A DNA stretch of 64,000 nt. Origin: Eledone cirrhosa. Taxonomy: Eukaryota. Numbering within the stretch: position 1 is the first letter of the stretch; the number at the start of each line of letters is the position of its first letter. The notes beneath the pieces are model-generated. The model saw only the letters and a list, made by a program, of their open reading frames with translations, was not told the DNA's origin and did no database searches. The position numbers and the translations under genes are program-made. Positions 1-64,000 of this stretch are shown piece after piece. The stretch spans positions 339,698,001 through 339,762,000 of the forward strand of contig OZ024743.1 in assembly GCA_964016885.1 (NCBI GenBank), written 5' to 3'.

Positions 1-153
1 CCGAAGACGCTTCGTCCTCGAGGACGCACCCTAATTTTGACAACCAAAAATTTGAAAAGAAATGATAAACAACCTTCGGCTTCCAGAACGCATGATAGAT
101 TTTTAAGACTTATTTTAGGAAAAAAGTAGCGTCTTCGGCGCCGGGGAATACGA
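1..153. mobile_element. Partial Tc1/pogo-type MITE, cut by the window edge
   Basis: Internal GAAGACGC/GCGTCTTC inverted motifs. Ends in AAAAAGTAGCGTCTTCGGCGCCGGGGAATACGA-TA, which resembles Tc2/pogo MITE termini. Confidence 0.45.
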
Positions 154-1110
154 TAGCTACAGATTTGGATGTAGAGCCCATCTTTTTAAAGTAAAAGAAT
201 ACGCCGAAAAAAAGGGGAGGTTTGAATATAAATACATTGAAGGGGTTTCCAGTACAAATGACCAAGAAAGAAGATTTTAAAATGCAATACTCGAATAATT
301 TTCTCAGTTAGAAAGTTTCTGTTTCATATGAGGGTTTTTGAATAACAAAAGAATTGTCAAATAAAAATAAATAACTGCTTATAGCTCTTGCAGGCGTTGC
401 TCCAGAAAAGTTGCATCCAATAACTAAAACCAAGAAGAGAATTAGAAAAAAAAATTATACAGAATGATTTTATATTTTAGAATGGGCAATATCTCAACGT
501 TTCCTATGAAAGACAAAGGATTCCTTTGCAGAGTCTTTCTTCATGTCTGGTCGGTTAAGATGATTTACAATTCTCACTTGCAATGTCTTCTCCATACGCT
601 GGTCATTAAACGAAGGCCTTGAGCAGTGATGTACTAAGCAGAATAGGTGGACTACCAATGGCCCACATCAAAGGTTTGGTGGTACACGGCGAGTTTTATG
701 CCCTTGCATTATATGTTACATGATACAAATAAAAGTATATTTATATTTAGTGATCCATCAAATTTGTGGCGTCATCTTCTGTAAAATTTGTGCATCACTG
801 GTATAGAGGACAATAAACAAACGCTGCTGCAAGGAATGTAATCCCTGTAAAAGCAAATCCAAAGAAACAGTCTTTGGTGATACGACAGGATATATAATAT
901 TGGTTAGCATAAGTAAAAGGCTACACATTTTAGTAAGAATATAGTCAACTTAATCGATCACAGTACATGACTAGTATTCAGTTTACAGATCTCGATGGAT
1001 GAAAGGCAAAGTCAACTCCGGTGGAAGTTGACCTCAACATAAAAGTACGAAACTAAATACATGTAAGACATTTTGACTATCGCTCTGACGATTCTGTCAT
1101 CCAGAGCTAG

Positions 1111-1253
<143 letters not shown>

Positions 1254-1358
1254 TACTCGCTCACTTTCTCTCTCTCCATCGCTCTAACTATATGTATATA
1301 TACATATATACATTTATACACACACACATATATTTATATTCATATATTTATATTTATA

Positions 1359-1395
<37 letters not shown>

Positions 1396-1401
<6 letters not shown>

Positions 1402-1595
1402 AAGGGGGTGTGGTAAGATACCAGGTGGACCATAACGCACAGAGTACTCAATACCAGAGTACTCAATACTTAGGGTAGTAGAGTGGGTAATAGGAAAAGA
1501 GTCAGGACCCCGACGGCTGAGCTCCCGCCGTTTCGACAGCTAGATCCGAACTTCGGATCTAGCTGTCGCTCAGCCGTCGGGGTCCTGACTATTAT

Positions 1596-1600
<5 letters not shown>
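1396..1600 (-). mobile_element. Fold-back hairpin element copy A (GACAGCTAGATCCG subfamily) in (TA)n
   Basis: Inverted arms around CCGAACTTCGG plus the tail shared with the copies at 5145, 28964, 34634 and 44611. (TA)n on both sides. Confidence 0.85.
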
Positions 1601-1658
<58 letters not shown>

Positions 1659-2226
1659 GAATAATCGAGTATCGAAAAATCGGCGCACGAGTTCACGATA
1701 AACAAAATTCGAGATGAGCGGCAGAGGGCTCTATAATTCAAATAAATTAGAGCTATAACTATCGTTAAATACCGTCACACGTAGAATATGTCTACAATCA
1801 ACCAAATAACCGATAAGTTCGATATGGAAGATTCGGGACACTCAGATAAATTATCAATAAATCAATAAATGAAATGAATGTAAAATGCATACCCGGACCC
1901 ACTAGAGAGATGGAATATCTAGCTTCTTGGGTTTCTGTAAATCCTTAAACCGTCATCTATCAGCTCATATAAAAATATAAGACTTACAGATGCCGGGGGA
2001 CTGGAGTTACTTTATCAACGAGCTTCGTCCGAATGGATAGAAAGACAAGACCCATGCTAAAAAAACGCACATGGATTTCAGCAAGGGAGATATACTAGTT
2101 GAGGCTCCCAGCTTCGCCAAGGTTAACAAATGATAAGAGAAGGCCGGCAGAAGAGAAAACGTCTGTATTGAATGCATTGTCTTGTTTACAGTGTGTGTGT
2201 ATTGTGTGTGTTGCTGTGTGTTTGTG

Positions 2227-2322
<96 letters not shown>

Positions 2323-3280
2323 TGTGAGAGAGAGAGTGTGTTCGTGTGAGTGTTCGTGTGTGTGTGTGAGAGTGTGTATGTGTGTGTGTGAGTGTTCGTG
2401 TGTGTAATCCACCGTTGGAATCGGAGACATAGGCCGCGAAACACGATCATCACTGACAACGAACTCGCTGAGAGCATCCCTTATGGTTGATTCCCAACTT
2501 GCTAGAAATAGCAGTCAGGTTGGTTAGCATACGTGGTATGTCTTTCTTCTTTCGTGTTATAAAATTAGTATAAATAAACTTTCCTGGATATACACTTATC
2601 CCAATCCTGTACATACTTTCCGATTGTCACTTTTCATTTTTTTCGTGTGATACGCGAAGGAACCAACCAGCAAACATCTCTCCTTTATATCTCTTTTATT
2701 TGTTCATGCAAAATATTTTTCAGCTAATTCTGTCGTACAATATACATCAGCAATCGTTATCTAATGTTTAAAACATATGAATAGCTGCGATATATGCACC
2801 TTATTAATAAAAAACGATATGAGAATTGAATACCATACTAAAGCGCCAGTAAGCTTGCTAAGAACCTGCAGATAGACATGTTAATAAATACAACATTTGG
2901 CTTGGGTAAACTTTAAGATGTTCTTTCATTGTAGGTTTCTTTTCTCCTTCTCTCCTTCCTCTCCTCTTCCTTAGCTCACCCTAGAGCATCCTACATACAA
3001 TTGACCATGCTTTTCCCAGATGAAAGCCAGCCACTTTTAGGGTTTGATCCTGAGCTTTGTTGATGGTAATCGCGAAGCTTAGTTTCTCTCTGTTGCTCTA
3101 CTAACATTTTTTTCTTCTGGAAAATATGATCTTGCGGCCAGGCTAGGACTTTTTGGGTGGCATATCGGCAGTAACAATGACGATAAGCCGTCTGTGCTTT
3201 CGTGAAATAAATACGTTTGTTTATATTTTGTTTTTGTGTATGCAAAAATATCTGTACACGAATATATAATTATATATATA

Positions 3281-3398
3281 TATTAAAATAACAGATTAAA
3301 GTTTAAGCAAAGAATCGCTGCTTTCACCCTTAACGGGATCTTCTAAAACTAAAAAAATCAATCTGTGAACGCAGAAGTAAATATTTCGAAAAACGTTG
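3281..3398 (-). mobile_element. Hammerhead-bearing pLTR-like repeat, inverted partner of 4063-4270
   Basis: Reverse complement of 4063-4180. Further fragments at 7504-7590 and 34895-34950. Confidence 0.7.
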
Positions 3399-4018
3399 TA
3401 ATCGAAAGAAAACAGGAAGATGATACTTTGGTTCGTGAAGACGTTAGGAATGTCATATAACCGGAAGTGTTGACATTTGGAATTTTAAAGAAGTGAATAT
3501 TTAAATAATGTCTTTAATCTTTTAACAAAATTCAGTAGACAAAAATACCCTCACTTTCTTACTTGGAAAAAGTTACATCTATGGTGCAAATTTGATCCAG
3601 CCGCTTGGCGGAAAGTTTGTTACTTACAAACGGCCGGCAGCTTTATAGTATAGATATATAGTTAATAAAGGAAACAATACAAACACAGGAATGCAAAAAT
3701 ACACAGTTTGGAGGAAATGGAGGAGAGTTCAACGTTTTGGATAGAAGTCTGTCATCAGCAAAGTTCGGATAAGGAGAGAACAGGTAGATGTGTGAAAGTA
3801 GAGTGAAAGTTAGGAAAGGAAAAGAGGACAAGGGGGTTTGGAGGAGAGTGATACGTAGGGGACGTGGGCGAAAGGTCCAGCCGAGGAGGGGGCCAAATTT
3901 AGGGTTCGAGGATGTCATGGGGGTGGCTCTGTGTATGTGCCGAAGGGAAGGTATTGGTAGATGTGCGTGGCTTCAGTCTCTGTGTGTGGACACATGGATC
4001 TCACTCACTCCCTCTATC

Positions 4019-4062
<44 letters not shown>

Positions 4063-4066
<4 letters not shown>

Positions 4067-4270
4067 GTTTTCTGAAATATTCACTTCTGCGTTCACAGAT
4101 TGACTTTGTTAGTTTCAGAAGATCCCGTTAAGGGTGAAAGCAGCGATTCTTTGCTTAAACTTTAATCTGTTATTTTAATAAATATTTGCTCTACGGTTCT
4201 TATATATTTGATATATATTTATCCTTATCGAGCCCTCTTTGGATTTTAGTCTTCAAATTTATTATTATTA
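4063..4270 (+). mobile_element. Hammerhead-bearing pLTR-like repeat in (TA)n
   Basis: 4111-4161 reads AGTTT-CAGAAGA-T-CCC/GGG-T-GAAA-GCA..TGC-TT-AAACT, a type I hammerhead topology with a U4A core change. Confidence 0.65.
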
Positions 4271-4271
4271 C

Positions 4272-4318
<47 letters not shown>

Positions 4319-4401
4319 GACATCCCTGAACCCTCCAATTGCTCCCCTTCCCCCGGACGGACCTTTCGCCTAACTCCCCCTAGCTATATACATATATGTA
4401 C

Positions 4402-4467
<66 letters not shown>

Positions 4468-5059
4468 TAGACGTTCGAAACATTCTTCATTTCTTCATTA
4501 CTGTATGAAACAAAAAACAAAACAATATATAACGTTGTTTAATATAAGACTACGTCGTTTAATCTGTCATAAGATGTGATTTGAGAAAGGTGTGGTTATT
4601 ACTTCTAGCAGGTCGAACGACCGCGTTGAGATTCCTTTGCTGGTTAGACACACACCTACAGGAAATAAACGTAGTGCGACTCAGAACTACCATCCCTCTG
4701 TTATTGTTCCCTTAACACCCCCTTCTCTCTATCTTTGCCAACATCCACCGTTGCCAACATCCGCATCATCATATCATGATTCTACCTGATCGTTACTCAC
4801 CTACAATTTATAGTTGCAATTGAGAACGACATCGTTTACCATTCTTCCACATACATACATACATACATACACTCACACACGCATATATATATATATATTT
4901 AATACATTAACATAGAAAGCTTTAAGCAATACTCCGACCGACTTCCGTCTCACTCAACAAACATTAGGATATACCTTAGTATAATCCCAATTATACGTTT
5001 GCTTACTATACGTATTTTGAGGATAGCCATATTCTATTATTTTTATATGAGACATAATT

Positions 5060-5144
<85 letters not shown>

Positions 5145-5148
<4 letters not shown>

Positions 5149-5307
5149 AGAGTCAGGACACCGACGGCTGAGCTCCGGCCGTTTCGACAGCTAGATCCGG
5201 ATCTAGCTGTCGGGGTTCTGACTCTTTTCCTATTACCCAGTCTACTACCCTACGTATCGAGTACTCTGGTGCGTTTTGGTCCACCTGGTTCCTTACCACA
5301 CTTACTT

Positions 5308-5313
<6 letters not shown>
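5145..5313 (+). mobile_element. Fold-back hairpin element copy B in (TA)n
   Basis: Arms centred on GATCCGGATC, a deletion in the right arm, and the family tail. Confidence 0.85.
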
Positions 5314-5368
<55 letters not shown>

Positions 5369-5421
5369 GATTGTGTGGTTATTTCTGTTTCCCTTTTACA
5401 TACATACATACATATATATAT

Positions 5422-6810
5422 TGTTGGAGGCCACACTCTCCCCCTACTCTCGGAGTGTGGCCTCCAACATACCCCGGGTGTTCTTCGAAGCCTTAGAGAA
5501 GAACTTCCCGCCCAACCATAGGTATAGAACAATTCTTAATAGGAACAATATAAAAATATCCTTCTCTACTACTCCTAACCTAGCAGACATCATAGGAACA
5601 ACGAACCACAGTAAGATCACCAAGACACAGCACCTCGACACAGACGCACCTACACCTGACAATAACTATATCGGCCTTAACAACTCCCTGGCAGCATCCA
5701 ATAGTGTTGGCAACGGCATCCGCAGACGCAACCAGCATAACCGCGAAATGACTGGGGAACATGCAGGACATGACGTGCGGAATAACAATCGCACCACCCC
5801 GCGTGCTGTGGGTTGTAATGGTGCTAACGACAGCTGTGGTAGCGTAGGTAACAACGTAGGCAGCAACAATGATAGCCTTACCGTGGGAAATAGACGGAAC
5901 CGTGACAGAAATTGCAACTGCCGCGACAGAGGACGCTGCCCCTTAGAGGATACTGCTTGACTGATAGGGTTATATATATAGATGCACTATTACTAGCCAC
6001 AATAGCGTTAAACATTATATAGGGGCTACCTCCGGCCCGTTCAAAATTAGGTTTCGAACACATCTCCACTCTTTCACTAATAGAAAACTAAGGCACTCCA
6101 CTTCGCTCGCGGACTACATCACGTCACTAAAGGACTTAAACATCAGCTTCTCCACGCACTGGGAGATTGTCGGCAGGGCTGCACCGTACAACTTCAAGAG
6201 GAAATGCGATTTTTGCCTCATGGAGCTCGACCACATCATAACTGCACCCCACGAGCTCATCAACAGCAGAGCTGAAACAGCGATAAGTTGTACACATCGC
6301 TTAAAAATATCCTTCTTCAGATGGGTTAAGGATGAGGAGTGAAACCATACACCGGATCTCCCTGCAACAAGTCTTAACACGCCGGCGGGCAGGCGCTGCA
6401 AAATAACACCCAGGAAACAATCCTTGCATACCAGACCCAGCCTCAGACAAACAGATGCGGCAAAAAAAAAAAAATTTGTCCGGGAAAGACTGCCATAACA
6501 CCGGCCAGAGTTACCTCCCTTGACCTGCTGCAAAATCAAAACAAGATATTTTTGCGAGCAATGAACCTTGATGTGGATTTAACCCCAAAAACTCTTTCCG
6601 AGCAATATAAGGAACACTTGTGATTATTTATGCCCTTGAGAAGCCCAACTGGGCGTAACGTACGTAGGTGCTGTTTTAAATAAACATGTTTTAACGGTCT
6701 ATTCTCCGATTTTTTACCCACTAAATATTAACACTTCGAATATTTAATACTGCCGGCACTAGTATCGAGCACCTTTGGCATACGCTACTTGGCAAATAAC
6801 TATATGTATC
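5422..6810 (+). mobile_element. 5'-truncated Penelope-like element (Neptune-type): RT thumb, Cys linker, GIY-YIG endonuclease and 3' pLTR; pseudogenised
   Basis: PYSRSVASNIPRVFFEALEKNFPPNHRYRTILNRNNIKISFSTTPNL...CNCRDRGRCPL, then frameshifted pieces HSTSLADYITSLKDLNISFSTHWEIVGRAAPYNFKRKCDFCLMEL...INSRAE..SCTHR. These match Neptune-clade motifs. A hammerhead follows at 6632. Confidence 0.88.
6632..6671 (+). ncRNA. Minimal type I hammerhead ribozyme motif (U3:A8 variant, GAAA decayed to GTAA)
   Basis: GCCC-TTGAGAA-GCCCA/TGGGC-GTAA-CGTACG-TA-GGTGC. Palindromic stem III, located in the 3' region of the Penelope-like element. Confidence 0.7.
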
Positions 6811-6850
6811 ACCTATCCTCCCCTTTTTTCTCTTTCTCGATACGTAAATA

Positions 6851-6889
<39 letters not shown>

Positions 6890-6945
6890 TAGGAAAATCA
6901 ACAAAGGAGACAAGACAAAAATTAGATAGATAGATAAATAGATGT

Positions 6946-7004
<59 letters not shown>

Positions 7005-7005
<1 letters not shown>

Positions 7006-7315
7006 GATCGTGAAGTTGTGAGTTGGATTCCCGGAGCGGGCTGTGTGTTGTATTCTTGAGCAAGACACTTTATTTCCCGTTGCTCCAGTTTTCTCACTTG
7101 TAGAAATGGGTTACGACGTCATTAGTGCCAAGCTGTATCGGCTTTAGCCTTTCCCTTGGACATCAACGGTGACGTGGGAAGGGGAGAGTGGCATGCATGG
7201 ACGACTACTGGTCTTCCACAAACAACCTTGCCCGGACTTGTGCCTCTGATGGCAACTATCTAGGTACAAATCCCATGGTCCCTCGTGACCGAAGGGGGTC
7301 TTTACTCTTTACCCT
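7005..7315 (+). mobile_element. tRNA-derived SINE family 2 (TTGAGCAAGACAC core)
   Basis: Degenerate B box plus a body shared with 29294-29586. Related heads at 32370-32650 (-) and 58170-58250. Confidence 0.75.
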
Positions 7316-7470
7316 TTATATATATATACATATATATATATATACATATATATACATATATATAAATATACATATATATATATACATATATATACATATA
7401 TATACATATATATATATACATATATATATATATACATATATATATATACATATATATTTTTGTATTAATA

Positions 7471-7518
<48 letters not shown>

Positions 7519-7585
7519 ATTTGAAGACTAAAATCCAAAGAGTGAAAGCAGCGATTCTTTGCTTAAACTTGAATCTGTTATTTTA

Positions 7586-7627
<42 letters not shown>

Positions 7628-7964
7628 GTAGAACACTGGAGAGATATATCCGTAATAGTAGAGCACTCAGTATATGGGACGAGTTTGGTAGAAGTAGTTC
7701 CACAACAGTTAGTCCAGCATACATAGGGTGAAACATTTGTTCTCGGTATGGTGAACTAACTGTTGTGAAACTACTTATATATATATATATGTATATATAT
7801 AGTTCAAGGAAGCAACAGACAGAGGTACAAAAATTCTTATTAGTTTCACGCTTTATATGGAAAAGGGGAAAGAAAGTTCGACGTGTCGAGCTTAAGCCCT
7901 TCTTCGGGAATACAATAATAGAAACAGGATATATAAATATATATTGAAGGGACCTACGTCGGTT

Positions 7965-8280
7965 TCGATGATAAGTGTTCCAGTTTTTCGATCAACGGAA
8001 CAGTCTGTTCATGAAATTAATGTGTAAGTAGCTGAGTATTCCATAGACACGTGTACCCATAACGTAATTCCCAGGGAGATTCAGCGTGTCATAGTGCTTG
8101 ACAAGGCTGGATCTTTGAATTAAGGTACGTTTCATCGGATAGGTTTCCAAACAGTTTCGGTTTATCCATTTCACTCACGAGGCTATGGTAAATGACACTT
8201 ATCCAAGATACCACACAGTGGAATCGAACCTGAGACCTAATGACTGCCAAACAAACTCCTTAACCATTCAGCCATATTGT
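7965..8280 (-). mobile_element. tRNA-derived SINE family 3
   Basis: B box GGTTCGATTCC on the minus strand. Body shared with 19345-19660 and 33715-34045. Confidence 0.75.
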
Positions 8281-8699
8281 GTCCACACACTCACACACAG
8301 CACACATGCACATACACACTCACACACTCCGACATACATTCTCATATTAATTGTTTCTACTTTAGGCACAAGGCCAGCAATTACCAGTGCATTACTGGTA
8401 CTTTATTTTATCGACCTCGTAAGGATGAAAGGCAAAGTAAACCTCGGCGGGATTTTAAAATTGATAACGTTTTTACCAATAAAATAAAATTTCATTTCAG
8501 ATTTTGAAGATAGATCACCGGGAAAGATATATTGGGAAAATCTGTGACAGAGCAATACATAGGAATATTTTTGAAGACATAAATACAAAATGTTAACAGA
8601 CAAAAGGAAAAATTATAGGACGCCATGTATGTATGTATGTATGTATGTATGTATGTATGTATGTATGTATGTATGTATGTATGTATGTATGTATGTATG

Positions 8700-10165
8700 G
8701 TGTTACTGGTAACATGTATCCCAGTACAACCTGTCCCATGGTCGGGTCGTTGGCGACTAAACTGACAACCCCACCAAGGTTTCTTGGTGAGGAGGGTGAC
8801 TTTGGACATCCTGCAGGACTAAAAACAAAACCCGTCAAAGGGCAAAGGAGCTCTTAAGAGTCAATGGCCATCCAAAATCACCGGGAGAGATGACGCCTTA
8901 GCCTTTGTCAAGGCAGAATTCTAGGAGAAGGAAAACTCTGATATAACACCTGCAACCCTGATGGTATCCAATGATGTTGACTTGTTCTTCTTTTTGGTAA
9001 ATATCATCTTGGTTAAGAGAGTGGGACTGGCTTTGTGCAGTGCCTTTGCTCACTATAAAAGCTTCACGGCACAGGCATTGCTTTATATCTGGAGATCTCT
9101 CTGCACTTGTCGCCACATGGTACCATGGGCCCAGCACTATGTGTCAATAATTGTCACAAGTGTAGTGTTTGTACCAGAGTTTTCAAGTCGCTGGCTGGAC
9201 TAAAAAGTCACACTTGTTCAGCGCATCGGTAAGGGTTCTCCTACATGGATATAAAGTAGTGGCCGTACTCGAAAACGAGTTGGCAGCCACCATGTATGTA
9301 TGTATATCGTGCAATGGCCATACTCGATAACGAGGTGGCAGCCATCATGTATGTATGTATGTTTACTTGGTGGGGAGGGTGATTTTGGACACCCTGCAGG
9401 ACAAAAAACAAAACCTGACAAAAGGCGGAAGAACTCATAAGAGTCAACGGCCATCCAAAAGTGTGTAAATATGTATATGCACATGTACATATGTATGTAT
9501 ATATGTATATACATAGGTGCGGGTGGACATAGAAATAGTCGGGCTGGACACCCGATCGCGCGGTTTAACCACTGGGAGTGAAGGACCCCTAGCCTTTGTC
9601 AGGGCATTCTTCTAGAAGGCAACTCAGGAAACTGGGATAACTTCGATATAGAAGCTGCGGCTCAGTAGTTACCGATGATGTTGATCTTTTCTTCTTTTCA
9701 GGTTATAGCTACTGTCGCTCAGAGAGTGGGATTGGCTCAGTGCACAGTCTTTCCTCACTTTAAAAAATATCTTCACGCACAGGCATTGCACGATAGAATT
9801 AATTCATAATTATTAATAATGGTATATCGTGCAATGGCCATAGTCGATAACGAGGGGACAGCCATTATGTATCTATGTGTATGCATATGTATATGCGCGG
9901 GGACATAGAAATAATCGAGCTGGATACCCGATCGCGCGGTTAAACCACTGGGAGTGAAGGACCCCTAGCCTTTGTCAGGGCATTCTTCTAGGAGAAGGCA
10001 ACGCAGATATAAAACCTGCGGCTCAGTAGTTACCGATGATGCTGATCTTTTCTTCTTTTCGGGTTATAGCTACTGTCGCATCGCACGGTAATGTTATATC
10101 GTGCAATGGCCATACTCGATAACGAGGGGGCAGCCATCATGTACGTATGTATATATGCATGTATG
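8700..10165 (+). mobile_element. Head-to-tail array of a non-autonomous RTE-like element with (TGTA)n tails
   Basis: Three copies of TAGCCTTTGTCA.GGCA..TTCTAG(GA)GAAGG, which resembles RTE 5'UTR motifs (from recall). Four copies of a 3' stem-loop TGGCC.TA.TCGA.AACGAG followed by TGTA repeats. Confidence 0.55.
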
Positions 10166-10827
10166 TTCCTCTGGTTTTATAATTTTGTAAATGTTTACCA
10201 ATAGAGAGAGTCGGTTTCTAACATTGACATAAGACTCTTTCATTGGAATTTAGACATCAACTAGGTAGATATGTATGCATGTCTGCATGCGTGTGTGTAT
10301 GGGTGTGCAGGTATGGGTGTTATTGTATGTGTGGATGTGGATATTTTGAGTTATATGTGTGCATGTGCATATGTTTTATATCTGTACATGTGTATATGCA
10401 GTAATTACACGCTGAATTTTTGGAATGTTTTACATATTTTTACTGTTCCATTAATAGATTGTACTTCTAATTTCCTAACTAATCGTGGTCTTTCTGGTTC
10501 TGTGAAGCCCAGGTATAAATCTGAAGGTATAGTCAGGGTGGAGTATCTACAGATTCCTCATTAGGTCTGCATAGATATTCTCCTTTTCGCTAATCTTTGA
10601 TATTATATTGGCATCTGCTGGCCAGCTAACTTCCACTACTGTGTATGCCTTCTTTTCCCTATCCTATATCATTATATCTGGTCTGTTATGCTTGCATTTT
10701 ATTTGGGTTTTTACTGGAACATTCCACCAGTACTCTTTCATATTATGTATATGTGTCTGTCCGTCTGCCTGCCTGTCTGTCTGTCTATCTGCCTGTCTGT
10801 CTGTCTGTATGTATGTATGTATAATTA

Positions 10828-10922
<95 letters not shown>

Positions 10923-11120
10923 TAGTATATTCCATATACATATGAACTTGTGGGTTAAACGAGAGAGAAAGAGATCAATCAACACAAAACAAAGAAGTTA
11001 AAAATATTATATTAAGTTTAACGTAACTTCGTACTACCAACGATTTCAAGTCAAAAGACGTCAGATTCATCAGATGCACTGAAGTTTGGAGCTACTGCCC
11101 ACTTTTCATAATTTAATTTC

Positions 11121-11180
<60 letters not shown>

Positions 11181-11435
11181 AGTGTAACTTACAGAGTCGG
11201 GTAAGATCGATACAGATCGAACCTTGAGCTGATCAGTGGCGAAACGCGCGTCACCAACCAATATATGTAATGAAGGAGTAACCAATCGTCCTTGTTATCT
11301 TTTCAATATCTATATAAAATTTAATGAAGCAGTTCTAGTCCGGTAGAAACAATTTCTATATTAAATTTGTTGTTTACACTCTACTAATATATTGAGTACC
11401 TTACTTACTGTGATTACCCCCGATTGATCCCGCGA

Positions 11436-11485
<50 letters not shown>

Positions 11486-11489
11486 GAGA

Positions 11490-11562
<73 letters not shown>

Positions 11563-11704
11563 ATTGATTGATAGATATTATAATTACTAAATTCAACGCT
11601 ATAATATTGAGGGGTTTTCAAATAATTTATATTCAATTTGTTGCTACCAATGTGCCGTCTGTTGAGCTCTTTGTGCGAGGTTATCAAAGAACCAAATAAT
11701 ATAT

Positions 11705-12000
11705 GTATAAAGCAGCTGACCTAAGAAGCATTAGAAACATTTGAAATTTGAAATGACCATAATAATAATCGGTCACTATAAGTGTAATAGTTAATGGTTT
11801 CTCCTAGCATCCGAGATGTGCAAGGTTCGATTCCTCGCAGCTGTCTCTGTCTACATTTTTCTTTCTCCAGGGGTACTTTACCTGATTTTCTAAACAAGTA
11901 TTTATAATGCTTGAGTATTATTATATTCATTTGCGTTGGGACGATCACTATTCAAATTTCAAATTTTTTCAATGCTTTTTATGTCAACCGCTTGTTTACA
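11705..12000 (+). mobile_element. Inverted-repeat element enclosing a tRNA-Ala-like head
   Basis: Imperfect ~50 bp inverted ends. Internal A-box-like sequence, CTAGCAT anticodon-like loop and B box GGTTCGATTCC. A second family member lies at ~49165-49365. Confidence 0.55.
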
Positions 12001-12136
12001 CTTTTAGCTACACATAGCCTTAATATCTTCTAAAACGATGGCAGACATCGACTCTTTAGCGTAATGATTAACGAACAAGGTTCGGATCTAGCTGTCTAAA
12101 CGGCCGGAGCTCAGCCGTCGGTGACCTGACTCTTTT

Positions 12137-12183
<47 letters not shown>

Positions 12184-12347
12184 CAAGGCTCTGATACCAT
12201 CAACACTATAAACACAGAGCTGGCATATCTAAGAACTGACTAACTGCCTGATGAAATATATATAGCAGTAAATAAAGGATTATGAGTTCATGCAATTGAC
12301 TTATGTTTCGTCACTATATATATATATATAACAATTATCTATTTATC

Positions 12348-12383
<36 letters not shown>

Positions 12384-12394
12384 GATAAATAGAT

Positions 12395-12583
12395 AATTGT
12401 TTCTACGTTAGGCACAAGGCCAGCAATTACCCAGTGCATTACTGGTACTTTATTTTATCGACCCCGTAAGGATGAAAGGCAAAGTCAACCTCGGCGGGAT
12501 TTGAACTCAGATCGTAAAGGGACGTAACTATGCTGGAAAGCATGGCGTCCGACCCTCTACCGATACTGCCAATCCACCGCCCT
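12395..12583 (-). mobile_element. Abundant tRNA-derived SINE family 1 (Meta-domain-like core), full-length representative
   Basis: A box TGGCAGTATCGG, B box GAGTTCAAATCC, core GCCTTTCATCCTTACGGGGTCGATAAAATAAAGTACCAG. Roughly 30 full or partial copies in the window (e.g. 8349, 19939, 27937, 28260, 31878, 42068, 49385, 54829). Confidence 0.92.
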
Positions 12584-12737
12584 AATGATTAGCTATTACA
12601 CATGTTTTACGTTTCAAGTTCTAGAACTATATCGTAGCATCAGGTAAATATTTGTGTACACATTTACACCCACATAACCACACACATGTACATATATTTT
12701 ATATACACACACACACACACACACACACAGACAGACA

Positions 12738-12778
<41 letters not shown>

Positions 12779-12913
12779 TCACACATACATATATATATAT
12801 ATATATATACTCACAAATACATATATATATACTCACATATACACACACACATGAACATGTATGTAAATGGAAACATTCATCACAGAATCCCATTCATTCA
12901 TTAAATAGATGCC

Positions 12914-12951
<38 letters not shown>

Positions 12952-13392
12952 CACACACACAAACACACGCGCGCGCGCGCGCTATACACATACTTTGACT
13001 AATTCCCAGCAGCAATACCGCTGGTATGAGTGGAGAAGGATGAGCTATGTTACGAGACGTATTACTGACTGACTCATAAGGTTAACACACACAAACAAAC
13101 ACATTCTTATACGTACATTTACGCAGACGCACACAACCACATACACAAATTCACATAAATACTGAGACAAACAGACACATACATAGACACCTTCACTCTT
13201 CACACACACACACATATATACACTGATACGCTTAAACTTTACACACACCCACTATTTTGACAAGGCTGCGAAGTTAGCCAGCCACAGGCAAGTTCTTCAA
13301 ATTAGTAATAGGTGTAGGTAGGTAAGTTGATTTCTGAGTGGGTATAAGCGTATAGATCTATCCATTTATCTGTCTATACACACATATACGCA

Positions 13393-13409
13393 CACGCGTG
13401 TATATAAAA
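13393..13409 (+). promoter_or_regulatory. Core promoter of the EF-hand gene: CACGCGTG followed by TATA box TATATAAAA
   Basis: TATA box at 13401-13409, ~160 bp upstream of the ATG at 13567, in non-repetitive sequence. Confidence 0.6.
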
Positions 13410-13566
13410 CCTGCTCAAACGGCCTAGAAGCAACATACGTCTCAACGCTTCCAAACTTTGCAGTCACACTTTACGAGAGGACTTTACCATATTGTCTAAA
13501 TCAATAACAATAACAATAATTATTTATTCTGTTTCACTGTTTCTGAAAAGTTCTTAAAAATCGGAT

Positions 13567-13592
13567 ATGGCTGGAATTAAAAGGAAGATACC
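13567..13592 (+). CDS. EF-hand calmodulin-like protein, exon 1 (MAGIKRKI-P)
   Basis: ATG GCT GGA ATT AAA AGG AAG ATA CC|GTAAGT consensus donor. Phase 2 joins exon 2 in frame (CC+C = Pro). Upstream TATA box; the joined product is 152 aa. Confidence 0.75.
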
Positions 13593-13764
13593 GTAAGTAA
13601 ACAGAATTCTTCTTCTTCTTCTTCGTCTTCTTCTTCTTCTTCTATCGGCGTCAGGGTTTGCGGGGTCGCTAAAATAAAGTACCAGTAACACACTAGGGTC
13701 GATTTAATCGACTTTCCTCTCCCCCAAAATTGTTGGCCTTATGCCAACAGAAACCATTATTATA

Positions 13765-14180
13765 AGGGCGGTGGATTGGCAGTATCGGTAGAGAGTCGGA
13801 TGCCATGCTTTCCAGCATAGTTACGTCCCTTTGCAGTCTGAGTTCAAATCCCGCCGAGGTTAACTTTGTCTTTCATCCTTACGGGGTCGATAAAATAAAG
13901 TACCAGTAATGTACTGGGTAATTGATGGCCTTGTGCCAAAAGTAGAAACAATTATTATAAGGGCGGTGGATTGGCAGAATCATTACAACATCAGACAAAA
14001 TGCTTTGCCATTTCTGTCCCAGATCTTTACTATCTGAGTTCAAATCCCGCCGAGGTTTAACTTTGTCTTTCATCCTTACGGAGTCGATAAAATAAAGTAC
14101 CAGTCACGTACAAGGGTTGATTTAATCGACTTTCCCTATCCCTAAAATTGAAAATTGTTGGTTTTGTGCCAATATCAGAA
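13765..14180 (+). mobile_element. Two tandem SINE family 1 copies
   Basis: Both start AAGGGCGGTGGATTGGCAG and carry the B box and core. Confidence 0.9.
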
Positions 14181-14274
14181 ACTAGTAGTAGTAGTAGTGG
14201 TGGTGGTGGTGGTAGTTTCATTGTTCCGTAATCTTATTGTGTACCTTGAATACGTGCAGTCTTTTTTTTTCTAT

Positions 14275-14560
14275 TGTTTCTGTTATGTTGAAAGTACTCG
14301 GTGTAACATGTGTGCAGTGCCTCGTGGTAGTATTTTCCCTATTTTGTGCATATTTGTAAGTTCTGGAGGTTATGGTCATTATTTGTTTGCATCTTTTCTG
14401 TTTCATTGTTCCGCGATAACAGGGAATGTTTTCATTTTCAGCTCTCACATTCGGGTTATCTCAATTTCCAGATCTTTATTATGTGGATAATTTCTTTAAG
14501 AGATACATTCCCATATGTCGGAACTGATATGTCGATTAGGAAGCAATTGTCTTCTTTAAG
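14275..14560 (-). mobile_element. R4/Dong-clade LINE 3' fragment (restriction-like endonuclease C-terminus)
   Basis: Minus strand CFLIDISVPTYGNVSLKE..KDLEIEITRM*ELKMKTFPVI..GTAHMLHRVLS, with a triplet-repeat tail downstream. Confidence 0.7.
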
Positions 14561-17239
14561 AACAAAATCATCAGAGTAATGATACAAAATAAAATGTAGT
14601 ATTTCGTTGAATCTCTTACTTTTTGAGTCCGAATCTCGCTTAAGTCGGGATTACTATTTATATACTGAGACCAGTGTAATGTATACCGCTATAGACTAAT
14701 CGCTTCCTTTCTTAGTTCGAATTCTACTGATGGCAATTTTGACTTTCGTTTTGCCGGGTCAATAAAATAAGGTATTCTAGCCATGTAGTTTTCCTGTAGT
14801 CTAGCCTGTAGTTTTCCTATATGCAAAGAACTGAGGATCACATTATCCAAAGTATATTTTTCTTAAACAATAATTTGAGGAAAATTTGGCTGCTATTTGT
14901 TGTTCCTCCATTTGCTCAAATAAGTACCAGTTGTGTATTAAGGTCGGTATGATCTATACCCATGTAGACTAATTCTATAACCCAGCCCACATCATTCTGA
15001 GTCTGAATTCCTCGGGGTGTGATTTTGACTTTCGTCCTTCCGGGGGCAATCTTTGAAGTTAGGGCTCCACTTTCACTTTCGTCAAAGTTGCTGATTGACA
15101 AAAGTAAAAGTGAATCAGTAAACTCAAATATCACCCCAGTTATATACTGCAATCCTTAAGATCTACACCCCTAAAAACTATATCATACTCCACAAAATTT
15201 AGGCTTAGCTTAGAAATTACCACTTTTATTTTTTCTGCTTATTGAAGAATTCTGATGTTATTAATTTATTGTTATTTTATTACCTGTTTTTTTTTTGGGG
15301 GGGGGGGGGGTTGTTTACTCGATTCCTGTAAACCCCCACAGTTTTTGTTTGTTTGTAATGTCCTATTGTGTTTTGGCCCTAGTGGCCAATAAAAAAAATC
15401 ATTATTATTTTTCTATCTGTTTTTTGTTTTTGTTTTGTTTTGTTTACTTCTTCCTTTTATATAATTGTGGAGGATTGATAGAATCGTTAGTACGTCAGTC
15501 AAATTACCTTGCAATATGCCTTACGTATTACCTTACGTATTACCTTCTGATATCTAATTTTACCGAAGTCAACTTCGCCTATTATCCTTTCGGGTCCATA
15601 AAATAAAGTACTTATCAAGTACTGAGGTCGATTTAATCGATTTGCCCTCCCCACCACCAAATTATAAGCCTTGAGCCTAAATAAGAAACTATTATTATTG
15701 TTATTATGTGTTTGTTTCAATGTCATGAAACTTTCCTTAAGCTAACGAATTCTGCTGTTTCGGGCATGATCCTTCTTTGGAGAAGATTTTACGAATTATA
15801 TTAAATGATTTTTTTTGCCGACACTGTTGACATTTTCAAAGCCCTAAATTTTACTTTGCTCACATAGTAATTAGCTTAGACATTTACTTAAATGTATGCA
15901 ATGATTGAATTTTGAGAGATTATTAACTTCATGTATTAAATTTATTTTTCACATGAAATTTCATCCTAAGAGTGCAGTTAATAAACACATGCTACCTATT
16001 AATTAATAAGGTGGGCGCTGGCATATTTGATGTAGTAATCCAAGAAAATTTAATTATATGAATATCAGCAGATGTCATTAGCATCAGCAGATGTCATGAG
16101 CAGGTGGCACAGAGTATTTCCTCTAGCCATTCATTTAACTAATAAGGGAATGTGTCGTGAATATTAAAAATATTTCATTTTGAGTTCCGACTGTCATAAG
16201 ATATTTATTTTTAATCTGATGATTCACAAATCCCGCTATAAATTTTCCATAAAAGCCAAGCTGCTTTCTTGTTTTGTATTTATTTATAAAAATGAGTATC
16301 TTACGACAGCCGAGAGAAAAAAAACTATTGGCAGAGAGGCAGTGACGAAGGGGTGGCAAGATGGCGGTCTAATCAACTTCAAAATAGAAAAAGGAAGAGA
16401 AATATGAGAAGAGAATGAGAGAGAGGAGGAGGGGAGAGAATACATAATAAGATGTTTGCGGTGAAGTTCACCTGTGACGTGTGGTTTGGTGACTGTCAAC
16501 CAAAAATATGTAGCCTTGTAGATTAAAACAGGATGTTTAATCTACTTTCGAAACTATCCTCACTAAATTTTCAAACTAAGGACAATTTAACATCGAACTT
16601 ATTGCAGAGAATAACGAAACAGAATGTTTCCATATCAGCTACTTTCACTTTATGAAGATGTTCAGCGGTGAAACAATTTTATCTTTATGATTTCTATGAA
16701 ATGCAATCTAATTTTCCTTCCAACCCTAACGCTCTCGATAATAACCTGAACATGATACAATCTTACCTCCGTCAGGCATTGGGTTTTAATATATCAAACC
16801 AAAAATGCGATGGATTGGCAGAATCATTACAGCCTCGGACAAAATGTTTTGCGGTGTTTAGTGACGGCTCTTTACGTTTTGAGTTCAAATCACGCCGAGG
16901 CCAACTTTGCTCTTTCATCCTTGCGGTGTCGATAAAATAAAGTATCTGTTAAATACTGATTTCATTTAATCAATTTTGTCTTTCTCCAAAATTTTCTGGT
17001 CTTGTGCCTAAATCAAAAATCAATATATCAAACCAAAGTTAAACCAATATAACACATCACATTTATTTACGTTCACACTCATAAAATATTTACTACATTT
17101 TGCCCTTCTGTCATGAGGTTCATGATAGAAATTTTCATCAGAGCCCCTGCTTATTATTTATGATAGCAAAATTTGGGGACTTTTAAAAGTTGTGGGGCTC
17201 TTCAGTACAGTTCAGTTGCACTCCCTTAATCTGTCACTG

Positions 17240-18255
17240 ACATCTATCAGTTCTGTCTCTATACGAATGCTGGAGTATTTGTGTTCGGATAAATGGTGCT
17301 AAATCGAAACCATTCAATCTGGGAGTCGGACTCCGCCAAGGGTGAATACCGTCACTTCTCCTGTTCATTATTTTCATGAATAAGATTGACATGCGCAGCC
17401 GGGTTGGAATACGTATCATGATTGGCAGGTGTAGAATCAGTCGGCTGGAATTTGCAGATGACATGGTGTTACTTAACTCGACAGAAGATCTCCGACTTGC
17501 ACTTGATAAGTTTGATGCCGAGTGCTGCATGGCTGGAATGAAAATCAGTCCTGCGATAGCTGAGACACTCATCTTCTCGAGAAAGCCTGCGTAATGCACT
17601 CTATACGTGAATGGAGTTCCACTGAGGCAGGTGGAGAGGTTCAAGTATCTCGAGATCGTGTTCGCGAGTGATGGAAGGCAGGAAGTTGAATTAAGTGCAG
17701 GAATTGCAGGAGCTGGTGCAGTAATGCGCCAACTTCAGCATTCGGTAATCAGAAGAGAGGTAGATGTAAAAGCCAAACTTGATATCTTCAATTCGGTATT
17801 CGTGCCAATACTTACCTATGGTCATGAATCTTGGGTAATGACCGAAAGAATACGATCGCGAATACAAGCGGCCGAAATGGGGTCCTCCCTCCAAGGGGTC
17901 TTTGGAGTAACGTTACTCAATAGAGTGCGTAGCTCGGAGATCAGAGAGTCGCTCCAGGTAGAGCCGCAACTTCTCCGAATTGAGAGATCACAGCTCGGGC
18001 ACAATGGGCATGTGGTTTAGAACGTCTCAGGAAAGAATCGCTGGACAGATTTTACGGGCAAAACCAACCGGCAAGAGACCCAGAAGTAGACCCCGAGGAA
18101 GATGGTTGGATAACATCCATGAGCTTGGCTGGTCACGCTTGGGGATCCAGCCAGATCAGTTGTAGACGATTGCTCCTGACAGGACATGCTGGAAGCCGTG
18201 TTTGAGGACTCTGCCCTCACGACCTTCTCAGGAAGAGGAAGAGGAAGAAGAAGAT
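17240..18255 (+). mobile_element. 5'-truncated RTE-clade LINE (Expander/Rex3-like), decayed RT C-terminal half
   Basis: GLRQG*..LLFIIFM, LEFADD, FKYL, PILTYGHESWVMTERIRSRIQAAEM, GKRPRSRPRGRW. Internal stops, a frameshift and a (GGAAGA)n tail. Confidence 0.92.
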
Positions 18256-18483
18256 ACCGCACTTCTATCTATTCGTCCATATTATTAAGTGTATCTGACT
18301 CTTACTACTTAGTACCTTGACATACTAGAAATAACTTAAAACTCCCGTCTTGAAAAAGAGAGGATGTATTGGAAGATTTAGACTTAGTTGCACTATGCCT
18401 GGAGGAAGTGACATATATGGAATGATATTGGTCACAGGTCAGCTCAGTCATGTGTTACCTAGGGCTAAAGCTACTACTACTAG

Positions 18484-18519
<36 letters not shown>

Positions 18520-19777
18520 TACTACTACTACTACTACTGCTACTGTCTATTATATCTTGTCTCATTCAGTCAACGATTTTTCAAATGACCTGGGGTTTTT
18601 TTCTATTTATTCACCTATTTTATTTTTATAATAAAACCAGTTAAACTCGCTTTCCTCGGGAATGATAAACAAATACATTTAACACTTAAATCTGTAATGC
18701 TATGAACAGAAGCTACAGAACAAGAGGCGTTTGTAGTTCTTTGTAGAAAAATCTTCCTTGTCAGTTTGTCATGTTATTTGATCCTTTGCTTAGATCATAC
18801 GTAATTTCAGAACGTCGGATAAAATGCTTTGCGGGGTTAATTCTGGTTCTCTATCCTCTGATTTCAAATCTCGCCGAGGTCAACTTTGTCTTTTATCCTT
18901 TAGAAGTCGATAAAAAAATTTCGGTCCAGTACTGGGTTGGTTTTTCCTCTATATCTCTTTCTCACGTTCTCTCTATCAATCTCCCTCTTTCTCTGTAAGA
19001 AATTGGCTGTGTTCAGACCGGGGAGAGATGGGCTCCGCAAGGTTTAAAATACCCAAGGCACGCTGTATATCACTACGGCGCCGCTACGACTCCATCAGAA
19101 GTTACCGGTCTATACATATATGCATATACAATTTTCAAGATGGCAATGACATTATGTTTTTTGAGAAAGTTAATCTCAAACTACAAATTATCATATTTAT
19201 GTTACACGGTTGCTTTGTTATTAGTATGTTTTTTGTAACTATTCATTTGAAGGTTTCATCTGTCGTGATTATGAAGTCATATTATATATCTTTTTGGTAC
19301 CTGAAGGATAGCATATATTGGGAAGAAGCTCTATGGACGCATTATAGCCGAATGATTAAGAAATCCGTTTCGCAAATATTAGGTCCTGGGTTCGATCCCA
19401 CTGCGTGGCATCTTTTGCGAGTGTCATTTAACATAGCCTCGGCTCAACCAATGCCTTGTAAGTGAAATTGTTTAGAAGTGAATTGTTTGGGATCCTGTCA
19501 GATGGACTGTGCCAGTAATCCAATTTGCCCGAGAATTCGTTATGGATACACGTGTCTGTGGAATGCTCAGCTACTTACACGTTAATTTCATGAGCAGGCT
19601 GCTGTTCTATTGATCGATCAACTAGAACACTCAACGACGAAACCGACGGAGGTCCATCTCATTACATTGAGAAACTCTAAATAGCGACAAAGGGTATCGA
19701 TCGTCAATTTCGAACCAATAAATTCTACTATTCATCACTCATTTTCTACTTACTTCCAAACGTGTGTGTGTGTGTCA

Positions 19778-19854
<77 letters not shown>

Positions 19855-20061
19855 GGGGGTGAGTTTTATTGTAGCACAATAAAGCAATGCAAATATCGGA
19901 TAAGTAGCACTCTACAGTTTGTAGGACTGGAGTATAAATAATTGTTTCTACTTTAGGCACAAGGCCAGCAAATAACCAGTGCATTACTGGTACTTTATTT
20001 TATCGACCCCGTAAGGATGAAAGGCAAAGTCAACCTCGGCGGGAATTGAACTCAGTATATA

Positions 20062-20215
20062 CAGTGAAATTCTGTTATAACGAAATTCACGGGGTATAAA
20101 AAAATTTGTTGTAGCGAAAAATTCTTTATAAGGAGATCGACCTAACACATCGAGTGTGTGGCCGGGGATGGAAACAAATTTCGTTATAATGGTATTCGTT
20201 ATAACGGAATTTTAG

Positions 20216-20218
<3 letters not shown>
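20062..20218. mobile_element. pogo/Tigger-type MITE
   Basis: TIRs CAGTGAAATTCTGTTATAACGAA / TTCGTTATAACGGAATTTTAGCTG, preceded by TA. Confidence 0.75.
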
Positions 20219-20285
<67 letters not shown>

Positions 20286-20669
20286 TAACCAGTCAAGTTG
20301 TTCTCATCAACCCTTTATTTGAATTGAAAGTCAATAACCGATTATAAGCCGCGCCCGATCTGAAATGTGTAGCGGTTTCTTTTTTATAATAATTACAGGC
20401 TGTTGATTTTCTTCTGAATACACTGAGACTTCTAATGAAAATATTTTGTATATATTTAGGATCCGTATAGGAAAGAATTAATGTATTTACCGATTAGTTT
20501 CAATACAGACAGCTGTGTGTAGTAGACGTAGGCGAAATTAGCTAAAGTACATAGAGAACGAAAAATGCGAGCGTCTGATGACTGCAAACAATTTCCATGT
20601 GATTGATCAACCTTCCTATAGAAGGCAAAGACGTAAAAGTCAACCAAACTGTTTGGTTGTGTTGCGAGA

Positions 20670-20705
<36 letters not shown>

Positions 20706-21002
20706 TACATACATACATACATACATACATACATACATACATACATAAGAATACACATACATACATATATATATATATAAAAATACACATACATACATGC
20801 ATATATATATATAAGAGAGAGAGAGAAAGTGTGTGTGTGTGTGTGTACGGAAGAGCTTGATGAAATACTTTTTAAATTTAAATTCCAATACTTTTCATTT
20901 TATCAGGGTGTTTCCCTAAATTAATACGCAAACATAGATGACCCTTATGATCTGTGACATACAGTGATCTTTTGATAATTCTCAGCTTTCTTTAATGTCA
21001 TG

Positions 21003-21064
<62 letters not shown>

Positions 21065-21663
21065 TTTGAGATTTATGTACGAATGTTTTCAGTAGTCTAA
21101 TCCCTATCTAAAAACTTCACACGGGAAGCCTCTTACTGGGGTGAGTGAATACGTTAATTATTTAGTGGGAAATATATAACAACGATTCTGATTCCTTACT
21201 TTTCCGACGATAATGTGACATACGTCATCAATCGTTATCAAGTTCAAGGTAGTTGGATCTATACTATTATGCAGGATGTTCCTTATTTGAATTCTTGTGG
21301 TGTTGTGGCATTTTAAATTGCGTTTAGCCTTTCTCTTTTAACTGTAGTAAGAGTGTTAGCATTATACGTAAAGCAAAGCATACAATTATATAAATATTTT
21401 CTGTAAGGTAAGGTCACACTCATTTACCCCAATTTTTAAATGGTATCGCCCATTCTAAAATTTGCATATATAATTATTTAGCCCCTCCCCATCTAGCATT
21501 TTCGAAATAACCATTCAGTGTGCAATGCGCGGGCACTGTGTGTTGTACTGGTGCAGCCGGTGTTTAAAAAGGTACAGACAGTAGTCGTTGTGTTGATCTT
21601 GCTTAACCTGGAACTAGCTGTCGAAGCAGCAAGAGCTCAGCTGTCGGGCCCCGACACTTCTTA

Positions 21664-21713
<50 letters not shown>

Positions 21714-22001
21714 GTGCATGTCTTTGTATGTGTATATAAAGGAGCAAGCAAGTTGCATATATCAAAGTGAAGCGTACTCAATATAATGAATATAGAGTAA
21801 AATATTTCAAAATACTCAAACAGGTCGGGAACATCTAAAAAAAAAGTCGAAATGCTCAAAAGCCAAACATCGCCACCCATATATATATATATATATGTGT
21901 GTGTGTGTATGTGTGTAAAAGGTAAACACAAATAACAACCCAAACGGTACAGTATATGGAAGGAATATATTAGTTTAACGCTTGAAATAGCAGGAAGAGG
22001 G

Positions 22002-22037
22002 TCTTAACGTTTCGGACGCTAATCCTTCATCAGAAGA
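22002..22037 (-). ncRNA. Minimal type I hammerhead ribozyme motif in a pLTR-like repeat
   Basis: Minus strand TCTT-CTGATGA-A-GGAT..GTCC-GAAA-CG-TT-AAGA. Same family and tail as 30516. Confidence 0.8.
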
Positions 22038-22638
22038 AAGAATGAGACATGTTGAAAATTTACTTCGTCACTACCCAGGGATCCCGCCGCACGATCTTGC
22101 ACCTAGCAATGAGTCTCAAATTTGCATATCCAAACGTACGCATACGCACAGGCAGGCACATACACATATACATGCGCGCATACGTATACACACATACGCA
22201 CACATAGAGGAACGTATGCACACATACAGACATACGCTAATGTAAGGTAATTTAAGTTTTGCGCAGTTTTGTACTTGGGGATTCGAAGTTTAATTACAGG
22301 AGATGAGAGATATGTTTATGATTGATGTTGCTAGTGTGTTCAACGACATACAATTGAGATGGTGTATTTAATACAGTTAATTGTGTGTGATCTTTATACG
22401 GTCGATCGAAAATGTCTCTAATACGGTAGCTAAGTATCTTGCTAACGATGTCGTTAAGTAGCACATGCGAATAAATTAAGACATACCTGAGATGAAGAAA
22501 ACGGAAGGAAAGGAAGAAGAACAACAAAATTATGATGATAATGGTGGTGGTGGTGAGTAAGAAGTGGGGAATGAGAAAAAATGGGAGGTGAAATAGAAAA
22601 AGGAATGGTGTAAAATGGACTAGTGAACCCCTAACTGT

Positions 22639-22679
<41 letters not shown>

Positions 22680-24912
22680 TTTCTTACCTAACAAAGTCTC
22701 TTGAGATGTGATAAAAAAAGAAATACGTACACAAATACGTACAAAGAAATATTGCTTGTAACTTCCTTGTAATTCAGTATTATTAGCATTTGACATTTAG
22801 TTAACATATTTGCCCTATCGCAACAACTTTAGCTCTCAATACAGCTTGGAATAGCTGTGAGATAACAGAAGGCTATAGAACAGTTTCATGTGACATAAGA
22901 AAAACATTTATACTTGATGTCATAATTACCTATCTAGCGAAACTAAGCACATACAGAAAAATTCATAGGCTTACTATGAAGGAGTGGGGATAGAGTTGTG
23001 AAATTTTGCATGCATTGATTTCAACTCTTCTTATTGATAACTGTATTGTTTCTTTCCGGCGACCATGTTGAAAAATAAATGGTCATTTCATGAGAGTATC
23101 TTGGTCAGCTAATGAACTTTTCAGTCGACCTTCGTATTTATTTATTCATATGTATGTGTGGACCAATAACGGTAACGGCGTTTCTTTGGCTCTTTAAACG
23201 TGGCGGATCCCATCCCCTCTCCGGGTCTGAACATAGCCGATTTCTTCCGGAGACGGAAAGAAGAAGTGAGAAAGAGATACAGAGGAAGAATCTACCTCAG
23301 TACTAGACTGGTACTTTTTTATCGACCCCGAAAAGATAAAAGGCTAAATTGGCCTGGGCCAGATTTGAACTCAAAAAACACAGAGGACAAACACCTCGAA
23401 ACATTCTGTTCGGCGTACTAAAGCCTCTGCCAATTCGCCGCCTAGTATTTATTTATATCCCATACTGCGTTGGTATTCTAGTAATTACTATCCGGTCGTC
23501 AATACATATGCTATTATGCAAATAAGGTGTCCCTGGTCGCGCGCTTGTTCGCATTTGAATAAATATCGTTTCACGGCTAACGTTCGGCATCTTAAGGTAA
23601 GCAGATCTTGATGAAATAAAAAAAACAATGAAACGGATTGGTTCAACCCTCATCCCATGTGGCCAAAAAGGCCCGCGTGGGGGCTCATTTCATTGCAAGA
23701 CCAAGTACTTGCTATTTCGTTTTGACTTTAAGGCAATGTTTCAGTTGACTCAGCTGTCTTTGTTGTTTAGCCACAAATTCGCAAATCATTGAACAAATCT
23801 ATAAACAGAGGCCTTCCATCCGTGACCCATTGTCTTTTTTAGACACTGTTTATCTAAATTTCATGAACAGCTTTTGTCAAGCTGGTAAGGTGTGAGTGAG
23901 GGATATTTGCATGCTATTTTTTGCAAATCGAGTGAACAGTGTCCTCCTCATTGGCTGGTCACAAATAACGTAATTGTATATTAGATTTTCATATAAAACT
24001 TTAAACTGTATGATCGGATATTGAGGAATAGAAACATTCCAATTATCGCATAAGGGATAATGCATGAAATGAATAAACAAGCGTATATCTAGAGAACAAA
24101 TATGTAACGTAAGATTATTTTTTCAAGAATCCTACATTTATTTTATGATAATTTACTTAATATTTCCTGGTAAGTGAATATGGTGATATTTGGGGCGGGT
24201 CTCGTTGTTCTAATATGGTTATTTTTCATTTAGCTACCGGTAAGTTACCCTGAAATATAATACATTTTACAATTTTCCTCATCTTCTTCACTCAACAATC
24301 GTCGAAATGAAGGCATTTGATACGTACATATATATGTGTGGAAATAAACGCACATACATGTACATTTATGTTTGTATCTTTGTATGTATGTAATGTGTGA
24401 CGTGTGTCTGACGAGCCGTTTCAAGCGAAACTTTGAATTAGAGTCACCCTGTATTTCTCTCTAATAATACACACACATGCATATACATGTACAAATTTTG
24501 ACATGTATATGCAAACATGTATACCCATGCATACACATATACTAAATTCAATACACACGCACGCACACACACCCAATGCACACAATACACACATACGAGC
24601 ATATAAAGTTACATACAATAACTCTTCTTCCTCTTTCCTCGCTATTTATGGTTAATCAGCTGTTACGTCACAGATTTCAACGGAATTCGTCTGTTTGTTT
24701 AGACCTTCTCTAGAAATTGTTTACACAATTATCAGAAGAGTTATCAACTTTTGCTTTACTCTGACAATTATGTAATTACAGAAGCTCATGAAGAGTATTT
24801 ACTTTTAGTCGATGGAAATAGTATAAACAATATACTAAAAGCAGTATAGTATATAACTATTGTTAGTTTAAATCTACCACCTATTCAATAATTACTTCCG
24901 TTCTTCAAATAT

Positions 24913-24947
<35 letters not shown>

Positions 24948-27218
24948 TAGGTGATTCAGTGAATAACTGGTGTTGGTACCAAAGCAAGCACTGTATGCAT
25001 AGGCAGAGTGTATATATTAGAAAAAAACGAGGAAGTTTCGTTTACATATAGCTGGGTATATGCTTTTGTACAGAGCATATAAATCTTACCAACAATATTT
25101 TGGGGTGTAATGCTCCGTATATGAGATTTGCTTTTCGATTTTATTTCAAAATCTAAACTAACTTTCTCTTCTTTATTCCATTTCAAAATTCCTCTTCCAG
25201 TCGTTAAAAGAGATATACCACGTATTAACGATGAGGGTATTATTTTCAGCAATTAGCTTAAATCTAAACGCTAATTTCAACCTTCTAAAGTATTCATTGC
25301 TAAAACTTCTTTGAGTTGCCTTTAACTCACTTCCTCTATAAAATATAACTATTTATAGCTCTACATGTTTAATGGTTCCCTGGCTTGGTAATTGTATCTC
25401 GTTACTTTCTGTAATACAGACCTGTAATCTCTCCCTGTCGGACAGATGTCTTCTCTTGTGAAAATAGGTATAGCTTTCATTATGTAAAATCTCCCCACTT
25501 TGCCTCATTTCTCCCCGCTTTGGGGCACTTTTTTTTCACGTGTAATATTTCGACTTTCGTTAGAAAAATTCCGCAGTTTTTAAAGTTTCACATTCAATTC
25601 CAATACATTCTCTATCTGTACTAGAAAGTCTATACGATCTTCAATTTTCGTTCTTTCCACTCAACTCAACTATAAATAGAATATGATGTTCGTTACATTC
25701 AATATTATGCCCATCCCCTGCTATTTGTATTATCAATATTGATTTCTAATTTAAGTACAAGGCAAGCAAATTTGGGTAAAGCTTATTAAATCAACCCAGT
25801 ACTTCATTAGTACTTTATTTCATCGATCCCAGAAGGATGAAAGGCAAAATTGACGTTGGCGGGATTTGAACTTGGCAGAATGTAAAGAGCCAGAATAAAT
25901 AATGCAATGGCATTTTATCCGACATTCTACCAATTTCGCCAATTCACCACCCTTAGTATCAATATTAAAACAACGCTTTATATATCACAAAAAGCAAAAT
26001 GGGGTAAATATTGGCTTGCGGCCTTTTGCGTACTGTGTTCAAATCTCTTGGGGGGGTTAACATTGCCTTTCATTTTTCCGGTGTCGACAAAATAGCGTTC
26101 AATTCAAGTACTGGGTTGACTTAATCGACTAATGCCTCATCGCCAAATTTGTAGCCTTATGCCTGGCAAAATTGCTAGTGTTTGACATAATGCCTTGTCG
26201 TGTTTGTTCTGATACTTTACCTTCTCAGTTCAAATCTCACTGAGGCGAAATTTGGTTTTCATCCTTTGTGGTTTGGCAAGATAAAGTACCAGTAAAGTAC
26301 TGGGATCGAGTTAAAAGACGAATCACTTACCCTCAATTTCTGGTACTTTGCCTCTCTTATAAAGTAACTACAATTATTATGAAAACAGATAAAGTGGTAG
26401 ACAAAAGGCAATAAAGGAACCTCTGCCACTAATGATTGCAACAAAGTTTCCCTCAAATTGCATACTTCCATTTTAAAAAGGGGACATATGGGATAATGTT
26501 GACTCGAATACGCTATACTTAAAAATAGGATAAATAATTAAAAGATTGGATGGTAACCCATGGAACGCCTTTGATTATGGTTCTGCTAAATTAGGGTTGA
26601 AATTAGGTTAATCAGTCACAGCTAACTATATTTACTTACTCTATATACATTCTTTGTTCAAATACCACCGATCTAACCCTTCTTCCACTCCCACCTCCAC
26701 AGTTACGACCGTAGTCATCATCACTATCCCCACCACCACTATCACCACCACCATCACCACCAATACCATAATCGTTATGCAAGGACCAAATGGTTCGCAT
26801 CATCATCTTCATCGACGCCAATAATTTCTCACTATGTAATCAAGACATATCAGCCAGTCAGTGGATCATCACTTCCTCTTGTCTGCTGACTTGCTTTCTT
26901 CTTCATTTTGCTGTTTGAAACCTCTACCACTTACCAAGATCTTATAATGCCAGAAATACCTTAGTTTCCATCTCACCCCATGTGTATTCTTTGATATATG
27001 AGAAGTTAGAATAATGAACTGATAAATCTGCTGCTAAAGGAAAGCAAAAAAAAAAAAAAGGGTTTGAATAAAACAAAAAGAAAAGATAAAAATTCGAAGC
27101 AACAAAGCCTGTTCGTCCATCATGCAGCGAAGCCAGCATTATTTAACATTATGCGTGTAATGAATATATTATATATATAGGTGTGTGTGTGTGTGTGTGT
27201 TTACATACATATGTATGT

Positions 27219-27257
<39 letters not shown>

Positions 27258-27414
27258 GTGTGTGTGTGTGTGTGTGTCCGAAAACAATAGCTCTCTACTT
27301 GAGTGGGTCATGGTGCCCATATGATTTGAAAGACTTCGCCAGGTGGTGCTATTAAGTTAGACATGGCCTGGGCCAATACTGGCCAAAACCTATCTAAGTT
27401 GTATATATATATAT

Positions 27415-27495
27415 AGGTGTCCCAAACAAATGTATACACACTTTGATTAGAACGCTGTTGAAGTGTGTATACATTTTTGGAGGTCACTCTTTATA
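27415..27495. mobile_element. Mini mariner-type MITE
   Basis: Inverted AAATGTATACACACTT / AAGTGTGTATACATTT with TA flanks. Confidence 0.6.
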
Positions 27496-27660
27496 GTCAC
27501 CCAAATAAAATAATTTCAACTTACAGTTTGGTAAGCTAACGAACTTATTTATTTCTATACTCACACAAAGAAAATTGCTAAAGTTGCATTTTCTACTACA
27601 TAGTCCATTCTCACTCATGTCAAATCATGTTACAGGTCATAACACCAAATGAGTCTCTCA

Positions 27661-27855
27661 CAGACCTGCCGGCCTCTAAAAACCTAAACGGGGTGTACCA
27701 TAAAAAAAAGTGTCCCAAAACGGGGAGAAATAGGGCAAAATGGGGAGATTTTACATAATAAAAGATATACCCATTTTCACAAGAGACGATATCTGTCACC
27801 CACTCCAAAATGGGTGGGAGATATCCCCGTCGGACGAGGAGAGTTGACAGGTCTG
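27661..27855. mobile_element. hAT-like MITE with apparent 6-bp TSD
   Basis: CAGACCTG...CAGGTCTG termini flanked by CTCTCA/CTCTCA. Relatives at 39507-39702 and 25417-25541. Confidence 0.75.
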
Positions 27856-28636
27856 CTCTCAGCTGCTTTTGATATTTCAACAACGCTGCTACGCGGCAAA
27901 GATGTTTACCGATATGTTCGTTGATCGCAGAATGTTGTGGATTGGCAGTATCGGTAGAGCGTCGGACGCCATGCTTTGACGCATAGAGTTACGGCCCTTT
28001 GCCTTTCATCCTTACGGGGTCGATAAAATAAAGTACCAGTAATGCACTGGGTAATTGCTGGCCTTGTGCCAAAAGTAGAAACAATTATATAATTATATTA
28101 ATTATACACAACACTGGATAAAACTGAGATCCTTAAAGTTTCAGTAACGTGCCTTTCTGAGATCTACGCCCAAGACGGTTGCATAGTTACCCTAATGGGA
28201 GCGCCAGCCTTGTATATACGCACAACATATACACACATTGAGTTATCACCAAATGTCGCGTTCTGAGATCAAATCTCGCCGAGGTTAACTTTACCTTTTA
28301 TCCTTACGGGGTCGATAAAATAAAGTACCAGTAATGCACTAGGGTAATTGCTGGCCTTGTGCCAAAAGTAGAAACAATTATCATAAAATATATAATGTAA
28401 AAAAAAACGGCATTTGTTTGCTTGCTTGAAGACAACCGAATTTACAACTATAAAATTTCTTCTGTGAAGAATAAAGGTAAAAGAGAAAAAGGGGATCATT
28501 TGATTACAATCTCTACAGCTTCGTTTGAGAAAGAAAAAGCGTTGTTGGGTAAATTACAGGGCTGGCATGCTTTAGTCGTGAGATTATTTCTTGGTTATAA
28601 AAAGAGTGAGAGAAACGTAGGAGAGAGAGAGAGAGA

Positions 28637-28726
<90 letters not shown>

Positions 28727-28922
28727 CTTAAAATAAGCAATGAGAAAGGAATCAGGAATGTTTCCTTTTTATGAAATACGTATCAGGCAGTCACTACGTT
28801 TAAGGAAATTCCTCATTAGGAAGTGAACCTTTTCTCATATAACTATATACACGTACATATATATATATGTGTGTGTGCGTTTGCTTGCATGTGTGTGTGC
28901 ATAATGTATGTATAAATAGAAA

Positions 28923-29295
<373 letters not shown>

Positions 29296-29800
29296 CGCCT
29301 TGCTCAGTGGTTAGAGCGTCGGGGCTTACAAGCTTACAATGATGAGGTTGTGGGTTCAATTCTCGGACCAGGCTTTGCGTTATGTTCTTGAGCAAGACAC
29401 TTCATTTCACGTTGCGAAGTCACTGGTGCCAAGCTGTATCAACCTTTGCCTTTCCCTTGAACAACATCGGTGGAGAGGGGAGGGTGGTGTGCATGGGCGA
29501 CTGCTGGTCTTCCACAAACAACTTTTCACGGATTTGTGCCTCTGATGGCAACTTTCTAGGTGACCGAAAAGGGATTTTACCCTTTATAGATATATAGATA
29601 GATAGATAGATAGATAGAGAGATAAAATCCCGACTGCGATACCAAGCGGTTTCGGCTTGTGTGTTCACCAAGCCTTTTTCAAGAGTGTATCTCTATAACT
29701 ACTCTGCATCTCCCCATGCATTGAGTACTCTCATGATCAGCAGCCTCAGCACCGCTATATATATATGTGTGTGTGTGTGTGAGAGTCAGTGTGTGTCATA

Positions 29801-30470
29801 TTTGGTTGAGTCAAATAAATTACTAAGGAAAAGCGTTATTCATCAAAATGTATCCCATCATTCTATTGTCTGTTATCATTGTGCCACAAGCGCAATTCCA
29901 CGCTTATAACTTTTAGATGGTTTAAAGGCCATTTTCAACCTCATCCACATTGTTGAACCTCTGTCCGCGCAGGAAGTAAGCGGTAATCTTGGAAATGGTT
30001 ATAATCTGATAGTGCAAGGTCTGGACTGTAGGCTTCTAGCCTCTCAAGTTCCTTAAGTTTGCGCTTGTACACATTAAGCCTGGTTATTGGTCAGTTCATA
30101 AGGAACTCCTCGACAGCGTCTGTTCACAAGGTCGCGCTTATGGAGGTATTTGATTGATGTTGCTTTGTGAAAGACTAAGTTCTGCCGACAATGTACGAGT
30201 GCTTGTGCTTTGTTGTTGTTCAACCATTTTAGGCAAGTCCTGACCTTCCACAACAGAAGATATCTTTGATTTTGGTTTATCTACGACGCTGGTGTAACTT
30301 TCCTTGAAACGTCTGAACCAGTTTTCTGTCACACGTTCGTTGACCGTTCCTGGGCCTTCCCTGTCATTAATTCTTTTTCCCGCTGCCCTTGCACTCATAT
30401 ATAAGATGGCCGACTGAATACGCACGTGTTTTTTTTTTCTCCCCAATTTTTTTCTCATTTTACCCGTTCC
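29801..30470 (-). mobile_element. Internally deleted mariner transposon remnant
   Basis: HTH region RINDREGPGTVNERVTENWFRRFK, VPYEL-like and AYSPDLALSDY motifs. TIR-like TTTGGTTGAGTCAAATAAATTA follows a TA. Confidence 0.8.
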
Positions 30471-30515
30471 TTCCTCTCATCACTCTTTACTTTCCATTTA
30501 TCTTCTATTTCTAAC

Positions 30516-30551
30516 TCTTCTGATGAAGGACTAGTGTCCGAAACGTTAAGA
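30516..30551 (+). ncRNA. Minimal type I hammerhead ribozyme motif with intact core, sense in intron 1
   Basis: TCTT-CTGATGA-A-GGAC-TAGT-GTCC-GAAA-CG-TT-AAGA. AACGTT palindromic stem III, GUU triplet. Confidence 0.82.
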
Positions 30552-30649
30552 CTCTCCTCCTGCTATTTCAAGCGTTAAACTAACATATTTCTTCCATTTA
30601 CTGTGCCGTTTGTTTGGTTATATTTGTTATTACTTTTACATACATACAC

Positions 30650-30775
<126 letters not shown>

Positions 30776-31036
30776 ATAAGGAGTTGACGGACGCAGCATA
30801 TTTATCAATGCCAGGACCGGTTGTATCTCAGCATACTCAATCGGCAATGTAAGATACATTCCCAGAGTATACACATAGTTATTCGCTTCAATACAACACA
30901 CGTAAAACGGGTGCCTATATTAGTTCCCGGACTCGAATTTCGGCCACACAAAGCTGTAAAAGCTTTCTATCTTATATATATATATATAAGATAGAAAGCT
31001 TTTTCAGCTTTTGTTTACAAACAGCGGAGAATTTGA

Positions 31037-31070
<34 letters not shown>

Positions 31071-31077
<7 letters not shown>

Positions 31078-31358
31078 GAATTCCAACTTTGTCTGATTTA
31101 CTCGTTTTATTTACAATCCTATAAAATGTACAATGGTATTAGAATGAAATAGTATGGTAGAATATTAAATGTTAAGTGTTAATTGAACAAGTACTTTCAT
31201 GCTTTCGCAAACCTGAAGATTGCGAAAGCATGAAAGTACTTGTTCAATTAACACTTAACATTTAATATTCTACTATACTATTTCATTATAATATCATTAT
31301 AATTTTAAAGTATTGTAAATAAAACGAGTAAATCAGATAAAGTTGGAATTCCTTTTAT
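31071..31358. repeat. ~140-bp-arm inverted repeat with a hammerhead core as its spacer
   Basis: Arms 31071-31210 and 31220-31358 (about 8 differences, all distal), spacer ACCTGAAGA. Hammerhead motif at 31210-31244. Confidence 0.9.
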
Positions 31359-31629
31359 TAATATAATCTTCTATACACAATCATACACACCCGTGTATAT
31401 ATATATATGCACATGCCTGTAAGCCATATCGATTTGACACTAATTACTAAAATACTGAATGAACCATTTTGACTGGTTACATTTCCTATCTTACCTAGAT
31501 ATATTATCAGCTTTGCACTTAGCAGATTATATAGGACCCTAGTTCTTATAACAATCTAATAATTATTTTATCGTTCTCTACTTATAGAATCGTTTACTTA
31601 CCTATGTTTACTTTCTTTTATTTTTCTAG

Positions 31630-31833
31630 CCCAGAAGTACAAGCTATCTTTGATAAATACCAGAAGAATTTGGTACGACGACTGAACAAAGACGATGCCG
31701 TCAATCTGTTTTTGGAAGAATTCGGCTTGACAGATGAGCAAGCAGACAGCATGTTTGATATGTTCGATAGAGATAAAAACGGCGAGTTGAGTTTGTGGGA
31801 ATTCCATCAGTTCTATACTATGATTGGGAACCA
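31630..31833 (+). CDS. EF-hand calmodulin-like protein, exon 2 (EF1 degenerate, EF2 canonical)
   Basis: Pyrimidine tract plus TAG acceptor, GTAAGT donor. PEVQAIFDKY...MFDMFDRDKNGELSLWEF contains a canonical 12-residue loop. Confidence 0.92.
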
Positions 31834-33419
31834 GTAAGTAGATCGTTTTTATTTTGTTGAAATGTCGTTATTATTGTAGGTGGATTGGCAGTATCGGAAG
31901 AGCGTCGGACACTATGCTACGCAGCATAGAATTGTGTCTGTTAACATTCTGAGTTCAAATCCCGCCGAGGTTAGCTTTGCTTTTCCTCCTTACGAGGTCG
32001 ATAAAATAAAGTACCAGTAAGCACTGGGGTCGATTTGATAGACTTTCCTATTCCCTTCGAATTGCTGACCTTGTGCATAAGTAGAAACAATTACTGTGTT
32101 TCGTCTCGAGTAAGCTTGAAGCGAGCAAGAATATGATCAAAAGCGACCACTCTGACGTCGTTAGCTCGTTTGTTAAAATCTGTATTAAATATGTCAAGCA
32201 TAAAAGGTGTTCGACAAGGAGGAGGAAGGGTAAAATAAAAACTAAATAAAGTGGGTGGAGACAGAATTGTCATACGCTGTTACTGACCCACATCTACTAT
32301 TCATGAGATGTCGATTTTTCGATCTTCCTCCCGATGCATGCAGTCTTCACCTAAAGTCTAAGTCTAAAGTATGTCTTAAGCCAGAAGGCTCGTTATGCCG
32401 TTGCTTAACCCGGTTTCGTGGCGTGAAGCGACTGAGAGTACAAGACTCCCCCCTGGACAGGACGCCAGTCCATCACAGGGTCAAATCCCCAGCTTTTGCT
32501 GATACTCATTTTCAGCTGAGTATACTGAAGCAACGTGAAATGTTGTGTTTTTCTCAAGAACACAACACGCAACCCAGCTCAGGAATCGAACCCTCGACAT
32601 TATGATCGTAAGTCCAACACGCTTACCACTAAGCCACACGCCTCCACTTTACCTATGTAGATTCTAGAATTCACATCAGTCGTTATTGTCGCTGTTTAAT
32701 TCCAGATCAGATCAGCCTTGATCTAGCAGATCGATAACCAACGGTATTCTAACTCTGGCTTTCCTGTCTAACTTTAAGAACATCACACCCTGGAATATAT
32801 TATCAAATTGTGACTCGAATGTGATTTGGCTTCTAGGCGGCGCTCCAGCATGGTCTTAGCTGCGGTAGCTAATACAAACCAATGTGTGTTGAGCAGCTGC
32901 GTAAAGGTTACCTAGTTTGCTCGATTTCTGTCAGTTACTCTGTTAGTTTGTTTGTTGTTGTTTCAGCAAAATTTGTCAGCTACCCTTGCTGAAAGTCATA
33001 TTTACGTACTCACCTATTATACCACCAACTCACTAAATCAACATTCGTTAGTTAACTTACCACAATGAAAACATTTACTTCGTATCTCTTCTCACTGAAG
33101 CGGGGGGATTCTCTAATTGTTTTTTCTTCTTTTGCTTCTATAATACAAATAGCGACATTTTCTTCTTATCAGAAGAGTATAATTTTTTTAAATGTGTGTG
33201 TGTGTGTGTGACAGTTATAAATCTTCAGGATTGCCAGATGAATTTCGTAAAACGTAGCACAGAATGTTTAAGAATTACTGGATTGTGTTAGTATGTAACC
33301 TCAAATGAAAATTTTGATACAAAATTATAAACGAGTTGTTTATAGGTCAGTTGTATTTTACTTATTTGATCATTAATAATATATTCAATGGGATTTTCGT
33401 GGGTGAATAATAATAATAA

Positions 33420-33710
33420 TATTATAATGTCATAACATTATTAATATTAGGTTTGTTTACAAGTAAACAGCCTCATAAAATACCATGTAGTAGATAACAA
33501 AGTTATCTTTTTGTTCCAGTGGTAGCTGAGAGAAAACAGTCGACAATTGACAATTGTTTCGAAGTGTCTTGCTCCTTGTTAAGATTGTGTATTCCGCTAG
33601 AACTGCTGAGAATACATAGTATTCTCAAATGTATACATCGGTTGATTAGCCTCATTTACATACCGAGCGTACCGAGCGATTTTACGGCTGCTTACCTTTA
33701 AAATAAAAAT
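33420..33710 (+). repeat. Unclassified interspersed repeat
   Basis: A diverged inverted copy lies at ~57395-57660. Confidence 0.6.
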
Positions 33711-34633
33711 TTTAAAGTAGCAAGCAACCGAATGTTTAAGGAGTTCGCTTTGCAATCATAAATCACTGGGTTCGATCGCACTGTGTGACATCTTGGGCAA
33801 GTATCATTTACCATAGCCCCGTGAGTGAAATGGATAAATGGAAACTGTTTGGAAATCTATCCGATGTAACGTACCTTAATTCATAGGGCTAGCTTTGTCA
33901 AACACTGTCGCGTTGACTCTCCTTGAGAAGTTTGTTAACGGTACACGTGTCTGTGGAATGTGCAGCCATTTACACGTGAATTTCATGAGTAGACTGTTCC
34001 TTTGGCCGAACAACTTGAACACTCGTCGTCGAGACCAATCTGACAAATTTGTAAATTCTTTTTCTAAATATTTGCCATCACCACAATAATTACAAATTGC
34101 TCTAAAAATAATACGTGTAAGAACAATTTGGTTATTTGTCTCTCAAAATGAATAGTATAATCACTAATATTTTTATTACTTCTTGTTGATAGTTATATTT
34201 AAGAGATTTTTTAGAATGCCAGCAGACAAGGGAAATGAAAAGGTCACCGTCACCTATTGTAGACGGCTTCTCGCCATTTTCCACATTCTTAAAGATAGAG
34301 CAATATAAAAAGAAAAATGTTTGTTTCATATGTTTGAGTCATATCTGCCAACATGCCTAATTATAACACAACTACTTCTAAATCATATTTCTAAACTACG
34401 GGTAGGTTTTATACAGATCTCTAAGATATCAGCCAGCGGGCAAATTATCTCAAATCACATCATGCCATCTTAGAAAAGAAGAACGTATTGGATAATGTCG
34501 TCCTGTGTGCGCTGTGCCTCGGGCATGAATGTGCTAATTGGCAAAGTACCTTAATTATTGGCCAGGTCGATCTGAGCTGATCTGGGGATAAACAACAACT
34601 TGCAGCCATGGTTATATATATATATATATATAT

Positions 34634-34820
34634 ATAGGAACGAGTAGGACCCCGACGGCTGAGCTCAAGCCGTTTCGACGGCTAATTCTGGATTAGCCGT
34701 CGAAATGGCTTGAGCTCAGCCGTCAGGGTCCTACTCGTTCCTATTACCCACTCTACTACCCTAAGTATTGAGTACTTTGGTGGGTTATGGTCCACCTGGT
34801 TCCTTACCACATTTCCTTCG

Positions 34821-34822
<2 letters not shown>
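34634..34822 (+). mobile_element. Fold-back hairpin element copy D in (TA)n
   Basis: Arms 34634-34744 plus the family tail. Confidence 0.9.
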
Positions 34823-34895
<73 letters not shown>

Positions 34896-34980
34896 TTAAA
34901 ATAAGAGATTAAAGTTTAAGCAAAGAATCGCTGCTTTCACCCTTAACGGGAATTCTGGTTTTTATTATTATTATTATTAT

Positions 34981-35035
<55 letters not shown>

Positions 35036-35147
35036 GCTCTAGAGGTGCATATGAAAGTATATATAATAGTTTTATGCATAACAATGTCTCTCCATGAAGG
35101 TTTTAAACTGTGAGTATGCCACAGCTATCTCAGTAGCCATGTGAGAA

Positions 35148-35192
35148 CACCAAACACTAGTGTTTCAGGATTTATATCCATCATCGGTGGCG
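35148..35192 (-). ncRNA. Minimal hammerhead ribozyme motif (U4C variant)
   Basis: Minus strand CGCCA-CCGATGA-T-GGAT/ATCC-T-GAAA-CACTAGTG-TT-TGGTG, with palindromic stem III. Confidence 0.75.
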
Positions 35193-36163
35193 TTTATTCA
35201 CTTGGTACTAATACAAGAATAAGCTATAGCTTATATACGTTTAGCGTATAAAATATCTGCTGGAGATGCTCATTTGTATATAGTACATGTTTCACTGGTT
35301 AGGATTAATTAGTAGGAGCTCTAATACAATGTGATTCATAATAGAAGTGAATATGAAATCACAAAACACAAAACCTTCTCATTACTCTGTTAGAGGAAGG
35401 AAATTGAAAGTGCCTTCTTCCAGTGTATTTCCTTCTGACAAGAAAAACATAGCCAGGGTAGAGCTACTCTGCCGCATCAATCTAACCATTCTCACCCATC
35501 TTTCATGAAACACACTGGAAAGCGACAACGCCCTCTCTATTCTCATCACCTACTTCAAGTATTACTTGAAGTAGGTGATGAGAGCTCTGTCAGAGGAAAT
35601 TTCCTGTCCTCAAAATCTTTAGATGTACCCAGTGTATAGCTTCTTTCCTCGTAGTCACCAGACAGAAAAAAAGACTTGTTAAATCGATCCGCCACTGTCC
35701 TTTAGAAGATAGCAGATCGATTTACACTGTAGACTTGGCTGGAAGCCGGATCTGTCCTACATATGTTAGCAGCTGATCGACATAAACCTAAAAGTCTTCA
35801 ATGCACGGGAATTTGGGCGATAGTATTGGTTTTGATTGTTGGCACTTTGCTATTCCAAAATGTCTAATTCAAAATCAACACCATAAAAAAAAGCAATTGA
35901 ATTTAGGTGAATAGAAAATTATAATTTCCCACACCATCACAGATAGAGACATGCCTGAAAGAAATGTGGGGGATTATAGGGTACATAGTGTTAAGGAAGA
36001 AATATGGGATTGTGGTAGCAGTTTGTCACAGCGAGCAGGAAGCTCATAAAGTCTCTACTATAACCTGCAATGCACAAGAATGTGATGATACCTTTCTAAT
36101 TAGGAGGTAGTACCGCGAAAGTAACGGTAAACAATGTACCACTCCATAGAGACTAAACCAGAG

Positions 36164-36202
<39 letters not shown>

Positions 36203-37584
36203 CAATTTACCTGTTATTATTTTGGAATTAGCACAATCGTTAGAGCATTGCTCAAAATACCTTGCAGTATTTCGTTACGGCCCTTTCAAATCTTGCTAAA
36301 GGATTCGATAAAATGTAGCATCTATCAGATACTGGAATCGGTTTTGTGCGAATTTTAGAAATCTAATTTTGTGAAACACTGGTAGTATGTTCAAAAATCT
36401 TCACATAAAATTTGTGTAGTGTGTGATGCAAATGAAGTTAAGAGTTATATACTGTGACTTTCCTTGAAAATGTTGACATTTTTATCGATAATGTTATCTA
36501 AGAGATGTATTTAGATATGTTGAATATTAAGGTATATCAGCCTCCTGAGTCATATCCACAGGCTTTGCGCAGCTAGTATCTCTCGGCATGCATTGTAGTT
36601 AATGACAGCTCTTTGATAATACTACCGACATTTTCTGTGTGATGATAATGTCGAGATAAACTGTAGACGATATGAGTTGTGTTTGGTTGATTGTTCTTAG
36701 AAGCACATTTGTAGTAACACCTCATCAGGAAATATATATATAAACGTTGTCGGTGTAGTAGTTGTAACAGCAGCACCAATAAAAGAAGGCGAAGAAGAAG
36801 CAGGACCTAAATAACCACATTCCCCATTATTAGTAGACATGTTAGTTATTTTATAGAAGCAAAAGAAGAAAGAAAGACTGTCTGCTTCCTAATATATACA
36901 AGAGCCAAACATTATTCTATGGCTTTTGAAAGATAGACAGATACAGTTGTAATTTGTTATCGAGTTATTTCTGTATACCTTTTTTCTATTTGGGCCTAAG
37001 ATTTCGAAACCTCTTTTTTTAACCGGGTAGTTCTATTTTAATGTTATTTCTCTGACAAACACCAAATTAATACTTCAGCAGTTTTTACAAACATAGTTGA
37101 ACCCACCAAACTTAATTTAAGAATATAAATAGAACGTTTGCTAACTTTAGTGAAAGAGCAATCAACAAAGTATGTGACCCTTGTATGCTGACTAGCTATT
37201 TAAAGTAGATGTAACTGTAGCGGTTGTCTCCCTTGTTTTGATTGGGATCTAGACGGGAAGTGGAACCCTTTCTGCAACTTCCGGTCAGAGCCCTATAAAA
37301 CTAACAACGTTAAGCTTCCTTCCTCTCTCTTTGCCTTTTCGGCACCAGGTCAAGAGTCTTCTCATTTGGCTCTGCCATTAATTTGGCCAACAGGCGCCTG
37401 GCTAAGGCCAGGCGCCCTCTGCCAGCCGCGTTTGCCTGGCAATCAAAACGGTAACTACTAACTTTGTTTCATTCTAACATCTATCTTTGACATGTCAAGT
37501 ATTCTATCTACCGTTAATTAAATATTATATACACAAACATTGTCTCGTTTTGTTACATTCATGCAACCAGTAATCCCGCTATAT

Positions 37585-37616
37585 TGGTAACCCTGACGTG
37601 ATACGAACACGCAGCC
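37585..37616 (+). other. Extended tRNA-Trp primer-binding site
   Basis: TGGTAACCCTGACGTGATACGAACACGCAGCC versus the reverse complement of a metazoan tRNA-Trp(CCA) 3' end, TGGTGACCCCGACGTGATTCGAACACGCAGCC (recalled). Confidence 0.85.
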
Positions 37617-37809
37617 GTTCATCGCTATAAGTGGTCACCCCCAAAAAAAGAAAAAAATAGCACATCTGGTTTTGTGAGTAACATTACGAATACACAGCAA
37701 ATTTAGCGACAAACTATGAAAATACTCAAGGACACGCACACACGCACATGTGGAATTCGCACAGACATACTTTTTCTCTCACGCATCAATTAACTGTCGC
37801 ATTTCACCA

Positions 37810-37990
37810 ATATATATATATATGTTTCTCGTTTCTTACAACGAACACTTTCAAAACAAAAAAAAACATTTCACGATATATATATATGTTTCTCGTTTCT
37901 TACAACGAACACTTTCAAAACAAAAAAAACATTTCACGATATATATATATGTTTCTCGTTTCTTACAACGAACTCTTTCAAAACACACAC
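37810..37990 (+). repeat. Three ~62-bp tandem repeats inside the LTR element
   Basis: Unit ATATATATATGTTTCTCGTTTCTTACAACGAACACTTTCAAAACAAAAAAAACATTTCACG. Confidence 0.9.
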
Positions 37991-40191
37991 AAAAAAAAAA
38001 AGAAATTTGATATTCTTTAAAAAACATTTCAACAGGAACATTTATTTTCGATGAACCATTGCCTTTTGTTCTTCGTTTTCTTCATCGTTCAAGTTTTTTT
38101 TTTTTTTTTTTTTTTTTCCAAAAGTTCACACCTATAATTATGCTGATTGAAGCCTTTCTTTTTCATCATTGTCACTTTCAAAATTGCACTATCATTTTCT
38201 CGCGCGTTAGAAATATTTTTTTTTCAACCTTGTATTGGCACGTGTAGGCAGCATAAATTCTCGATTCACTGAGATGTCTTTACTCACAGACAGCCGCACG
38301 CCATTTATCACCAGGGATTCTTCAGCCTTAAGCTATATTCTTCTATTTGCCGGTTTATAAATTTACAATGTAAATTTACCGTTGATAACCGCGCATTTAT
38401 TAGGAATGCTTATTTCTCTGGTCGCTGGCCTCTTGACCCTTCCAGGTCAACGCATTCTCAACATCGACCATCAACTTCGGCTGCTATTTCTAGCACTTTG
38501 CGCAACTCATTTTTTCTAAAAAAAAAAATTTTTTTACTGTGAATTTAAACACCGAAAACGCTCACTCAGCGAGACAACAGCAGCAGCAACAGCAATACAT
38601 CAATACAGCTTCACCAAAGCCAGAGAATTCATTTTTGCAGCACTCTTCCTGTGAGAAAATCCATTCGGAGGTTGGAAATTTCACGATATACCACAGAACA
38701 GAAACCACCTGCATTCATTCTCTGGAACACACTTTCTTTCCTGCTGTCATGTGATTACACACCTGTGAACTATATTTTGAGCTTTGAGCTCTTCTATTAC
38801 TTTTACTTTATTACATTGTGTCTTTGGGTGATGGATAGATGGATGTCCAGTCGTTCTCTGGCCAAGAGCGGTTGGTTACCTTGATATCTATCATTGATTT
38901 TTCCAGACATTCTTTTGTCGTAATTTCCATGCCTGTTACAACATTCTCGCCAACTTGCTACATATTTTCATTTCGATTTTTATACACTAAAATTCTGGCG
39001 GGAGGTTATGTAGCGGTTGTCTCCCTTGTTTTGATTGGGATCTAGACGGGAAGTGGAACCCTTTCTGCAACTTCCGGTCAGAGCCCTATAAAACTAACAA
39101 CGTTAAGCTTCCTTCCTCTCTCTTTGCCTTTTCGGCACCAGGTCAAGAGTCTTCTCATTTGGCTCTGCCATTAATTTGGCCAACAGGCGCCTGGCTAAGG
39201 CCAGGCGCCCTCTGCCAGCCGCGTTTGCCTGGCAATCAAAACGGTAACTACTAACTTTGTTTCATTCTAACATCTATCTTTGACATGTCAAGTATTCTAT
39301 CTACCGTTAATTAAATATTATATACACAAACATTGTCTCGTTTTGTTACATTCATGCAACCAGTAATCCCGCTATATAACTATTTAAAGCAGACATACTA
39401 TATATCTAAAACAGAATTATCGAAAAAGACGCCGAAAAAAAGTTGTATAACCTGTTCCCAAGTTATACAACTCTAAAAAACAATGCATCTAAGATTGTTT
39501 GATATTCAGACCTACCAACCCCTAAAAACCCAAACGGGGAGTACCATGAAAAAAAGTTCCCCAAAACGGGGAGAAATGAGGCAAAATTGGAAGATTTTAC
39601 ATGATGAAAGCTATACCCATTTTCACAAGAGAAGACATCTCCCACCCACCCTAAAGTGGGTGAGAGATCTGCCTATCGGGATGAGGAGAGTTGACAGGTT
39701 TGGATATAGGTAGAATTGGTACAACGCTGGCCAGTGTTACAGTGTTCAGTTATGTACCTTCATGTTCTGTGTCAAAATCCCGCTGGGGTCGATTATCATT
39801 CTTTCAGAGTCATGTACTGAGTTGATTAAGTCAACTACCCTACTTCTAAATCTGAGGCATTTCTAAAATTATAAGGGTGGTGGAATGGCCGAGTCGCTAA
39901 AGCGTCTGGCTCTTTACGTTCTGATTTTAAATCCCACCGAGATCACCTTCACCTTCATCCTTCCAGAGTCGATAAAATAAAGCACTGATCGAATGAGATC
40001 AATTTCCGCAGCTGAAATATACCGCTTAAACAGGGGTGTAGAGTTCGTCCATCCCTTCCTCTTTCCCTTTATTTTTGTTATTTGATATTTTTCTTCCTGT
40101 TTATTATGTGGAAATATCTATATATCTTACACGTTATATTTTATTATCTATTTCTAATTCTTGCTTTCCATCTTTTTGTTGTTGTTTTTAG

Positions 40192-40420
40192 TGCTCAGGA
40201 CATGTTATCTCTGTTTGAGAAACTCGAAAAGGATGAGAAAGGTCACATCCAAATGGATGCAGCATGGGAAGCTATGAGAACAATGAACACACCCTCGGGA
40301 CGACCACTCAAAGAAACTGAAATCGAGATGTTTCTGAAGGCCGCATGTGGCGAGGAGAAATTCATTGACTTACAGAAGTTTGTAAGCCTTTTGTGCGGAC
40401 TTAAACTATACAAGGGTTGA
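40192..40420 (+). CDS. EF-hand calmodulin-like protein, exon 3 (EF3 and EF4 degenerate, stop)
   Basis: TTTTTAG acceptor; the phase 2 join gives His (CA+T). AQDMLSLFEKLEKDEKGHIQMD...EIEMFLKAACGEEKFIDLQKFVSLL, TGA at 40418-40420. Confidence 0.9.
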
Positions 40421-40437
40421 TCATGTTTATATAAATG

Positions 40438-40505
<68 letters not shown>

Positions 40506-40617
40506 GCACACATACATACTTATATATGGGCAGTGATAAACATTCCTTTCAACTTCATAATCACTTTCAACTAACATGTGTTGGTTATCATTGCTACCGA
40601 TCGAAAAAAAAGACAAA

Positions 40618-40623
40618 AATAAA
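40618..40623 (+). terminator. Candidate polyadenylation signal of the EF-hand gene
   Basis: First of several AATAAA hexamers ~200 bp after the stop. The A-rich context makes it uncertain. Confidence 0.35.
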
Positions 40624-41068
40624 AAAATAAAAAATAAATAATAATCAAACGGAAGATCAAATAAAACATACTAAAGGTAAACACAAAATAAATTGAAACT
40701 GAATATCCCAGGAACAACGATTTCAATATCATTGGAGTACCACAGCGATCCATCATCTCACCCGCCTCGTTTCCACTTATACCCACGTGACTTTCCCACA
40801 TCTCTACAAAATATACAGACAGTCTCATATGCAAGTGACAGCACATTCACATACTACTGGACAACTACTGATACTGTTGCACAACTTCTGATGCTATTGC
40901 ACAACATCTTCAACTCTACTGAGACCTGACCCCACAACAGATATAAAGTAGCAGCTACGACTGTCTTCTTACAAGAGATAATCAAATACAACCAATCATC
41001 ACACTTAATCACATACACACAAAATACAAAAATACTAGGAGTTACATACAACACCTTTACGATAATTG

Positions 41069-41234
41069 CAGTGCCGGATTTACCATTGTGCTTGAGTGTG
41101 CTTAAGCACAGGGCCCCGTTAGCCAGGGGGACTCATCTTCCTGCAAAAAAAAAATTTACGATAAATTTTTCAAATGTTTGGGGGCCTCATAACTTAACTA
41201 GCACAGGGCCTCATTTGTCCTAAATCCGGTACTG
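41069..41234. mobile_element. hAT-type MITE
   Basis: TIRs CAGTGCCGGATTTA / TAAATCCGGTACTG, degenerate 8-bp TSD GATAATTG/GACATTTG. Confidence 0.8.
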
Positions 41235-42432
41235 GACATTTGCATAGAAGATATAATAAAGAAAACAGTGCACAAACATGATTTTAAAAAGTCACAAGCT
41301 AGCAGGAAGAAATAACGGTAGTATACAAACTGTACATTATATCCATCATGGATTATATTAGTAATACTTCTGTCTCTCTCTCTCCACGAAACTCAATAAA
41401 CTACAAAAAACACAAAACAGTGCACAGCGGATTTTACACAATGAACATATGAACAGGCCATAGTAAGCCGCGTAGAAACTCTCACAGTCCTTGTCACTAC
41501 ATGTAAAACCACCTCCAAACATCCCGACGCATATACAACAACCCGAAGCACTGCTATAACAACATCTCACTCAACCCAGGAAAACGTAAAAATCGCATAA
41601 ATCGACATAACTACAGATTCAACAGCCTCACTGGTATACACAGACATAACTACGGTATCAATAACCTCACCAGTATACAGACATAACTAAAGCATTAATA
41701 GCATACACTGACATAACTATGCCATCAACAGACTCACAGCTTGTACAGGCATACACAAACATACATACAGACACAGGCACACAAACATACATACAGACAC
41801 GCACAGACATCAATAGCTTTACTGGCAAACACAGGCATAAGTACAGTATCAGTAAACTTGTTGGTCTCAAAAACTGTGCTAAGATGCACACCACCAACAA
41901 TATGTGCATAGGTGCAGCCACAATCACGCTCTGGCCGAGGCCAAAATATCCACCTCCACTGTCAGCATACAGAAATTGACAAGACAATGAAGGGAGTTCA
42001 ATATGTTCAGACTGTCACACACACACACACACATATAGTAAGAGGCACGCTAGCAGCCAAAGTGTATAATTGTTTCTACTTTAGGCACAAGGCCAGCAAT
42101 TACCCAGTACATTACTGGTACTTTATTTTATCGACCCCGTAAGGATGAAAGGCAAAGTTAACCTCGGCGGGATCTGTATAAATACAGAGCGTGTAACCGA
42201 GGACTGTATCAAAGTCTCGGTTAGACACTCTCTATTTATGTAGATAATAGTTTATTATATATATATATATATTTTTTTTTTTTGTACATATATATATAAG
42301 GAACGATCGACTTTTGTCAAATCGGACCATGGAAACAATGTTTCCATCGGTCTTGCCAGCTTTCCAGTTGCTAATACTATCTATCGGTCGCAACTCCAGG
42401 TAGAAGGAGCAACGTGAAATAAATTGTCTTGC

Positions 42433-42468
<36 letters not shown>

Positions 42469-42864
42469 TCTAAATATGTAATAGAGATACTACATGCACT
42501 TCACTATACACACACACACACATACATATACTTACATAGATACACCCCACCCCTCATATATATATATACAAACACAAACACACACACACACACTTATATA
42601 TATATATATAAGATGATGTCCACCGAAGGTACAACAATCTCTATCTTTAGCATTGCTCTTCACCAGGACATTGTTTTATCATTTATATTGTCTCTGAAGA
42701 TGTACAATACTTAACGAAGTTTTGTCATATTCAATATATTTCCCTTCTGTTTTTTTTTACTCTAATATATTGTTATAACATTAGTATTATTTATATAGCT
42801 GGCGTTGAAACACTTGTAAAGCTATTAAATAATTCAAGAAATCTATTTTATCATCTTAATTTGT

Positions 42865-42913
<49 letters not shown>

Positions 42914-42973
42914 GTGAGTTTTTTTTTACAAAATGAAAAATAACCGAGGTGTCCTACACGAGTGGAAGTATAA

Positions 42974-43259
42974 AGAAAAAGGGATGAAATCGAAAATGCA
43001 ACTGAAGTCTTATTTTTTTTTTTTTAAATATATATATTTATTTGGTTCCTTTACCGGTTTCGCAGTTCTTCTGCTTTTCAAAAGGTGAGTTGAGATGGAG
43101 GGTCTGTGGTTTTTCTCGAAAAACCATAGACCCTCCATCTCAACTCACCTTTTGAAAAGCAGAAGAACTGCGAAACCGGTAAAGGAACCAAATAAATATA
43201 TATATTTAAAAAAAAAAAAATAAGACTTCAGTTGCATTTTCGATTTCATCCCTTTTTCT
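42974..43259. repeat. 142-bp-arm palindrome carrying mirror-image U3:A8 hammerheads
   Basis: Arms 42974-43115 / 43118-43259, one mismatch. CCTT-TTGAAAA-GCAG/CTGC-GAAA-CCGG-TA-AAGG at 43148-43185 and its mirror at 43048-43085. Confidence 0.93.
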
Positions 43260-43378
43260 ATATATATATATATATATATTTATACATTTATACATTTATA
43301 TGTATACATATATATATATATGTATACATATATATATATATTTATACATTTATATGTATACATATATATATGTATACA

Positions 43379-43415
<37 letters not shown>

Positions 43416-43605
43416 GTATACATATATATATATACATATATATATATATATGTATATATATGTATACATATATATATATAATATATATATATTATATATA
43501 TATTATATATATAATATATATATATTATATATATAATATATATATATATATAATATATTATATATATATATATATAATATATTATATATATATATATATA
43601 TAATA

Positions 43606-43995
43606 TACGATATTAAATAAATGGAAACTATATTTATAAAACCATATTTATTTCATTATATATATTTCAGGGATATCATATTAACAATATGTTATGCCTT
43701 CTTCAGACAAAATACAATATAGACAGTTTTATAAATAAATAGATTTGACATACCGTTCAACATCGACTTGTATTTGGAAAGTTGATTTGGCAGTGAAATC
43801 AAATCAACTGCCAAATCAACTTTCCAAATACAAGTCGATGTTGAACGGTATGTCAAATCTATTTATTTATAAAACTGTCTATATTGTATTTTGTCGGAAG
43901 AAGGCATAACATATTGTTAATATGATATCCCTGAAATATATATAATGAAATAAATATGGTTTTATAAATATAGTTTCCATTTATTTAATATCGTA
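43606..43995. repeat. 189-bp-arm palindrome carrying mirror-image hammerheads
   Basis: Arms 43606-43794 / 43807-43995, 12-nt spacer, one mismatch. CTGAAGA-AGG..CCT-GAAA-TATATA-TA motif at 43649-43714 (-). Confidence 0.93.
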
Positions 43996-44089
43996 AATAT
44001 ACTCTAAATACTTGTTGAGTGCTTTTATATCAGTTATAAATATTTACTAGTTGTAACCCAACAATTTAAATATAACTTTACATATATAT

Positions 44090-48035
<3,946 letters not shown>

Positions 48036-48246
48036 ATGTGTATGTTACATGGCCCATAACAAAGACTTGAAAGACATTAGGCAAACTGGCTGCCGACAAC
48101 TCTATTGTAATAATCTTCCTTTTGAATATTTACTACGAATATATCTTTTTTATATATGTAATTAACAGAAACATCAATGAATTGTTGTTTATGATAAAAT
48201 AACATTTTTTATACTGAATATTAGTTGGTTTTCATTTATTGACGTA

Positions 48247-48595
48247 TTCTCAGGTCTTGTATAAACAACCACACGACCCCACCACCACAACACCCCGCTT
48301 ATTAAATTTTGCTAATCTATCTCCGGCGAAATTTTATTGCAAGTGATTCATATCGATGTAGCAGCTGGAGAATGTAATAATAATTTTATTTTACTTTAAA
48401 AAATCATTATATATGACAAAAAAAAACATTACAAGAAAGCCCATATTTACAAACGTACACTATACAATTACCCCCCCCACCCCCCCCACCCCCCCCCCCC
48501 CCCACCCCCCTCCGCCACTTAGAAGAATTTAAGCAAATGTCCAATCCCCTGCTTATTCTACCCCCACCTCACCCCTATTATTTGGGACCTGAGAG
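48247..48595. mobile_element. TA-flanked MITE with C-rich interior
   Basis: TA-TTCTCAGGTC ... GACCTGAGAG-TA inverted ends. Confidence 0.55.
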
Positions 48596-50099
48596 TATTT
48601 GTTTAATACTTGTTTTGTATTGATTTGTAGCATGAAAGGATTGTTTATTTTAATTTTTTTTCATCTCTTAACATGTCCTCGGATGGTAGATTGACTGAAT
48701 TGTTAGAGCTGAAGAAAAATTGTTTGGCAGCATTTAGACCCTTTATATTCTGAGTTCAAATCTCGCTGAGGTCTACTTTACCTCTCGTCCTTCTTGGGTG
48801 GATAAAACAAAGTGCCAGTCAAGTACTGGGGTCGATTTAATCAACTTTACGCTTTCCTCAAATTTGCTGGCTTTGTGCCTAAATTAGAATTCAATATATT
48901 AACATGTTCTAACACGCCACCCGATATAACACCGATGCTACCTGTTCTATAGATGTCTATAGCAGAACGTTGGAACAGATTCATAATATCTTCTTTGACC
49001 AAATTGATCCTCGGATTTTCAGCCTGAGTGGACATCAGTCACATCACGGAGGGCCTGAACACAGCTCTTTCTTCACTGACTAATTTGTTTTTAAAGCACT
49101 TGTAATTTTTAAGTTGCATTTTGAAGGTTTGTAAGCAAAAACGATCCATGTTACAGAAAACATGGGAACATTTGGAATTCGAAATGTAGTCGTCTCAACG
49201 CAAACGACCATAATAATAGACAGAGGCGCATCTCTATACGTTTTATTTTTCGTCTCCAGGGGTACTTTACCCGATTTTCTCAACTATTATTTATAGTGAT
49301 CTATTATTGTGGTCATTTGCGTTGGGACGATTTCAAATTTTGATCTATCTAATGTTTAGCTCAACATTTACTGACTTAAGTAGAATGGTGAATTGGCAGT
49401 ATCGGTAGAGGGTTGGACGCCATGCTTTCTAGCATAGTTACGTCCCTTTACAGTTTGAGTTCAAATCCCGCCGAGGTTAACTTTGCATTTCATCCTTACG
49501 GGGTCGATAAAATAAAGTACCAGTAATGTACTGGGTAATTTCTGGCCTTGTGCCTAAAGTAGAAACAATTATTTTGTTAGAATAAGAGAAGTCTAATTTT
49601 TCAGGCAATCCTTCTCTCTCTCTCTCTCTCTCGTCAATGAAAAGAAGTACTTGAAACATTCAACGAATTATCATCTTCCTTGCGCAAAATAATGACTCCC
49701 TCTTTGCAAAGATGTTGAACTTACTATTTGAAGACACAGATCATCTCTTGGAGGACATTCTTTTCTCTCTGGAGCTCTTAACTCTTGACAGGATCGTAAG
49801 GGCGTGGTTATGGTGTGCTGTGTTTTGTATTAATCTTCTTCATTTGTCATAGCATCATGCCAGATCTAAACATTTGCCTTTACACTCTTTGATTCTTCAT
49901 AGTTCATGGAAGAGAGTATCAGTGGTACAAAGCCAAATAACATCTTGTCTAGATTAACTCAATCTCTAATCATGTGTAAAAAAAAAAGACAAAAAAAAAC
50001 AAAAAAAAACATAGAGAGCTCATCAACTGAAAGGGGATGTTACAGGGAAGCGGTGCCACCCGGTTATCTGCCTATTGAAATATGACAAGTAACCGAATT

Positions 50100-52680
50100 G
50101 AACTAACATCTCCCCACAGACCCGGCGGACAGAATGGAGAAGGCGTTTCTCCGGAGGGCGGCAAGGGAGACGCGCTGGAAAAGCCACTCCAACTCACGGG
50201 GCTCTCACCTGCGCCTGGTCAGCTCAGCGCCTATGGTGGTGAATAGGGAAGTAGCCCTAGGGCCGAGGACACTAAAAGTCTCCACTGCCAAGGGTACGAC
50301 CGCAAACCTGTCGGAGAGCGACCGGTATTTGAGGAGTTTGGCCTCCTCAGCCCGACGTGCAGCAGAACCTGGGTCAGTCGCATACTGCACCAGGTTGCGG
50401 CTGCAGAAAGTGTCGGTGCAAGTGGCATCCCAGACGAGGGGTTTGCCATCGGGGAACGGGAAGATGTTCATGCTATCTGGCCTTTTGCCGTCCCCTCGGT
50501 CCAGCCCCACCGGCTCGAGCTGGGAAGGGAAGCCTGCAGCGTCCAAGCCATGCTTTATGACCTCGTTGAGGGCAGCAGGGTGTGGAAGGCGGACGGCACT
50601 GTGGCGACAGGAAAGCGGGTGGAGGCCGAAAGAGTCCTTGGTGGATCAACAGCGACATTGGTGTGGCTCGCTGATCCGGAAGCCGAGCCTCAAGGAAACG
50701 CCGATGCGCAGGCTATTGTTGTCTAGCTGCGTGCCAGTGGGGAAGGAGGGCAGAGCATGGAGCCAGGCACCACTGTGGGGTTTGGAGGCCGCACGAAAAC
50801 AGGCAAGGCGGTGTTGGTCGAGCTGGCGTGTGAGCTTGTCTGAAGCCAGGCTGCACTAGATGGCATCCCAAGTGCTTTGGGGGGGACTTGACGTCAGCAG
50901 GGAGAGAAGGAGAAGGGACTATACTGGGCTAAGTCCCAGCCGGTCCCACGTCTCACAGGCAGCCTCATGTTCTCTGAACACAGAGGGTTTTATTGTGTTT
51001 TGGAGAACCCTGCTGACGAGGACGCGGCATGAGGTTACCGACGAAAGAAACGCCGGCAAAGCCAGTGAGATCGGGCACCGGAAGCCAAGGCCGCCATACC
51101 TGACAGGTAAAGTGGCCTGTTGCCATCCAATGTCGTCAAACCTGACGTTGCATATCTCCTCGGCTGCTGCTGCTCGGATACAAATATCGAGGTTAGCGAG
51201 GAGAGATGCGTGGATGTAGCACGGAGCACTGCGAAGGGTATAGAGGAGCTTCGGCATGGCGAAGCAGTTCCGCAACAGAAAGAGAGCTGGGTGGCCGTTG
51301 ATCAAGCGCAGTCGGTTCGTGAGGGTCTAGAGTTGTTGAAGCCTGGACTTGATGGTAGAGCGGATGGCCAGCGGGTGGATCGGTGACCCGAGGATGAGCA
51401 CATCCGCTTTGGGGGTCACCTGTACCTGGTGGAGAATGGACTGCACGTCCGAGACGGAGGCTGCGAAGCTCTCAGCATCGTGGCTGACATTCATCACCTC
51501 CGATTTGGCCGAGTTGACCTGGAGGCCGATTCCCGCCAGGGCAGGAACCACCGATTATAGGTCATGGCAGACAGTCTGTACGGGCTCGCCCAACGTGGAA
51601 TCATCCAGATACCAAACGTTGAGAAGGGCCGTGATACGCCGGGCGATGTGGTCTATACCAAGGGCAAACAAGAGGGGGCCCAAAGAGTCGCCCTGTTGGA
51701 CTCCAGTGGCCGAAGGTATGACCGTATCAGTAGCAAGGAGCATGCTCGGGGCTTCATACGACAGGTAGGCCAGCGGGTAGGCAGAGGGGGCTCGGCTGAG
51801 GCAGGCATCGAGCAGATGGTACCGGTGTAAGCAGTTAAAGGCATTCCTCATGTCAAGCTTGACAATGAGGTGCCTGGAGTCCCTGGATGCTGATTCCGAT
51901 GAGCAGCTGTTGAAGAACTGCCTGGTTGCTTGTGCGGCCCCCTCACAGCCACCGGACACGCTGACACCCAGTTGTACCGGACTGAACTCCTCACCCAGTT
52001 AGGGTGTTATGGACCTGCAGACCACCTTGGCAGCCAACCTCCGGAAGACATTGCCCACGGCGATGGGGCGTATATCACTCTTTTTCTTCCTGAGAGCGGT
52101 GAGGCTAGCCGAAAAAAAAGAGGCCTCGGACGTGAGGGTCCAGGGTGCCATGGATAAGCCTATTGCTGAGTGCCACAATTGCACTCAGAAGGCGGCGTGG
52201 TCGGAGACCATCAGCACCTCCGCGGCTGTTAGCTGGGAAGGACATGATGGCGGACATGATGTCTGCGTCGGAAGCCCCAAGAAACAAGTGGGGATCGGGT
52301 CTGAGATCAGCGAGTGGCTCAGGGTGCTTGAGTCGCCGGGAAGCCAGGACCTCCTCGGTGGATGGGAGGACAGTGTCCTCTGAGGCACCCACTCTGGCCG
52401 AGACATCACCCATGATTAATTTGGCATTTACGCAGTCACACAAACGCTTGGCGCTGGCCTTAAAGGTGGAGGATTGGGGGTACCCGAGGGTGGGGTGTGT
52501 GGCGTCTCTAGGCACGCTTGGAATGGGCGCTTGCTCAACGGACGAAACATTGGCCTTGACGAAGGCTGCTGTGGACCGGCCGCCTCGGTTAGCGCCAAGC
52601 TGGGGAGGCCGAGGGCGAGTGGGGCGAAATAAAAGAGTCGCTCCCGTCTTTGCAAGCCTACTGGATCTTGTTTCCTGGCC
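50100..52680 (-). mobile_element. CRE-clade non-LTR retrotransposon (RT, zinc knuckle, restriction-like endonuclease), 5'-truncated and pseudogenised
   Basis: IRPIAVGNVFRRLAAK, KLDMRNAFN, GVQQGDSLGPLLF, WYLDD, QATLPVRYGGLG, LEPVGLDRGDGKRPD...WDATC...K..KY...PLAVET. Several stops and frameshifts; visibly GC-rich. Confidence 0.92.
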
Positions 52681-53068
52681 ATATCATCTCAGTTTTCTTT
52701 TCTTCGCCGTTGCGAAAAAGTTTTCATTGAAAGCCAATGTAGTGCAGGATAGTTCTGCAGATTTGCATATATGTAGGTTAAGTATGAGATGCTTCATGTA
52801 ATGCGGTAGCATTTTATTTCCAGCGCCTGTATCTTTTTTTCTTTACACATCTGTAGTGAGAATTCCCTCTGTATCATTGCAGTGAGAGTTCCTTTGTATT
52901 TCTGCAGTGAGATTTCATGTTCACATTCTTACATACTTACTCGACAACGAAGGATTCCACCAGTATGAACTATCCTCCAAACTCATGACTACAGTAAATA
53001 GTACTTACTCAATGTAGCTATTGACAACGAGATGTAATGCTCCATTGAGAGTCAAGTGTTTTTATCTA

Positions 53069-54622
<1,554 letters not shown>

Positions 54623-55492
54623 GCAAAGAGATGTAAAGTGAAAAAATTGGCAACAAGAGAATTAGCACGTCAAGGGTAAAAGGAACAGGGAAACTAAGTC
54701 AAGGAAACGATACATTTGCAGGGAAATAGTAAAACATCTAAACTATAATAAAGTAAGGTCTGCGGGACTGCACGCGGTTTATTTCTTTTAATCCAGTTTG
54801 TAAAATAAGTTGGATTACTTTGAATAAATAATTGTTTCTACTTTAGGCACAAGGCCAGCAATTACCAAGTGCATTACTGGTACTTTATTTTATCGACTCC
54901 GTAAGGATGAAAGGCAAAGTCAACCTCGACGGGATTTGAACTCAGATCGTAAAGGGACGTAACTATGCTGGAAAGCATGGCGTCCGACCCTCTACCGATA
55001 CTGCCAATCCACCGCCCATTAATTTGAATAAATAATGAATGAATATTACATAATTTATGTCGTAAATTTCTAAACTAAATTTCGTAAACATAAATAATTT
55101 AAAATTGACTTCTTTTCAAATTTTCATTCACATTTCTACACTTCCGGTATATCGTCGCCACCACCACCACCACTTCCATATATATATAGAACGATAGAGT
55201 GTGTGATGAGAGAGATAGAGAGATTGTGATTTTCTTCACGCTGACGCGTATGAGTGTGCACGTATATGCATCTATATGTATGAGTATATAACTATAATCG
55301 CGCAAACACAAACTTATAAAAATACACGCTCACGGACATTCACGCAAATACACATACATTCACAAATACTTTCACACAAACATACATGCATTCACACATA
55401 TACATTTACACAAACACACACATACAGTCATGATAGCGTCCGGTGAATTGGAAATGGGAGGGTAAAACAAGTTTTATTTATTCATTAACTCT

Positions 55493-55531
<39 letters not shown>

Positions 55532-55593
55532 TTAACTCTTTTTTTTTAAACTCATTTAATATAATAGTTACAGAACGAAAACACTAACAAATA

Positions 55594-55972
55594 TAATTGT
55601 TTTTACTTTTGGCACAAGGCCACCAATTATTCCAGTGTATTACTGGTACTTTATTTTATCGACCCCGTAAGGATGAAAGGCAAAGTTAATCTCGGTGGGA
55701 TTTGAACTCTGATTGTAAAGGGCCGTAACTCTATGCTGCAAAGCATGGCATCGACCCTCTACCGATACTGCCAATCCACCACCCTTTTAATAATTGTTTC
55801 TACTTTTGGCACAAGACCAGCAATTATTCCAGTGCATTACTGGTACTTTATTTTTTGTCCCCGTAAGAATGAAAGGCAAAGTTAACCTCGACGGGATTTG
55901 AACTCAGACCGTAAAGGGACGTAACTATGCTGGAAAGCATGGCGTCCGACCCTCTACCGATACTTCCAATTC
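55594..55972 (-). mobile_element. Two tandem SINE family 1 copies
   Basis: Two consecutive full units. Confidence 0.9.
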
Positions 55973-56079
55973 AATATAATATATACAAAGGAAAGGGAAA
56001 GGAAAAAAAGAAAGAGAAAAAATACACAAGCAGGTAATACACACATCTTAGGCCACAGAACAATATGGTTAAAACGAGC

Positions 56080-56545
56080 CGCTACCAGAGCAAAAGATAG
56101 CAATATAGCGAGGACCACTGGGAAACCTCTCTAATAATTTTGGGGGCAGGCCAGCACGCTCGCAGCGTTATCTGGGGTGATGGCGAGGCTAAGGTGCTGG
56201 AACAATTAAGTGCCTTCACGAGCATCACCAGTTATCTCTGTTTGGCGAGCCGCCAGTGAAGATAAGAATCTCGCTGTCAGTAGCCCGACTCTCCGAAACG
56301 TCTCGAACGCCACAGGCTGGATAATGTAGTTAGCTGACAGAACACGGTATTTTCGTATTTTGTTCCATTCAGCTGCAGATGCTGTAGCTCTCGCCCTTAC
56401 CGCTGCATCCAGAATGTGGGAAGAAACAAAAGAGTCACTAATTGTGACGTCCCAGGAGCACAGAGTAAGACCATCAAGTCTTTTCCCATCAATTCAGGAC
56501 AACCCAGACGGTTCCAAAATTGAGGGGATGTTTTCCCGGGCCAAA
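56080..56545 (-). mobile_element. CRE-clade 3' fragment (endonuclease only)
   Basis: ARENIPSILEPSGLS*IDGKRLDGLT..WDVT...NKIRKY...QPVAFET...LFQHLSLAI. Confidence 0.8.
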
Positions 56546-56757
56546 GCTCTTGAGTGGTAATAGGCCAGTGTGTGCATGTGCGCGCGCGTGAGTTTGTTGG
56601 CATTCTTAAATTAGAGACACGTGTGTGTCACTGTTTTTAGGTTAGACATATATGTGTATATCCCTTTCCTTCCTTTTACACACACATACATTCACACGAA
56701 CACACATACACATTGTGTGATGGACGGGTGGACAGAAGTCCCTCAAATTTATATACA

Positions 56758-56885
56758 TGTGAATGGAGTTCTACTGAAGTAGTTAGAGAAATTCAAGTAT
56801 CTTGGAGCCGAGTGATGGAATGCTGGAGGCTGAATTAAGTGCAAGAATTGCAAAAGCTGATGCAGTAATGCGCCAGCCTCAGCAA
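56758..56885 (+). mobile_element. Short RTE (Expander/Rex3-like) fragment
   Basis: Homologous to 17607-17740. Confidence 0.7.
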
Positions 56886-57087
56886 CATTCATAATTTTCA
56901 GACAAGGGGAGTGCTAAGCTCTGAGGAATACCAACAGTATGAAACAGAGATCTGTCAGCTTATCTCCCTTTGTTTGTTGAAAAAAGAAGTAAGTGACATA
57001 GTCACTACTTTAAAACAATAGCGTAAGGTCTTCAAAATACTTTTAATTAAGCATGCAGTGTATTACCAAATACACTATATATACACT

Positions 57088-57136
57088 CATATATACATCG
57101 CTATTTCAGAGCACTAATTCTAATTTTCAATATATG
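57088..57136 (-). ncRNA. Hammerhead ribozyme motif (U3:A8 variant)
   Basis: Minus strand CATATA-TTGAAAA-TT-AGA..TCT-GAAA-TA-GCGA-TG-TA-TATATG. Confidence 0.6.
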
Positions 57137-57258
57137 TATATGTATATACATTAGATATGTGTATTATATATGTATACACGTGAGTGCAGTCTCAGTTACA
57201 CACGGTGTATTTCTGCAGATATAACTTTATCATACACCTCGGCTGCTAGAGCACTTCT

Positions 57259-57320
<62 letters not shown>

Positions 57321-58714
57321 CTGAGACTGCACTCACGTGTATAAATATATAATACACATATCTAATGTGTAGGCATGCAAACATGCCAGAAGATCTAATT
57401 TCCCTTTAAATTAAAAAAATGATAAACATCTTTAATTGATTTGAGAATACCATGTATTCTCAGCAGTTCCAGTGAGTAGCAGACACGAGAATACACAAAC
57501 TTGATAAAGAGCAAACACTCCGAAACAACCATCGATTGTTTTCTCTCAGCTATCGCTGGAACAAAAAGGTGAAGTTGTTCATCTAGAAAACACACATGGT
57601 GTTTATGAGGTTGCTTGCTTGCAAACAAACCGAATATTAATAATATGATAATGTAATGCACCGGGTAATTTCTGGCCTTGTGTCAAAAGTAGAAATAATT
57701 ATTATAATATTATTATTCACTCACAAATACACACACACATACATATATATATGTATAACTCTACAAAGTTAACTGTCTCTAATACAGTTTATTTCATATA
57801 CATATATATACATATACAGATATATACAGGTTATTCCACTTATGTATATAAACATGCATACACACATACATATATATACCTTAATTTACAACCTTATAAA
57901 GTAATTGTCTCTAATACGTAGGCATCTCAATGAAAGGGCAATATATATTAATAAATTAATAATCTAATAATCCACTCAGAGAAATATCAAAATATATTAA
58001 ATTTAAGCCAAAATCTTACTTTGGTGAGATATAACTCCAATTGGCTAAATAAGGGGGGGGGGGGGGGTAACTTATATAACACCCCAGCAATGGTTTTAAA
58101 CCCTCAAGATACAGCATCTGGAATCACAAGACATTGGAATAACATCAGGAGGCGAATTCTTCATAAGAATAAGGTGTGAGTTCGATTCCTGGACCGGGTG
58201 ATGCGTTATGTCCTTGAGCAAGAGACTTTATTTCACGTTGCTCCTTCTACCTATAGAAAAATCATCATACATACCAATTCACTGTTAGATCTAATATGTG
58301 AACAATGTGCTGTATCATTGAATTGCCGTATGAATATATTCTACCTATGACTACAAAGGTAAAGAAAGCCTTTTCAGCTATCTCTTCTATATGGATGATG
58401 TCGTGTATTGAACTCGTATTGAGTGGTATCTAACAAATGTTGTGTAATTGTTTAATTATTTAATGACAGCCAATCATATCACTATCAAGTGTGCTCGTTT
58501 TTTGCCTATATATTATGCTTCAGCTAAACGGGGGTACACAATTCTATCCAACAGGTTCGAAGTATAGTCTGACGGTTTGATGAGTACACAAGTCTTTCTG
58601 TCGCCACGGAATTACGTACAGTATTATTATTATTATATGCTCGCTTCAGTTGTACAGTTTTTTGTGCTTCATTGTGTCGAAATAGAAATTTATAAATTAC
58701 TGTTCCTCGTTCAA

Positions 58715-59560
58715 TTACCTACGTACATCGGGAAATAAACAAGATACGGCAGATGGTCTTGAGCTCTTCGTTAAAGATGTTAACAAATTACGACTGTTTA
58801 GGATAGTAAAATATTTTAGTGGTGACATTGGCGTTGGTCTTGATAAATGTGAAAAACTGTCCTTGAAAGGCAAAGTAACTGCAAGTTCCAATATAGACGT
58901 GGACATAAACACAAAAATAATAGACATTGATCAAGAGGACACCTACAAATATCTTGACATCTCTGAATGTGTGTGTGTATGGGGGGGGGGGGTTAAGTCC
59001 CACCCAAATGAAGGGAAAAGTCAGAAAAGAATATTATAGACGAATGCGACATACATTTTAAACACAGAGCTCAATTAAAAGAACAGAATATCTGCAATAA
59101 ACAGCTTAGCAGTACCTGTTGTTCAATACAGCTTTAACATAGTAAAATAGACAGTAGAGGATATCAAAAGAATGGATACTTAGACCCATAAACTCTTCAC
59201 ATGTGACCGTATGAACCACCCTAAAGTGAACTTTGAGCGACTCTACCTGCCCAGATCTGAGGGAAGAAGAGTTCTAATTCAATTGGAGCTGTCCTGAGCT
59301 GCACCATTATCTAGAGATAACCAAAGATTGGATGATGCAGACAGTAAAACAGCATGAAGCCAGAAAAAATCTTTACTCTGTGATAAAAGAAAACACCAAA
59401 TATATGCGCGAAATAAATTTAAGTGTATATGTGACAAGAAACTCCTCTTCCACCAACTGTGTCAGCAAAGGTTACAAAAACAAACGCAAAGGAAGTAACT
59501 CTTGAGCAGGTGAAGAAAAAATGGCAAAATAAGCCACTACATGGCTAGTACTTGACTCAA
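58715..59560 (+). mobile_element. R4/Dong-clade LINE RT/thumb fragment, decayed; a matching 3' end lies at ~59960-60170
   Basis: FSGDIGVGLDKC, TYKYL, KVRKEYYRRMR, AINSLAVPVVQYSF, MNHPKVNFERLYLPRSEG, KWQNKPLHG; later TTRILRKVL. Confidence 0.8.
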
Positions 59561-59569
59561 ATAATAATG

Positions 59570-61985
59570 CTTTCTGATTTAGGCACAGGGCCAACAGTTT
59601 TGGGGAATGGGAAAGTCGATTCAATCGACGCCAATGCATTACTAGTACTTTATTTTATCGACCCGTAAGGAAGGAAGGCAAAGTTAACCTCGGTGGAATT
59701 CGAACTCAGAAAACAAAGCTCGTAACTCTATGCCTTCAAATAATTGTTTCTACTTATGGCACGAGGCCAACAATTTGAAGGAGGAAGGGAATATCGATCA
59801 AATCGACCCCAGTGCGATACTGATACTTTATTTTATCGACCACGTAAGGATGAAAGGCAAAGCTAACCTCGGCGGAATTTGAACTCAGAACGTGAAGGGC
59901 CGTAACTCTGTGTCGCGAAGCATGGTGTCCGACGCTCTACCGATACTGCCAATCCACCAATGATGATTGAACTGCTCCAGAATTATGCCTACTGTGAACA
60001 ACCCGAATATTGAGAAAGGTTTTGGACTACCAGCAGTAGTAGAATGACGAGGAATAATATGGAAAAAGTCGGAGTTACCCTAGGTTACTAGTTGTAGCCC
60101 GATATTCCCTAAAATAACCGGTCCAAAGCAACATCAAAGTTGATTGTGATAAATAGTCAAATAATAATAATTGTTTCTACTTTTGGCACAAGGCCAGCAA
60201 TTATCCCAGGTACTTTATTTTATCGACTCCGTAAGGATGAAAGCAAAGTTAACCTCGGCGGGATTTGAACTCAGTGCGTAAAGGGACGTAACTGTGCTGC
60301 AAAGCATGGCGTCAATGATTTCTTTATTCACAACAAAGGGTTTACGCCAAGAAAAATATTAAGAACGACACAGGAGAAAACATTGAGTGTGTATGTGTGT
60401 GGGTTTTGCGTGTAAACAGATTTAATACAGGGAGGTAGCAATAACATTTTTAAATTAGGTATTCCTCAAAGGAAAAGACGTCCGAGGTGGGGTTAACAAT
60501 AATTGTTTATACAATAAACTGGTTGGAAGGTAGCACTTCCCTCTCCGCTTTGATTTATCTCCCTAAGTGTAACGTGAAAAAGATAATCATCGCTAAGTGA
60601 CACTTAAAAAGGTTAATCATGGCTCCGCCGAAGAAGCAAGTACCTGTCCTCTATTCTTTCGACGCATCCACCACACAACCTCTTTCGTCATAGCCACTAG
60701 GCAGATAATTCATTATTAAAAATTCGAAAAGACGTGACGTTTAATAGAGAATAATTTAAGGTGGAAGAGAAAATTACCCAGTTATCTCCCATGGACCATT
60801 TTGACTAATACTATAGAATTTTTTTTTTCAATTGTGATTTTGAAATATTTTAAGATGGAAAACTATTAGGGAAAAATTAGAAAACTTACGGCGTCGATAA
60901 TATAAAGTACCAGTAATGCACTGGCGTCGATTTAATAGATTTTCCCCTCCCCCTAAAATTGCTGGCCTTGTGCCTTAAGTAGAAACAATTATTTTAAAAG
61001 GAGTGTGATGAATTGGTAGTAATGGTAGAGCGTCAGACACCATGCTTTGCAGCATAGAGTTACGGCCCTTTACAACCTAAGTTCAAATTCCGCCGAGATT
61101 AGCTTTGCCTTTCATCCTTACGGGTTCGATAAAATAAAGCACCAGTAATGCACTAGAGCCGATTTAATCGACTTTACTCTCCCCTAAAATCGTTGGCATT
61201 GAGCCTAAATCAGAATCCAACGGTCGCACGCAATGCTTTGAAGCATAGAGTTACCTCCCTTTATGATCTAAGTTCAAATCCCGCCGAGGTTAACTTTGCC
61301 TTTCATCCTTATAGGGTCGATAAAATAAAATACCAGTAATACACTGGGATAATTGCTGGCCTTGTGCCAAAAGTAGAAACAATTATTATCGGTAGAGGGT
61401 CTGACGCCATGCTTTATAATAATAATAATAATAATGAAATTATTGTGTAAAGTGCTCAGGTGCACTACAACTCGTCAATATAGTACATAGAATAATACAC
61501 AAATGCCAGGGAAGTACATGTTTGTATGTGTTAGCTGTAGTGTTGGCGGATCTCGGGAAGCATGGAGGCCTTAAAGGATGCAGTGTCTCGACAGCTAACA
61601 ACTGATGCAGGTAGTTTGTTCCATGCTTCAGCAACTCTGAGCGTGAAAAAATGTTTCCGAAAGTCATGGGAACTGTGCTGTTTTCTTACTTTGTGGGCAT
61701 GTCCACGTGTGTTAGACACATGGAAATCGAAAAGGCACTCAGGGTTGTTGACGCATAGAGTTATGGCCCTTGCCATTCTGAGTACAAATCCCGCCGAGGT
61801 TAACTTTGCTTTTCATCCTTACGGGGTCAATAAAATAAAGTACCAGTAATGCACTGGGATAATTGCTGGCCTTGTGCCAAAAGTAGAAACAATTATTATC
61901 AGTATCACTAGAGGTTCGGACACCATGCTTTGCAGCATAGAGTTACGGCTCTTTAGGGTTTGAGTTCAAATCCCGACGAGGTTCA
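59570..61985. mobile_element. Dense cluster of about 9 SINE family 1 copies and fragments
   Basis: Minus-strand copies 59570-60312 and plus-strand copies 60885-61985. Confidence 0.85.
61417..61755 (-). mobile_element. CR1-clade LINE 3' end
   Basis: NTRGHAHKVRK...RKHFFTLRVAEAWNKLPASVV...SFK, a short UTR and an (ATT)n tail. Confidence 0.85.
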
Positions 61986-62099
61986 CATTACAAGAAATCC
62001 CATACGTTATAAAATAAATAGGATTGGTTGAGGTCTTAATATGTAAACTAAACGTCTAATTCTGTTTTTTAAAAACATCGAGAGGCAACCTAGAAAAAT

Positions 62100-63270
62100 T
62101 ACCGTTTTTCCAATCCTTTTTCTGTTTGACTATGGCCAAACTAAGGCAAGGCTGCTCTGCCTTACAACACAATTCGGTAAAACGCATGGAAGTGGCCCCG
62201 AGTGCAGAATAAAGAAACAGGGTCACTTTGAACACATCGACTTGACACCGTCCTCAATCAGAGCCAATCCTTCTTTCAGTTTAAGGGTGGCTATTTCACA
62301 GTATCTCAAACAACAACGGAAAGCAAAACTTATAAGCGTCTCTTCTATGTACAGTCACCTTGAGATATGGTACCAATCCTTCTTCCGTTTGGTAATGACC
62401 AAATTAAAGTAGAGCTACTCTTCCTGTCAATACAACATGTCGGTGATATGTACAGTGGCCTGGTTTCTTTATGGAAATCAGAGCCCATGAGCAGCAGCAA
62501 TGCTGGGAAAGAAGGAACCCAAACAAATGCTAAAAAAAAAAATTTTAAATAGGATTATTTTCTACATGTCGACCCGGCCAGACCCTATACGGTCCTTAAT
62601 CAGAGTCGATCTTTCTTCCATTTATCCTTGAGGGTAGCCATTTCATGATTTCTTGGACGACGGAAAGCAATAGCAGGAGTGAAGCAGCAAGGCAGCAACC
62701 GATACTATTGCTAGTGTTTAAAGCAGATGCTAAAAAGTACAGTGGCCCAATATGGCTTGACACCAGCAGTTCTTAAATGAGGACAGAAAACAAAGCCCAC
62801 AAGTGGCAGCAGCGGAAAATTGCAAAGCGACACTATTCCTGTTGCATTGATTGGTCTACGCCCAGTTGAAGGGATGCAAAAAAGTGCACGGTGGCAAAGC
62901 ACGAGCCGATCTTATGACGTCCAGTGCAGCGGTATTAAAATGGGAGGAATCCAAGTGAATGAAGCAGCAAACTAGAGCATGGAGCAGTGTACAAAATAAA
63001 AGAACAACAGCGCAAGGGGATCACTTTGTACACGGTAGGCCTGCAATACAAGAACAGAAGCGAAAGGTTGCACAGTGACACTACCCGGCTCAACACTGCC
63101 CTCAATCGGAGCCAAACCTTCTTCCATTCATCATCGAGAGCAGCCATTTCACACTCTCTCTCAAAGAATGACAAAATCGAAACTCAAGAGCATCTTTACT
63201 ATTGTATGTACAGCTACTTCGACTGGTAGCACTAATCCTTCTTCCATTTGACAATGACAAAACTCGGACA
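62100..63270. repeat. Three degenerate ~350-500 bp repeats, unclassified
   Basis: AATC.GAG.C.A.C.TTCTT.CA.TT....GAG.G..GC.ATTTCA recurs at ~62256, 62598 and 63104. Confidence 0.5.
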
Positions 63271-63454
63271 TTTTTTTCTCACGGATGAGGTTTAGGTTTA
63301 GGGTTTCCAGTTTCAAGGTCGATCGCAAGCTTCTTAGAACTCCAGAAAAATTATTATTTCCCACAAAACGCGCGGTGTGTAGATCTGCGAAACTTCGGTG
63401 GTCTTTTCGCCCCCTTTCACCCTTTTTTTTTTTCTACAAATCTAGTCGTTTCCG

Positions 63455-63920
63455 GATCCTAGCTCGGGTAGTAAATATCCCCTCAGTTCTGGAGCCGGCA
63501 GGATTATCCAGAAGTGATGGGAAGAGACCAGACGGCTTTACCCATTGTCCCTGGGTAAGGGGCAGGTTCTCATCTGGGACACCACAGTCAGTGACAATTT
63601 TGCTCCCTCCTACATCATGGATGCCGGAGTAAATGCGAGGGCCACTGCTTCCGTTGCCAAACGGAATAAAACCCGAAAATACCGGTAACTATCAAACAAT
63701 TATATTTTCCAGCCTGTGGTATTCGAGTTGGGTTGCGTTAGGGCGGTGACAGCGAAGTTCTTGTCATCGTTGGCGGCTCGCTTACTTGGGGTGCAAGGTG
63801 ACGCCCATGAGGGTGCTTGGTTTTCAGCGCCTTAGCCTCGCCATCGCCCGTGGTAAAAATATTCCGATGACCCTTGTCATGTGCGGCCGATTTTTGTTTT
63901 CTTTCTCTTGCTCTGGTCGT
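63455..63920 (+). mobile_element. CRE-clade 3' fragment (endonuclease only)
   Basis: NIPSVLEPAGLSRSDGKRPDG...WDTT...NKTRKY...QPVVFE...QRLSLAIARG. Confidence 0.8.
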
Positions 63921-64000
63921 ATATTTTGGTGCGTTATTTGTGGAGTTCGTAACAACAGTTAATTGCCTTTATTATATGTGTTTACGGTCTGAGTTCAAAT

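What the first reader, a model, noticed from the sequence alone, without database searches (positions are those of the whole stretch)
37585..37616. 32-nt tRNA-Trp copy at the PBS with a mismatch opposite m1A58
Established: plus-strand strong-stop synthesis normally halts at m1A58 of the primer tRNA, giving an 18-nt PBS. Seen: complementarity to recalled tRNA-Trp continues 14 nt through the T-arm into the variable loop. The only mismatch in the extension is its first base (37603, A instead of T), exactly opposite A58. Inference: a fixed record of reverse transcriptase reading through and misincorporating at a tRNA modification, possibly now serving as an extended priming site.
Basis: partly seen in the sequence, partly recalled or inferred. 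Interest (0 to 1): 0.85.

Follow-up and report, generated by a model that had tools for sequence, protein, structure and literature searches.

The report
Over-long tRNA primer site in retrotransposon
About 500 copies of a small non-coding retrotransposon carry a 32-base match to the host tRNA-Trp instead of the usual 18, with one wrong base opposite tRNA position 58; this is likely an inherited scar of reverse transcriptase running past a methylated base, now likely kept to help bind the primer, and a longer version of something already reported for the mouse MusD elements.

Summary
Confirmed. 37585-37616 is the primer-binding site (PBS) of a 2.16-kb non-coding LTR element (identical 368-bp LTRs, 4-bp target duplication). 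It matches host tRNA-Trp positions 76-45. The only mismatch beyond base 18 is A at 37603, opposite A58.

Across 499 family sites the base opposite 58 is A in 491, G in 8, never T. The 18-mer is repeatedly corrected to the host sequence, but the extension is not. So synthesis still stops at 58 each cycle, and the extension is inherited.

Other CCA-bearing tRNA-Trp copies behind LTR ends show the same read-through, with 7 of 39 wrong at 58. A duplicated LTR-end/PBS just downstream likely records how the overrun was captured. The 13 pairing bases carry no shared variants in 83 copies (flanks 162 of 380 sites, p=0.0009), which suggests selection.

The idea is not new: MusD has a 22-nt PBS with a fixed mismatch at m1A58, read as misincorporation (bioRxiv 2025.05.12.650695). 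New here are the length, the gypsy/CsRn1-type host element and the population evidence. Function is untested.

The parts
37212..37215 (+). left target-site duplication (4 bp)
   Evidence: same 4 bases flank the right end at 39377-39380
37216..37583 (+). 5' LTR, 368 bp, starts TG and ends TA rather than CA
   Evidence: identical to the 3' LTR
37585..37602 (+). canonical 18-nt PBS for tRNA-Trp (positions 76-59), with two mismatches to the commonest host gene at 37589 and 37594
37603..37603 (+). A opposite tRNA position 58 (T expected)
   Evidence: A in 491 of 499 family sites, G in 8, T in none
37604..37616 (+). 13-nt extension complementary to tRNA-Trp 57-45 (T-loop, T-stem 5' strand, variable loop)
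   Evidence: 13 of 13 match to host genes; no shared variant in 83 copies picked by their PPT
37617..37641 (+). duplicated LTR-end-like stretch followed by a decayed second PBS start (37632-37641); likely scar of the capture event
   Evidence: older copies L190 and L153 keep the second PBS start as a perfect match (12 nt in L190); the same layout occurs in a coding family and in metagenome contigs L192/L198
37642..38996 (+). non-coding internal region
   Evidence: no ORF of 150 aa or more; no convincing DNA or translated match to the coding elements compared
38997..39005 (+). polypurine tract
   Evidence: 3 nt before the 3' LTR; 545 exact PPT-LTR junction matches in the genome
39009..39376 (+). 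3' LTR, 368 bp
39377..39380 (+). right target-site duplication

Best explanation
The 32-nt tRNA-Trp match is the primer-binding site of a non-coding LTR retrotransposon family, and its extra 14 bases likely come from one ancestral plus-strand strong-stop DNA that ran past m1A58, likely put A opposite it, and was captured into the element. Steps: (1) inferred: the reverse transcriptase of a CsRn1-type helper copied the primer to about position 45. (2) inferred: the overhanging end re-annealed upstream in U5 instead of on the PBS, which duplicated the LTR end and PBS start now at 37617-37641. (3) shown by copy comparison: since then the primer refreshes only positions 76-59 in a minority of insertions, while the A and the extension pass down from the element's RNA, so synthesis still stops at 58. 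(4) inferred from conservation: the 13 pairing bases are kept by selection, most likely because they add pairing with the T-arm and variable loop of intact tRNA-Trp and so make up for the two mismatches in the 18-mer.
For: Match to host genes including the non-encoded CCA. 72 family sites with a host-type 18-mer still have A (70) or G (2) opposite 58, and C opposite 57 in 71, although many host genes have A57. Host-type PBS copies are scattered tips on the tree: 14 changes for 15 rows, shuffled mean 13.8. 39 non-family CCA-bearing tRNA-Trp extensions have T32/A3/G2/C2 opposite 58 and only host letters opposite 57; the 18 longest are not tRNA genes. Among the 18 unrelated single loci held, 16 end at positions 28-41, and two metagenome copies end at exactly 27, near positions 37 and 26 where RT-blocking methylations are common in tRNAs (PMC11417395, passages). 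An older copy keeps a 12-nt perfect second PBS start. A coding family with the CsRn1 Gag motif, 4-bp target duplications, similar TA-ending LTR termini, A opposite 58 and the same doubled junction has an eroded extension and a host-perfect 18-mer in 38 of 38. Extension sites with shared variants: 0 of 13, against 85 of 245 in the leader (p=0.005) and 162 of 380 in all flanks (p=0.0009). Computed duplex with unmodified tRNA: -27.7 kcal/mol for 18 nt, -55.9 for 32 nt. A GCD14/TRMT61A-type gene is in the genome.
Against: m1A58 on this host's tRNA-Trp was not measured. Among the 18 unrelated single loci, transversions at 58 versus 57 were 3 of 18 versus 0 of 18 (p=0.11). Most read-throughs put the correct T at 58, so A is a minority outcome. 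One host gene copy has T58, and it could have templated one of the three non-family A cases. With only 28 copies the conservation test was not significant (p=0.06). The six non-tRNA bases right after the extension are as conserved as the extension and can pair with it in a predicted hairpin (z=-1.6, not significant). Most Trp-primed families do without an extension (20 of 30 held loci), so it is not needed for priming. The end at 45 coincides with my pattern's limit, so a pause there is not shown independently.
Confidence: 0.7

Rival explanations
1. The extension came by read-through with the correct T (as in the L125 coding family), and the A is a later point mutation at the one position where m1A58 cannot pair, fixed in a founder.
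For: A coding family also extends to 45 and has T in 10 of 10 held copies. Position 58 is the only site in 58-45 with a shared variant inside the family (G in 3 of 83), so it is free to drift. T is the majority outcome of read-through (32 of 39).
Against: Other read-through copies are wrong at 58 in 7 of 39 cases, with all three wrong letters, and never carry a non-host letter at 57. The A is shared with the related coding family that also has the doubled junction, so it is at least as old as that split. MusD shows the same site-specific fixed mismatch.
Confidence: 0.15
2. The origin is read-through, but the extension is kept for a leader RNA hairpin or packaging signal and never pairs with the tRNA.
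For: A predicted hairpin pairs the PBS and extension with 37617-37641. The partner bases are equally conserved, and two linked C-to-T changes in 12 of 83 copies keep pairing as G-U. Host-corrected PBS types make the hairpin more stable (-18.8 and -21.1 versus -14.7 kcal/mol), which could by itself explain why they found no lineages.
Against: The hairpin is not more stable than shuffles (z=-1.3 and -1.6). The 8 bases in its loop are also free of shared variants and match the tRNA. The 32-nt tRNA duplex is computed to be far more stable than the hairpin.
Confidence: 0.2
3. The extension was templated without error by a tRNA-Trp variant with U at 58 (no methyl stop), from a gene now lost or missing from the assembly.
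For: One of 65 matches is a gene copy with T58, so such variants arise, and they would be read through easily.
Against: That gene has A57, while the family has the G57 complement in 82 of 83 copies. No G57/T58 gene was among the 65 matches. It cannot explain the G and C cases at 58.
Confidence: 0.06
4. A tRNA gene, pseudogene or tRNA-derived SINE inserted at this place (Helenus-like or cqgypsy_1-like).
For: Such insertions exist (PMC10886601; PMC3286476).
Against: The copy includes CCA, is antisense, is exactly in register with the LTR end, has no A box or 5' half, and its B-box equivalent is broken at 58. ARAGORN and Rfam find nothing here. Many unrelated LTR ends carry the same in-register copy, ending at different tRNA positions.
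Confidence: 0.02

Closest known systems
Mouse MusD/ETn 22-nt PBS with a conserved mismatch at m1A58 (Steinberg et al., bioRxiv 10.1101/2025.05.12.650695; section 9 part 1 and passages read)
   Same: Complementarity runs past base 18, with a fixed mismatch opposite m1A58 that the authors read as RT misincorporation. The most common PBS has mismatches, and perfect ones are scattered over the tree (Cullen and Schorn, PMC7472051, section 13).
   Different: Here 32 nt, not 22; tRNA-Trp; a non-coding gypsy-type element in a 3-Gb genome; a duplicated LTR-end/PBS scar; and direct evidence that correction stops at 59. PMC7472051 states that Ty3-type elements strictly inherit their PBS, whereas this family shows primer-derived correction in 19 of 83 copies.
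CsRn1-clade Ty3/gypsy elements (PwRn1, PMC2582038, passages)
   Same: tRNA-Trp PBS and 4-bp target duplication; coding relatives carry the CX2HX9CX3C Gag motif and PR-RT-RH-IN.
   Different: The window element has no coding region and its LTR ends in TA. The paper's PBS alignment is a supplementary image that I could not see, so published CsRn1 PBS lengths were not checked.
Read-through of m1A58 in retroviral plus-strand synthesis (HIV-1; PMC8599865 and PMC13191261, passages)
   Same: The stop at m1A58 is the norm, and longer products occur.
   Different: There the longer products are described as unable to complete synthesis and integration; here they are found integrated, and some founded families.
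Extra primer contacts outside the 18-mer: ASLV U5 with the tRNA-Trp T-loop (PMC13191261), Ty1 extended PBS (PMC3681743), Drosophila gypsy second site (PMC1635307); passages only
   Same: Pairing with the primer's T-arm beyond the acceptor end.
   Different: Those contacts are separate boxes of element sequence; this one is contiguous with the PBS and likely copied from the primer itself.
Helenus TRIMs (Kojima 2024, PMC10886601, parts 1-4 of 6 read)
   Same: Non-autonomous LTR elements with tRNA-derived sequence; 4-bp target duplications in animals.
   Different: The Helenus tRNA sequence lies inside both LTRs and keeps the A and B boxes; this one lies outside the LTR, antisense, once only.

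Membership tests
Non-autonomous LTR retrotransposon | two LTRs, PBS, PPT, target-site duplication, no coding capacity | tested here: met
TRIM (strict size) | shorter than 1000 bp (PMC10886601) | tested here: not met
   2161 bp
CsRn1 clade | PBS for tRNA-Trp | tested here: met
CsRn1 clade | 4-bp target-site duplication | tested here: met
   also L125 and the L294-L301 family
CsRn1 clade | CX2HX9CX3C Gag motif | tested here: inconclusive
   absent because the element is non-coding; present in 8 of 8 copies of the candidate helper family, whose link to the window rests only on termini and leader
CsRn1 clade | placement in an RT phylogeny with named CsRn1 elements | not tested
   no reference sequences were held
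MusD-type extended PBS | complementarity continues past base 18 | tested here: met
   13 of 13 further matches
MusD-type extended PBS | family-wide fixed mismatch opposite position 58 | tested here: met
   0 of 499 sites have T
MusD-type extended PBS | silencing by 3' tRNA fragments, relieved by PBS mismatches | not testable with these tools
   needs small-RNA data or a reporter; no RNA holder was listed
Helenus / TRIMp3 | tRNA-like sequence with A and B boxes inside the LTRs | tested here: not met
   ARAGORN found 0 genes in the window and Rfam no tRNA match in 37000-39600; the tRNA copy is outside the LTR

The most novel reading that the evidence does not exclude
The element turned a reverse-transcription error into a primer filter. 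It keeps two mismatches where 17-22-nt 3' tRNA fragments would bind, and 13 extra pairing bases most of which only an intact tRNA can reach, so it primes well while escaping fragment silencing or out-competing its helper for primer. In addition, genomes hold an in vivo fossil map of the primer's RT-blocking modifications (58, about 37, about 26), readable from integrated over-run ends.
Probability: 0.25. Interest if true: 0.75.

Novelty: new variant of a known kind. Interest (0 to 1): 0.5.

Why it matters
It shows that plus-strand products that overrun m1A58, described as dead ends in HIV-1, can be integrated and can found large families. It also gives a clean natural test of where strong-stop synthesis halts in a gypsy-type element: correction reaches position 59 and never 58. 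[quoted passage not shown] A practical point for annotation: such CCA-bearing copies can be mistaken for tRNA pseudogenes, and their ends and errors can be mined for tRNA modification sites in species without tRNA-seq.

Tried and rejected
ARAGORN on the window and Rfam on 37000-39600: no tRNA. A host gene matching the family's 18-mer type: none among 5 matches. Viral contigs: 0 matches. Sequencing runs: no RNA holder listed, so no reads were laid. Integrase-style target duplications at the ends of the 18 long single read-throughs: one weak candidate in 18, so the idea that integrase joined these tRNA-copy ends is not supported. Twenty stretches fetched upstream of integrase matches held no PBS (wrong offset, no result). 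The raw-count conservation test (3 of 364 cells, p=2e-6) was dropped because copies are not independent; it was replaced by shared-variant sites (p=0.06 with 28 copies; p=0.0009-0.04 by threshold and flank set with 83 copies, 7 of 90 loci left out for lacking the region). No DNA similarity beyond the termini links the window element to any coding family tested. Reading 37617-37623 as a decayed complement of tRNA 44-37 needs two indels and could not be told from the U5-duplication reading. The tree sample included 8 loci picked for G at 58, and has two long branches that join. Ten literature searches found no description of a 32-nt PBS in CsRn1-type elements; older retroviral papers, Repbase and the PwRn1 supplementary image are outside what I could see. 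Earlier-finding look-ups by words and by sequence gave nothing, apart from two loosely related notes.

Full report
The element. The finding lies in a 2161-bp LTR element at 37216-39376, with two identical 368-bp LTRs, a 4-bp target duplication, a polypurine tract and no ORF of 150 aa. The genome is 3.0 Gb. The family is large: 545 exact PPT-LTR junctions and 499 exact PBS-plus-extension sites. LTRs range from 100% down to about 70% identity to the window copy.

The observation. Host tRNA-Trp genes were found by pattern (65 matches; 30 fetched and run through ARAGORN). 37585-37616 is complementary to positions 76-45 of the mature tRNA, including the CCA that the genes lack. Positions 57-45 match 13 of 13, and 37603 is A opposite A58. 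Of the 65 matches, 62 have A58, two with C58 are CCA-tailed copies, and one gene copy has T58 together with A57. Two further mismatches lie inside the 18-mer, opposite 72 and 67; no host gene has both.

Inherited, not re-copied. In 83 copies picked by their PPT rather than their PBS (7 of 90 loci left out), 64 have the element-type 18-mer and 19 have the host base opposite 72; the base opposite 58 is A in 80 and G in 3. Genome-wide, only 8 of 499 sites are not A, and all 8 are G. Among 72 sites with a fully host-type 18-mer, none has T opposite 58 and one has T opposite 57, although many host genes have A57. On a tree built without the PBS region, host-type copies are scattered: 14 changes for 15 rows, the same as shuffled labels. 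So the primer overwrites positions 76-59 in some insertions, stops before 58, and the corrected copies rarely found lineages. The same scatter was reported for ETn/MusD (PMC7472051, section 13).

Independent read-throughs. Patterns that exclude the family found 41 CCA-bearing extensions, 2 of them older family members. The other 39 have T32, A3, G2, C2 opposite 58 and only host letters opposite 57. The 18 longest are not tRNA genes, sit behind several different LTR-like ends, and differ from host genes almost only at 58. Among the 18 unrelated single loci held, the ends fall at 28-29 (3), 35-41 (13) and 44-45 (2), and 5 are wrong at 58; a transversion-only test against position 57 is not significant (p=0.11). 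Eleven metagenome contigs show the same thing in other sequence contexts, two ending at exactly 27 and three wrong at 58. m1G37 and m2,2G26 are common RT-interfering marks (PMC11417395); that this tRNA carries them is inferred. In vitro, m1A gives both arrest and context-dependent misincorporation (PMC4787781). The genome has a GCD14-family gene. Extensions are not the rule: 20 of 30 held Trp-PBS loci have none.

How it was captured. After the extension come an LTR-end-like stretch and a second, decayed PBS start. Older copies keep that second start as a perfect match, 12 nt in L190. A recently active coding family (38 matches; Gag motif CX2HX9CX3C, RT, 4-bp duplications, LTR pairs 98.8-100% identical) shares TA-ending termini, A opposite 58 and the doubled junction, but its extension is eroded and its 18-mer is host-perfect in 38 of 38 (leader alignment reached by 2 of 5000 shuffles for L190 and 15 of 5000 for the window). 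It is the best candidate helper or sister, on termini and leader only. Two other coding families carry clean extensions to 45 and to 37, and L192/L198 show the PBS-extension-second-PBS layout in a coding element from a metagenome contig. I infer that an overrun plus strand re-annealed upstream in U5 and so duplicated the junction.

Is it used? The 13 pairing bases have no variant shared by two or more copies, against 85 of 245 leader sites (p=0.005) and 162 of 380 flank sites (p=0.0009); with a threshold of three copies, p=0.02-0.04. With 28 copies the test gave p=0.06. Position 58 does vary. The computed duplex with unmodified tRNA goes from -27.7 kcal/mol (18 nt, two mismatches; host-perfect -36.3) to -55.9 (32 nt). 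Against this, the six bases after the extension are as conserved as it is, and a weak hairpin could account for part of the signal. By tRF3b numbering the two mismatches fall at guide positions 18 and 13, the regions where mismatches relieved silencing of MusD reporters; carrying that over to this host is inference.

Known or new. Steinberg et al. (bioRxiv 10.1101/2025.05.12.650695) report that MusD complementarity runs to base 22 with a conserved mismatch at m1A, which they ascribe to misincorporation. Ten searches found no 32-nt case in CsRn1-type elements, no account of the doubled junction and no use of such ends as a modification map; the library lacks older retroviral papers. An unchecked note from this scan (e1-7807674) describes a 45-base tRNA-Thr case in another genome, which suggests that such over-long sites recur.

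Verdict. Real, and best explained as an inherited read-through scar (about 0.9 for read-through origin, 0.75 that RT put the A there, 0.55 that it is kept for primer pairing). A new variant of a known kind; interest 0.5.

Noticed in passing
L122:608-700 and L122:1455-1501; L123:585-680: Copies with the PBS-extension unit in tandem at a 46-nt period. In L122 the 3' LTR itself includes a PBS, the extension and the duplicated LTR end, as if priming at the downstream site had moved the LTR boundary.
   Followed up: partly
L031 / L091 (G000:C1:273133322): An LTR, a tRNA-Trp copy to position 28 with G opposite 58, then an inverted copy of the same LTR: looks like an overrun plus strand that folded back on itself.
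   Followed up: partly
L192 and L198, 70 nt upstream of the PBS: U5 of a coding CsRn1-like element holds decayed extra tRNA-Trp copies, one with C opposite 58.
   Followed up: no
L208, L223: Relatives of the family with the 40-nt extension, in which the extension seems broken up by A-rich insertions; extensions can decay.
   Followed up: no
L127, L128, L129: Coding family with an extension to position 37; L128 differs from its two relatives at both 58 and 47, as expected if it was re-copied from another isodecoder. L128 also holds a nested copy of the window family.
   Followed up: partly
G000:C4:353.39-353.49 Mb and C4:277.41-277.44 Mb: Tandem clusters of tRNA-Trp genes (about 45 and 11 matches), mostly A57 in the first; one copy has T58.
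   Followed up: partly
L082 / L116: Mini-element in which the extension is joined almost directly to the PPT, in tandem with a second unit; both have G opposite 58.
   Followed up: no
G000:C14:21.37-21.46 Mb: Thirteen family sites spaced about 4-6 kb apart (one gap of about 37 kb), all with a host-type 18-mer: a tandem amplification that inflates the host-type count of 72.
   Followed up: no
window 43240-48200: About 5 kb of almost pure AT microsatellite; the long ORFs listed there are artefacts of it.
   Followed up: no
window 34634-34744 and 44689-44804: Two copies of a short element with long inverted arms (MITE-like).
   Followed up: no
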